Both the position numbers and the translations under genes were made by a program. Positions 1-64,000 of a stretch of DNA of 64,000 nucleotides are shown here, piece by piece. Source of the stretch: Blepharisma stoltei ATCC 30299 (lineage: Eukaryota > Protista > Ciliophora); the NCBI GenBank assembly GCA_965603825.1, contig CBFDEM010000053.1, forward strand, positions 124,001-188,000. The letters run 5' to 3'. Every line of letters starts with the position of its first letter. Within the stretch, counting starts at the first letter, position 1. The notes under the pieces are model-generated. The model made no database searches, was not told the origin of the DNA, and worked only from the letters and a program-made list of their open reading frames with translations.

Positions 1-693
1 AGTTGATCTCCTACATAGATTTTACTTTAAACAGTCATTACACAAGATGGAAAACTCCAAATCTGTATACTCTTCAGGCATTTCATTCTGTGCAATTTCT
101 TCATCCAATTCTTGATAAACCATTGACATATCAACTACAGTTTTAAGACATAAAGGACAATTATAGCATTTATTCTTAATCATTTCTTTCAAGCACTTTC
201 TATGAATGAAATGACCACACTTCATAGAAATCGTCTGTTCTCTGCTTGTAAACATATCTTCTTGACAAACTGCGCAATTTGCTTTCAACATTCCAGGCCT
301 GCAGGTATGAGCATCTATTAAGGCGATTCCAAGGCAAGCTTCACAAGTATCACAATGGAAATAATTTTCTTTTGGCCCAACTCTACATATTCCGCATTTT
401 TCACAGTGATAAATCTGCTTACTTAAATTACTATCATATAAGTGGCAAATTGAACAAAAATAAGCTCCCATGCAGATTCCACAATTTTGACAAGATTGCT
501 CGAGTGTTTGGATATAAGAGCAATGCCGACAGCGAACTCGAATTGTATCGGATCTAGCCATTCGATGAGCCTTCTTAATGTCTTTCTCGTCCTCAAACTT
601 TACTTTATCATGACAAAATTTGCAGGGGAAAAATTCTTGGCAGCAAGCAGCAAGGTAATCACATTCTCTGTCATAATGAGTGCACGGATCCAT
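1..693 (-). CDS. RCHY1: Pirh2/RCHY1-type CHY zinc finger + RING E3 ligase (3' end runs off the window)
   Basis: CHY motif (C-x-HY...CC...C..CHD), CTCHY and RING (CAVC...CGHFIH..C...CPLC). The apparent stop at 22-24 lies inside a 15-nt intron (11-25); the spliced frame continues ...CLK-RST to the window edge. Confidence 0.9.
11..25 (-). other. 15-nt spliceosomal intron GTAAAATCTATGTAG
   Basis: GT..AG, A at -6; removal eliminates an in-frame TAA in the Pirh2 C-terminal zinc ribbon. Confidence 0.85.
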
Positions 694-1984
694 TATTTTA
701 TTTAAGTATTTCTCTTTATTTTTGAACTAAAAATGGTTGGTTTTAGACTTTATATCATTTAAAATCTCTTATTTTTTATAATAAATCATATTCCGCCAAA
801 ATTGATATTTAGAAAATATACAAAAAAGGCATACAAGGAAAGAGATTTGAGCTGTTAGCAAAAATAATAAAATATAATTTTCATTCCAGCAATAAAGTCA
901 GATTTTTATTATTAAATCTATCAAAATGTATTGAATCTTTCAGCATTGAAATTTCCAATAAAAATTATTCATAATTTTGAAGACGTACTATTGGCTTTTA
1001 TATAATAAATACTTAGTAAAATATCAAAAGACTGTTACAAACGGACTCTAGGAAAATCAGTATAAAGATTCAAATTTAAAAATTTAAATGGCAAATAATT
1101 CTAAGTTTTCAAAGAGAATAATGATATTTTGGATAAAATTCATAGGTTGGAATATATTGAAAAGGCATGAACGATGCGAAATGGAGTCTATTAAATATGA
1201 AATTTGATTTGGAATTTATTAAAAGAAGTATTGAGGAAATGAACATAAATAAAATATATAATTAATAGTAATTAGTAGTGATTAAATATTAAATTAATTT
1301 GCATAAGGTAAAGCTAAAAGATAGAATAAACTGGAATATTTAAATTCTTAATTTCTGACACTCGACATAATATTTAAGGACCTATCAGAATATTTTCACC
1401 AGTTCACCAAATCCATTATTCTATAATTAGCTTAATATTTAACTTGTTTACAGTATGCAACACTTATAATAATTACTTCTATTGGTCATTTGCACCGATA
1501 CCTACTTATTGCATAACTCTTGCAATTCATACTTCCAGGTAGGTAACATTTCTCAATCACATTCAAATCATTCTGATGATCTGGATGTGCTTAAAAGAGA
1601 TTGACCACTTAAAGAATATCTTCTACTGTTGTATATAATATTTCACTATTTAAAACTTCATCAAAAATATTATTATAATTATTCCCCAACTTCTCGCCAA
1701 TGATCTGTCAAATTATTTTCGTAAATTTTATATCAATACAATTCCAGCAAAATGATACCCTTATTTACCTAAATACTAGCTGCTGCTAATCATGCAGAAA
1801 TCACAAAAAATCCCAATAAAAAGTTCTGACCAAAAATGGTTATGCATGATCTTTCCAATTCCTCTCCTTCATCAAACCATATTTTTCTTTGCTTATAATT
1901 TTTATAATCTCCTTCACTTTACTTATCTTTACTTAATTTCTGCCATTGAAACCTCAAATTTAAGAATAAAAATCCCGATTACAA

Positions 1985-3538
1985 ATGTCTGGAATAGGAT
2001 TCGTAGGAGAGCCTATAATAGTTGATAGTGGGAACGTTGAGTACAGCAAAGATGAGATCATTTCTCGTTACGAGTACCGTGAAGCCAGAGTTGTTGGTAA
2101 CCGTGTGACTCCTCTGAACGAGAACCTTATTTTTAAAACTCAAAGACACGTTCCTAAGACAGGCGTCCTCCTGGTCGGATGGGGTGGCAACAATGGCACG
2201 ACTTTGACAGCAGGAATACTAGCGAACAAGCTCAAAACGACATGGATGACTAAAGAAGGCGAACATCATTCAAATTTCCTAGGTAGCATCTGCCGTTCAG
2301 TTACCATGAGGGTAGGTATTGACCACAATCTGCAGCCTGTCTACGCCCCTCTCTTCAACGTAATCCCTATACTTGACCCTGTAGACTTAGAGATCTGGGG
2401 ATGGGACATTTCTAGCATGAACATTGCAGACGCCATGAATAGAGCCAAAGTTTTGGACTACGACCTTCAAAGAAAGCTTTATCCTGAACTCAAAGATATG
2501 GTACCTTGGCCATCTGTGTACTCTGAAGACTTTATAGCTGCAAATCAGTGCGATAGGGCAGATAACATCATTCGTGGAAACAAGCAAGAACAATTAGACA
2601 CTTTGAGACAAAACATCAGGGACTTCAAACAGCAAAGAGGCATTGAAAAGGTTATTGTATTATGGACAGCTAACACCGAGAGATATGCAGAAATTAGAGC
2701 AGGCCTTAATGATACCGCCGATAACCTTTTGGGATCAATTGAAGCCAATGAAGCAGAAATTGCACCATCGACACTCTTTGCAGTGGCTAGTATTTTGGAA
2801 GGGTGCACTTATATTAACGGATCACCACAAAATACTTTTATACCTGGCGTGATTGAACTTGCAGAAAGACACCAAATACTTATAGCTGGGGATGATTTCA
2901 AAACTGGCCAAACTAAGATAAAGACTGTGCTCTCAGACTTTTTAATCAATTCTGGGCTCAAGCTATGCTCAATTGTCAGCTACAATCACTTAGGCAATAA
3001 CGATGGGAAAAATCTCAGCGCCCCTAAGACATTCAGATCTAAAGAAATTTCCAAAAGTGGAGTCATCGACGACGTCATTTGCGCCAATAGACTTATTTAC
3101 GGAGAAAATGAGCATCCAGACCACTGCGTTGTAATCAAATATGTCCCTTACGTAGGAGATAGTAAAAGAGCTATGGACGAGTATACAAGTGAAATTTTCA
3201 TGGGAGGAAGAAACACAATAGTCCTGCATAACACTTGTGAAGACTCGCTTCTGGCTGCCCCGATTATTATGGATCTTATTCTTCTCGCTGAACTCTGCAC
3301 AAGAATACAAATAAAAAGAGTAGAAGATGAAGAATTTTCAAGGATGCACCCAATTTTGAGCATTTTAAGCTTCTTGTTGAAGTCTCCTCAAGTGCCTGAA
3401 GGATCTCCTGTTGTGCACTCTTTGTTTAATCAGAGATACTCGATCACCAACTTTATTAGAGCACTTGTTGGACTTCCTCCAGAAACTTTCATGCTACTTG
3501 AACACAAGATTCCTTCTTTGCAAAACCATGCATCATAA
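1985..3538 (+). CDS. INO1: myo-inositol-1-phosphate synthase
   Basis: Hallmark motifs GWGGNNG, LWTANTERY, NGSPQNTF, SYNHLGNNDG; 517 aa, ends TAA. Confidence 0.97.
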   Translation: MSGIGFVGEPIIVDSGNVEYSKDEIISRYEYREARVVGNRVTPLNENLIFKTQRHVPKTGVLLVGWGGNNGTTLTAGILANKLKTTWMTKEGEHHSNFLGSICRSVTMRVGIDHNLQPVYAPLFNVIPILDPVDLEIWGWDISSMNIADAMNRAKVLDYDLQRKLYPELKDMVPWPSVYSEDFIAANQCDRADNIIRGNKQEQLDTLRQNIRDFKQQRGIEKVIVLWTANTERYAEIRAGLNDTADNLLGSIEANEAEIAPSTLFAVASILEGCTYINGSPQNTFIPGVIELAERHQILIAGDDFKTGQTKIKTVLSDFLINSGLKLCSIVSYNHLGNNDGKNLSAPKTFRSKEISKSGVIDDVICANRLIYGENEHPDHCVVIKYVPYVGDSKRAMDEYTSEIFMGGRNTIVLHNTCEDSLLAAPIIMDLILLAELCTRIQIKRVEDEEFSRMHPILSILSFLLKSPQVPEGSPVVHSLFNQRYSITNFIRALVGLPPETFMLLEHKIPSLQNHAS

Positions 3539-3980
3539 GATAAGCTTTCTTTAAAAAATATTGAAAATAAAATTATTAGCAATTATAAAATTAATATCCA
3601 AAAGTTATCTTTTATTTAGTTTAATGAAGACTACAGCGATTTGTAATTCATTAAATAGGCTAGAGAAGATCAAGATGCTGAACGGTTCTTAATACTATAA
3701 ATGAACTCAAATTATAAAGTAAAAAGTATTCCTTGCAATTTCTAAATTTTGTTTACTATTTGTCCTTTTATTTATTTTCTTTTTAAGACTCTTTTAATAG
3801 ATATAGTTCATTTTCTTTTTAAATTTGTTTTTGGGAATTTTATGCTGAGTTTCTTTAATAAGGAACTCTTCTCAATGCATAAGCTTCAGTCCATAGTAAT
3901 TTGATAAAAAGTCTGCTATGAAAAAATGTCTATTTCCCTTTAATTTTTATAGCTAAAAAGATTGCCATATTATTTCGGTT

Positions 3981-4556
3981 ATGTTCAAAAACACATTTCA
4001 GTCTGGCTTCTTATCAATTCTCTATAGCATTGGAAGCAAGCCATTGCAGATTTGGGACAAGAGTGTAAGAAACGGCCATATAAAGCGTATTACAGACTCC
4101 GATATTCAAAGTTCAGTGCTAGAAATAATGGGCACAAACGTAAGCACAACATTTATCACATGTCCAGCAGATCCGAATCAAACCTTAGGTATAAAACTAC
4201 CTTTCTTAGTCATGATCATTAAGAATCTCAAAAAGTACTTCACATTTGAAGTCCAAGTACTTGATGACAAAAACATCCGAAGACGATTCAGGGCATCCAA
4301 CTATCAAAGCACCACACGAGTAAAGCCATTCATATGCACCATGCCAATGAGGCTTGACGAAGGATGGAACCAAATCCAATTCAACTTATCAGATTTCACA
4401 AGAAGAGCTTATGGGACGAACTATATAGAAACTTTAAGGGTGCAAATACATGCCAACTGCAGAATGAGAAGAATTTATTTCTCTGACAGACTCTACTCAG
4501 AAGAAGAACTGCCGCCAGAGTTCAAATTGTTTTTACCACTCCAGAAGCAAGCTTAA
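3981..4556 (+). CDS. CFAP20: cilia- and flagella-associated protein 20 (Bug22)
   Basis: Near-invariant sequence [26 protein letters not shown]...[10 protein letters not shown]. Confidence 0.97.
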
Positions 4557-5044
4557 ATATTTAATTGCTAATTTGACTAATCTTCGGCTTGATATGAGCG
4601 CTTTGACTTGGGATTGTGAGCGCGATAATAAATTTGAGGTTGAGCCTGTGTCTTTACGATATTTAACTTATAGAAGGGCTGAGATAAGGTATCTATTTTG
4701 CTAAATCATCCTTTTTGAATGAGAAACCTAAGAAATCGATAGAGATTGACCGCTTCTTCAGGCCAAATTGAATTATTAAGAGATTCATATGTTGAAGCCA
4801 CTTAGCTTTGCTCTTGATATTGCACGTAGCAATGCTCTTTGATATTATCTATCTAAAAATATTGAGCATGCTCCTCCAGCTTCGCTTTCAGTTGATTTAC
4901 TGTAAACAGTCTCTTTACAAAGTTTATAACAAGAACGCAGTTCGAGGCATTTTCATATAAAAATAATTATTTGCCTTAAAATTTCAAAATTTTGTATTTA
5001 ATTGCGTAACAAAAACCAGGTGAAGGCTCATTCTCTTATAAAAT

Positions 5045-6394
5045 ATGGTGTCAGTGGTTAGAGTGTCTAAGTTCAGACATGTCTTTGGTGAAGAATTACA
5101 AGAAAAATTTGAAGACTTAAGGCCAAGCACACTTTCTTCAGAAAGCACTCTAATCAAGTCCAATGGCACAAATATAGTATTTCCTTGGGAATCGGGTGGG
5201 GCTGGCGTTTTAGCTGTATTTGCGATGTCGGAGATAGGCCGAATTGCTCCAAGTCACCCTTTTATCAGAGGCCATGCCGGGAATATTTTGGACTATGAGT
5301 TTAATCCTTTCAATGACTTTCAGTTATTAAGTTGCGGCGATGATGCAACGTTAAAGTTATGGGATATCCCAGAAGGAGGACTAACTGCCGATATCACAGT
5401 CCCCAGAGTTTCGTTATCAGGCCACGGAAAAAAAGTTAGCCTTCTAAATTTCCATCCTTCAGCTGCATTTTTGTGTGCAAGTGCATCATTTGATAAAACA
5501 ATCAAAGTGTGGAATATTGAAAATGGGAGCCCAGCCCTTGAAATTTCAAATATTAATGAAATTATCCTTTCCCTACAGTGGAGTCCTATAGGCAGATCGA
5601 TAGGTTATACAACAAGAGATAAGTATGCAAAGGTCTCTGACCCAAGAATTGGAAGAAATGTAATAGAAGTTCTAGCTCATGAAGGCTCAAAACCAAGTAA
5701 AATGGGTTGGATTGATGAAGACACCATCGTAACCTGTGGCTTCTCCAAGATGAATGACAGGCAGCTTTCAGTCTGGGATTTGAGGAATTCCCAAAAAATC
5801 AAGACCATAAACATTGACCAAGGATCAGGAGTCTTGTACCCATTTTACGACTCTGACACCAAAATCCTCTTTGTCGCTGGTAAAGGTGACGGAAATATCC
5901 GCTATTACGAAATTGTAGGAGACGACCAATATATGTATTATGTTGAAGCTTTTAGGTCAAATATCCCTTGCAGAGGGATCAGTTTTATTCCAAAGCGAAA
6001 AGTTGACGCAGATTCCTGCGAAATTATGAAGGCTGTCAAGTTGACTAATAACACTGTAGATTTAGTAAGCTTTAAAGTACCTAGGCGTGTAGAATCGTTC
6101 CAAGACGATATTTATCCGGACTGCATCTCTGGAGAGCCTGCAATGAGCTCATCTGAATGGCTTAGCGGGACTGATAGAGAGCCTAGGAGAGCTCCAATTA
6201 AACAAATTGACAGTTCACCTGCAAGGGTTGAATTGCATGTCCAGCCCCACTCGCCTGCACCTGTGCAACATGGCCAGAAGAGCGTTAAGGATTATGAAAA
6301 AGAGCTAAATGAAGCTAAAGCGACGATTAAAATGCAGCAACAAAGGATTGCTGAGTTAGAGGCTCAGTTGGAGTCAAAAACTAAGTTAGAATAA
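5045..6394 (+). CDS. coronin (WD40 actin-binding protein)
   Basis: N-terminal VRVSKFRHVFG, GKGDGNIRYYE, VPRR..FQDDIYP, C-terminal coiled coil. Confidence 0.95.
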   Translation: MVSVVRVSKFRHVFGEELQEKFEDLRPSTLSSESTLIKSNGTNIVFPWESGGAGVLAVFAMSEIGRIAPSHPFIRGHAGNILDYEFNPFNDFQLLSCGDDATLKLWDIPEGGLTADITVPRVSLSGHGKKVSLLNFHPSAAFLCASASFDKTIKVWNIENGSPALEISNINEIILSLQWSPIGRSIGYTTRDKYAKVSDPRIGRNVIEVLAHEGSKPSKMGWIDEDTIVTCGFSKMNDRQLSVWDLRNSQKIKTINIDQGSGVLYPFYDSDTKILFVAGKGDGNIRYYEIVGDDQYMYYVEAFRSNIPCRGISFIPKRKVDADSCEIMKAVKLTNNTVDLVSFKVPRRVESFQDDIYPDCISGEPAMSSSEWLSGTDREPRRAPIKQIDSSPARVELHVQPHSPAPVQHGQKSVKDYEKELNEAKATIKMQQQRIAELEAQLESKTKLE

Positions 6395-6620
6395 ATAGGC
6401 GTTATAATCACGAAGAGATCATTAATTTTTTCTATCTAAATTAAGAAATGCCACGTTACTGGCAAATAAAATGTCCCAGTATGAATTTTTTAAGAGACAA
6501 ATTCGAACTATAAAATGTCAATCCTTAATAGTCAAATCTTTTATCCTTCGAAATAGATAAAAATAGATAATTATTTAAAAATTTCGAAGTTTCATGGCGT
6601 AATTATACATTCATTTAGAA

Positions 6621-9614
6621 ATGAAAATAACTCCTGTCGATTCTACCATAGATGTGTCCAGAAACCAAAACCGGAACGAAAGTTTGAAATCCTTTATAGG
6701 AAAAAGCCCAGCTCGTAGAGGATATAAATTCAGGTCACCAGAAAGCACTGAAAACCCAGAAGAGGACTACTCAAATTTCCAATCCTATATTGCTGAAGAG
6801 CTCAATGATGGAATTACTGAAAACTTGCCAAAAGGAGCTCCAAATCTGATCCGCATAAGCCGACCATTTAGGATGAGGTGGGATTTAGTTATGATTATCA
6901 TAGCTTTATACAATGCAATTTCAGCTCCTTTTGTAATTGCCTTTTATCGGCATGTTGATGAGTGGTTTTTTGCCTTGAATATTTTGCTAGATATTTTTTA
7001 TTATGTTGACATAGGTGTCAATTTCTTTACAACTTATATAAACTCCACAGATGATGAAATATTCAGCCACAAAAAAATAATTTTCCACTACTTGACACGA
7101 GACTTTGCCTTAGACTTGATTTCTGCATTGCCAGTCGCAGAATTTATATTTCTTTCAAATGACAAGGCAGATGAAAATAAAAAACTTTGACTACTGCTAA
7201 ACATGATTAAGGCAAAAACAGTCATCTCTAGATTAAACCGTATTATCAGATTTGCAAGAACAAAAGATTACGTAAAAGTGCTTATGAGACTTTGTGAGCT
7301 GACATTATATGTGTTTTTGTGGGTTCATTTGACTACTTGCCTATGGTTTTATGTAATTAGAGACAATGAAGACTGAATACCTACTACAGACTTCTTGACT
7401 GGAGTAACTGAGCTTTATCAATCAGACGTCGTGAAACAATACGCAACTGTATTTTATAACGCTGTTTGGCTTCTAGTCGGAAATGATGCAGTTCCTAGAA
7501 CTCAAGGCGAAGCTTGCCTTGCCTCATTTTTGATAATAATCGGAAGTATAGCCACTGCAGTTATTTTTGGAGAAATGGTTGTCCTCATGTCAAGCCTCAG
7601 CCGAAAGCAAGATCAATATCAAGAAATTATTGATGGTGCTGCTACTACAATGAGAGGCATGAAGCTGCCAGACCGTCTGCAAAGCAAGATTTTAGACTAT
7701 ATTGCTCTTACGCATACATCTTCAAGCTCACAAGAAGAATACGAGACCTTTAAAAAGTTTATTTCACCATCTTTACAACAAGAAGTTTCTGCTTGTATAT
7801 ATGATCCAATTATTTCGAAAAATGTGGTACTGCAGAATGAAGAAAGGATGTTCTATATGCTGGTAAGGAAGCTTAGCAATAGATTTACAAAGCCGGAAGA
7901 TGAAATTATCATTGAAGGAGCTGAGCCTGATAACATGTATTTTTTGGTCAATGGTGAGGTAGAAGTTTTTGTGACTGATAAAAATCTGAAGAAAAACTCT
8001 GTGTGCTTCTTAAGTCCTGGAGCGCAGTTTGGCGAGCTTGGATTGATATATAATATTCACAGAACAGCTTCAGTAATCAGCTATGGGTACTGTACAATAG
8101 CTGAGCTTAGTAAAAAGAATTTTCAATCATTGGTTTTATCATTTCCAATGTTGAAAAACAAGATGATTCGAGCTGCTGAAGTTTATGATGATCCATGGAA
8201 AAGATTTTTATTAGACTCTCTTTCCCAAGCTGAGTATTTTGAAGCTCTCCCAAGACAAGTTTTCAGAGAATTTCCATATAGAATGGAAATCATGAAGCTT
8301 GAAAAGGGAGGATATTTGTTTAAACCTGGGGAAATACCAAAATGTATATACTTAGTAGCGCTTGGGGAACTAGAAATTTCAGTAACCATAAATGAGAAAC
8401 ATCTGCATCTCCTCAAAGCTCATGAGCATTTCCCAAACATAGAAAACGAACCAAGGATTCCAAGAAACCAAAGAACCTTAGAAGACTATAAAGATTATTC
8501 TTTTGATATTTTCAAAGCTGATTCTTTAAAGAAAAAAGCAGAAATCGTCCCTATTATGGACCAAAAAGGTATAGTAGGATCTATCAGACTTGATGAAGAA
8601 GTTCCAGAAAAAACCTCTATGATAGGAGATTACCCACAAGAAATAATTTTAGGAAATATCTCACAAGGCGCTCTTATTTCTTCTACATTTATATATGCAA
8701 AAATGCCTTATTTATTCCAATGCAAAGCATTAAATACAGTAACAGTCTATGCATTAAAATTAGAGACTATTAAGGAGCTCGCAAAAAACCATCCTGCTTT
8801 TGAAAATGAAATGAAAGAAATTAAAAGTGAAATTAAAGGGAAAAAATATCCTAATATTTTAGACATCATCCAGCCTGAAACTTCAAGTGAAAGAATTAAG
8901 AAACTATGGGTTTCTGCCATTTTAAGGGTGATTGCGCAGCTTCGACAAGAACGTAGAGGAGGGGTTGGCTTGCTTCTTCAAATTACTTCAAAACTTAAAG
9001 CTATCATTGCGTGTGAAGAAGCTGGAAATTTCGATCTTGCTGAAAAAGTAGCAAGAGGGGATATCCCTCCACATTATATATTAGAAGATGGGACTTTGGA
9101 CCCAGCAGCTATTAATTCGAATATAAACTCATCACTGCCTGTAAATCATCCTATGATGATGACCTTAAAAGCTATGCTAGATTCTATTACTCAGCCTGGT
9201 GGGAATATTGTTAGACAATATAACGCTCTTGATAAAAAAATTTTACAGCACTCCAAAATTATTCAGAGTTATGGAAAAAGCCTTGAAGAGGTAAAAGATA
9301 CGCTGAGAAAAATCATTAATAAGCTAAAAGGGAATATAGATGAGCCTGAACCAGAAAAGATAAAAGACCAGCTGCCTAAGCTTGGAAATGTTGAAGAAGC
9401 AAAAAGAAAAGAAATGATGAAACTGGATATACAAAAGGTATATACCTCAGAAGAAGAGAGGCTGCAGAGGAGGGAAGCTAAAAAACTAGCGAAAATACAA
9501 AGGAAGAATGATAGAGCTAGTATAAATGAAGCAGTTATAAAGCCTAGATCGCAAATTGATGAGGTTGATAGACCCAAAGATTTAATATCTTCTTTTAAAG
9601 AGAGCAAAGAATAA
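6621..9614 (+). CDS. cyclic-nucleotide-binding-domain (EAG/CNG-like) ion channel with two CNBD-like regions
   Basis: Track ORFs 6621-7190 and 7395-9614 are one frame joined by TGA=Trp at 7188 and 7374. Six TM segments, C-linker, CNBD (FGELGL..RTASV) and a second degenerate CNBD. Confidence 0.88.
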
Positions 9615-9802
9615 GTCTATTTAGTTTTCAAAATTGTATTAATTTGTTTAAGTAATACAATTCTAATATTTTTTAAAAATTTATAATGATTTTTCAATAA
9701 TTTCCGGTAAATTACTATACCAATCCACAAATAAGAGCATAATTCGAAAATTTTCACTATTAATTTATTTAACAACAAATAATCATTATAATTTTTTATT
9801 AT

Positions 9803-10579
9803 TTATGCACCTAGTCCATACTCACTTCTTCTATTTTTATTTCTATTTCTTTCCAGTCTCACCCAAGACTCCTCATCTGCTCTATATAAATAGAAAACTA
9901 GGAATATGAAAATCACAAAGCAAGTGAACATCATAGACATAGATATGACTCGGCTTTTATCAATCCTAAACTTGTAGCCTTCTTTCTTCTTTCCCATTAT
10001 TTCATCATTGTACCGCTTTAAAACAGATGGAGAAATCGGCTCAATTGGAAGTAATGGGAATTCTTCTATTGGTTTGAGTCTGAGAAACTTATTTGGATTA
10101 ATAGTTTCAATGCAGCCTGGAGCTGACAAATTGGCAATATAATATTTTCTAATCTCCATCATTTCTTGCTCTACATGAATTCTAGCAGGCACAATTTCCC
10201 CTCTGGACTCAATTGCAAGACTTCTTAGATCTTTATCATTTCCATAGAGATCTATGGCAAAATTCCCATAGTGCTCTTGGAATTTTTGAAGAAAATCATT
10301 ATAAGAGTCCTCAGCTACAAATTTGACTGCGTTTTCTAGCTTTTCTGCTGGCGTTGTTAAGTTCTTTTTTACTGCATCCTGGATCTTTTCAATAATGTGT
10401 ATCATTGGCTCAATTTTTCCTTCTTTATAAGCTTCTTGCTGATGGGTTATAAGTGCTTTCCTTTCTATATCGATTCTTTTGATTACTCTTTCATCTTTTT
10501 GAGTGATTATGGGTAGGTATGATTTATCCAGTGTTGCAAATGAACGGTGCAATGCCTTCAAGCCTCTTTGAAAGCACAT
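9803..10579 (-). CDS. hypothetical protein, possible mitochondrial presequence and C-terminal TM helix
   Basis: 258-aa ORF, basic N-terminus (MCFQRGLKALHRSFA), hydrophobic segment near the C-terminus, TAA stop. Confidence 0.7.
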   Translation of the reverse strand: MCFQRGLKALHRSFATLDKSYLPIITQKDERVIKRIDIERKALITHQQEAYKEGKIEPMIHIIEKIQDAVKKNLTTPAEKLENAVKFVAEDSYNDFLQKFQEHYGNFAIDLYGNDKDLRSLAIESRGEIVPARIHVEQEMMEIRKYYIANLSAPGCIETINPNKFLRLKPIEEFPLLPIEPISPSVLKRYNDEIMGKKKEGYKFRIDKSRVISMSMMFTCFVIFIFLVFYLYRADEESWVRLERNRNKNRRSEYGLGA

Positions 10580-10825
10580 ATTAATTTTTACAATATTTAA
10601 TTTACGGATTAATAATTATCACCTTTATCATATATGAATTTTCTTATCGATTAAATGGCTTAAACAAAAAATCATAGAGTATTTAAGCTTTAAATTTGAT
10701 TTTTAAATTTATTTTAATTTTAAAGGATTTTAAGCTTTGTTTTCAATCTTAATGATAATTTTATAATTATACTTAATTCATAAACCAGCGCTAATCGATG
10801 AGCTGCATTATGAAATTTAATTTAA

Positions 10826-12436
10826 ATGGAAAATTGTCGCAAAAGATGCTCAAGTGCCGGAACTAATTTAACCAGAGACTACCCAAAGCCTAAAAAAATC
10901 CCCAAAAATAAGCGCACAAACAATATCGCTCAGCTTAAAAATATGATAGAGCAAGTAAATTTTATTTAGTATGATTTAAAAGTCAAAATCCTTGAAAAAA
11001 ATCGAAGAACTTATGAAAAATCTCAGCGGTCTTCAAGTGTAAAAAGCGCTTCTCAAGGAGTTATAGCTAAATTAGATAAGGCTACAAGCCCTGATATAAT
11101 GGACAAAGTTACCCTTAATACTCTTCCAAGCCCAAGTTTCCATACAGAGACCAAAAAAATAATCTCTCAAATTAAATACTCAGGATCTTCCAGCTCATCT
11201 GAGCATAGTTTTGCTTGCACCCTAGAGTCAAAAGATTTATCAGAAAGCTTCGAAACTTTTGGAAAATTGGGGAAAGAAACTTTTGAATCTTCTTATGCAA
11301 AAGATGAAGAAGACACAAGAATTAAGCAAGCTATTCAGCGTTGCAGCCCTGAAAAACATTATAAAAAGCCTAGCACTGATACATGCTGAAATTCCAGGCT
11401 ACTGCAAAACTCAAAACTTACTGAAATCTTGCAGGAGTCATATCAAATTCCTTATGAAGCCTCTTCTATAAAAGAGATACAAAATTGGTCATTAATTTCT
11501 GATAAAGAAAATGTAATTGTTGACTCTGCTGTACCAAGTAAAGAAATTGAGTATCTTAAGCAGGAAAATTTAAAATACAAAAAAATGCTAGATTCCTTGC
11601 AATCATCTTTTAAAGAATCATTAGAAACCCAGAAATCGCAATATGAAAAAGAAATTTCCTCTCTCAAAGAAGCAATTATTTCCCTCGAAAACCAGCTTAA
11701 AACTAAAGAAGAAATGTCTGTTGACCAAATTAAAGTAGACTTTGAGCTAGAAAAAGAAAAAGAAATCGAGAAACTCATAGAAAGTTATGAAAATGAAAAA
11801 GAAGAGCTCCAAGAAAAATTCCAAAAACACCTAGAACTTGAGCTGTTGAACCAAAAAGAAAATTTAACAGCAGAATTCAGAGAAAACATAGAAAACGCTC
11901 GAGCTTTTATGTTACAAGACCACGAAAAAGAGTACACAAATCTAAGAGAGCAGCTCATGTACAGACTTCAAGCCAATGAATCTAGAGTAAAGCAAAAAAT
12001 AATAAAAGAAATCGAAAAAAAATACAAGCAAGAAGCCATTGAAAAAGAACAAGAGCATGAGTTGAAAATAAAAACGTCCTCAGCTGCTATTAAGTCAGAA
12101 TTTGAAAGGAAAATTAAGGTTTTAAAAGAAGAAAACATGGCGCTAAGAAAAGATGTGGAGTCACTTGAGAGCCAGATTGAAGAAAACAGATCAAGGGAAC
12201 AGTTTAAGTATGGAGTTGGGAACTCTGAAACTTCATCTGCTGGGCATACGATGGATTCTGATAAGATTTATTATGATTTGCTAGAAATTAACCAAAAGCT
12301 GAAAAATGAAAATACTAGTCTTCATAATACGATGCATAATAATCACTTGCTATGTGGAAAGTGCAAGGCGTTTGTGAAAGTTAATGGAGATTTTACGAGC
12401 AAGCTGACAAGGCTGAGATCTTATCTTGATTCTTAA
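10826..12436 (+). CDS. coiled-coil hypothetical protein
   Basis: ATG 10826, 15-nt intron 10955-10969 and TGA=Trp at 11387 join track ORFs 11099-11389 and 11429-12436 in one frame; E/K-rich heptads. Confidence 0.8.
10955..10969 (+). other. 15-nt intron GTAAATTTTATTTAG
   Basis: GT..AG, A at -6; removes an in-frame TAG. Confidence 0.8.
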
Positions 12437-12493
12437 TGTAAAAAATTTAAAATATGAGTGTGATACTAATTATCTATATGTTTTGTTTAATTA

Positions 12494-13960
12494 TTATTGA
12501 AATGAATCTTTTACAATTTTTACTGCAATTCTTTCCTGATTCACCATCGGAGATGCTATATTAATTAGACAATAAGTCACCTGCCCTGGCGATTTTAATA
12601 AATTTTGTATGTTCACACAAATCGTTCCACCCTCCCTAAAAGTTTGAAGTGCCATGCTTGAACTTGTTAAAATGATATGTGGTGGATTATCAAGCTGAAA
12701 TTTCGAATAATGGGCATATTCTACTGGTAGATCTGATGGATATACAGGCAAATAGCTGAGCTGGTGAAGGATTTGGTGGCTTGCTACTTCAATTTTATTG
12801 ATCATTGACCTAGATTTGTAGGTAGATGATGATATAACTTCTTTTCATAAATCGTATGGCACAATTCCAATAGTAACATCTTTAATTTTTAATGTGCATG
12901 GGTTTGAGGCGCTCATGCCATCATAAGGTGGCTGAGGTAACGGGTAAAAATGAGTCATTTCTCTAATACTTGGAACAATAATGACTTCTTTAAAACGTGA
13001 ATTTATGTAATTTGATAAAGCATTGAAAAGATCTTCATAGGTACCATTTTCAACATTCAAAAATTGGCTATTAATTTGCTGACATTTAATTATTCTGTGC
13101 TCTGCATCTACTAGAGGGCCAATAAGTATTAAACTGTTTACATTATTAGCAATAGTATCTATAAACCGCTGGAGTGGAAGATATTCTAAATTATCAGGGT
13201 CCGTAAAAGGTCCGGCAGCAACCGCAACAATGACAGGAGGCTCATTATAGGCCCACTCTGATGATTTTCTATCTATCCATTCAAGGTTGATTTCAGTTCC
13301 AATTTGCTCAGCAGAAAACACAAAAGAATCGCAAGTCCCTTTTGCAATAATAATTTGTCCATTAAACAGTACATACTCAGGAAGTGCTTTCAAATCCAAA
13401 GCTACTGAACTTGATATATCTTCCAAATAAATATCATTTTTTTCATCCCTATCATCAATACAAACCCTTCCAACCACAGAAATTGTTTCTTGTCCAGACA
13501 TCTGAGTCAGCCTTTGGAATTCCTCAATTCCAAATGAGTCTTTATATCGTCTCGTCATTTTTTCCAGCTGATTTTCAAGCTCTTGAGTCGCCATTGCAGA
13601 TGGCTCTCCAAAATAATACCCATTCCAAGTATTTAAAACTTTTGGCATAATTTTCGCTGTATTTGGTGCTTCAAAAATAAAATTAAAATTATCAGGCACA
13701 TATTGATATGCTACATTTCGGGTTGCAAGTGTAGCCTTGTTTGCAGACAGTGCAACAGCTGGCTTTTTTTTGTTTCCCTCGTATTTTTTCAATATTTTTT
13801 GCAGTTCAGCTGTAATTGAAGAATTCACAACTTGCGCTTTTTTATTCATAAAAATCGCTTCAAGTTCATCATTAATTTGTTGCCTGCTTGCATTGGTCAT
13901 CCTCACAATTTCTTCATATCGTTCCCTATCCTCTTCACTAGCAAAATTTATTCCCGCCAT
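12494..13960 (-). CDS. POLA2: DNA polymerase alpha subunit B
   Basis: VVGRVC, LFNGQII, VAAGPFT, LIGPLVD, VPS.R...H..PLPQPP, SNPC and P+YP motifs of the B-subunit family; TGA=Trp at 12845-12847 joins two track ORFs. Confidence 0.88.
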
Positions 13961-13999
13961 ATTATTATAATTGCCTCCAAATTATCATTATTTTCCTAA

Positions 14000-14554
14000 T
14001 TAATTGATATGTTGCAGCACACCTTGCCTTATAAGTCCAGCCGCTTCACTTCTCCTTAATAAATGCACCGTATTTTTTTCTAATGACACCTGTCCAGTCT
14101 CTGGCAGCACGATATCTCCTACATCTTCAGTTGCCCGAACTTCAACAAAAACGTCTTTTGGTGGCTGCAAGTCACCAGTCAAATCTAAAGATTTGCTGAC
14201 TTTACGAGAATAGTCTTGCAGTAAGGCTGAGTACTGCTTGAAATAGTCCATTTCATCTTTGTTAAGCTGATTTGAAAAGTGGGGAGGGATGTTTGGGCCG
14301 GTTTCTAAGCGAAGGCACTCGAGTTTAGTAAGGCGGTAGTTTAGATAAGCAAGAACACAGCGTTTATTTCGATTAACCAGGCTAGATTTTATTAGAGCAG
14401 AATCGGTGTTTCGGTCCTCTAGATCTGAGACGGCTTTTTCGTATAATGAAGCCATATCTTGGGAAATCTCTGAAATAAGGGCTACGTTGTAAGGAGGAAG
14501 CCATTTCGACGTTTTGAGTTCGCGCACTAGTTTTTTGCTTTTTTCTGCGTGCAT
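14000..14554 (-). CDS. GINS1: GINS complex subunit Psf1
   Basis: LPPYN, RNKRCVLAYL..RL, DLT.DL.PPK..FVEVR, LIRQG motifs. Confidence 0.92.
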   Translation of the reverse strand: MHAEKSKKLVRELKTSKWLPPYNVALISEISQDMASLYEKAVSDLEDRNTDSALIKSSLVNRNKRCVLAYLNYRLTKLECLRLETGPNIPPHFSNQLNKDEMDYFKQYSALLQDYSRKVSKSLDLTGDLQPPKDVFVEVRATEDVGDIVLPETGQVSLEKNTVHLLRRSEAAGLIRQGVLQHIN

Positions 14555-14674
14555 TTTATTATTTGTATTTTATATCTTTTTTAATAAAATATCATTTTAA
14601 GCTAATTTTTAACAAAAATATTTTGGCTCATTAAACGGAATTATTCGACTGTTAAAAAAAGCTAAAATGTTTAA

Positions 14675-15241
14675 TTAAGTCTTTTTCAATTGCATAATCT
14701 TTACCTCTGTCTTAATTCTCTGCTTTCTTTCAGTCTTCAATCTTTCCTCTAACTCCCTAATATACTTTTCAGCAGCTAAGTCAGAAGTACCAACTTTAGC
14801 CTGTACATCCTTCAACTCTTTTTCCAAATTTTCCAGTCTTGGGCTTTCTTCTTGAATTTTATCAATCCTCCTTGACCTGATTTTATTTGGTGAGCTTGAG
14901 TGATGTCTGATCTTTTCAGGAGATCCTGAAATTTCTTTTCTTATCCTTATTACTGATTTTTGAGGACTAAAGCTTGAAGTTCGGCTCAAAGAGTCATCAG
15001 CTAAGGCATGGCTGATATGCTTGGTGCCACCATAGGTGTATCCAAGGTTATACCTGAATGTTTTATAATTAACTGGTTTTGCATGCTGATCAGCATTTGG
15101 AAAGAGAGGTCTGCAAAGGCTTTGGGTTGAGTCTATTGTTGAATAGGGCCCAAAAGTTTTATAAAATTGAGATGTTCTTGATTGTTCTTGTTTGACTCTT
15201 TGTTGCCAAGCAAGATGCTCAGAGTGATAGCTTAGTGACAT
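14675..15241 (-). CDS. hypothetical protein with C-terminal coiled coil
   Basis: 188-aa ORF, ATG to TAA, flanked by AT-rich spacers. Confidence 0.7.
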   Translation of the reverse strand: MSLSYHSEHLAWQQRVKQEQSRTSQFYKTFGPYSTIDSTQSLCRPLFPNADQHAKPVNYKTFRYNLGYTYGGTKHISHALADDSLSRTSSFSPQKSVIRIRKEISGSPEKIRHHSSSPNKIRSRRIDKIQEESPRLENLEKELKDVQAKVGTSDLAAEKYIRELEERLKTERKQRIKTEVKIMQLKKT

Positions 15242-15704
15242 TTATAGCGTTATAATGGAGAAATTAATGGTTTATGTAGAGATAATTATTATTTAGTTGT
15301 GAAAGTAATTAAATGTAAGGCTTTTCTTAAAGATTGTAAAAGGATCTAAATTTTGGTGGATTGAAGTGATAAAAATTTTCCTATAATGTTTTTTGCTGAA
15401 TTTAGCTTAAATAAGACAATAGAGTGTCTTAAATATCAAAAAATTTTTTTGCTCTCCAATATTATCATTTTCTTAATAACTCCATTTTGGCTTATTTAAA
15501 TGATATTTTTCTTTTAAAAGTAACACTCTTAAGTTTTTTGAACTTGATATTTAAAATTTCATGTGAATTATTATTAATTTTATTAAATACATTACACAAA
15601 CTTTATTGTCCCTAAAAATAAAAAATATTGATAGCTACTATGTATAAAATTCTTAATTTCATAATCTTTAAACATAACTATTCCTATAAGTTAAAGATTT
15701 AACT

Positions 15705-16046
15705 TTAAAGAGTATATCCTTGCTGTTTAAGAACTTCATCTGCCTTCATCTCATCTTCATATGGGATGCGCATAGCATAATCTCCGCGTGCAATTAAAGC
15801 ATTCTTTCTTGATCTTGCTATAAGTGGCTGATAATGACGTCTGTATCCCCACATCTTCAAGTCTTCTCTAGCTTTTTTCTCATCTGGTCTAACTCTGTCT
15901 AAAAATGCCAAAGTGCGTTGTGCACTGCTGCGATTGTACCAGTAAACACTGTAAAAGCACAAAAATAGCAAGAAGAAGTTGTATCCTCTAGTCTTTCTAA
16001 TCATCCATGAGTGATGCTTCTTATAAAGAGTATGCCAATAAACCAT
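15705..16046 (-). CDS. small single-TM protein, possibly a mitochondrial inner-membrane complex subunit
   Basis: 113 aa, one aromatic-rich TM helix, basic; the function is inference only. Confidence 0.65.
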   Translation of the reverse strand: MVYWHTLYKKHHSWMIRKTRGYNFFLLFLCFYSVYWYNRSSAQRTLAFLDRVRPDEKKAREDLKMWGYRRHYQPLIARSRKNALIARGDYAMRIPYEDEMKADEVLKQQGYTL

Positions 16047-16192
16047 TTTATTGATTATCCTTTAACTCAATATTTTCGAAGGACCTTAAAGAAAATTATA
16101 TTGAAAAATCATTATTTCAATAATATTTACGAAGCTTTAAATAATTAGCAATAAAGTTATGCAAAATGCAAAATTTATTTTATTAGCTTTTA

Positions 16193-17278
16193 CTACTGCA
16201 AATAATACACTTCAAATACCTCATCACATTGGCAAAAGCACGCACACGAGTCTGTAGGATCCAAATTTTCTTGTGTAAAGTTATCCAAGGGGTTGCTGAT
16301 CTGTTCTCTTGACATTTCAGTTAACAATTTAATTGGCCTATTCGGTAAAAAATATTTCTGAATTTGATGTATTTTTTGTAGCCCAAACCATTGCAGTCCC
16401 TTCCTCAGTTGCTGCAGCTCTTCTTCATTTAGCGGCTTTTTTTGTTCTTCTAATAATTTCATAATCCTTTCCTGAGCTTCATTTTTTGGTGGGTATTTTT
16501 TTGACTTTAAATTTTTAATCCTATTTTTTATTTGAGCAGGAGTTTTATTCGGTAATCAATTTTCTTGTATCAAAAATAATGAGCTGGTTTTAGTTAACCC
16601 TTGGAGTAATAGCATATCATCTAAAACGTTAAAACCTTGTTTTGCCTTTCTTGGAGATGGAATATTGTCAAGCGGCAAAAGCCATCTAGATATAAAAGGA
16701 GGAGAAAAAATTTCCAATGCATCTTTTATTTCTTTTCGGGACATTCTTACCCTCATTAAATCTTCAAAAGGAAAACAAGTTTTGATAACATCTACTAAAG
16801 GGACATACAGCAATGAGATTTGGCGGGGGACGGAAATTTTGGCTCTGCCGTTTATCAAAAATGAAATATCATATAAATTCGAGTTTGATTCACATCTCTT
16901 AAGCACATCTCTAAGTATTCTCACCCCGTCTTCTTTCATTCTAATATCATCCGCAAGCAAAATGTTTTGTATCAGTAATTGGATAAAAATTTCAATTTGT
17001 GAAAGCAGCATCATCCTCTGCTCTCTCGTAAAGCACACCACATTATCCATAACTCTTTGGTTATAAACTGGCATCACAGGCCTATAGACTGTACAAGTAG
17101 GCTTTGAAATATGCTGAGATTCCATCACGAGATCTACAAGCTCAGCTTTTGGAATTCTTGCATGGTAATTGTCTTCAATTACTTCGTCAACTGCAAAAAA
17201 ATCCTCATCGTCGCTAGGCAAATCTTCTTCATTATTAGTCGCAGATATAAAATTTTTGTAATACTCGTCTTCGTCCAT
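16193..17278 (-). CDS. GON-4-like / SANT-Myb-repeat nuclear protein
   Basis: TGA=Trp at 16556 joins two ORFs. Acidic DDEDF N-terminus, Q+LIQ helix, F..LDD.LL..GL...WLPNKTPAQIKNRIKNL, and a second Myb-like repeat (L.KGLQWFG...YFLPNR). Confidence 0.65.
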
Positions 17279-17298
17279 GATAAAAAATTATTTATAAA

Positions 17299-19620
17299 TT
17301 ATCGATTAGATTTTCGACTGAGAATAGGAAGCTCGCCTTCAGTGTTTGATAAATCAAACTGAGGGGTATGGATTATTAAATCATTTGCTGGAACAGAAGA
17401 AGGTCGCCATTTGCGAAAAGATGTAGAAGTTTTGCAGCGAATATTTCTGTTTTCCTCAAGAAAACTTGTCATGCTGAATTCATTGGAATTTGTTTCCCAG
17501 ATCCCTTCAATAATTTTTTTCTGGATATCAATGAGCTCTTTTCGGTTGAATTGGCTGCCTCCATACAAGACTAGAGAGGGGGTGTAGGCTAAGCAAGCCA
17601 TTTTAAAAGCATTCATAACAATTGATGACTGCCCAGCACATGATTGGCATTGTTTATCTATTGAAACAACTGGTCTTGCATTAGCTGCTCTGCTTTGAGT
17701 TCGACTTCCGGGTCTTTGTTTAGTGTCTTTATATGCTAGTAAGGAGATTGAATCTCTATCAATTTCATCTTGACTTTGCAAAGATATACAAATTTTTGAA
17801 TATTCTACAAGTAGCTCCACAACTTTTCTTAGACTTTCATATTTTTCTTCGTTCTTAGGGTTTTGGTATGAAAGTCCAGCAATTTTTGTATTTAATGCCT
17901 TAATATCTGACGCTATATCAGAATTTTCTCTTTTCCTTTGGTTTAAAATAGTCATATACTCACTCATGTTTTGCTCCATTATCAGTTCTACTTCTTTTAT
18001 CCTCTGGCTAGTATCTTCCATTATTTCTTTTTCTTTCTGCGAAATCTCATAAAGCCTCAGCTTGAGCTGTGTATCAACTTCTTCAGTTTTCATCTTTGTA
18101 TCTAGAATATTCTCTTTTAGTAACAAAATTTCATCTTTTATGCTTAAAATATCTTCCTCATGCAAACTTTTTAATTCAAAAATCATTTGCTTTACCTCTT
18201 CTATATAAGGTGAAAAATCAATTTGCTGCTGCATAAAAAAGGGTTCATTGGGCTCTGAAGTGTTGTCAGTGTCTGAACGATGAGAATTTAAGGTTTCTTG
18301 AGGCTGAGGCATAAAGGAATCAAATCTTTCATGAGTGGTTAAAGTGACTGGCTCCTCAGTCTCATTTAGCTTTGAGACTGATGATATTATTGGCATGTTT
18401 TCTATACCTCTAAAACTTTGTCGAGGAGATAAAGGTCTCATATGAATTATACTTTCTTTTGAGGATAAATGCTCAGGTTTATCGTTTTCGCTTTCTTCAT
18501 GCTGTGACCCTGAATTTTCCTCTTCTTCATAAGTTCGTTTAGATGGTACATATAAGCGGTGGGTTCCTCGACGAGAAGCATTTACTGATGGAGAAAGAGA
18601 GGACTTGCTACTTGATATGGAAGATGCTGATATCAGTGTATGCTTTATTTGTTTAGGCTCTGGAGGGGGCGGTGGAAGTGGAGTATCTAAAATTTGTTGG
18701 GAACGGTTTTTCATATCAGCAACAATTTCCCGTAAATCTGGGTTTAGTAAATTTTCATCCCAGCCTCCAAGCATGTCGTTTTCTACTTTAGCAATATTTC
18801 TTCTGAGCTTTGGGTCTTGAAGAGTCTCATATAAAGCATACATAACGAAAAGTTGATTCTTTATTTTGTATTCATTACTTAGATAATCATATATCTTTTT
18901 ATTCATGCTTTGAATTTCTCCGCCCTGCAAATAAATGCTGCTTTTTAATTTATCAATCGACTCATTTACTATTTTTTGCAAGTTTTTCAGTGTTTTCTTA
19001 TGCTTTTTTAAATCTTTTTGACTTTCATCCGCTATTTTATCTCCTCTTTTCGCAATAAAATCCACTTCAGCTAGATCTTTTAGCACATGCTCCAATTTTT
19101 TTTCAATTTGAAAATTATTTCTTTCTACCTTTCCAGTCCTTATATTTAATTCTTCAATTTTCGCTAAATAATCATCTTGAAACAGTCCTAATTTTTCTTC
19201 AGTAATATTTTTATTGGAATTCACAGTATGTGAAAGCTTATAAATATCGCTTCTAAGCTGCTCTTTTTGATGATCTAAAACGTCTATTTTCTCCTCACAG
19301 TAAATAATTTTTTTTGAAAGAAGATCTAACTGTTGCTTAAACTCTTCTTTATCTTTTGTAAATCGAGATTCCATTACTCTCATACTGGCTTCATATTCCA
19401 TTGTACGCTTTGAGTAGTCATCTGTAGCTTCTAATTTTTTGTTTGTGGCAAAAAGATGATTTTCAAGAGATTGGATTTTCTTAAGGAGTTCTTCATCTTT
19501 AAGAGAGAGTTTTTCAATTCCTTCTTTATTTTCTTGGGATCTTCTGATAGTGGGCTCTACAAGCTCTTTGACGATTTTTCGTAGACGGTTTTCAAGACCG
19601 AGAAAATCTGGCTCTTCCAT
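17299..19620 (-). CDS. large coiled-coil protein with polyproline/Ser-rich linker and C-terminal CxxC...FKMACL.Y motif
   Basis: 773-aa uninterrupted ORF. Confidence 0.8.
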   Translation of the reverse strand: MEEPDFLGLENRLRKIVKELVEPTIRRSQENKEGIEKLSLKDEELLKKIQSLENHLFATNKKLEATDDYSKRTMEYEASMRVMESRFTKDKEEFKQQLDLLSKKIIYCEEKIDVLDHQKEQLRSDIYKLSHTVNSNKNITEEKLGLFQDDYLAKIEELNIRTGKVERNNFQIEKKLEHVLKDLAEVDFIAKRGDKIADESQKDLKKHKKTLKNLQKIVNESIDKLKSSIYLQGGEIQSMNKKIYDYLSNEYKIKNQLFVMYALYETLQDPKLRRNIAKVENDMLGGWDENLLNPDLREIVADMKNRSQQILDTPLPPPPPEPKQIKHTLISASSISSSKSSLSPSVNASRRGTHRLYVPSKRTYEEEENSGSQHEESENDKPEHLSSKESIIHMRPLSPRQSFRGIENMPIISSVSKLNETEEPVTLTTHERFDSFMPQPQETLNSHRSDTDNTSEPNEPFFMQQQIDFSPYIEEVKQMIFELKSLHEEDILSIKDEILLLKENILDTKMKTEEVDTQLKLRLYEISQKEKEIMEDTSQRIKEVELIMEQNMSEYMTILNQRKRENSDIASDIKALNTKIAGLSYQNPKNEEKYESLRKVVELLVEYSKICISLQSQDEIDRDSISLLAYKDTKQRPGSRTQSRAANARPVVSIDKQCQSCAGQSSIVMNAFKMACLAYTPSLVLYGGSQFNRKELIDIQKKIIEGIWETNSNEFSMTSFLEENRNIRCKTSTSFRKWRPSSVPANDLIIHTPQFDLSNTEGELPILSRKSNR

Positions 19621-19727
19621 TAGGTGATTTTTAAATAGAATTTATGAATTAACCATTTTTTAGAAGGATCTTATAGTAGTAAGGTTAGTAATTTTAAAAT
19701 ATGCTAAATCGATCAATTTCAAATAAT

Positions 19728-20630
19728 TTATCCTTTACTATAAAAACAAGCCAGCCCTATTTGTTTCATTTTCCCACTGCTTTTACTTATAGCCCTTATA
19801 TCAGGCACGCTATTTAGATATGATGCTTTTGCTGCAGATTTTTTGACTGCGTAAACGCGTTCTTGTTCTTTTTCAGGTTCTTTCTCCTCTACTTGACTCT
19901 CTTTATCAATTTCAACGACTTCCTCTTTTTTAATTTTGTGTCCATGCTCATCATTTTCCCCTAAATTGCATCTCTTAACAGGCAATATTTCTTCAATAGT
20001 ATCAGTTTCTATGGTATCTTGCATCATTATATCATCTAAATCATCAATTTCCATCATATCACGAATTTTACTAAATGTCACTTTTTTGGGTTCATTTTTA
20101 ACTCCTACCGTAATATTTTCTTCAAATTCTTCCATAACTACTTCTTCCACTTCTTTTTTTACCTCAATTTCTGGCACTTTTGGCTTAGGAACAGGCTTAA
20201 ACTGCAGCTTGTGCTGTGCATGCAATTCCCTTATATTTTGTTTCAAGTATGGAATAACAGAAAATTCATTAAAAAATAGTCCGCCACTCCCATTCATATG
20301 TGAAATTATTTTTTTCCTTTCTATAGCTTCACTGGAAAACAAATTTTCTAATTCTTCAGTAATTCTTTGTAAGGCATAAATTTTTGGTTTTACACCCATC
20401 ATAGACTCATATTGGGTCACATTTAAGTCTGAGCAGATAATTGAGACTTTATTGGAGTAAATCGTATAAATTATTCTGTAATTTTGAGTACCTAGTTCAG
20501 CTAAAACTTTAAGAATCAGGTTTTCTAGATTAATATGAGGGATTTGTAGAGACTGGGACAGAGAAAAAAGGGAGATAGTTGGGTGAGAAATAATGTAATT
20601 TTTGACTAAGGGAATATATGAGTCTTCCAT
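19728..20630 (-). CDS. probable DNA polymerase delta subunit 3 (Pol32/Cdc27-like)
   Basis: Folded N-terminus, disordered acidic/basic middle, extreme C-terminal PIP box (KQIGLACFY = Qxx[L]xx[FY][FY]). Confidence 0.55.
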   Translation of the reverse strand: MEDSYIPLVKNYIISHPTISLFSLSQSLQIPHINLENLILKVLAELGTQNYRIIYTIYSNKVSIICSDLNVTQYESMMGVKPKIYALQRITEELENLFSSEAIERKKIISHMNGSGGLFFNEFSVIPYLKQNIRELHAQHKLQFKPVPKPKVPEIEVKKEVEEVVMEEFEENITVGVKNEPKKVTFSKIRDMMEIDDLDDIMMQDTIETDTIEEILPVKRCNLGENDEHGHKIKKEEVVEIDKESQVEEKEPEKEQERVYAVKKSAAKASYLNSVPDIRAISKSSGKMKQIGLACFYSKG

Positions 20631-20722
20631 TATGCTGATTTTATCATAATCAAAAATCCCCCTCGGTATTTTTCCTTATAGATTTTCCCTATTTTATAAA
20701 CAATTTATAAAAGAGTATTAGG

Positions 20723-21454
20723 TTAGAGCATTCTAAGAACTAAGTTGTTTATCTTCTTTTCTCTGTTTCCCCAATCTCCTCCTTGAATATAGGAAGTCCT
20801 TTTATGGCTGAATCCACCTTTAGGTGAGGATAATTTGAATCTCCAGAGCAAGTTATTGACTTCTTTAAAGTGTGGCCCACAAGTAGCTAGTTCAGTGACT
20901 ACATCTTCAGCACAGACAATCTTGAATTTCCCAAGTTCCTTTTCAATCTGAGCATTATCATAAAGAGGAATTCTGTTTTTATTAAGCTTCAAGTAGCCTC
21001 TCTTGTAAACAAGCTTCTGAATGGTTTCTCTAGATGGGTATCCGTATGTAATCCAAGGCTCAACAAGTTTAAGCATATTCTTGGTAGCTTTGTTGTTTTT
21101 AATCAAAACTGCACTGTGAAGCTGAATAAGTCTAAAAAGCTTGAGAATTGATCTGACCTTTGGTGGACATCTGTTGATACCTTTGATTCTAATAGCGAGG
21201 ATCACTTTTGGCTCAGGCTCGACCCAGAAATCTCTGTTCTCGTTGGCTGTTTGTTGGTTGTCTTGGTTGAGGACTTGAGATGCAACATAATCTTTAAGAT
21301 GCTTTTCAGATCTTTCAAGGGCTTCTTGGGCTGCGGCTACACGATATTGCTCTGCCTGAACTTTAGCTTCAGTTCTTGCAGCTTCGTTAGCGGCAATTCT
21401 GCTTCTAAGCTTTTGTAGTGATTCAGGCACCTTCTTAGCCTCTTTCTTGACCAT
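20723..21454 (-). CDS. RPL7: 60S ribosomal protein L7 (uL30)
   Basis: IRIKGIN, LFRLIQ, VEPWITYGYP, KRGY, GGDWGNRE..IN.L motifs. Confidence 0.96.
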   Translation of the reverse strand: MVKKEAKKVPESLQKLRSRIAANEAARTEAKVQAEQYRVAAAQEALERSEKHLKDYVASQVLNQDNQQTANENRDFWVEPEPKVILAIRIKGINRCPPKVRSILKLFRLIQLHSAVLIKNNKATKNMLKLVEPWITYGYPSRETIQKLVYKRGYLKLNKNRIPLYDNAQIEKELGKFKIVCAEDVVTELATCGPHFKEVNNLLWRFKLSSPKGGFSHKRTSYIQGGDWGNREKKINNLVLRML

Positions 21455-22043
21455 AAATATGGATTATTACTGTGACCTTGGGCTAGAAAGAAAGAGAGCT
21501 GGTTATGCTAGGCTAAAATTCTTCGATTTGGAGATTTTCAAATTGGCGTGATTCAAGATTTATATATAAATTGATAGAAATCATTGAAGGGATAAAAACA
21601 GCATAAATCAAGGGACTGGATAGCGACAGCATATTGCCACTTCCTTTATTCTTACAAAATATTTAGGCGTAGGTTAACAATTTATCAAAACTAATCATTA
21701 AGAGGAAATTCTGCAGATTTATTCTTTAAGGGGCTTGGCTTGAAAATGTTAATAGCAAAGCAATCTCTCAATACACATCAGAAAGTGAAGATTTACTAGG
21801 AATTTCAGAAAATATAGCTAAAACGCTTCAAGTTTTACTAAAACGAAACAAGCTCATAATTATTGATATAATCGAAATATGAAGCAAATAATTAAGATTA
21901 AATTAAGTGTCTCTATATTTTATAAAAATTAAACTCTCTATATAAATAGCAAAGTTTATTAAATTTATTTAAGATAAATTATCAAGTAATTTATTTTAAT
22001 AAAAATATTTATACTTCAATTCATGCGAGCAATAATTTTATAT

Positions 22044-22159
22044 AAAAGTCATAGCCACTGCGCCAAGAGAGGTAGTTTAAACCAACGGCATTGCTAAACT
22101 CCCCGTGAAGGGAATATGCAAAATCCACATCGAAGTATCTCTTTAGCATTAGGCCACCC
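22044..22159 (-). ncRNA. candidate small structured RNA, vault-RNA/Y-RNA-like (copy 1)
   Basis: GC-rich island GGGUGGCC...GGCUAUGACUUUU; 5'/3' panhandle, UACUUCG motif, B-box-like GGUUUAAAC, GGCGC, upstream CCCATAA and TATA-like box. Confidence 0.6.
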
Positions 22160-22208
22160 TTTTTTCAATTACAAGGTTAAATATGGAATCTATTTTTTAG
22201 TATTTCAC

Positions 22209-22215
22209 TTATGGG
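22209..22215 (-). promoter_or_regulatory. CCCATAA upstream sequence element of ciliate snRNA/telomerase-RNA type (copy 1)
   Basis: Lies at -50..-56 from the predicted RNA start; ATATTTAA at -18..-25. Confidence 0.55.
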
Positions 22216-22758
22216 ATATAAAATTATTTTTTGTTAAAATTAATAAAATAAGTATTCAATGATTTAGAGATTTTCAAATTGATTTGACTCAAGATTTATA
22301 TATAAATTGATAGAAATCATTGAAGAGATAAAAACAGCATAAATCAAGGAACTAGAGAGCGACAGGATATTGTCACTTCCCTTATCCTTACAAATTATTT
22401 AGGCGTAGGCTAACAATTTATGAAAACTAATCATTAAGAGGAAATTCTGCAGATTTATTCTTTAAGGGGTTCGGCTTGTAAATTTTACTAGCAAAGCAAT
22501 CTCTTAATACATATCAGAAGGGGAGATCTATTAGGATTTTCAGAATATATAACTAAAACAAAACAAACTCATAATTATTGATATAATCGAATATGAAGCA
22601 AATAGTTAAGATTAAATTAAGTGCCTCTTTTTTTTATAAAAATTAAACTTTCTATATAAAACTCAGTAAATTTTAATAAATTTATTTAAGATAGGTTATC
22701 AAGAGATTTATTTTAATTAAAATATTTATATTTCAATTCACGCGAGCAACAATTTTAT

Positions 22759-22880
22759 AAAAAAACTAATGGCCACTGCGCCGAGAGAGGTAGTTTAAAC
22801 CAACGGCATTGGTGAAAATTCCCCCGTGAAGGGAAATTAGCAAATGCATATTGAAGTATCTCTTTGGCATTAGACCACCC
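22759..22880 (-). ncRNA. candidate small structured RNA, vault-RNA/Y-RNA-like (copy 2)
   Basis: GGGUGGUC...GGCCAUUAGUUUUUUU; same fold with pairing-compatible substitutions; T7 run at the 3' end. Confidence 0.6.
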
Positions 22881-22929
22881 TTTATTCACTCTCAAGGTTA
22901 AATATGGAATCTATTTTTTAGCATTTCAC

Positions 22930-22936
22930 TTATGGG
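22930..22936 (-). promoter_or_regulatory. CCCATAA upstream sequence element (copy 2)
   Basis: Identical -50..-56 spacing; ATATTTAA again at -18..-25. Confidence 0.55.
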
Positions 22937-23356
22937 ATATAAAATTATTTTCTTTTAAAATTAAAAATAAGTTATTGACGAGGAAAAAATTTGATAAATT
23001 GATATATAATTAGATTCAAAATAATGCCTTTATAAATTCAGCTGATGCTGCGGATTCTTTTATAATAATTGTTGAAGTAAATTCCACATGATGCAAGATA
23101 CTAATCCGCGCTGATATAAAAATTTATTCCTCAGAAAGATTAAACAGATTATAATTACCTGGTAGCATTTACCCAAAATCTAGCAGCATCTTAACTATTT
23201 TTATAATTACAATTATCTTTTTCCATTGAAAATCACTAAGCCAAAAAATTTTAATTCACATCTAATTTCTCCTATATCCATTATCAAACTGCATTATTAA
23301 CTCTGTCTGTTAATCATTAATTACTAAGCTTTTATAAATAAGATATTAATAAAGTC

Positions 23357-26300
23357 ATGGACTTTGACCCATCTGAAATTCACAATTATCTCGACTCTCT
23401 TTTCAAGTCAAGAATCGTCATAATTGATGGTGCGATGGGGACAATGATTCAGAAACACAAGCTTAAAGAAGCAGACTATCGTGGAGCCCAATTTATAGAT
23501 CATCCTCAAGACCTAATGAACAACAATGACATTCTGAGCATAACCCAACCTTCAATAATCGCCAATATTCACCGTCAATATCTAGACTCAGGTGCTGATA
23601 TAATCGAAACAAACACATTTAATGGGACATCTGTTGCCCAACAAGATTTCGGGACCCAAAATTACGTCAAAGAAATCAACCTCGCCGCAGCAAGACTCGC
23701 ACGTGAAGTCGTCGATGAATTTTCATCAAAAAACCCTTCACATAGAAGATTTGTCGCTGGAGCCGTCGGCCCGACCTCAAAAACAGCATCCTTAAGCCGA
23801 AATGTGGATGATCCTTCACAGCGTGACGTAACATTTGATGACCTTGTTGAGTCTTATTTCGAACAAATTCAAGCTTTAGTAGAAGGTGGAGTACACATAA
23901 TTTTGGTAGAAACAATTTTTGACACTTTAAACGCAAAAGCCGCATTATTTGCATATGAAAAATACTTTACTAGTAAGCCAAAATTGCCGTTAATGATATC
24001 AGGGACTATAAGTGATATGAGTGGCAGAACCCTTTCAGGGCAAACCGTAGAAGCCTTTCTTATTAGTGTGATGCATTCCAAGCCTTTGTGCATTGGGCTG
24101 AACTGTGCATTAGGCGCTACCAAAATGAAAGCATTTTTAGAAAACTTGTCAAGAATAGCTCCATTTTATGTCCACGCCTATCCTAATGCAGGGCTTCCTA
24201 ATGAAATGGGAGAGTATGACGAGACTGCTGATCAATTTGCTTCAAATGCAATGACATTTATCACTGATAAACTTGTCAATATGATCGGCGGTTGTTGTGG
24301 TACAACTCCTGAGTATATTCATGCTTTGAAAACTGCTATTGAAAGTTCAGGCGTCCATCCACGTGAAATCCCGAAGCCATCAGGTAAATTAATGCTTTCT
24401 GGGCTTAAAGAATTTATTTTAACAGAAAATATCCCTTTTGTAAACATAGGAGAAAGATGCAATATTTCTGGGTCGCTGAGGTTTAAAAAGCTGCTAGTCA
24501 CAGAAAATAACTTCGCTGGAGCTTTAAATGTTGCCAGAGATCAAGTAACAAATGGAGCACAAGTTCTTGATATAAATGTGGACGAAGGTATGATAGACAG
24601 TGTGGAAGTTATGAGCAAGTTCTTAAAAATGCTTACAAGCGACCCTGATATCGCTTCTGTGCCACTTATGATAGATTCTTCGAATTTTAAGGTGATTGAA
24701 GCAGGACTAAAAGTCTGCCAAGGCAAATGTATTGTAAATTCCATATCTTTGAAAAATGGAGAATCAGAGTTTTTAGAACAGGCTGGAGTTTTAAGAAAAT
24801 ATGGAGCTGCTGTTGTAGTTATGGCGTTTGATGAAACAGGCCAAGCGACAGAAATTGAGCATAAAGTCAGAATCTGTGAGAGAGCTCATGAATTGTTAAC
24901 AAAAACCCTTGATTTCCCTCCTGAAGATATCATTTTCGACCTGAACATCCTCACAATTGCTACAGGTATGGATGAGCACAACCCATATGCAAGAAATTTT
25001 ATCGAGGCTACCAAAGCTATCAGACAAAGGTTCCCTCAATGCCACGTGAGTGGCGGCCTAAGCAACCTTTCTTTCAGTTTCCGAGCTTTAGCCCAGTTCC
25101 GTGAGCAAATGCATGCAGTTTTTCTCTATCATGCAATTCATGCCGGAATGGACATGGGGATTATAAATGCCGGAGCTTTGCCTATATATGAAGATATTCC
25201 TGCAGATTTACGTAAAATATTTGAGGAGATCATTTTTAATGAGTCTGAGGATGGAAAACACGTCGAAAGGGTTATTGAGTATGCAGAAAATTTGAAGAAA
25301 AACAAGACAAAACAGACCACAGAGAAAAAAGAAGCTGAATGGAGATCATTGCCTTTACCTGAAAGGCTGAGATATTCATTGGTAAACGGTCTGTCAGAAT
25401 TCATTGAAAAAGATCTACAAGAAGCATTAGGAGAATACCCAGGACCACTCAATATTATAGAAGGTCCTCTAATGGACGGAATGTCTGTTGTAGGTGATTT
25501 ATTTGGAGCTGGAAAAATGTTTTTGCCTCAAGTTATCAAGTCAGCCAGAGTTATGAAGCAAGGAATTGCACATCTTGAGCCATTAATGCTTCGAGGTGAA
25601 AGCCAAAAAAAGAGCGGTGTTATTCTTATGGCGACTGTAAAAGGGGATGTCCATGATATAGGAAAAAATATTGTAGGTGTTGTATTAAGATGCAACAATT
25701 ATGAAGTCATTGATTTAGGCGTCCAAGTTTCATGGGAAACTATAAAAGAAACCTTAAAAACTCACCATATCGACGTCATCGGATTGTCAGGGCTTATAAC
25801 TCCTTCTCTAGAACATATGGTAAACTATGCAAAGCATATGGAATCTGGCGGCATGACCATTCCTTTATTGATAGGAGGTGCAACTACTTCTAAAATCCAC
25901 ACAGCTGTAAAAATTTCCCCTAATTATTCCCACCCAGCTGTTCACGTTTTAGATGCTTCTAGATCAGTTGGAGTAATCTCAGCCCTATTGGATCCCAATT
26001 TAAAGAGAAGTTTCTACTCAGAAATCAAAGAAGAATATGACGAAATCCGTAAGGACTATTACGCAACTCAAAAGGAAAAAAAATTTAGATCATTAAAAGA
26101 AGCAAAATCTAATAAATTTGAAATAAATTGGGCTAAATACACCCCAGTGCAGCCTAGAGTTGAAGGGGTGACTGTGATTGATGATCAAGATTTAAATGAA
26201 TTAATAGAATATATTGACTGGGGTCCTTTCTTTTCTGTGTGGCAAATAAGAGGAAGATACCCAAATAGGTCATTTCCAAGGATTTTTAATGATGCCAAGG

Positions 26301-27031
26301 TAGGAGAACAAGCTAAGCAGCTTTATGAAGATGCTCAAAAAATGCTGCAAGAAATAATCAAAGGGAAATTATTACTCGCTAAAGGAGTTTATGGGATTTT
26401 CAAAGCAAAAGCTGTAGGAGATGATATAGAGGTCTATAAAGGTGGCGAAACTTTTAAGTTTTTCACCTTAAGACAGCAAGAAATTTTGGCTGCAGATGGG
26501 CCGAATCAAGCTTTAAGCGACTTTGTATCGCCAATTGAAGACTATTTTGGAGCTTTTGCAGTGACAGCAGGGCTGAACTGTGACGAAATCTCTCAAAAAT
26601 ACGAAGCAGAAATGGACGACTATAAGAGCATCATGATCAAAGCCCTCGCTGACCGTCTTGTTGAAGCCTTTGCAGAAATGCTGCATAAAAAGGTAAGAAA
26701 TGAGTATTGGGGTTATTCTTCTTCAGAAAATTTGTCAACAGAAGAATTGATTCATGAAGAATACCAAGGGATAAGGCCAGCTCCAGGGTACCCAGCCCAG
26801 CCAGACCATTCAGAAAAGTTAACTCTATGGAGACTGCTTGATGTGGAGACCAATACCAGCATAAAACTGACAGAATCTTTGGCTATGCATCCAGCTGCTT
26901 CTGTATGTGGTCTTTATATTTCTCACCCACAAGCTAGATACTTTGGAGTCGGACAGATATGTGAGGACCAAATACAAGATTATGCCTCAAGAAAAGGAGT
27001 CTCAGTAGAAGAAATCAAGCAATGGCTTTAA
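23357..27031 (+). CDS. MTR: cobalamin-dependent methionine synthase
   Basis: [15 protein letters not shown] (Zn), GERCN pterin domain, DVHDIG B12-binding motif, [14 protein letters not shown] activation domain; 1224 aa. Confidence 0.98.
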
Positions 27032-27047
27032 GATTAGGATTCTTTTA

Positions 27048-27563
27048 TTAATTACTTGAGTAACTCAAGCAAACTTGTTGGATTTGCTGTAGTTTGCTAA
27101 TAAAATCATTCAGTTCTGTAAATGTGAACTCTAATACGCACTTTTGTTCATCATTATTTTCATCTTTTGTGCTAAGCTCTAGCTGCAGCAGAGGGATGCC
27201 AAGATTGGCTTTATTTGATGTGCTCATAACTAAGCTGATATTCCAATCAAAATTGTCAACTTTGCAGGAGCTCAAGACATTAGAGACCATGTAGCTTTGA
27301 ATGTCAGCTCTTCTGAGGAGAAAAGCTTCAGTCACCCCTCGAGCTTGTTCTTGGTTTAAGCGGTATTCAGATTGAAGCTTGTTTTCTATTTGAGAGGCAT
27401 CTGGGGAATCTGACATGAGACTTCGTAAAAGAGGCTTGAGCTGATAAAATAAAGAAAGACCTGAGTTGTTGTAGCCTGTTATAAAATCAACTGGATAGTT
27501 GCATAAATAATCAACAGAGTCATGAACCCCTTTTACAAGATCTTGCAGAGAATAAGTTTCCAT
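27048..27563 (-). CDS. COMM-domain protein
   Basis: C-terminal COMM signature (DNFDW....MSTS....L..P...L.L...LEF...EL..FI..L..I). Confidence 0.85.
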   Translation of the reverse strand: METYSLQDLVKGVHDSVDYLCNYPVDFITGYNNSGLSLFYQLKPLLRSLMSDSPDASQIENKLQSEYRLNQEQARGVTEAFLLRRADIQSYMVSNVLSSCKVDNFDWNISLVMSTSNKANLGIPLLQLELSTKDENNDEQKCVLEFTFTELNDFISKLQQIQQVCLSYSSN

Positions 27564-27761
27564 CTTTATGATTTTATTACCAATTTTAAGACTTGTTTCT
27601 GTTATTTAGGGTATCTTCGTAGAGATAATGAGGATTCTTTTTTGTATTTTATCTGCATAATAACAATTTGAAAGTTAGATATATATAACTTCTCAGAAGA
27701 AATTTTATGTAGAATGCAAGAAATATATTAAAATCACTTACTTAAAAAAATTACCAATTGG

Positions 27762-28172
27762 CTATCCCACTACTGGCTTCTTATCTAAAGGACAAGAAGG
27801 CTTAGTTTTAAGCCATCTGTCAATGCACGATTTATGAAAAAAATGCTTACAAGGCAGCTCTCTTACAATTTCATCTTTTTCAAGTTCTTGCAGACAAACA
27901 GCACACTCTTTCTTAATTCTTTTAAATTGAAGCAATTCAGGGGAGGAATTGTCAAGCTGATATAAAAATCCAGGCCACTTTTCTTCTGGAAGAGAGTTTA
28001 ATTGTTCTGAGGTTATCCCATTATTATTCTCTCTTCACTGATCTTGCTGGAGAATTCGTATATAAATATTGATTGCTTCTTCTATGCCAGAATTTCTATT
28101 TTCTCCGTATATAAAGACTTGGCCTGTGCTTAGTGAAATTAGTGCATCTGCTAAAGTTCTTCTATTAGTCAT
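27762..28172 (-). CDS. RING-H2 finger protein (absent from the ORF track)
   Basis: ATG 28172, TGA=Trp at 28035-28037, CAVC...[16 protein letters not shown]....CPLD, TAG at 27762; 136 aa. Confidence 0.88.
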
Positions 28173-28504
28173 TTAATATTATGTTTCAAGTCCTTATTTA
28201 TTTGTATTGTAAATATCAAATCATTTAATAAAACTAAAATTCGGCTCTTTTTATATCTTGGCTCATCTATAATGATGCTAAACGGATGATGCTGCATTTA
28301 TTTCTATATTCTATATTTACTTTTAATTTAAAAACAAATTTTAAAAATAAAGAAATAAATATATAATAATGGAATTTGCCATTAAGATCTCAATTCTATG
28401 TTCAATAATTATTAAAATTACCTCTAATTTAAAATAATATTAATTATGGCAAATAGTCATTATTAAAAAAGCTGCTAATTATATTTAAAATAGCTTTAGT
28501 TGCA

Positions 28505-30085
28505 TTAATAAATGTTATGCTGGCGCAGTTTCATATTTGCAGCTGACAGATCATTTTCTAACTGCGAGTTTAAATTTGCAAGTTCAGTAATTTGCTCTTC
28601 AAGTGAAGCTATTAAACTCTCATGATATACTTTCACTATAGGTCCTGAGTTTCTCAATTGAAACTTATAATCCTCAATCTCTTTCTGGCATTTTTTCAAC
28701 TCCATGTCCAATTGTTTAGAATTATCTTCTTTTTCATTGCGTACAACACTTTTCGACATTATTCTATAAGTTGCCTTTAAATCTTCTATTTGCTTCTCAA
28801 GGCGTACCTTTTCCCCCTACATATCTATTACTTCAATTACCGATTTCTCATTATTTAATTTCCATATAGCATCAGAGTGCTGAGCTTCAATAAATTTTTT
28901 TTGGGCATTTAAATTATTTACATGTGCTGTATATTTTTCATTATCTTCAAGTCGCGCTTTCTGAATAACAATTACTTCAAGTCTTGAAATATAATCTTTT
29001 AAATCTATGATCTCTTTATTTAATTGTGATCATTGATTTTCATACTCTAGTTTTAGGGAGATAAAGTCCTCCTTATATTTGGATAATTGGCTATTTAAGA
29101 GCTCGAGCTGATTTTTATAATTAAAATTTTCATTCTGCAAATTCTGATTGTATTTCTTAATAATTATTACTTCGGATTTTATTTTTTCTTGGTTTATATC
29201 ATCAATTTGTTCTTTGAGATTTAAAATTTCTTCCTTGAGCTTGCGATTTTCTTCCTCCAGTTCAATGCATTTATTTTGAGGTGTTTTGTCGAAGTTTTCT
29301 GGAGTCATTCTTGATTTAGGTAAAGAATTATTAAATCTTTGATTTTCAGAAATAGATCCACCAATAATTGAACTTATTTTATTATCAGTTGGTGTCAGCT
29401 TAGTTTCCTGACTGAGAAATCTCATTTCTTGAGGTGTTCCAGAATTTATATATGGCTGCCCTAGTAATGCTGTTTCGTATGAAGTTAAAGATGTTGAATC
29501 TGTTTTATCAGGATTAATATGCTCATACTGTCTTTCTTGAATATCATAATTATAATTAGTTCTCTGGTAAACATTAGGGTTTCTATCATAAATACTTTCC
29601 TTATTAGCAGTCTCAATATTCATATTAACAGTGAAGGCCTCAGGTTTGTTTGATTTTAACTCTTCTCTTCTATTTTCTCTTGGATTGCTTATAGTTTTCA
29701 TGTTAGTTCCTTTTTCAGCGTTCCTATTTATATCATTGACTTTTTTACTATCAGTTCATTGATTATTGCTTTGAGATTGATTAATGTAGTTTGTAGAAGC
29801 TTCTTTTCTTTTCGGCTCATCCTTTTTATTTTTTGTTTCTTCATGCGCCGGAAGCGCTGATAAAGGCCTTGAATTTTTCTTATCGGAATTAGATTTTATC
29901 GAAGAATGACTAAAAGTATAAGGTGTTGAATTAGGATTTTCTTTTGGAATAGGGTGAAAGGTTTTTATATAATTTTTTGGAATAGCAGTGTGGCCTGGGA
30001 GTTTAATGCTTGATGGAGGTCTATTGTCAGTTGCATACCTAGTGTCGGATTTTGTTAATGAGGCATCTCTCAGAGCTCTACTCAT
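28505..30085 (-). CDS. hypothetical protein, disordered N-terminus plus long coiled coil
   Basis: Three track ORFs in one frame, joined by TGA=Trp (29756, 29030) and 15-nt introns (28961-28975, 28817-28831). Confidence 0.78.
28817..28831 (-). other. 15-nt intron GTAATAGATATGTAG
   Basis: GT..AG, A at -6; removes an in-frame TAG. Confidence 0.82.
28961..28975 (-). other. probable stop-less 15-nt intron GTAATTGTTATTCAG
   Basis: Perfect match to the intron consensus but in frame and without a stop (VIVIQ if retained, inside a coiled coil). Confidence 0.6.
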
Positions 30086-30250
30086 TATTATTTTAAAATA
30101 ATTATAGAAATATAAGCTAAACTTGTTTTCAAGCTTATCATATCTAGAATTAGGTCACATATTCCTTTGAAGGCATTTGTTCAATTAATTATAATCCATT
30201 CAACTTTTAAATAAAACGTTCTACCAAATTTGATTTTAAATATTTACTAA

Positions 30251-30922
30251 ATGTATGGATCATTTACCAAAAATGCTCCTGATGATTCAAAGCAGTGGCT
30301 GCATTTGCTGTTAAAAAACAACCAAAGAAGAGCAATTTTAAAAGAAAAATATAAAGCAATTGCAATTGATATTGAAAGTCAATCTATGCCTTTATTTCAA
30401 TCGTCAAAATCTGTGCATCTTCAAGAAAAAATAACTCAAGATTCAGAACGGATAGAAAAAGACAATAAAAATCAAATTTTAAACCAAAGAAATGACCCAT
30501 ATGTAAGATTGGAAATGAGGATTAGAGAACTTGAACAAAAGTACCAAAATCAGCTATACAGGAGTAAAACGTATAGAGAAAATGTAAACCAGGAAGACCG
30601 GCTAAAAGATGATTTTAATAGTTCAAGAAAGGTCATGGAACTTGAAGATAGACTACTTTTTGCGACTGAAAAATATAATGAACTTATTGATAGGCTAGAT
30701 TTAACTGAAAAAATGTTATCACGAGAAACCCTTTCACCGATTTACTCACATATTTCAGATCGAAATCCATTAGAATCCTCACAGGGTACCTTCAAAAATT
30801 TACGAAAAAGTCTCAAATTAAAGCGCCCCAAGACTGTAAAATCTGCAGCCTCTCTTCACAAGCCAAAACCCAGCACAACCTCCTCCAAAATTTTGAAAAA
30901 AGGTAAGAAAAAATTAAATTAA
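30251..30922 (+). CDS. hypothetical coiled-coil protein with basic tail
   Basis: 223-aa ORF ending TAA. Confidence 0.7.
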
Positions 30923-31542
30923 TGTTAATGATTAATAGACTTATAGGGAATTTCTGTAAAAGGAGTATCAAAATCTATACAAAAACAGGCGACAAAGGAA
31001 GAAGCAGCCTCTATACAGGTGAAAGAAGAAGCAAAGATAATCAAATTTTTCATGCCCTTGGGAATACTGATGAGCTAAATGCACATATTGGAATGGTAAA
31101 AATCATATAGGCTGCTACTGCATGCAATAATCAATCTGATATATTGGCGATGCTCACATCAATCCAAAGCCGCTTGCTAGATTTAGGTGGATGCATTGCT
31201 ACCCCAAAAACATCTGAAAATCAAGAAAAAGTCAATAAAATGCAATTTAACCCAAATCATACCCAACAATTGGAACAGTGAATTGATGGGTTGCAAGAAA
31301 ATTTGCCACAGCTAAAGTGCTTTATTTTGCCATCAGGAGGAGAAGCAAGCTCTAGGCTTCATGTTGCAAGGGCTGTTTGCAGAAGAGCGGAACGTAGCTT
31401 AGTTCCCCTACTGGAATCTGGAGAACTTGATGAAAATGCGTATATGTTTATGAACAGATTAAGTGATTTTTTATTTGTCTTAGCTAGAACTGCAGCACAT
31501 AGAGAAGGAATTGAAGAGATTAAGTATAAAAAAGAGCCTTAA
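30922..31542 (+). CDS. MMAB: cob(I)alamin adenosyltransferase, PduO/MMAB type (start may be 30928)
   Basis: [23 protein letters not shown](W=TGA 31279)[26 protein letters not shown]; intron 31096-31110. Confidence 0.95.
31096..31110 (+). other. 15-nt intron GTAAAAATCATATAG
   Basis: Removes an in-frame TAG from the middle of a conserved enzyme. Confidence 0.92.
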
Positions 31543-31740
31543 AACCTTTTGGGAATTATTTTGTTTTTGTATTTTCTCTAATAATGAATCTCAATTACTT
31601 CTAAATTCAGCAATATATTGCAAAATCTTAATAGCCAATCGCCTTATAGAGCATAATTTTATTGCTAAATAATTATCTTGTAATGTGAATTTACATAGAT
31701 TTATTCATATATTTAAAACTCAACTTCAAATAATTGAATT

Positions 31741-33027
31741 ATGGAAGAATACAAAAAATATTATGACCTACCTCTTGCAATTTGACCAAGATCGCGAACA
31801 CCTTCAATAACTTCAGAATCATGCAGAAAACCAGTATTAGATCCGGTTGATTGCTGAAACCTCTCCAAAGGAGAAGGGAGGAAAATCCCAGGAGTAATAA
31901 AACAAATAAGAGCAAAACAATTTAGAATAAAACGAAGAGAAGATTTTCCTAAAAATTCTCGTCCTGCTGAGCCTAGCCCTTTTGAACATGATAAACAAAT
32001 AATTCGTGTCCAAGAGCAGCTAAAAAATATTGAAAAAATAAGTAGTCAGCCAATTTCTCATAAAAAATACCCACTGCTGCTGGATGAAAATCGGCCTTTA
32101 TTAATTGATGCACACAATAACTATATATCTCAAACCAAAAAGCCAAGAAAACCAGAAAGTAGGCCTTTAGCAATTATCACTAATAATGATTTAAATTCAG
32201 AAAGATTACTACAAAAGCAGCCAATCACTCCAAGTTTTCAGCCAAAAAAGACTGAAATGGTTTTTGAAAGCACAGGAGGTAGTGATGACTTTTTTACTGA
32301 AGAAGCTCAAACAGTCCCAACTGAAATGTCTTTTTCTGAGCAATACCCAGAAAAGGATTACAATTTCCCAAATTCAAACTTAGACACCATTAGCAACAAA
32401 AAATATTTAAATATGCCACTTATAATAGGCACAAAATCGTTAACAGAGTCTGGCAAAAAGATAAATTTAGAGGACGCTTATCAAATTTTCCCTAAAATTG
32501 ATAGTAAAATACCTAGGGAAATAAAAAGAATAAGGGCTAGACAGTTTAAAAATCATAGAAAAGATGATGATTGCAAAACTTGCAGATCTTGCACACCAAG
32601 TATGGATACAAATTTTATTGAATTAGACCCACAAATTGTAAAAATACAAGAACAGCTGAAAAACATTGAAAAAATTAATAGTGAAAACTCAAGGAGTAAT
32701 AAGAAAATTGCAATTAGTAATGGTGATAAGTCATTGTTTAATAATACATGCTATGATTGAAAAGCTAAAAGGCTTCAGTTTTTAAAAAAAGGGAAATCTT
32801 CAAGCTATAACGAAGATCGGCCTTTGGCCATTGATACAAATAATGATTTAAAATCGCAAGGAAAGCAGCCAATCACTCCAAGTTTTCAATCGAAAACCAA
32901 AGATATAAAATTCGAAAGCACAGGGGGAAGTGATACTTTTTTAGCAGAAGACGCAAACCCTGCGGAGCTTTCTTTTTCAGAAGAAAAACCAAGAATCAGC
33001 CGGATTTTCCATCCAAAATTTGCTTAA
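31741..33027 (+). CDS. hypothetical 428-aa protein made of two diverged ~215-aa repeats
   Basis: Open from ATG 31741 to TAA 33027 with three TGA=Trp; paired motifs KIP..IK.IRA.QF, Q....QEQLKNIEKI, KQPITPSFQ, FESTGGSD. Confidence 0.78.
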
Positions 33028-33130
33028 TTTTATAATATTTAATCAGTGCTTATTTTAGTGCTCATTTCTGGCATAAGTCTAACATGAGTATAAATGCCTT
33101 TATATTTTATTAAAATATTCTGAATCACCA

Positions 33131-36100
33131 ATGGAGCTTCAGCCACTAAATAAGAATATTTCTGAATCTAAGGCAGCCTATTATCCTTTGCGAGACAAAA
33201 AAAGATCATGATTTTCAAGTCTTCTATTTTTATGAATCCATCCTTTGTTAAGAATCGCTCATTCTACAAAACTAGAACAAGAGCATACTTTTGAACTGCC
33301 TGAGCCTGAAAAAGCAGAAAGCGAGACACTTTCTGAATATTTAAAGAATCACAAATTATTTTCAGCTCTTCTCAGGTCTCATTGGAAAAAATTGCTGCTG
33401 GTGATTATTTTAGGGAATATTTCAGCAATGCTAGATTATGCGGCGCCAATATATATACAGTTGCTTATTTCTTATTTAAGCTCTGATGATAAGCCATTGT
33501 CGACAGGAATCATTTTGGCAGGAAGCTATTCAATTATTACTTTATCTCAACAAATTATAAATGGGCAAACTGCTTGACACTCGAGAATCCTAGAAATTCG
33601 GGTCAAAAATTCACTAGCTAGTGTAATTTATAATAAAGTTACAATTACAGCTACAGTAGAAGAAGGGCAAGGAGTTAACCTTTTGCAAGTTGATGCTAAA
33701 AATATAGTAGAACTTTTTGCGTATAGCGGCTGGGTTGTAGCTATGCCTTTTCAAATAGGATTTGCTATATTTTTAATCCTAAATCAAGTGTCTACTGCTG
33801 TTTTTGCTGGAATAGGAGCAATTGTATTGGCCTTATCTTTGAATTATTTTATTGCAATAAAATGTAAAAATTTTCAAGAAAAATACATGAAAATTCGAGA
33901 TGAGAGAATTGAAAATTCTAAAAATTTATTTGGAGAAATAAAAATGATAAAAGCTTATTCATGGGAAGAATATTTTAAAAATAGGGTAAATATTGTCAGG
34001 AAAAATGAAATTTCCACACTTAGAATTTTGAATTTCTTTTACGCTACAAATATTTTTTTACTGTGGACAATCCCAAGTCTAACTGCTGTTATTGTTTTTG
34101 TATTCTATACTCAAGTATTAGGAGAGCATTTAAATAGCGAAAAAACTTTTGTGACATTGACAGCTTTATTACTACTTCAAGAGCCTTTTAGGTCTTTACC
34201 CCAAGCTGTAACCAAAGTTTTTCAATGCTACGTAAGCTCCAAAAGAATCCAAAAATTGCTTGATGCACCTGTTGTAGAGAAACTGAAGAAAAACGACGTT
34301 ATTGTGATGGAAAAAGCCACTTTCGCTTATGGAGACAAAGAGATTCTGCATGATATTGACTTAACTATAAACAAAGGGGAGTTATTAGCAATTATAGGAG
34401 AAGTTGGGAGTGGGAAATCGTCTATACTTAATGCAATTATGGGTGAAATTAAAATAAAATCAGGAAAAATCGCTGTTGATGACAATATTGCATATGCACC
34501 GTCATTGGATTCATGAGTTATGAATGGCACGTTAAAGAACAATATCTTGTTCGGAAAAGAGTTTGACGAAAGCAAGTATTGGAAGGTAATCGAAGCCTGC
34601 TGCTTAATGCAAGATATCAATATCCTTCCAGCCCGTGATTTTACAGAAATCGGAGAAAAAGGCATTAATCTTTCTGGAGGACAAAAGGCTCGAGTATGCT
34701 TAGCAAGAGCTGTCTATGCTGATAGGGATATTTATTTACTAGATGATCCTTTGAGTTCTGTAGACTCGCATGTAGCTCATCATATATTTAAACATTGCAT
34801 GCTAGGATTGCTTGCAAATAAAACAAGGATTTTAGTGACCCATCGAATGAATATTTTGCACAAATGTGATAGGGTGATAATCATGGAGGCAGGAAAAATT
34901 AAAAAAATTACGAGCTCAGAAAGTATTTCAATTGATACAGAAATTATTGAAGAAAGCACAAAAACAGTTGAAGCTCCTACTGGAGAAGGGAAACTCATTG
35001 AAGATGAAGACAGAGAGGTAGGGAAGGTTAGCATGGAGGTCTATAAGGACTATTTAAAATGTGCAGGGGCCTATTATTGAATTTGTATAGCTATAGTTGC
35101 CATGATTATTTATACCGGCGTAAGAATGGCTGGAGACATTTTTCTAAAAAACTGAAGCGAAAACCAAGACGAAACTTCAACTTGGATGCCGCTCTATTTC
35201 AGTTTCCGACTAGGCAGCTGTCTTTTTGTGTACATGCGTACCACAAGTTTAAATGTAATGATGCAAATCAATACCGGCAAAAAAATCCACGAAAATCTGC
35301 TAAACTCCCTTATAAAAGCTCCAATTAATTTATTTTATGATATTACCCCATTAGGAAGAATTCTAAACCGGCTTAGTAAAGATCTAGGCATAATTGAAGA
35401 AGATTTAGGCTTTACTATCGGGACACTTTTATCCCATACCTGCTCGATTTCTGCTTCATTTATAATGGTTTTTATTTATTTTCCATGACTTGCAGTGCTT
35501 TTACCATTTTCTATATACCCAGCTTTAAAACTCAAAGAATATTATATAACTACATCAAGGGAGCTTACTAGATTAGAAGCAATTTCTCGATCTCCGATTT
35601 TAAATAACTACACTGAGACTATTTCAGGTGCAAAATTTATAAGAGTTCACAATAAAATCCCTTATTTTATTAATAAAAATAATGGGATTTTAAACATGAA
35701 CGCCAGAATGAACTATTCTTTGGGAGGCTGCAGTGCATGGCTTGATTTATATTTAGGTTTCCTCAGCTCAGCTTTTCTATGTGTTTTATTTGCCCTTGTA
35801 GTGGTTTATAGATATGATGTTTCAGTTGGTGTTGTAGGGCTTTCCCTGGCTTATATTGTATCGCTCCCTAGAGATGTTAGCCTATGGGTACTGACGTTTG
35901 CTATATTAGAAAATCAGATGGTCTCTGTTGAAAGGACAAGGCATTTTATGAAACTTGACCCTGAGCAGCCATTAAAACTTGACACTGACAAAAATTTGCA
36001 AAATTGGCCAATTTCTCCATCAATAAAGTTTAGAGATGCAAAAATGAGATATAGACCAAATACTGATCTTGTATTAAAAGGAGTCAGTTTTATAGTTGAG

Positions 36101-36718
36101 CCTGGACAAAGGATAGGGCTAGTAGGAAGGACAGGCTGTGGGAAATCTTCATTGTTTTTGTGCTTGTTGAGAATAGTCGAGCTAGAGTCTGGAGCTATCT
36201 TGATCGATGAAGTAAATATAGCTCATATAGGGCTTTCTGCTTTGAGAGGAGCAATTACCTTGATAGCTCAAGATCCATTGGTTTTTGAAGGGACACTTAA
36301 AGATAACTTGGATCCGGGGAATTTAAAATCTCAAGCTCAAATAGAAAAAGCTCTAAATGAAGTAAAACTATCGAGATTTTCTACTGACCATGCAGTTAAA
36401 GCAAAAGGGTCAAATTTATCAATTGGGGAAAGACAGTTATTAAGCCTTGGTAGAGCTATGCTTGCTGATACAAAAATTATTTTATTTGATGAAGCAACTG
36501 CTGGAATTGATCCTGAAACAGATTCCCAGATACAAGAATTGATAAAGGATAAATTTCCTGGAAAAACACTTTTGGCGATTGCTCATAGGATTGGAACGAT
36601 TATGGATAGCGACATTGTGGTAGTAATGGATAGAGGAGAAGTAAAAGAAATAGGAAATCCTAAAGAACTTGTAGAAAGTGATTCTCTGTTTAAAAATTTA
36701 GCTCAGAATATTCATTAG
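33131..36718 (+). CDS. ABCC/MRP-family ABC transporter (full length, TMD-NBD-TMD-NBD)
   Basis: Seven TGA=Trp (33209, 33233, 33575, 34514, 35078, 35153, 35486) join five track ORFs. Lasso SWFS.L.F.W..PL, GEVGSGKS, GEKGINLSGGQKAR, TPLGRILNR, GRTGCGKS, NLSIGERQ, DEATA. Confidence 0.95.
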
Positions 36719-36966
36719 TTACGCATGGGCAATTGGTATAAATTTAAGGTAATCTTAATTATTGATTTAATTCCTAATATTAAATGAACTTATTTTTATC
36801 AAAGCATTTCCTGATGCTAAGAAATGTTCAATTAAATATATAAAAACTATCATATTCACAGTTATTTGTTTCTAATTAATTACCAGATTTTTCAAATTTT
36901 CTTTATTTTAACTGATGAAATTATATATTTTAGTCCATCCATTTTTGAAATTCAGACTGATAATCA

Positions 36967-38356
36967 ATGTCATTTTTTAAAAGATTTTGCTACTGTTGCT
37001 ACAGAACAGAAGAAATCGAGATAAATGAAGAATCTAGAATCCTCCCAAAAAACAAAGCGTAATGAAGTATACAGTGACAACTCTGGAATACAAAAATTTG
37101 AATCGCCTTATACAATTTTCACTTATGGCATTACTCCGCCTAATTTGCATCTGTTTAAGCTGCCTTTGGATTGGTGTAGAGTTGGGATCTTAAAAATTTC
37201 ATGTGGGGCAGAGCATTTGCTGATGCTGAGCCAAGAATATCAGCTCTTCTCAGCAGGAAATAACATATATGGACAGTGTGCAAGAGATCCTGAAAAAACT
37301 ACGACTTATAAAGAAGATAACAGATCATCCCAAGAGACAGAATCATCAAAATATATCAGACTGAAGCCCTTAGTTTTAAGAAATTCAAAAGTGATAGATA
37401 TAGCAACTGGCTCTTACCATTCATTAGTCCTTGTTAAAGATTTAGAAGACAGAGTACCAGGAACCATCTATACAGTCATGGCTTTTGGTCATGAAACAGG
37501 CTGTGGGTTTTCTGATAAAAAGCATAACCATGTCCCAACAGAAATTTTTTCCCGCACCAAATTTAAAGAAAATCCTAAAAATGTTTATGCGGGTCAAATG
37601 CGTTCAGCCATTCTTTTAGGTATCTAATAATCAGAAAGTGGGAAAGTACTAATGGTTGGCGAATGATTTAATGGCTCAAAACAGCGGGAGCTTAAAGAAA
37701 TTCCACTGCATTTAGAAGAAAATGATCAATTAAAAAAAATTGCAATTGGGAAAATGCATGCGATTTTTCTGACAAAAAATGGAAAAACTTATTCAATAGG
37801 TGATAACACATATGGAGAAATAGGTTTTTCAAGGGATACCTATAATAAGCAATTACCTGCATTAATACCATTTTTTCGTGACATTAATGCTATAGATATC
37901 GCGGCTGGAGCTAGACATTCTCTTGTACTTGAAGAAACTGGAAAACTTTTTGCGTTTGGTGACAACAGTGAAGAACAGTGTGGACTTGATACAAATCGGG
38001 CCTATGAGCCTATGGAAGTTGAAACTAAAGGAATTTTAGGCAAAAAAAGTGTGGTGACGAGGTTTATTTTTTGTGGGGATGCTCATTCAGCAGTCGTTAC
38101 AAGCGAAGGGGATTTATTTGCGTGAGGCGATAACACTGCAGGAAGACTAGGGATTAAAGGAGGTTTATCGATTTATAGGCCTAGACTAGTTGACGATTTA
38201 ATAGGAAGAAATATATGTGACGTAGCTCTGGGCGGATTTTTTAGTATATTTTTGGTGGGGCCAAAAACTGGGTCAATTTTGTCAAAAGAAGAAAATATTT
38301 TGAAAACGAGGATTTTTGGGACTTTGATATCACATAATAATTTAAATCAAGTATAA
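36967..38356 (+). CDS. RCC1-repeat beta-propeller protein with Cys-rich N-terminus
   Basis: ATG 36967, 16-nt intron 37059-37074, 15-nt intron 37620-37634, TGA=Trp at 37664 and 38123 (LFAWGDN..GRLG); repeats of I..G..H......G....G.N..G. Confidence 0.85.
37059..37074 (+). other. 16-nt intron GTAATGAAGTATACAG
   Basis: A at -6; removal shifts the frame by exactly the +1 needed to join ATG 36967 to the RCC1 frame. Confidence 0.7.
37620..37634 (+). other. 15-nt intron GTATCTAATAATCAG
   Basis: Removes in-frame TAATAA and restores SAILLESGKV of an RCC1 blade. Confidence 0.88.
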
Positions 38357-38363
38357 ACAAAAA

Positions 38364-40907
38364 TTAAACTGAGTGTCTTCTTTGATGATATCTCTCTTGC
38401 GCTATTGAAGTTGCTGTAATAAAAGGCTTCCCGAGGGAACTGATAAAATTTTTATTTGTGGAGCGGATAATTTCGTTGCCTTTATTTTTTTCTTGTGAAA
38501 GTTTACTATTTTGGGTAGGAGCTTTGGTTATGATTTCAAAGAAATCAGCAACTCCCTCAACCATTGAAAGTTCTTCATTTAACCTCATAGTTTTCCAATA
38601 ATACATTCCAATTATTGCCATTAAATCTACAAAATCCCCAAACTCGATCACAAAATCATGATCACTAATTATTTCTGGATCAATCAGCCATATCTCATCA
38701 TTATTTACCAGAATTGATGAGTAAAAGCTGAAAGCCGTATATCTATCTAACATAAATTTATCACGAATTGGCTTTTGAAATGGTAAAAGTGTATGCCTTA
38801 TTTTGTTATCCCCATATCTTAACGAATCCCTCTGTTGCAATTTAATATTTTTATTTTCAGGCTTTCTTACCAAAGATGAAGGAAAATATATAGCTGATTC
38901 TGCTGGAGCTTTATAATGAACTCTATTAAATTTTCCTTTGAGTGGGCTATTTTTAGGACTTTCTTCATCAAAAATAAATTCGTCTTCATTGTCATTGATT
39001 TCTTTATTCATAGATTGGGAGCAATCTAGAATCCCTATTTGATCTAATAAATTATAGATCCTTGTCAGCTCAATTTTATCATCAGATCTATTGGAATGCT
39101 GCAGTGATCCGACTGTATGTGACTTAAATAAAGAATACAGCTTTGCGGAATACTCACGAGTGGTGTCCATGATGTGGACATCTTGTATAAGCTTACTATA
39201 AAATAAGCCTTGGGTCATTCTTGTGCTTGGTTTTAAGTCTCTTCTATAGAAAATTTCAAACTTCTGATATAATTTAATATTGGAAAGCTTCGAGTACCTC
39301 GGATGAGCTGAAACTAACCTCACAAGTGCCTCGATAAAATTAGGAAGCTGCAAATGATAAATATCCTTAAATGAATAAGACTTTATCAAATGATGAAGCC
39401 ATGGCTTGCTTGCTTCATTAGCTTTGTTTTTATTGTTAGAAAATGCTACAAAGAAAACCTTCGCACCATCCAACATTTCAAAGTCTTTTCCTATCAGCAT
39501 ACAATCCTTAAGCAGCCTAATAAAGGTTGCAAATTTCATACTTAAAGCGTCTTTTAAGACACTCATAGACTCCATGTTATAGCTTATGAATATTTTCCTA
39601 AATGTTCTTTTATGTTTAAATAGTATTTTGTATAGTAAAAGTCTGTCTGTAACTTCTTCATCTAAAGTGAATTTTAAATTTTCATCAACTTCATCGCTTG
39701 TTTTGAAGTAAGATAAAGCTGCAATTCGGTCTTGAGTGCAACTGCATTTTAAAATATCGTCGATGTTAAGCCGACAATCAGCTGACTCAGGCATTTTTCA
39801 TTGGATATATTCGATTTTATCGTATTTTGCTCTGGTATTTGTCATATGATATTGAGGTAAATCTCTTGTTTGAGTGACTAGAAAAGGGTCTAATGTAATA
39901 AGCCTTAAATTGCAATTTAATTTTAGCTCAGTTTCAACCTCTTCTTTTGAGCCCATATCATAAGTAGGGGTTTGCAGAGTTTTATAAATACTAAACCTCT
40001 GCTGACTCGGGATACTTGAAACAGAAGATTTCCTGGATGTAGCCAAAGGCTTCAAATTTGTGCTTTTTCTACCTCCAGAAGGTGATAATGTAATTATTCT
40101 TCTTTTTAATCTAAAAACCAAAGATTCCAAGGTTTGGTTTATTTCTTTAGTATTCCCTTCAATAGACAATTTATATACATCATCATTATTTTCTTTTTTT
40201 ATATGTCTCGGAAAAATACATTCAGCACCACTTGTAATCTCTAGCCCAAATCGAAAGTTTTTAAACGCATCAAGCATGTATTTATAATGTTTCCTTTCCA
40301 TTTCATGAACATTTAAATCTTCAACAAGCTGCCTTCCTACCTGTATACATTTATTATTATCAGTTAATGAAGATTGTGATGCTTTTGTTGACAATAAATC
40401 AGGAGATAAAGGAGTATCGACATCAACTGAAAACTTCCGAACTGCTTTAAATTCCAATGACTCGATAAGGTCTTCCACATCATTTAGATCAGAAATTTGG
40501 GTCTTATTTTCTTGTTTGAGAGAAGATAATGCTTTTTGCATGTCACTGAATAAATTATCTATTGGATACTCAATATCAAGATTTTGTAATGATTTTGAAG
40601 TGTTGCGAGATAAAAGATTTAAGCTGTCTATTGGAGAGCTTATTTGAGGGACTTTTAAAGAAACCATTGTGTCGCTGCGAAGTATCAAGCTTTTAGTTTG
40701 AGCTAAAGTGTCATCGTCATTTGTAGTGGATTCGAGCTTTTTAAGTAAATCTTTGATATTCTATGTAATGGTTACATTCATTTTTTGGTGAATTGGGCTA
40801 TGTTTCATAGTAGTAGGTGTTGAATAAGAATCAATTTTTAGAGGAGGGAGAATAGGACTTGCGATAGCTCGGTTACGTTTTAAATTCTGTCTATTTATCC
40901 TTGACAT
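38364..40907 (-). CDS. hypothetical protein with degenerate EF-hand-like helical repeats
   Basis: ATG 40907, intron 40761-40775, TGA=Trp at 39798; motifs L.KIF..Y...M.F..F..L.KDC and FIEALVRL. Confidence 0.75.
40761..40775 (-). other. 15-nt intron GTAACCATTACATAG
   Basis: Consensus match; removes an in-frame TAG. Confidence 0.82.
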
Positions 40908-41063
40908 TTAATTTACCATGAGTTTACTATTTCTTGCAAAAATATGTAAAGTTGAAACTGCTTGTGCTAGTAAAATGACTAAAATTTATAAATACCAACA
41001 GCAGGAAATTTTTTAATGAAATTAGCATAGAAATTATGATAAGTTTTGCAATTAATTTAGGTT

Positions 41064-41627
41064 CTAACTTATAAAGGATGCAGAGAGTAGTTCTTCGTTT
41101 GAGAAATCATCATCAAAGGTAATAAGTTCACTTCCTCTTCTCTTATGGTATCTTAAATCGCTATCTTTTGCGTTTCCAAATGCATATAAAACAAAATATT
41201 GTTTTCCTTTTTCTAAAGGAAGATCGCAAATATCGCCGGTATTTAAATATCTTTTCCACTGCAAAACGTGGTGGTTTCCTTCAATATATTTTTCAAGGTC
41301 TAAAACGTTGTCTTGGCATTCTTCTTCTGTGTCTCGGCTTGGATACCCATTTTCCACTCCAAACCTATCCTCATAAATGCTTTCTCCAAGGATAAATGAC
41401 ACCAAATCAGCTCCAGCCATGCCTCTGCCGTTTTCAATGCTCTTAATGCCAGTACCAACCCATCCCCATGTTCCAGTAGCTTTGGCAGTAGGGATGTAAT
41501 ATTTAAATATGACTGATTCATCTTCATCGTTAAATGTCCATTTCAAAATTAGATCTTCGTTCAGAAAAACTTCACCTCCAAAGCAGATGCCTAGATACGC
41601 TGCAATTACAATTAACGTTAACGACAT
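41064..41627 (-). CDS. secreted DOMON-domain protein
   Basis: Signal peptide, GWVG.G....GMAGADLV, P..D...QDN, W.R.L.TGD..D, YAFG, YH..RG. Confidence 0.85.
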   Translation of the reverse strand: MSLTLIVIAAYLGICFGGEVFLNEDLILKWTFNDEDESVIFKYYIPTAKATGTWGWVGTGIKSIENGRGMAGADLVSFILGESIYEDRFGVENGYPSRDTEEECQDNVLDLEKYIEGNHHVLQWKRYLNTGDICDLPLEKGKQYFVLYAFGNAKDSDLRYHKRRGSELITFDDDFSNEELLSASFIS

Positions 41628-41940
41628 TTTTAACTATTTAAATAAAATGAAAAGATTGAAATCTTTTGTACTGCAACAAAGATGGAATCCAATGTTTTTA
41701 TAGTTAATAAGTTCATGAGCATTTTATTTATATATAAAATTTTACATTGAGTTTTAGGTTGGGAAATTTTATACTTCATATAATGAATTAAAATATCAAT
41801 TTATTTTATAAATGTTGTTGAAACTTAGAAAGCTTATACAAAATTAGCACGTAAATGAGAATTCTTTTTGATTTTTACAAAATTTGACCCCTTTTACTTG
41901 GGCTTAATTTCAAATTTAGTTTTCCTATTTTCTTTTATAA

Positions 41941-44373
41941 ATGGAGAAAAGAGTAAAGAATATTGCTATAGTTGTTGGGATTTTATTCTTACTTATATTT
42001 ATGTTCCCAGAAAAAGCTTTTTATATCACAGTATTCCTCAGTGGTATTATCTGTACTCTCATATTTGAACTCGTTATATTTTACTTTTATATAACAAAAG
42101 AATCTGACATTCCTGAGCCTTCAGTAGTTTCATTATATACCCCTCGGCCTCTCCCTAAGACAATACCCTTAGAAGAGGCAATAGAAAATGCAAGGAAAAA
42201 CTCTGGAAATTCATTATATGTAGCTCAAGCTCCTTTAGAAAGGAGAATGTCAGCATTACCTTGTGTTTGTAATAGCCCAGAGTTCGCTATGCTATGCAGT
42301 GGTGGAGAAGCTACTATTTCTGAGCTTATCCAATATATAAAAGATCTTTTACAAACTGAAAAGACATATGGGCAAGCCATCGTCAAATTGACTGAAATTT
42401 CTTTTCTTGACAAAATTAAGAAGAAAAAATCAATTGAAATTTTCGGAAAATTAAAAGAAGCATTAAATAAAATCGGGAAATCGCATTTAGACGAAGCTCA
42501 ATACTTAAACGAGGGGCTTTTAGAAAACCTAGGCTTCATAGAAAAAGACATAAAAAATAAGCATAAAGAGCTAGAAAACAAATTAAAAACCTCAAGCGCT
42601 GCCTTTGAAAGCACTGTTCAAAGCATCCAAAAGCTTCAAACTAAATTAATTAGCGCACAATCAATATATCAGAAAGCTAACAATGATTATCAAGAAGCAA
42701 AAAAAGATTTAGTCCCTTTTGACACTTTAATGAAAAAAGAAATGAAACTGAAACTGACCAAAAATGAGGTCAGCACTTTGCAAAACACTATAAAACAGCT
42801 TAAAGAGAACATGGAGGAGGAATCAAAAATATACTTGCCTAAAGCACAAGAAATATTGGAAAATCTAAGACATGTAAAGCTCCAAAGGGCAGAACAATAT
42901 AGATCTAATATACAAAGCTGACTTGGGAGCCTTGAAAACTGTATGAGAATCTGCATGAATTTAGCCCAAGCTTTGCAGCAGCCAGGAGATGATCCCGAGC
43001 AAGGGGAAACACTCCCCACTTTGGAAGAAACTAAGAAAAATCAAGGATCATTTATTGATAAATTAACAGAAAAAGTTTTACCAAATCTCGATAAATCGAA
43101 AAAACTCAGTATTAAAGGAATATGAAATAAAACAATAAACAAAAAAGTTGACACTGTCCAAGAAGAATTCGAGAGATTAGAAAATAAATCCAAAAAGATC
43201 AAGAAAAAAATTAACGAAATTGATATGTTTATTAAACATTTAAGTGATGCAGAAATGAGCTACTCAAATGAATTAATGAGGATTGTGCAGAGCTGGCATG
43301 AATTAGAAGATTTAGGATTAGGAGAAAGATGAAGAGAAGTCACAAAAGGTATCGAACAGACCATTGAAACTATAGAAAAGTTTGCAGCTGAAATAGATAC
43401 AGCAAGATTAGAGTTAAAAAATTTTGAAAAAATTATCACAGAATATAATGACTCTCTTATTATAGCAAAAGGATATCCAGAACTAATAGAATCAAGCCAG
43501 CTAAAGCTTAAAGAGCTATATGAAAATAGAGACAAGTTCATAGAATCTTGCAAAAATAAAATAGTTGCAGCTTTATCATTAAAATGCCAAGAATGTTTAA
43601 AATTTATATCATCAATAACGCAATTTATGAATGAATGTGATAATGTCGACATATCAGGAGAATTTTCTAGCAGAGCCAAAATCCATAGATACCAATGCCC
43701 ATTCTATATTTATGAAGTCGAAAACTCAGAAAATCCTTTAGAAGCTTTTCCAGAAACTGTAAAAATTGGCGATCCTGAATCTGCGTTTTGGTTCAATGAC
43801 TTATTAACTACTTATTTATTTGAATGGGCTGAGTCCTCAAAATTCCAAGCATGAATTTGTAGGAGATTAAAAAGGGTTTATAATAAAGGAAGACCCCAAT
43901 ACATGGGTGAAATTCAAGTCAAAGGTGTAGAACTAAGTGGCCAAGCCCCAGAGGTCAAAGATTTTACTCCATTAGCAAAGGAAAATGATCTTGATTTTTT
44001 TTATGAGTTTGACTTGTGGTTTAGAGGGGAAGTCAGAATCAATCTAGAATTTGAAGTACAGTGGAGTTTGGCGACGGTAACTGTAAATGTTAAAGCAATT
44101 TTTAGGTCTTTATATGGAAGAATGATACTATTTTATACACCTTCTGATAGAGGAAAAAGTTGGTATTCTTTTGTAGCTGAGCCTGCTTATCAGATCGCTA
44201 TTGAGCCTGTTTTAGGAAAAATGAATAAGGTTGCTTTGAGTAAATTCCCACAATTAAACACTTTTCTTGTATCAATATTATCAAAAAAAATCAGAAAATT
44301 TGTGTGGCCTAATAAAAGATCAGTTAAAATTCCTAAAGGGAAAAAATTACCTAAAAATAAAACAAATAATTAA
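41941..44373 (+). CDS. membrane-anchored protein with F-BAR-like helical domains and C-terminal SMP (TULIP) domain
   Basis: Four TGA=Trp (42919, 43123, 43330, 43852) give one 810-aa frame. N-terminal hydrophobic hairpin; ESAFWFN.L...W; RP.YMGEI.V..V.L...AP; SLYGRM...P....WYSF...P; I.K.FVWPN. Confidence 0.8.
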
Positions 44374-44563
44374 GAAAAGCCATAATATTATAATGCTTGC
44401 CAAAATAATAAACTCATTCAATCTTATCTTGTTTGCATAGACGCTTCATCAAATTAAAATTTATTTAAAATATTGTAAAATGAGAAGCCCGTAGCTTTTA
44501 AAACTGCCAGAAATATTGGCGTATTAAGCCAACTTATATATCTAAAAATATGCTAATCTTTTA

Positions 44564-45709
44564 TTAAGCTTTATTTGCTCTGTTATTCTTATTAAAGCAC
44601 TCAAACTCAAAAGGCTTATTGAAAAAATGAGTAAAATGGTCGGTTGTCTATATAAAAATTACCTGAAGCACACATCCACATAAATAGCAAAAATATTTTC
44701 GTCCCTTGCATTCTGGAGAGTGGCAAGTCATAAAATTACACCCTTGGATTTTTTCTGACATTGCCCCACAGTGTGGACACTTCATGAGTCCATTATTCCT
44801 AGCGAATTCTTCCATCAATTGATTTTCTTTATTCTGAATCTGTTCTTTTTCATATTCTTCGCAGGTTTTTCCTATATGAGGATTTTTATAGCAGAGTGGG
44901 CAACAGGTTGTTTTGCATGCGGGGCATGTGAATTCTTCCATACCTTTAAAAATTTCTGCTCTGAATTCACAATCAGGCCCTTGGCATTGGTAATCAATGT
45001 TACCATCTAAATTGTCTGGTTTTCAGTTTCTCAGCAAAAATTTTTCTAAAATATTAAAAGTTTTTTTACTAATACTTCCTTTGATTATTCCATAATCAAT
45101 AGGAATTCCACACTGAAAACACTTTAAATCCTCTGGGGCTATTTTTCCTTCCATTATATATGTTGTTAAGTACATTTCCATGCAACTTCTACAGTATCTA
45201 TGATCGCACATTAAAGTAATGAACTCAGTTATTTTTTTCTGAGATTGGCATATGTCACATGGATAAAATGGGGCTTTGGCATCTTCTTCATTTTCTAACA
45301 TTTTTTTAAATTTCTTTTTACCTCCAAAGGCTTTTTCAATCGAAGGACGCCCAATTTTTTCCCCACATATAGGGCATAAAACTTCATCCCATCGCGATAT
45401 GTCATTATTTGAATAGAGATAAAAATGATTTTTGAAACATTCGTCAGAGCAAATTATATGTTCATTATCTTTGTCACATGGCAAAATGTGGCATTTGCTG
45501 ATGTCTTTTTTTCTAATGACATTATTGCAAACTTTGCAGATCCTTGAATGAACTCCTACTAGCGTGGCTTCAAGTTTCATATCAGATTTGCTTAAATAGA
45601 AAGATAATCCATCTAAGCATGCTCTAATTGCAGGCAGATGGTCTGGGTTTTTATAGTTATTCATCCAATTTTCAAGGTTTTTCACCATTTGGGTTAGGTC
45701 TACTTCCAT
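44564..45709 (-). CDS. RBR (RING-IBR-RING) E3 ubiquitin ligase with an extra N-terminal RING-like domain
   Basis: CDIC..CDH.YC..C, IBR CPAC...C..C...H...C, RING2 CPHC....KIQGCNFMTC...C...FCYLC; TGA=Trp at 45023, intron 44648-44662, TAA at 44564. Confidence 0.9.
44648..44662 (-). other. 15-nt intron GTAATTTTTATATAG
   Basis: Consensus match; removal restores the H..HF...C tail of RING2. Confidence 0.88.
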
Positions 45710-46303
45710 TTATTATTATAGAATCATAATTATTCAGACAATCAAAATTTCTTGATATTAATTTTTATGCAGCTCGATAATAAGAATGCTTCTTTACGCT
45801 TTGTAAGGCATTTTTGATGAAAACAAATGCTTATTTATGGCTCAAAATATTAAATTTTTAAAAATCATGCTTATTTGATTGTTTTGCTTCAGGATTCTCT
45901 AATAGATAGACTATCTTTTGCATTAATTTTATAAAGTGCTTCTAAAGGTTGCAATTCGATTTCAAATCTTTAATTTTAATATCTTTAAATTCAATTAAAT
46001 TTCTTGTTCGTTTTTGTATCTTTTCATCATTTAAATTCACTTCTAGCATCTTTCAAATTCATTTTTAAGCATTTTATTAGCTTGTGATTCATCAGTTTTT
46101 ATAAATTCTTTTACGTTTTCTAGTTTATTCTTTGAAGATTTCGTTTGAAAAAAAGAGATTAAATAATGCTTGCAGGACAATTAAAACTCCATCATGCTTT
46201 ATCCATTTAAAGAGACTTGAAAATTAGTATTGTGATCAATTTTAATTTTTGATCAAAACAGTGTTGAAAGATAATTTCGGGTTTTTAAATAAATATTTAC
46301 ATA

Positions 46304-47731
46304 TTATGGCTTAAAAGCTGCTAATGCTATATTCCGAGGTGAGTGGATTTTGTCAAATATCTGGATTATTTCTGTCTCAGCTCCATGTTCTCTTAGGTAT
46401 AGAGCTCTGTCTAAAATTATAATATTTTCTATAGGTCCACTAAGTATGCTTCGAAGTGATCATATAATTGCAGATTCCTTTTCTTTACTCCTAAACCTTT
46501 CTTCATAAATAGCATTTACGTCGACATTTTCATAAGGATTTTGCAAGCCCATAGCATTGAAGGCTTTGCTTATATAATCTCCAAAGTTATTAAAAGACTT
46601 TATCCTCGAGCCTACGCTGAAAATGTTTTCATACTGAGGATAAGACTCTGTCAATAGAATTTGGAAAGCTGATCTATAAGAAAATCTTTTGAAAGTTGCT
46701 TCAGGATTTTCTATATGAGCTCTGCAAGCTTCGCTCATAGCTAAAACTCTAGGGATTCTTCCTAAGAAAAATTGTGGGTATTTTTCTTTAATGTATCTAC
46801 TTAAAGGAAATCCAGCTGCTTCTTCTTCGGCAAATAAAGTTTCATCAAGACTATTCCCTTGAAATGAATGCCCAATTTTAGCTAAATACTCATCTGCAGA
46901 CTGCTTTGCTTCAGGAGATATATACTCTGTCAAATGGTTATAACAGCATCCTACATTTACCAAAGCTTTTATTTGAGGGTCACCAAGAAAGAGTTTTATG
47001 CAGCTCGCAGCTAAATCTCCGCAGGTATGAAGCCCAATAAGCACACATGGCTCATTTGTATAAGCAGAAATATTATCAGCTGTCACAAATAGCGAAATAT
47101 TTTCAAATTCCCCATCAGTTTTTAACCTCTGGCATATTAATTTCCCTCGTCTTTCTGATTCGTGGGAATTATGCTCTTTAGCTTCAATTGCAGTTACTTT
47201 AAGTTTAGCTTTTGTGACTAAAAAGTGAGATAAATAGCCTTGCCCTGCGCCTATATCAATAGCTTTTTTCAAGCCAAGTTGTTCAGCTTTTCCACTTATG
47301 TAATGAGCTAGCCTAGGAACTTCATGCATTTTTTTAGGGTTCATGCCATATTTCTCTATTACGGAAACGTCAAATGACTGTGTATAGAGTGGATAATGAG
47401 GACTTAAATTTACTGCTGAGCTTATATAGTTATAAAGTCCTGCCAATTGGATTTGATTGAGAATGCTTGATATTTCAATAAGCTGAGAATAAGAAAATTG
47501 GTGGAGATACTCAATCCATTCTTGAGGAACCCTTGAAAAATAGTCAGTTACAAAAGCTGCGGTCACATGGGATTCCAGAAGGTCACGATTTTCTATCAAA
47601 AAAGGAATGATTTGGTCAATTTGTGCTGTGTATTCGTCCATTTTTCAGATATCATTGGAATAAGGAATAAGAGACTGGAAGCTGGATGGGGAGAAAAGGA
47701 AGGATTTTAGGTTGAGAATGGCTGAACGCAT
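46304..47731 (-). CDS. METTL25/RRNAD1-family SAM-dependent methyltransferase
   Basis: M.PKK.HEV, D+GAGQGYLS, GLHTCGDL, VGCCYN, GFPLS, E..I+LDR..YL.E, FD...SPRN. TGA=Trp at 46460 extends the C-terminus; a second TGA extends the N-terminus to ATG 47731. Confidence 0.9.
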
Positions 47732-47830
47732 TTTTTATTGGTAAAATTCACGCTCATTATGAAATAGAAGGTAAGAATAGAGAGAATTAAAAATATTTAG
47801 TATAAATAGCAAGAGAAAGGAAAGGTTTCA

Positions 47831-47903
47831 GCCCGTTTAGCTCAGTCGGTAGAGCGCCAGCCTCTTAAGCTGGTGGTCGGGGGTTCGAGCCCCCCAGTGG
47901 GCG
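47831..47903 (+). tRNA. tRNA-Lys(CTT)
   Basis: Cloverleaf: GCCCGTT/AGTGGGC acceptor, GCTC/GAGC D arm, CCAGC-CT-CTT-AA-GCTGG anticodon arm, GGGGG-TTCGAGC-CCCCC T arm; followed by a T6 Pol III terminator. Confidence 0.96.
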
Positions 47904-48083
47904 TTTTTTATATCTTTTTGGCTTTTGGCAAGAAATCACTGAAATTATGCTAAATTAAAGTTTTATATAAGATTTATGCTTTTAATTATTATTGGGTAAG
48001 TACTTATGTAAAAAATAAGCGAATTTTTATGAATTCTCCATTTATGTAAACACGCTTACTTAAAAATGCAAAAAAATTATCAA

Positions 48084-48707
48084 TTATTGATACTGGTAAT
48101 TATTGAAAAACATAGTAGCATCACCAAATGGGAGCCGAAACGGTGCTAGTGTGTACATAATAGCTTCCTGCATCAAAGGGTGAATCGTCCTTGGGATTTT
48201 TTGCTGTTTTGTGTCTATATTTTCATCGTTGTCATCATTTGTTTCCTTTTCTTCACTTTTTACGACTAAGCTCTCTTTAAAATGTTTCCTAGATGGGATA
48301 CCAACTCCAGACTTAAAGTGATTCTGGATCTTAAGCATATGGCACAATAAAGGAAATTTTTTATCCAAAATGACTATATGCATCCTATAGCAGACTGAAG
48401 CTAACCTTCCAGTAGCTACTAAGTATTGAACTTTTGGCTTATGTTTTGGCAACGCAGTCACAAAGTTCATTTTCTTCCACTTGAATCTCTTTTTAAGTCC
48501 TTTTACTCTTGGGAAACCAAGATCACGGAGAGTGTTTTCTTTAAGAAAATACATAAGTCCATGAGCTGGAGTTGTGTAGATGAAGGTAGGATGGTCTGTG
48601 AGTATTTGGAAACTGAACTTCTCTGAGTAGTCCTGGTAGTTGCGGATTATAATTTCATATTCAGAACCATTGAGCCAACGCTCCTTCCAAGGAAATTCAG
48701 TGATCAT
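48084..48707 (-). CDS. CG-1-like DNA-binding domain protein (stand-alone)
   Basis: RWL...E...I, P..G..Y, F.WKK and R.H....... LCH.L pattern resembling the CAMTA CG-1 domain. Confidence 0.6.
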   Translation of the reverse strand: MITEFPWKERWLNGSEYEIIIRNYQDYSEKFSFQILTDHPTFIYTTPAHGLMYFLKENTLRDLGFPRVKGLKKRFKWKKMNFVTALPKHKPKVQYLVATGRLASVCYRMHIVILDKKFPLLCHMLKIQNHFKSGVGIPSRKHFKESLVVKSEEKETNDDNDENIDTKQQKIPRTIHPLMQEAIMYTLAPFRLPFGDATMFFNNYQYQ

Positions 48708-49094
48708 TTATATTTTTATAATAGAGCCATTTTGCTAAAGCCAAATAAATGTATATTAATATGAAATTTAAATAGAGAATTAAATGGCATGTTTGTGAAA
48801 AAAGCAACAATGTCGAAGTTTTGGACTAATTGGGATAGCTCAAATCTTTATATAAACAACTGATTTATGATTAGAAATAAATTTAGATAAGATCGCTTTA
48901 GATTTACTGAGCTTTTTAGCTTAAGTTTATAAATATGGACAAACTCCAGCCAGCTTCTGACCCTCAAACCCAAGTCATCATAGAGCGAGCAAAAAAGCAA
49001 AATAAACAAGTTTATATCAAAAAAGGAAATATTTGGTTTAAAGTTAATAATAAATAAAAATAATTTTACAAAAATCTTTCCTCATAATAAATTT

Positions 49095-49511
49095 ATGCAG
49101 TGTGCACAAACTTTGCAAGGAATTTGGGAATCCACTCTGCACTCTTTAGGAGAGTGAGAGCAGCAAATGATGAAAGGGAAGCTTATCCTTGAAATGCAAG
49201 CCCAGGGCTTAGAAGAAGTCTTAGAAAAACTTGTAGCTTTAACTTAGAGTGACATTATTATAAAATTGAAGTGGTTTTTATACACAGTCGAGACACAAAT
49301 TTTTATTCGAGATGAAGCGAGGAGCTGAGTAATTATGATTGAGCTTAAGAAAATAATTGAGATGATGAGTCAAGAATGAGATCTTAAAGTGAGTTTATCA
49401 CAGCAAGCAACTGGGCTGTTAGAGAAAAGGAAGATGGTTGCATATACATGGGTTACCGAGCCATATATGGATGAAAGCTATTTAGCGGCGCTACCTAAGA
49501 AATTCTTTTAG
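49095..49511 (+). CDS. small helical hypothetical protein (absent from the ORF track), weakly C1orf109/AIRIM-like C-terminus
   Basis: Open frame with three TGA=Trp and a 15-nt intron 49233-49247; ends ...YTWVTEPYMDE...TAG. Start codon uncertain. Confidence 0.6.
49233..49247 (+). other. 15-nt intron GTAGCTTTAACTTAG
   Basis: GT..AG, A at -6; removes an in-frame TAG. Confidence 0.7.
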
Positions 49512-49715
49512 GATTATATACTACAGCTCTGTATAAAGGAATGCAATGACTATTTCTCCTTTTAAAGTTAATTCAATTCAATTTAAGTATATCATAATAT
49601 ATAGAAAAATATATGAAGAGAGTTAACTATAATCTATTTATTATAAAAAGTGCAAAACTTATTAAATAATATAGTGAACTTTTCATTTCAGAAATAATTG
49701 AGAATTAGAATAAAT

Positions 49716-50411
49716 TTATAGATATTGAGGATTTTGATAGACTGGGGCATTTGGATACCCAACTGGCTGTACCACTGGATAGCTCGGCGGTACCATTCTT
49801 GGGATATTTTGATATCCATTTTGAGCAAATTGCCCAAAAATTACAGGCTGAGGCTGAGGATAAACAACTTGTGGCTGCCCTGCCACAATCAATGGATCAT
49901 TAAGTGTCTGATTTGCTTCTTCCATTGCGCTTTGCAGTTTCTTTGCATGATTATAAGCAAACTGTGCCAGTGTAAAAGTTCCAGCCACAATTACAAAAAT
50001 AATCCCTGATAGTATCATTAATGCTTCAGCTAAGTCTTCGTTATCCTCACAGTCATCATTTCTATAGCAATCTAGCCCTCCAAACCACACCCATGATGCA
50101 ATGAAACCTAATCCAGTTCCAATCATAAGGAGACTACAAATAATTCTTGTTGAATTTAGCATAGCCACATAAGTTGACACTGTAGAAATACTACTGTTTC
50201 AATTAGAAGCACACCAGCCATATTGCCCTATCAGAGCATAAGGGAAGAAAATCACGATATACCAAAACCAAGAACTCCATGTTCCAAATACAAAAAACAG
50301 GATAAAAGGTACTATAAAAAAGCAATGGAATACAATTGAGTCACAACGCACATTTCCTTTATGCTTTTCTACTTCATTTCGGCAGTGGCTACTATTGTAT
50401 ATTGGTATCAT
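49716..50411 (-). CDS. multi-pass membrane protein with Pro/Gln/Tyr-rich cytoplasmic tail
   Basis: TGA=Trp at 50199 joins two ORFs; about 4 TM helices, Cys-containing loop, PQ/PY-rich tail including PPSY. Confidence 0.75.
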
Positions 50412-50490
50412 TTTTATTACTACCTGACGATAACTAATTAAAGTTACTGGGTAAATAACGATTTATGGATTTTTAAATATATATTATAGT

Positions 50491-51867
50491 TTATTGCCAT
50501 GCGCTGCTAGCTCTTTTTTTTAGCACTAAATAATCCTCCATCAGCCTTCTCACCCATTTCCAAATCTGCTTTGAGTTAGGCTCAATATAAAAAGTCCCAG
50601 GAGGCGAGCACTCTTTGATAAGTTTTGAAAGTCTTTGAATTAATTTTTTGTGATTTTTGTATTCTTTTAATTCTCTGATTATTGTAAGAATTTGTGCTGC
50701 ATTTTCAGGCTTTTGGTTGCCAAGAGCAGCTTTTAGGTTGCTGATGCCCTTTTTGACTCAGTCAGAGATTTCTGATTCTAAATCGCGTTTTTTCTTGAGA
50801 ACACTGCGAACTTCTTCTTCTAGCCTCTGGGCGTCTTCTTTACGGAGAATAGCAGCTCTATCAAGTTCGCTACGGAGGCCTTTGATTTCTTCTTCTCTTG
50901 CATCTCTAACAGCGCTTAGCCTTGACACTTCTCTTTGTAGGTCTAATACAATGGATTTAGAAGTAATAGTTTGCTTTTCATTGCTTTCTAATTGAAATCT
51001 TAAATTTTCATTTTCATTTATCAAATTTGCCCTTTCTTTTACCAATCCATTTATTTTTCTTTCAGCCTCTTCTAGTCTTTGAATTTTTTGGTCATCATTT
51101 CTTTCAATTTGATTTTTTTCAAACTCCAATCTTTTTATCTGCTGATCTTTAACATTCATTTGTACTTGAAAATTGCTTGATTGTTCCTGCAGCCTCATAT
51201 TTTTTATCTCACAAGCTTCTAATCTTGCTTGCAAATCATCAATTTTTTTGATTTGGTAGCCTGCGTCGCTTTCTTTTTCATTTCTTATTAAATTCATTTT
51301 GGTTCGATATTCATCCACTTCTCTTTGCAGCCTAGAATTTTTCTGTGTAAGTTCATCAATAATCCTATCTTTTTCAATAACTTTTCCTTCAAGCTTTATT
51401 GAATTTTCTTTTTCCATTTCAAGTAAAATTGAATTTTCCCAACTATCATCTTTTTTTGAAGTAAAGCCATGGTATTCATTTGTTTTAAAACTGCTTTTAA
51501 AGCTTGGTGAGCCTTGTCTTAGCTCTTCAAAGCTTTTGGTCATATTTTCATGATTTCTATTAAAAGCTGCTGGGGATCTTATTAAAGGCCTTTCTTCCCT
51601 TGAATAGTCTAAGCTTTTTTCTTCTACAGGGGCTAGGCTGCTTCTAACGTCCACACGATGGCTATCTTCTTCAAATCTTTCTTCAAGAAAACGGTCAAGT
51701 GACCTTTCTGTATTAAATGATGAAGCAGAGTCAATGCGATTGAACAAAGACGGACGAAATGAGCTTTCAAAGCCAAACTCTTGGCCTGAAGGAGATAGTT
51801 CACTAATAGCTTTTCTAATGCTTGATACTTTGTCTTCGATTTGGTATCTATCTGGGCTACTTTCCAT
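50491..51867 (-). CDS. coiled-coil protein with C-terminal P..KQIWKWVRRLMEDY motif
   Basis: TGA=Trp at 50758 extends the ORF by 89 codons to TAA at 50491. Confidence 0.8.
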
Positions 51868-51986
51868 TTGAATTAAATTTGAAATAGGAAATTAATAATT
51901 CATGATTAATTAATTAGAAAGTCTTTGATTTTATGTATGATTATTAATGAGATAAGATTTGAATTCACTATAAATTTTAATTAAAT

Positions 51987-54900
51987 TTAATATTTAGCTG
52001 ATTTTCTTGGCTTTTCAATTTCTAGTGCAATATCTTTTGTGGTCAGATCTTTAATTCTTGGTATTTTCACTTTTAAGTTGTAATTCGGCACCTCTTCTCC
52101 TGACCCTTTAATTTTTCCATCCACAAAATGCCCATCATAAACAGTCCCATCTTCTCTTCTCAATATTCCCCTCCCATGGACTTTATCTTCAAAAAATTCT
52201 CCTTCATAGGTAGCTCCATCTCTCATTTGGAGAAACCCTTTCCCATGCCTCATTGCGTATTTTACCTGACCGCTATAAATTTCGTTTTTATCATCTTCAT
52301 ATCCAAGACCATTAGGTGTATCTAAGAACCAGTCACCAATATAAGTCTGGCCGTCATACTTAGTTAGAACTCCAAAGCCACATTTTACGTTATTAACCCA
52401 ATATCCTTCATAAATATCTCCTTCTTTAGTAACGACTCTGCCTAAGCCATTTCTCTTATTATTTTTCCAAAATCCTTCATAGACTTGATTATAAAAAATT
52501 TCAATTCCTCTCCCACATCTTTGATTTCTGCTGGTCCACTCACCATAATAATAAATCCCAGGCCCTATTTCTTTCCATTCACAAAATTCTGGGAGTACTT
52601 TTGGATACCTAAAATCAGGATCCTGGAAGCTAAATGGGGCTAGAGAGTTCCTTACTGACAATAGCAATTCAAAATCTTTGCGTTCTTCATGAGGGAAATG
52701 GACTGATTTAAGTTTTATTATTCTTTCATCAGTTTCCTTTTCAAAACTTTCATCAATTTCTTCATTTTTCACATCGCTTTTTGCTGTTACTGAACTTTTT
52801 TCTGTTTGGAAGTCAGACTCTTCATCTTTTTGGACCAAGACATTTTCTTCAAGTGATGAAAATTTCATATCTGAAGGAGATTTTGGTAGCATAAAATTAT
52901 TTAGATTAGTAGAATTGCTGGGGAGAGGAGTATCAGGAAGCGAAATATCGTGAACAGGCTGAGGCGTTTCATCCAAACTAGGCTCATGCATAGGTGCAAT
53001 TCATTTAGTTGAAGACTCGTCAGCTGAAATATTAACTTCAGAATCATTTAAAGGTAGAGGAGCTTGTGACTGAAATGATGATTTGATTGAAACACTTTGA
53101 GAAGGGGATTCTTCAATTTTTGGCTGCCCAAACTCTATATCAGAATCAATGTTTTCAGTTTCTAATTTTTGTGATGATGCAACTGAAGAATTTAAACTTT
53201 GTCTGCCGCTTGAATTTTGGCTTTGCTCGACTTCGCTGGAATCTTCGTGAGATCTTGCAGAATCAAGACCATACTCTTCATATTTGCTGGGCTGGCTTGA
53301 ATGATGGCTTTGTTCTTCTTCATCTGAGCTTTGATTAGATTTGCCTGAGTTTTGGCTTTTTTCTTCTTCATTTGAACTCTTATTAGATTTGCTAGAATTT
53401 TGGGAGCTTTTATTAGATTTGTTTGAGCTTTGGCTTTTTACCGAACTTTTTTCTTCTGAGTTTGAGCTTTTATTGGACTTTTTTGGAGCTTCACTTATTC
53501 TAGAGCTTTGGTTGGAGACTCTTGAAGATTCAATTTCTTCAGAAGTATCGCTACCAGGTAATGAAATTATATCTGATTCTTCGAGTTCTTTGTGTCTTAT
53601 TTTTCCAAGCGCAAAACTATCTTCAACTGCCACTTGGAGACTCTGAATGTCTTCATTAGAATTTTTCTCTTCCTCGTTTTCTAAGTTTTTGTGCTTTCTT
53701 TTTTTCTTCTTGCTGGTCTTTGGTTCATCTCCACTTTGATGGGAAATTTCTATTTCGCCTGGAGTTGTAAATTCATTTTCTTCTTGTTTTTTCTTTTTAT
53801 TCTTTTTCTTTTCTGTTATTTCTACATCAGATATTTCTAAAGGCTTTTCTGTTATTCCGGCATCGGATAACTCTAAAGGCTTTTCTGTTATAATTCCTTC
53901 ACTAAACTCTTCACTTTCTTCAGTAATTTTTTTCTTATTTCTGTGCTTTTTTGTTTTTATTTTTTTTTCATCAGATTTCTCTAAATTTTGGTTTCCATAT
54001 TCAATGGCTATCTCTTCTTCTTTCTCTATCACCTCAAACTCTTGTTTATCTTGTATCCCAATCTCATCAATACTTTGAGATATTTCTACCACTTCTTCGC
54101 TTTCTATTCTTTCTGACCCCTCTTCTTCAATACTTACTTTATTTTTCTTTTTCTTTTTATCTTCCTTTATACTTGCCTCCTCAAAAGGATTTTCTTTTTC
54201 TTCTTCCGAACTAGATTTAATGTGTTTTTTATGTTTTCTCTTAACAATCTTTTCTTCTTCTGAAACCCTAAAGTTCCAATCACTTCCACTTTCTCCTTTT
54301 TTGCTTATTTTAGGATCATCTTCTTCTTTTTCACTCATCAAAAATGAGGACACTTCTTGTTTTTTCATCCTGAAACTTAAATCTTCTGCTAATAATGGGT
54401 TTTCTAGCGGAATTTTAAAAGCGGTTTGAGACTCTTCAAGTTCTTGATTAGAATTTAAGCCAGAAATATCTGAAGATTTTTGATCAATTTGGCTTTTTAT
54501 AAGCTCGTCTTCATATGCATCTTTTGTGTTGGGATCGTACTCTTTATAGTAACTTGTTTTAAGTTCTTCAAAATTAAAAGATACAGAGTCATCAGTTAAT
54601 TCTTTGGCTTGTGCAAGCTTATTTTTTGGTATATCCATATTAGGCTTGAAAGAAGCTCTACTTATAACTCCTTCTGATTTCGGGCTCATAAAGTTTTCTT
54701 CATCAGTCATTTTGCTGACTTTTGCCAAAATTTCTTCAACTGATGATGCTAATGCATTTGATGGCGGGCTTCTAGCTGCCTCAGAGCTTCTTTCAGACTC
54801 TGACCCAAAAACTCCTTCTGCGTATTGTTTTTTCTTAATAGAAGACTCAGTTCTTTTAAGCTGACTTTTTCTCCACCTGCCTTTAAATTCATTTCCATTC

Positions 54901-55742
54901 TCATCAACATAAGCACCATCTCCATGCATCATATTAGATTTTCATTCTCCCTGGTATTTTCTCCCATCATTTCAAACCATAACCCCATATCCTTGCCTTA
55001 CATCGTCTACAAAATCTCCATTATAGTTAAATTCTGTGTTTTTAAAAGTCCCTTCACCATTAAGCATATCATTATGCCAATTTCCTTCAAAAATTCCATC
55101 AGAAGTGATCAATTTTCCTGGTCCTTCACGCTTATCGTTTTTAAAATTGCCTTTATAAACGCATTCATTTGCATATGTAAATTCTCCATATCCATGCTTT
55201 AAGCCTTTTTTGAATTCTCCAATATATTTTCCTTCATCAGAAATTTTGATACCTCTGCCATTAGGTGTGTTACTTTCAAGTTCCCCATCGTATACAAATT
55301 CATTCGAAATTATTTTTCCATGGCCAATTATTGTATCGTTTATCCATCTTCCTTCATAAACAGTTCCGTCTGTATCAATTAGTCTTCCAAAGCCATTGGG
55401 CTGATGCATTCTGAAGTTTCCTTCATAGACGCTGCCGTTTTCTTTAAGTAAAGCTCCGAAGCCATGAAAAGTATAGGCTTTTGTCATATTTCCTGAGTAA
55501 ATCCCAACCTTAGTTTTGACATTTTCATACCAGCTTAAGTCTTCATTGATTTTTTCTGGAAATGGCAGTGGTTCTAGCTTTTTATATCTTTTTATTGTCG
55601 CTTTATATACTTTAGATTGATTTTTTTCAAATAATGACAAAACTAAATTTTTTGGAGGAGTTTTTAGGCTTTTTGGTGGACCGACTATGGAGCCTCGGGA
55701 ACTTGATTCAAACGATATCTGTGGAGTTGATTTTTGAGACAT
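51987..55742 (-). CDS. 1251-aa protein with two MORN-repeat arrays separated by an acidic/Ser-rich linker
   Basis: TGA=Trp at 54972, 54942 (YQGEW, canonical MORN Trp) and 53001 join three track ORFs; Y.G.[WF]..G..[HN]G.G repeats at both ends. Confidence 0.88.
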
Positions 55743-55930
55743 ATTAAAAACGATTATTATATATTCATAAAGAAATTTATACCAGAACTCTTATTTTCAA
55801 AGCTTAAATTCATAACTTTGGAAAGCTGCAATAGCAATTGAAAAGTAATATATATTTTGTTGAGATTTATTTTTAAATCTTATACAAAAAAAACTTGCCC
55901 ACATTATCACCTATTCGGTGTAATTCTAAA

Positions 55931-56215
55931 ATGGACGATAAGCTCAACTCATCATTTGTAAATGCAGCGAATGCATTAAGCGCTCTCTTCAAAGAAAGCC
56001 AAAACCAAGTAGAAGAGTCATACCAAAGAGGTAAAGCTGACTTCTACCAAGAAGTTCTTAAGTGGATGCTTGATTCTCATAATGGTGACATCCGATATGT
56101 TACAGTTGAAAACTTAATGGAATTTGTTAATAATTGTTTATCACAGCCAAGATCTATTTCTCAAGAAATTCCTATTGAATATCCTTTGAAAAAATTCAAA
56201 CCTTCAAGAAATTAA
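55931..56215 (+). CDS. small protein resembling the HAPSTR1/C16orf72 N-terminal domain
   Basis: L...F..AA..+..L+K.S......Y..G......+..W pattern; true ATG at 55931 (the track start is a TTG). Confidence 0.6.
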   Translation: MDDKLNSSFVNAANALSALFKESQNQVEESYQRGKADFYQEVLKWMLDSHNGDIRYVTVENLMEFVNNCLSQPRSISQEIPIEYPLKKFKPSRN

Positions 56216-56504
56216 ATATTACTCTACCATACCATTGGAGATTTCTGGATTAATCAGTAATTTTATTTTATTTGAGGTCTATTAGTGGTTTAAATTTTGT
56301 GTTTAGTATAAAGCAGCGGAATAGGGTTAGAATGAAAATTAGCTATATAATCACCATTGGCTTATAAGATAATAAATTAGGATAATTAGTAAAATCTTCC
56401 TAAAAACTTGAAATAGACTTATAAAATTCTGAAGTTCTAATTTTATTCTTTTATTCGGTCATAGCCCTTAATCTTTTTGCTTTATAATCTTCATATAGTC
56501 TAAA

Positions 56505-57692
56505 ATGGATGACCAAGTAGAAGTTCACTTCCAAACTGATTTAGGTGAAGATTGGCAAGTTTCTGAAAGCTACTGGATAAATACCAGCAGTGGAAAAACT
56601 GAGCTTCAAGATATAATTCTTCAGCACCTTAACAAGCAAGCGAATTTGATGCTTCTTCTTAATGGAGACATCATCACGAATTCTTTAGAAGAGTAATTCC
56701 TATATAGGCATATGAGGACTCAAGGACTCTCTACAGAGCAAAAAATCGAAATTTGGTTTTCTATCGAGATTCCACCACCTTCTTCTCTAGGAGAAATACA
56801 GCATGATGACTGGATTTCATGTGTCCAGCTGACAAGCCAAGGGTGCTTTGTGTCAGACTATGGAGGATTTCTGGCACTTTATAATGAAAACCAAGAAGAA
56901 ATCATAAAAAATCAGATTTTTAGCCACCCTATAAAATCGATAGATTTCAATGAAAATTCTAATTTGCTGATCGCAAGCTCTAAAACTGGCGACATAAAAA
57001 TCTACAATTTCCAAGAAAATTCATTAGAAGAGTCAGCATTTTCGCATATAAAGCACATAGAAAAAGTCACATCTAATCCTTCAGGCTCCATGTGGGCTGT
57101 TGGAACCTATTCAGGAGAAATAAACCTTGCCAAAATTAACGAAGAAACCGCAAATATACGAGATGGAACTAAGAAGCAAAGACTTGACAAGTTTAACATT
57201 GAAATAAACCAGTTAAATTTGCCACATACAGACTGTATAACTGGGCTTAAGTGGCCGTCTCTTGATTTGTTATTAACAAGCTCTACTGATCATTCAATTA
57301 TGGCTGTCGATTTAGAGACCCAATCTGTAATTTCAAGCATTTTGGCTCCAAGGTCTATTCAAGCATTCAATGTTTTTGAGAATAACATTGCAGCTGGTTT
57401 TGAAAATGGGCTAACACAACTCTATGACTATAGAAATTCACAAGTAAATGCTATTTAGAAAATTGCTTTATTGGAAGGGAAATCTTGGGTAAGAGCTATT
57501 TCAATGAAAGACTTGTATATTGCTGTTGGGCATGAAAACGGAAATTTAAGGTTTTTCGATAGAAGAAGTGTGAAGAGTCCATTGCACACAATAGAAGCTC
57601 ACCAAGGAAAAGTATTGACAACAGATTGGCTGAATAGTATTATTTCTAGTGGAGGGTCAGATTCAATAGTAAAATATCACACATTTAGTTAG
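56505..57692 (+). CDS. WDR12: ribosome biogenesis protein WDR12/Ytm1
   Basis: N-terminal ubiquitin-like NLE domain (V.V.F.T...GLSTE..IEI), HDDWISCV, WD40 repeats; introns 56693-56707 and 57444-57458 join three track ORFs. Confidence 0.85.
56693..56707 (+). other. 15-nt intron GTAATTCCTATATAG
   Basis: Consensus match; removes an in-frame TAA. Confidence 0.9.
57444..57458 (+). other. 15-nt intron GTAAATGCTATTTAG
   Basis: Consensus match; removes an in-frame TAG. Confidence 0.9.
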
Positions 57693-58011
57693 ATTTTTAT
57701 AATGAAAATAACTCTTTTCGCTTCAATAATTATTATGCCAATATTATTTAAATTTTTCTAATTAGACATCCAAATCAGCTTGGAATTTTTAATCTACTGC
57801 TGACTCTTATATAATTATAATCATTAGTTATTCCTAAACACTTCTGATACTATTACAAAAAAAATTATTATAAAATTGGCTTTTATTTTAGTATCATCAA
57901 AATGTCAAATCTATATAAAATTTATATAAAATGGACATATTTAATTAAGTAGTTAAGGATAATTAATCTTCGTCTCTTAGCAATGCTTTCTGACCGTTCA
58001 AATTATAATAA

Positions 58012-61000
58012 ATGCCTAAAATTGGTGAGAAGCGAGACCGAGAAGAAGATCTCAGCTCCTCTGAAGAGGAAGAGCAAGAATTAGGGTTTCAAGATGCTTA
58101 CGAACAAGACGGATTTGTTGTTCCCGATGACCAAGTTGAAGAAGAGCCAGAAAGCCCTGAAGGCTCCTCAAACGAAGGAAAAATCAAAAAAAAGCCGAAA
58201 AAGGTCCGCTCCAGGCTTAAAAAGAAAGACAACGAAGACATTGAGCTCATTGAAAGCAACTTAGGAGTATCCTCAGCGCCAATTCACGCAAGGACTGCTG
58301 ACGAGCTCGAGGACAAGCTTTTCAGCAAAAAAGCTTTTAAAATTGAGCCAGAAGTAGAAGAAGAAGAGGAAGAAGAGCTGAGTGAGCCCTACAGAAGACA
58401 GAAAATGAGCGAGGGAGAAAGCGAAAATTCAGAAAGCTCAGAAGAAAGCAATGCTCAAGAGCTAGAAGAAAGGCCTAGAAAAAATTACAATATGGACCAA
58501 ATTCATGTAGCAGCTAATATTTTTGGTGTCGATCCTGAGCTTATTCCTCAACTTTCTGAAACCCGCTCTGAAGTATTTGAACCTGCAGAATGCAAAGAAA
58601 GATTCGCTACAAAAGAGGATGAAAATGTCAGGGACACAGACATCCCTGAAAGGCTGCAATATAGGCTTGCCAGAAGAGAAGTCACTGATGAGGCTGAGCT
58701 GAATTTAGAAACTGAATGGCTTTTACAAAAATATTTGGTGACGAAGCCTGGAATTCCTGAAGACTCCTTGCGATTGAAAATTTCATTATTTATAAATTTC
58801 TTTCGCATCGAGAAATATGAAGTCCCATTCATAGCAAAATACAGAATGCACAAACTTCACCCTGAAATTGAAAATAAAAGCGACTTATGGAATCTTTATA
58901 ACTGGGATGGGGAATGGGGATTTATTTATTCAAATAAGCAGCATCTGAATGAAATTTTAAATGAAGCCGCTTATAACGCTGTAAAGCTAGATGAAGGCGA
59001 AGAAATCCCTAAAGGTAGCAAAATTTTATATACAATTACCAAGCCTGGAGAAATTCCTGAGCAAGTAAAATTTTTGCTGGAATATACTTCGCCAAATGAC
59101 TATAGAATTGAAATAGAAGACTTAAAGAGATTCATCAACGTTTATGTGTATGAGTACAATGAAATTATGAATAAAAATAAGCAGCTAATTATGGATGCAA
59201 GAAAAAATAGGCTGCCTCAGTTTATAGAGAAAGCTAGCATTACTCCTTTGCAGTTGGCAGAAAATTTGCATAATAAAGAAATCATACACAAATCGACTAT
59301 GATCCACCTTACCCCTCAAGATATCGCTTTTGATTTGCTATGTGATGCTTATCCTGAAGAAATAAAAGTAATGGAAGGCTCCTCATTTTTGCTGGCTAAA
59401 GAAATTTCGAGTCTCCCTTGGGTTAGACAAGCCATATTTGAAGAATATATTAAAGTCACCAAAGTCATCACTTTTCCTACCCAAAAAGGAAACACTGTTA
59501 TTGATATTTTCCATCAGCTTTATCATGTAAAACACTTAGAAAAAGGAAAAGCTATTAATGAAATCAGCCCTGAACTGTGGGCTGACATATGAAAAGCTGA
59601 ACAAGCTGGACTGATTCATGTTCAATTCCGGCAGCCTTGAAAATCAGCTGATACTGATGGCATTATTTCATATGCAAGTGCTTTTTATTTATCAGAAGCT
59701 GAAGAAAGCAATGATACAGAAAAACAATGAAACGATTTTCGCATGCAAGTACTGCAAAAAGCTATAAGCGAAATATATGATGGTTTCGAAAAAGACTTGA
59801 GGGTTGAGCTGACTATAAAATCAGAAGAATTCATCATTAAACAATGCCAAAATGCATATTCTGAAATTATTAATAGAGGGCCTTACAAGTCAGATGATAA
59901 TGACAGATCATTGCCAAAGGTATTTGCAATTACTACTGATCCAAATGTCGAAATGTTTGGGCAAAGTTCTTTAGTTGTTTTGGATTCTAATGGAGAAGTA
60001 ATCGAAGCTCACAATTTCATGACACTTACCATTAGAAATTCTCCTGACTTCGACCGAGGCCGCTTTGAAGAGAAAAAAACTCGTCAATTTTCTCTATCAG
60101 AAAATGATAAAGCTATCTATGAAAGAGAAAAAAAGACTATAGAAAGGCTATTGCTCGATCATAACCCTCATTTTATCATTATAGGTGCAAACTGTCTCCA
60201 CAGCACAAAAATCAGAAAAAATATCAATGGGTTTGCAAATCGCTTAACAAGAGGCCAGTACAAAAAAAATAACTTTGACTATAAAATCGACGAAAAAAAG
60301 CTTTTGCAGTCTCCTCCCCAAATTTTCATGTCTGATATTGCTGTAGCCAAGCTATTCGCATCCTCACAGAGAGGAAAAAGGATGTTCCCAGACTATGATT
60401 ATTTTATAAAGCAAGCTATATCTTTAGGCAGATATTTCCAATTCCCTCTGATTGAAACTTTAGGCTTATGAAGCGATGTTAACGAGCAATTGACAACATT
60501 GCTTAGCTTGCACCCACATCAAAAATTAATCCACAGCAAGAGACTTGAACAAGCTTTAGAAATAACCGCAACAGATGTTGCTGCTGATTATGGAGCTGAT
60601 TTAAATGAAATGATCCAGCATCCTCATTTAAGGTATCCTCTACAGTTTATACCTGGACTTGGACCAATCAAGGCTCACTATTTGATAGACAATATTTATA
60701 AAAAACTTCATGGAAGATTAACCATGAGAGTCACACTCATGACCAAAAAGATTTTGTCACCCAAAGTCTATGAAAACTGTGCAGGCTTTATCTGCATCCC
60801 TATCAGTGAAAATGAAACTGATCCCCTAGACTCCACAAGAATCCACCCAGAATTTTACGATTTATCTAAAAAGGTCGCAGAGTCAGCTTTAGAAGTAAAA
60901 AGTGAAAAAAATGATGAAACAGTGATATACAGAATTATCGAAAAACCGAAGCTAATGGATGACTTGGACTTGCAGTCTTATGCAAAAGAATATTCAGAAA

Positions 61001-62631
61001 GAAGCCAAGGCAAAGAAAACATAATTGAAGTCTTAGAATTTATAGTTGCTGAGCTAAGAAATCCATTCAAACAGCCAAATAGAAAATTCGAGCCACCTAC
61101 CTATGAGCAGCTTATGTACTGGTGCTCAGGAGAAACAAAGCAAACTTTATCAGAAGGCAGCATTGTCCAAGTTACTGTCATGGACGCTGATGAAAACAAA
61201 GGACTTATCAATGCAAAACTTGAAAGCGGTATCCTTGGAATAATTGACCGAAAAAACATCATTGACAATGAAAACCCTAACGCCATTGATTTTTCTCAAT
61301 TTAAGCGAGGGATGAATCTGACTGCTTGTGTTCTCAAAAGCAGGGAAAAAATAGACATGAAAGATATGGAGGAAATTGTGTTTAAGGTAGAATTAAGCTT
61401 AAGAGAAGGAGATTTCCAAAGATATAGAGAAGGAATTAAAAGGAATTTAGATGAAGCTTTTGTTATAAAGAAAGAAGAATGGAATGAAAGAGCTGAGCTA
61501 AATGAAGATCAGTATAGAAAAGGACAAAAATATGTCCCAAGGGTGGTGAATCATCCGAAATTCAAAAATATTGGGTATAAGACTGCTTGTGAAATTTTGC
61601 AACATATAGGGGATTATGTTTTCAGGCCAAGTAGCAGAGGGTTAGATCATTTGACGTGCACGTGGAAGTTTTATGATATGGTGTTTGCACATTTGGATAT
61701 TGTAGAAGAAGGAAAACCGGCAACTAATATGCTTGGGACAAGATTCAAAATTGGGGATGAAGTGTATGAATCTTTACAAGAAATAATTGACAGATATGTG
61801 GTCCCTTGTGATAAGCTTACCAAAGAAGCAATTAGTCATAACAAATTCAGAGACTCTCTAAGTGCTGGAATCAAATTCTTAGAAACACAGCTACGTAACG
61901 AAAAACGGTCAAGTCCTACTGCAATTCCTTACTGTTTTACCATCTCCCCAAGTTATCCACAATTCTTGATCCTTATTTACATCCCTAAAGATAAAATTAT
62001 CACTGAGTACATCAAAGTGAAGCCAAAAGGCTTGTTTTTCCATGACTCCTACCACCCCAGTATCACTTTTCTCATTTCTTGGTTTAAGCGGCATTACCAA
62101 TCTTCCAGCTATCAAAGCCAATTAAAACGTTCTAAACCTCCAGAAATCGACAGTAGAAACCACTTAGCAGTTCCTGGTAAAGCTGAGCGCCCAATGACTC
62201 CAATTCACCGTATGGATAATGACTATATGCCAAGCACTCCTAAAAGAACTCCAGAATATGAAAAAAGTGACTGGAAATCCCAACCAGAAATTATCAAAGA
62301 TGAGCCTGATAGAAGAGAAAAAAGATTTGAAAGAGGCAGGGACAGAGGTGGAAGAAGAGGGAAAGGCGAAAGGAGAGAACAGAGAACTTGCCATAAATGT
62401 GGAGGAGAAGGACATATTGCGAGAGATTGTCCCAAAACAAGTGGGGAAAAGTGCTTTAACTGTGGAGGCGAAGGGCATTTTGCAAGAGATTGCCCAGAAC
62501 AGAAGATGAAAAGGGATGAAGAAACTGCAGGAGGACACCCAGAATGGGAAGATCAATGGGGAGCAGAGGAAACTGCAATGGATATAGAAAAGCCGAGGAA
62601 AGTACAAGAAGAAACTGATCCATGGGGGTAA
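58012..62631 (+). CDS. SPT6: transcription elongation factor/histone chaperone Spt6
   Basis: Acidic N-terminus (DGFVV), FEP.E, D+[39 protein letters not shown]1, tandem SH2 (RPSSRG.DHL); TGA=Trp at 59590, 59638, 59728, 60469; two CCHC knuckles. Confidence 0.95.
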
Positions 62632-62656
62632 TTAAAATATTTATTTTGAATCAAAT

Positions 62657-63145
62657 TTAAATATTTAATGTCTTTGACGGCCTTGTGCATATGAATCTCT
62701 TAATTGGTGTAGCTGTTAGTTCACGCATAGCATCTATCTCATCGTTATCAAAATCAGCAGACTTAAAAATATTGTTTCTCTTAGCTGAAAAATTAGGAAC
62801 ATTGCAAACACAAGTAAGCTCGTTAATGTCTTTGCAGGTATCATTAATTTCTTCTTTTATAGGAATATCAGAAACAGTGTGCCTGTGATAAATTTTTGGT
62901 GAATGAGAATTTGAGTTTATCTCATAGAGATGCCAAGGAGAAATACTTTTAGTGGGACTGTCAATCTTTTGTTTTTTTGATTTTTCTTTTCTTATATGGT
63001 AGAATGCACGTTCTGCCTTTAAAGAAGATAGCCTTATAGGAGTGAAATTTCTGACTGTGGTTATACTGCGATAGAAGGTCTTGGGTGTGGATGATAATTC
63101 ATCATTATAATATTTTTGCTTATTCATTTTATCGTGGTGGAGCAT
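62657..63145 (-). CDS. hypothetical basic protein
   Basis: 162-aa ORF, ATG to TAA, convergent with SPT6. Confidence 0.6.
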   Translation of the reverse strand: MLHHDKMNKQKYYNDELSSTPKTFYRSITTVRNFTPIRLSSLKAERAFYHIRKEKSKKQKIDSPTKSISPWHLYEINSNSHSPKIYHRHTVSDIPIKEEINDTCKDINELTCVCNVPNFSAKRNNIFKSADFDNDEIDAMRELTATPIKRFICTRPSKTLNI

Positions 63146-64000
63146 TTATGCTAATTGAGAAATAATACTAAACTACTTTTTCCCGTCATAGATTTAATGA
63201 AATTTCGGATTAAAAGATCTTTTACTTGCTTCTTTAAATAAATTATTTGCATACATAATTAATGATTGATTATTTATATTGGAAATATATTAAATTTTAT
63301 AGGTAGATAGCTGATTAGGTATTTAAAGTTAATACATTTATATAATGATTGCAAGAAATTATGATTATAATTAGTTATAAAATTATTGCAAACCTGAGAA
63401 ATAAGTCAGCTTACCTCCAAATTTTTATTTTTGATAGTCATTATGCTAGATTTTTTATCCTTTAAAGTTTTAGACTTATTGAAATATAAAAAAATTAGAA
63501 AATAGCGTATGCATTGAATTTATAATCTATTGGTTGAATTTTAAAAATTCATGTATTAAATTTGTTTTTTGATGAGTGGTTACATGAATTAAGTGTCTCT
63601 TCAAGGGATAGTCTTCTAAATATCTGAAGAAATTATTCATGTCATTTTGATAATTAAAATTTATTACAGAAATTAATGAAACCAAAGTATTAGATGTTTT
63701 ATCGAAATTCATTCTTATTATATTAAATAAGTATTTACTAAATAGAAAATCACTATTTTGAGAGCCATTATCCTTATTTACTTCTATTAGCCTGTGGTAA
63801 AAATAAATATGTTGCATCATATAAAATTATAAAAAGTCGAAATTCTACGATAGACAAAGCCATGCATATATTATGCTTAATTTTTTGCAATTATTTTTCA
63901 CATCCATATTTCTGTTCAAATTAATCATTCATTACATTCAGTATTTAATAACATAATATGAGACAAGGAAATCCAGTATTTGTCCCTGAGATCACAGGCT

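What the first reader, a model, noticed from the sequence alone, without database searches (positions are those of the whole stretch)
22044..22880. Two tandem genes for an unannotated ~120-nt structured RNA resembling vault RNA, each with a ciliate snRNA-type promoter
Seen in sequence: each copy of the non-coding duplication holds a GC-rich island. On the minus strand copy 1 reads GGGUGGCCUAAUGCUAAAGAGAUACUUCGAUGUGGAUUUUGCAUAUUCCCUUCACGGGGAGUUUAGCAAUGCCGUUGGUUUAAACUACCUCUCUUGGCGCAGUGGCUAUGACUUUU, and copy 2 reads GGGUGGUCUAAUGCCAAAGAGAUACUUCAAUAUGC...CCCUUCACGGGGG...GCCGUUGGUUUAAACUACCUCUCUCGGCGCAGUGGCCAUUAGUUUUUUU. The ends pair as a panhandle: GUGGCC/GGCUAU versus GUGGUC/GGCCAU, then UGCYAAAGAG with CUCUCUYGGCG. 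A central hairpin is capped by CCCU-UCAC-GGGG. Most stem differences between copies are G-U/G-C/A-U swaps that keep pairing on the minus strand but would be A-C mismatches on the plus strand. Both copies have CCCATAA at exactly -50..-56 and ATATTTAA at -18..-25, although the spacer bases differ. Established knowledge, recalled from memory: Tetrahymena snRNA and telomerase-RNA genes use an upstream CCCATAA-containing element near -55. Vertebrate vault RNAs are ~100-nt Pol III panhandles ordered GGCUGGC..GCUCAGCGG-UUACUUCG..variable loop..B box..GGCGC..UUUU, and they bind the TROVE protein TEP1, which has a ciliate homologue (p80). Inference: the same order appears here (GGGUGGY..GCYAAAGAG-AUACUUCR..variable hairpin..GGUUUAAAC..GGCGC..UUUU), so these may be ciliate vault RNAs, or a related Y-like TROVE-bound RNA, driven by an external promoter with decayed internal A/B boxes. 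Caveats: both copies have an internal U4, and the duplication looks recent, so conservation alone is weak evidence.
Basis: partly seen in the sequence, partly recalled or inferred. Interest (0 to 1): 0.92.

Follow-up and report, generated by a model that had tools for sequence, protein, structure and literature searches.

The report
Vault-like small RNA genes in ciliates
The two short RNA genes belong to a 20-gene family in the ciliate Blepharisma that is probably the ciliate form of vault RNA, which the papers I could search report only from animals and trypanosomes; neither expression nor protein binding has been shown.

Summary
Two tandem minus-strand genes (22044-22159, 22759-22880) lie between RPL7 and methionine synthase in Blepharisma stoltei. 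They are 2 of 20 full-length paralogues at six loci; 18 carry the U6-type upstream element at -54..-56. A core helix (4 bp, bulged A, 5 bp, then UACUUC) shows compensatory changes across 22 sequences. A related heterotrich keeps a syntenic copy whose arms are conserved while the spacer is unalignable. Twelve of the 20 genes match Rfam Vault as the only family, over the whole model, but below its cut-off (best 26.9 of 34 bits). A marine homologue with a near-intact B box scores 32.9. The window's own copies do not hit Vault directly and lack A/B boxes, so I file them as a vault-like variant, not proven members. The genome encodes three major vault proteins and three TEP1/p80-type TROVE proteins; I found no Ro60. 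Best reading (0.75): Pol III vault-RNA homologues bound by p80. Expression is untested, because the RNA contigs available could not show it. This scan reached the same reading earlier from other contigs of this genome.

The parts
22044..22159 (-). RNA gene copy 1, 112 nt plus U4 terminator
   Evidence: (76.3 bits with family model R1, which includes it)
22209..22215 (-). Upstream sequence element CCCATAA of copy 1 (-56..-50)
   Evidence: same position as in U6 and U2 of this genome
22177..22184 (-). TATA-like box of copy 1 (-25..-18), U6-type spacing
22132..22147 (-). Copy 1 conserved 5' arm: 4 bp, bulged A, 5 bp, then UACUUC (aligns to the Rfam Vault 5' core in paralogues)
22057..22070 (-). 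Copy 1 conserved 3' arm ending GGC-GC-AG, partner strand of the bulged helix
22084..22131 (-). Copy 1 variable central domain: long hairpin capped by CCCU-UCAC-GGGG (22101-22112) and an internal U4 (22120-22123)
   Evidence: (68% identity between copies against 90-93% in the arms)
22759..22880 (-). RNA gene copy 2, 115 nt plus U7 terminator; internal U4 at 22815-22818; one A-C mismatch in the core helix
   Evidence: (74.8 bits)
22930..22936 (-).
22898..22905 (-). TATA-like box of copy 2 (-25..-18)
21518..22967 (.). Tandem duplication of a 720-736 bp non-coding unit that carries the gene and its promoter; about 86% identical downstream of the RNA
20723..21454 (-). Flanking gene: ribosomal protein L7 (uL30)
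23357..27031 (+). Flanking gene: B12-dependent methionine synthase, the synteny anchor

Best explanation
The two genes are members of an expanded family of ciliate homologues of vault RNA. (1) Shown in sequence: each has the same upstream element and TATA spacing as this genome's U6 gene and ends in a U run; inferred: RNA polymerase III makes a 112-115 nt RNA from an external type-3 promoter, which freed the internal A/B boxes to decay. (2) Shown by covariation: the two ends pair into a terminal stem, an internal loop and a helix of 4 bp, bulged A, 5 bp, followed by an unpaired UACUUC, around a freely varying centre. (3) Inferred from animals and trypanosomes: this conserved helix is bound by the TROVE domain of a TEP1/p80 protein, which stabilises the RNA. 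(4) Inferred: part of this RNP is loaded into vaults built from the three major vault proteins, and the rest acts outside, with the variable centre exposed to other RNAs or proteins. My odds: real Pol III RNA gene family 0.95; homologous to vault RNA 0.8; bound by p80 0.75; loaded into vaults 0.55.
For: Promoter: U6 element -55, TATA -24; family -54..-56 and about -22..-25; U2 (Pol II) -55 and -30; Stentor consensus RTCCCWTA (PMC8287931). Family of 20, converged over two models. Structure: 98.6% of cells paired, 5 of 13 pairs with changes on both sides, 0 of 500 shuffles reach the score, slid controls 40-55%. Selection: syntenic copy upstream of methionine synthase in a related heterotrich, 56 bits with a model that did not include it; only the arms align in the spacer. 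Rfam Vault: 26.9 bits as the sole family for one paralogue; 11 of 12 hits among the other 19 genes and one degenerate copy are Vault, right strand, model positions 1-99. Marine homologue 32.9 bits, B box with 1 mismatch; 19 chance loci holding the same search motifs gave no Vault hit. Partners: three major vault protein genes; three TROVE genes whose named relatives are TEP1/p80.
Against: No sequence reaches the Vault gathering score of 34. The window copies and their syntenic orthologue give no Vault hit at E<=10; they are linked through the family model. A and B boxes fail the published consensus. No RNA contig covers the genes (uninformative for short RNAs without poly(A)). The marine homologue was found with a motif pattern, so its score is partly selected. 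Paralogues are related, so covariation counts are not independent events. The p80 proteins lack TEP1's DUF4062 part, and none was found in the genome. Both window copies have an internal U4, and copy 1 ends in only U4.
Confidence: 0.75

Rival explanations
1. A ciliate-specific Pol III RNA family whose likeness to vault RNA is convergent, for instance from shared Pol III box remnants and a panhandle, and which binds some other protein.
For: All Vault scores are below the cut-off; the conserved arms total only about 35 nt; much of the Vault model's information lies in A/B-box-like positions.
Against: The match covers positions outside the boxes (UACUUC, GGCGC, the bulged A register, the terminal stem), Vault is the only recurring family, motif-matched chance loci do not score, and both known partner proteins are encoded.
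Confidence: 0.12
2. A Y-RNA-like RNA working in RNA quality control with a Ro60-type ring protein.
For: The three TROVE proteins are about 600 aa stand-alone proteins, two with a weak vWA_Ro60 match, the Ro60 layout; trypanosome vault RNA has been said to hold a Y-like role (PMC9326685).
Against: No Y-RNA family matched in any Rfam scan. The named relatives of the TROVE proteins are TEP1/p80, and only two uninformatively named TROVE chains, no Ro60, matched in the PDB at E<=1. A Y-like function for a vault-type RNA remains possible.
Confidence: 0.06
3. A selfish Pol III repeat (SINE-like or MITE-like) family with no host function.
For: Twenty copies plus fragments; one promoterless, head-to-tail rearranged copy on contig C8.
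Against: 18 of 20 copies keep an external promoter that retroposition would lose; copies sit in tandem clusters; arms are conserved at a syntenic site where the spacer is not; copy number is low and stable over two searches.
Confidence: 0.04
4. The family is functional, but one or both window copies are truncated or read through and no longer work (not exclusive with the best explanation).
For: Internal U4 in both; copy 1's terminator is U4 with the next U5 at nt 154; copy 2 has an A-C mismatch in the core.
Against: Two other paralogues also have an internal U4 and three others end in U4; the promoter is better conserved (98%) than the spacer (86%); a diverged strain holds both copies and shows one base left out at 22120, in copy 1's U4; the A-U pair typical of this sub-group is shared with the syntenic orthologue.
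Confidence: 0.2

Closest known systems
Vault RNA, Rfam RF00006 (deuterostome vtRNAs)
   Same: Size range, terminal stem, internal loop, 4 bp / bulged A / 4-5 bp helix, UACUUC after it, GGC-GC on the 3' strand, variable centre, U-run end (alignments); TEP1-type and major vault protein genes in the same genome.
   Different: Below the gathering score; internal A/B boxes decayed; purely external U6-type promoter; shorter terminal stem in most copies; 20 genes against 1-4 validated per animal (PMC7058938); partner is a stand-alone p80 without DUF4062.
Trypanosoma brucei vault RNA (TBsRNA-10)
   Same: A protist vault RNA recognised by short 5' and 3' stretches forming a bulged terminal helix, Pol III transcribed, in a genome with TEP1, three MVP paralogues and no Ro60 (PMC9326685, PMC12547018).
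   Different: It was shown to bind TEP1 and the vault and was tied to trans-splicing; none of that is shown here. I could not obtain its sequence (the primary paper is not held), so no direct comparison was made.
Y RNA (Rfam RF00019) and Ro60
   Same: Pol III panhandle with a bulged helix bound by a TROVE protein; external promoter in animals (my own knowledge).
   Different: No Rfam match; no Ro60-type protein found.
Arisong RNAs of spirotrichs and Paramecium (PMC3177221)
   Same: Multi-gene ciliate small RNA family behind an snRNA-type upstream element.
   Different: Arisong is a coaxial dumbbell with a GUUC tail and a Pol II-type 3' box; this family is a panhandle ending in a U run.

Membership tests
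Vault RNA (RF00006) | Score at or above the Rfam gathering cut-off (34 bits) | tested here: not met
   Best paralogue 26.9, marine homologue 32.9, window copies no hit at E<=10
Vault RNA (RF00006) | Vault is the best and only family, over the whole model | tested here: met
   12 of 20 genes, model 1-99, correct strand; control loci negative; not met directly by the two window copies
Vault RNA (RF00006) | Paired 5' and 3' ends with a bulged helix around a variable centre | tested here: met
   98.6% paired, compensatory changes at 5 pairs; centre varies from about 15 to 70 nt
Vault RNA (RF00006) | Internal Pol III A and B boxes (TRGCNNAGYGG, GGTTCGANTCC; PMC5054030) | tested here: not met
   Window copies: 3-4 mismatches to A, 4 to B; the marine homologue has 1 mismatch to B
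Vault RNA (RF00006) | Pol III transcription unit (promoter and U-run terminator) | tested here: met
   By sequence only: U6-type geometry and U4-U7 ends; polymerase not assayed
Vault RNA (RF00006) | Expressed as a discrete small RNA | tested here: inconclusive
   No contig from two RNA runs covers the genes, while RPL7 and MetH are covered; contigs of such libraries lose short RNAs
Vault RNA (RF00006) | TEP1/p80 and major vault protein encoded in the genome | tested here: met
Vault RNA (RF00006) | Binds TEP1/p80 and associates with the vault particle | not testable with these tools
   needs a pull-down and vault purification
Y RNA (RF00019) | Match to Y-RNA models | tested here: not met
   none at E<=10
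Y RNA (RF00019) | Ro60 orthologue in the genome | tested here: not met
   three TROVE genes found; the one searched has TEP1/p80 relatives and the other two are its close paralogues; no tree was built
Arisong RNA | Dumbbell fold, 3' GUUC tail, 3' box | tested here: not met
Heterotrich telomerase RNA | Template complementary to the telomere unit (permutation of CCCTAACA) | tested here: not met
   absent from both copies on inspection; unit

The most novel reading that the evidence does not exclude
Vault RNA is ancestral to eukaryotes, and in heterotrich ciliates it became a diversified repertoire: one p80-binding helix carrying about six different central domains, under a fully external promoter, bound by stand-alone p80 proteins that lack TEP1's NADase part. 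The paralogues would act as interchangeable adaptors, and these RNAs rather than telomerase RNA would be the natural ligand of ciliate p80.
Probability: 0.3. Interest if true: 0.88.

Novelty: new variant of a known kind. Interest (0 to 1): 0.72.

Why it matters
Vault function is a long-standing open question, and validated vault RNAs are listed only for deuterostomes and trypanosomes in the reviews I read (PMC7058938, PMC9326685). A homologue in ciliates would add a third major eukaryotic lineage and support an origin as old as the vault shell. It would show which part of the RNA is kept once the internal promoter is dispensable: the bulged helix and UACUUC survive the loss of the A/B boxes, so they are probably kept for protein binding. 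It also gives ciliate p80, first purified with Tetrahymena telomerase, a specific candidate RNA partner, and the family model built here is a practical probe for other protists.

Tried and rejected
Rfam scan of the locus itself: nothing meaningful. Genome-wide Vault search: best 21.5 bits at an unrelated site; its filter scored only 49 of 2452 candidates and missed the true paralogues. Single-sequence folding: not significant. A short-motif genome search was uninformative. Metagenome pattern scan: 26 of 27 hits were chance; two viral-contig hits gave no family match. Synteny at methionine synthase in more distant relatives (66-70% identity): no copy within the contigs. No family member next to p80 genes in this genome, the related species or Stentor coeruleus. 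The species behind the marine homologue could not be named. The primary papers on trypanosome vault RNA and on p80 binding are not held. Rejected: telomerase RNA (no template), Arisong, tRNA, protein-coding use of the spacer (no long frame).

Full report
Organism and setting. The window lies on contig C53 of a 41.46 Mb, 64-contig assembly. Proteins of this genome are named Blepharisma stoltei by NCBI, and the size fits the published 41 Mb somatic genome, whose annotation used only a restricted set of RNA models (10.1101/2021.12.14.471607). The finding sits in the 1.9 kb between RPL7 and B12-dependent methionine synthase, which holds a tandem duplication of a 720-736 bp unit.

Observation. Folding energy is not above shuffled controls and does not choose the strand, and the locus has no meaningful Rfam match. 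Taken alone, the two copies would be weak evidence. Identity between them is uneven: promoter 98%, 5' arm 90%, 3' arm 93%, centre 68%, downstream spacer 86%.

A family, not a pair. A search for the promoter pattern turned up further loci with the same arms. A covariance model from 12 of them found 20 full-length genes at E<1e-7, then a gap to E=0.8; a second model gave the same 20. They lie at six loci: C7 (7), C6 (5), C63 (4), C53 (2, this window), C12 and C50, and are 66-121 nt long. Degenerate or partial promoterless copies lie on C63, C44, C56 and C8.

Promoter. Eighteen of 20 have CCCWTAA starting at -54 to -56; the word occurs at about 1e-4 per base in the window. U6 has it at -55 with TATTTAA at -24, taking the U6 start 5 nt upstream of the Rfam hit, where its 5' stem begins (my reading). 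Both U2 genes have it at -55 with the TATA-like word at -30. The window genes have TATTTAA at -24, the U6 arrangement. Element-to-TATA spacing is reported to select the polymerase in plants and ciliates, and the Stentor consensus is RTCCCWTA (PMC8287931). All 20 genes end in U4-U7. Pol III transcription is therefore a strong inference, not a measurement.

Structure. In a 22-sequence alignment I counted pairs in the register of the Rfam Vault core. 98.6% of cells pair; five of 13 pairs change on both sides, including G-C to A-U in the window's sub-group and A-U to U-A in the C63 group; no shuffle of 500 reaches the percentage paired or the covariation score, and slid controls fall to 40-55%. 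The bulged A is invariant while its neighbour varies between A-U and G-U. The sequences are related, so these counts overstate independent events.

Conservation outside this genome. A related heterotrich (run SRR24908292; methionine synthase 79% identical, with an in-frame UGA as in the Blepharisma code) has a copy upstream of the same gene on the same strand, with its own upstream element (56 bits, E 5e-13 with model R1, which did not include it). In the spacer only the two arms align. A diverged strain of the species, probably HT-IV (inference), holds both copies. A metagenome scan gave one real homologue among 27 pattern hits (L113, 42 bits, E 8e-9). Its flanking reading frames run through UAG and UAA but not UGA, which points to a ciliate with a different code from Blepharisma; I could not name it.

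Is it vault RNA? One C6 paralogue, which I picked as the most vault-like of 12, matches Rfam Vault at 26.9 bits as the only family (E 2e-4 before allowing for that choice). In an unselected scan of the other 19 genes and one degenerate copy, 11 of 12 hits were Vault, each over model positions 1-99 and on the right strand (15-26 bits). The marine homologue scores 32.9 against a cut-off of 34 and keeps a B box with one mismatch in a small hairpin. As it was found by a motif pattern, I ran 19 chance loci holding the same pattern: none hit Vault. The printed alignments show shared positions beyond the promoter boxes. Against membership: nothing passes the cut-off, the window copies and their orthologue do not hit the model directly, and the A and B boxes fail the published consensus (PMC5054030). 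I therefore call the family vault-like and probably homologous, not a proven member.

Partners. The genome has three major vault protein genes (831-866 aa open frames) and three TROVE genes of 590-606 aa. The named relatives of the one searched are TEP1 or p80, none Ro60. No DUF4062 domain was found, the part of human TEP1 recently reported to be an NADase (10.64898/2026.05.01.722283); a negative domain search is not proof of absence. In animals TEP1 binds vault RNA and is needed for its stability and vault association, and trypanosome vault RNA co-purifies with TEP1 and MVP (PMC7916137, PMC12547018, PMC9326685).

Mechanism. Most likely Pol III makes short panhandle RNAs from an external promoter; p80 binds the conserved bulged helix and the adjacent UACUUC; a fraction is packed into vaults, and the variable centre is free for other contacts. 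Promoter, fold and conservation are shown in sequence; transcription, binding and loading are inferred. The window's pair is a long-centre sub-group with C50 and the syntenic orthologue (moderate support, long branches).

Expression. No listed run holding this stretch is on record as RNA. Contigs of two probable RNA runs cover RPL7 and methionine synthase deeply but not the RNA genes. Such data lose short RNAs without poly(A), so this is inconclusive.

Literature and earlier notes. My searches found no report of ciliate vault RNA; the library lacks most subscription journals. Arisong RNAs are different (PMC3177221). After I had reached this reading, the scan's notes showed four follow-ups on other contigs of this genome with the same conclusion; they are not independent evidence.

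Verdict. A real, conserved, apparently unannotated RNA gene family; new variant of a known kind; probability 0.75 that it is the p80-bound vault RNA of ciliates; interest 0.72.

Noticed in passing
L003:1455-1590 (G000:C8, about 210080-210215, minus strand): A promoterless copy of the window-type RNA that starts at nt 22, runs to the 3' end of the stem and continues directly into nt 4 for another 40 nt. It fits a head-to-tail join better than a linear copy (score 163 against 116). The same junction appears in a contig of the other strain at low depth, 3.5. It could come from reverse transcription of a circular RNA, a template jump, or hairpin-guided DNA slippage.
   Followed up: partly
window 21375-21871: RNA-run contigs cover about 420 nt upstream of the RPL7 start, inside the downstream half of the duplicated unit (depth 130 in one run, under 10 in another). 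No long reading frame. Possibly a long 5' UTR or a non-coding transcript.
   Followed up: partly
L132:76-139 and 1-40: The related species also has a degenerate second copy and a further upstream element at the contig end, so this locus seems to duplicate in tandem repeatedly.
   Followed up: partly
G000:C30:505262, C27:399834, C56:124793: Three stand-alone p80 genes with no DUF4062 gene found in the genome: a vault system apparently without TEP1's NADase domain.
   Followed up: partly
L035 (G000:C53:457428), L137, L138: U6 and U2 share the upstream element at -55 but differ in TATA position (-24 against -30), a simple rule for sorting Pol III from Pol II small-RNA genes in this genome (three genes only).
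   Followed up: partly
window 47831-47903: tRNA-Lys(CUU), the only other RNA gene in the window above an Rfam cut-off.
   Followed up: no
window 20845-20934: Contigs of DNA and RNA runs skip 88 bases within RPL7; as it occurs in DNA too, it is probably a paralogue aligning, not splicing.
   Followed up: no
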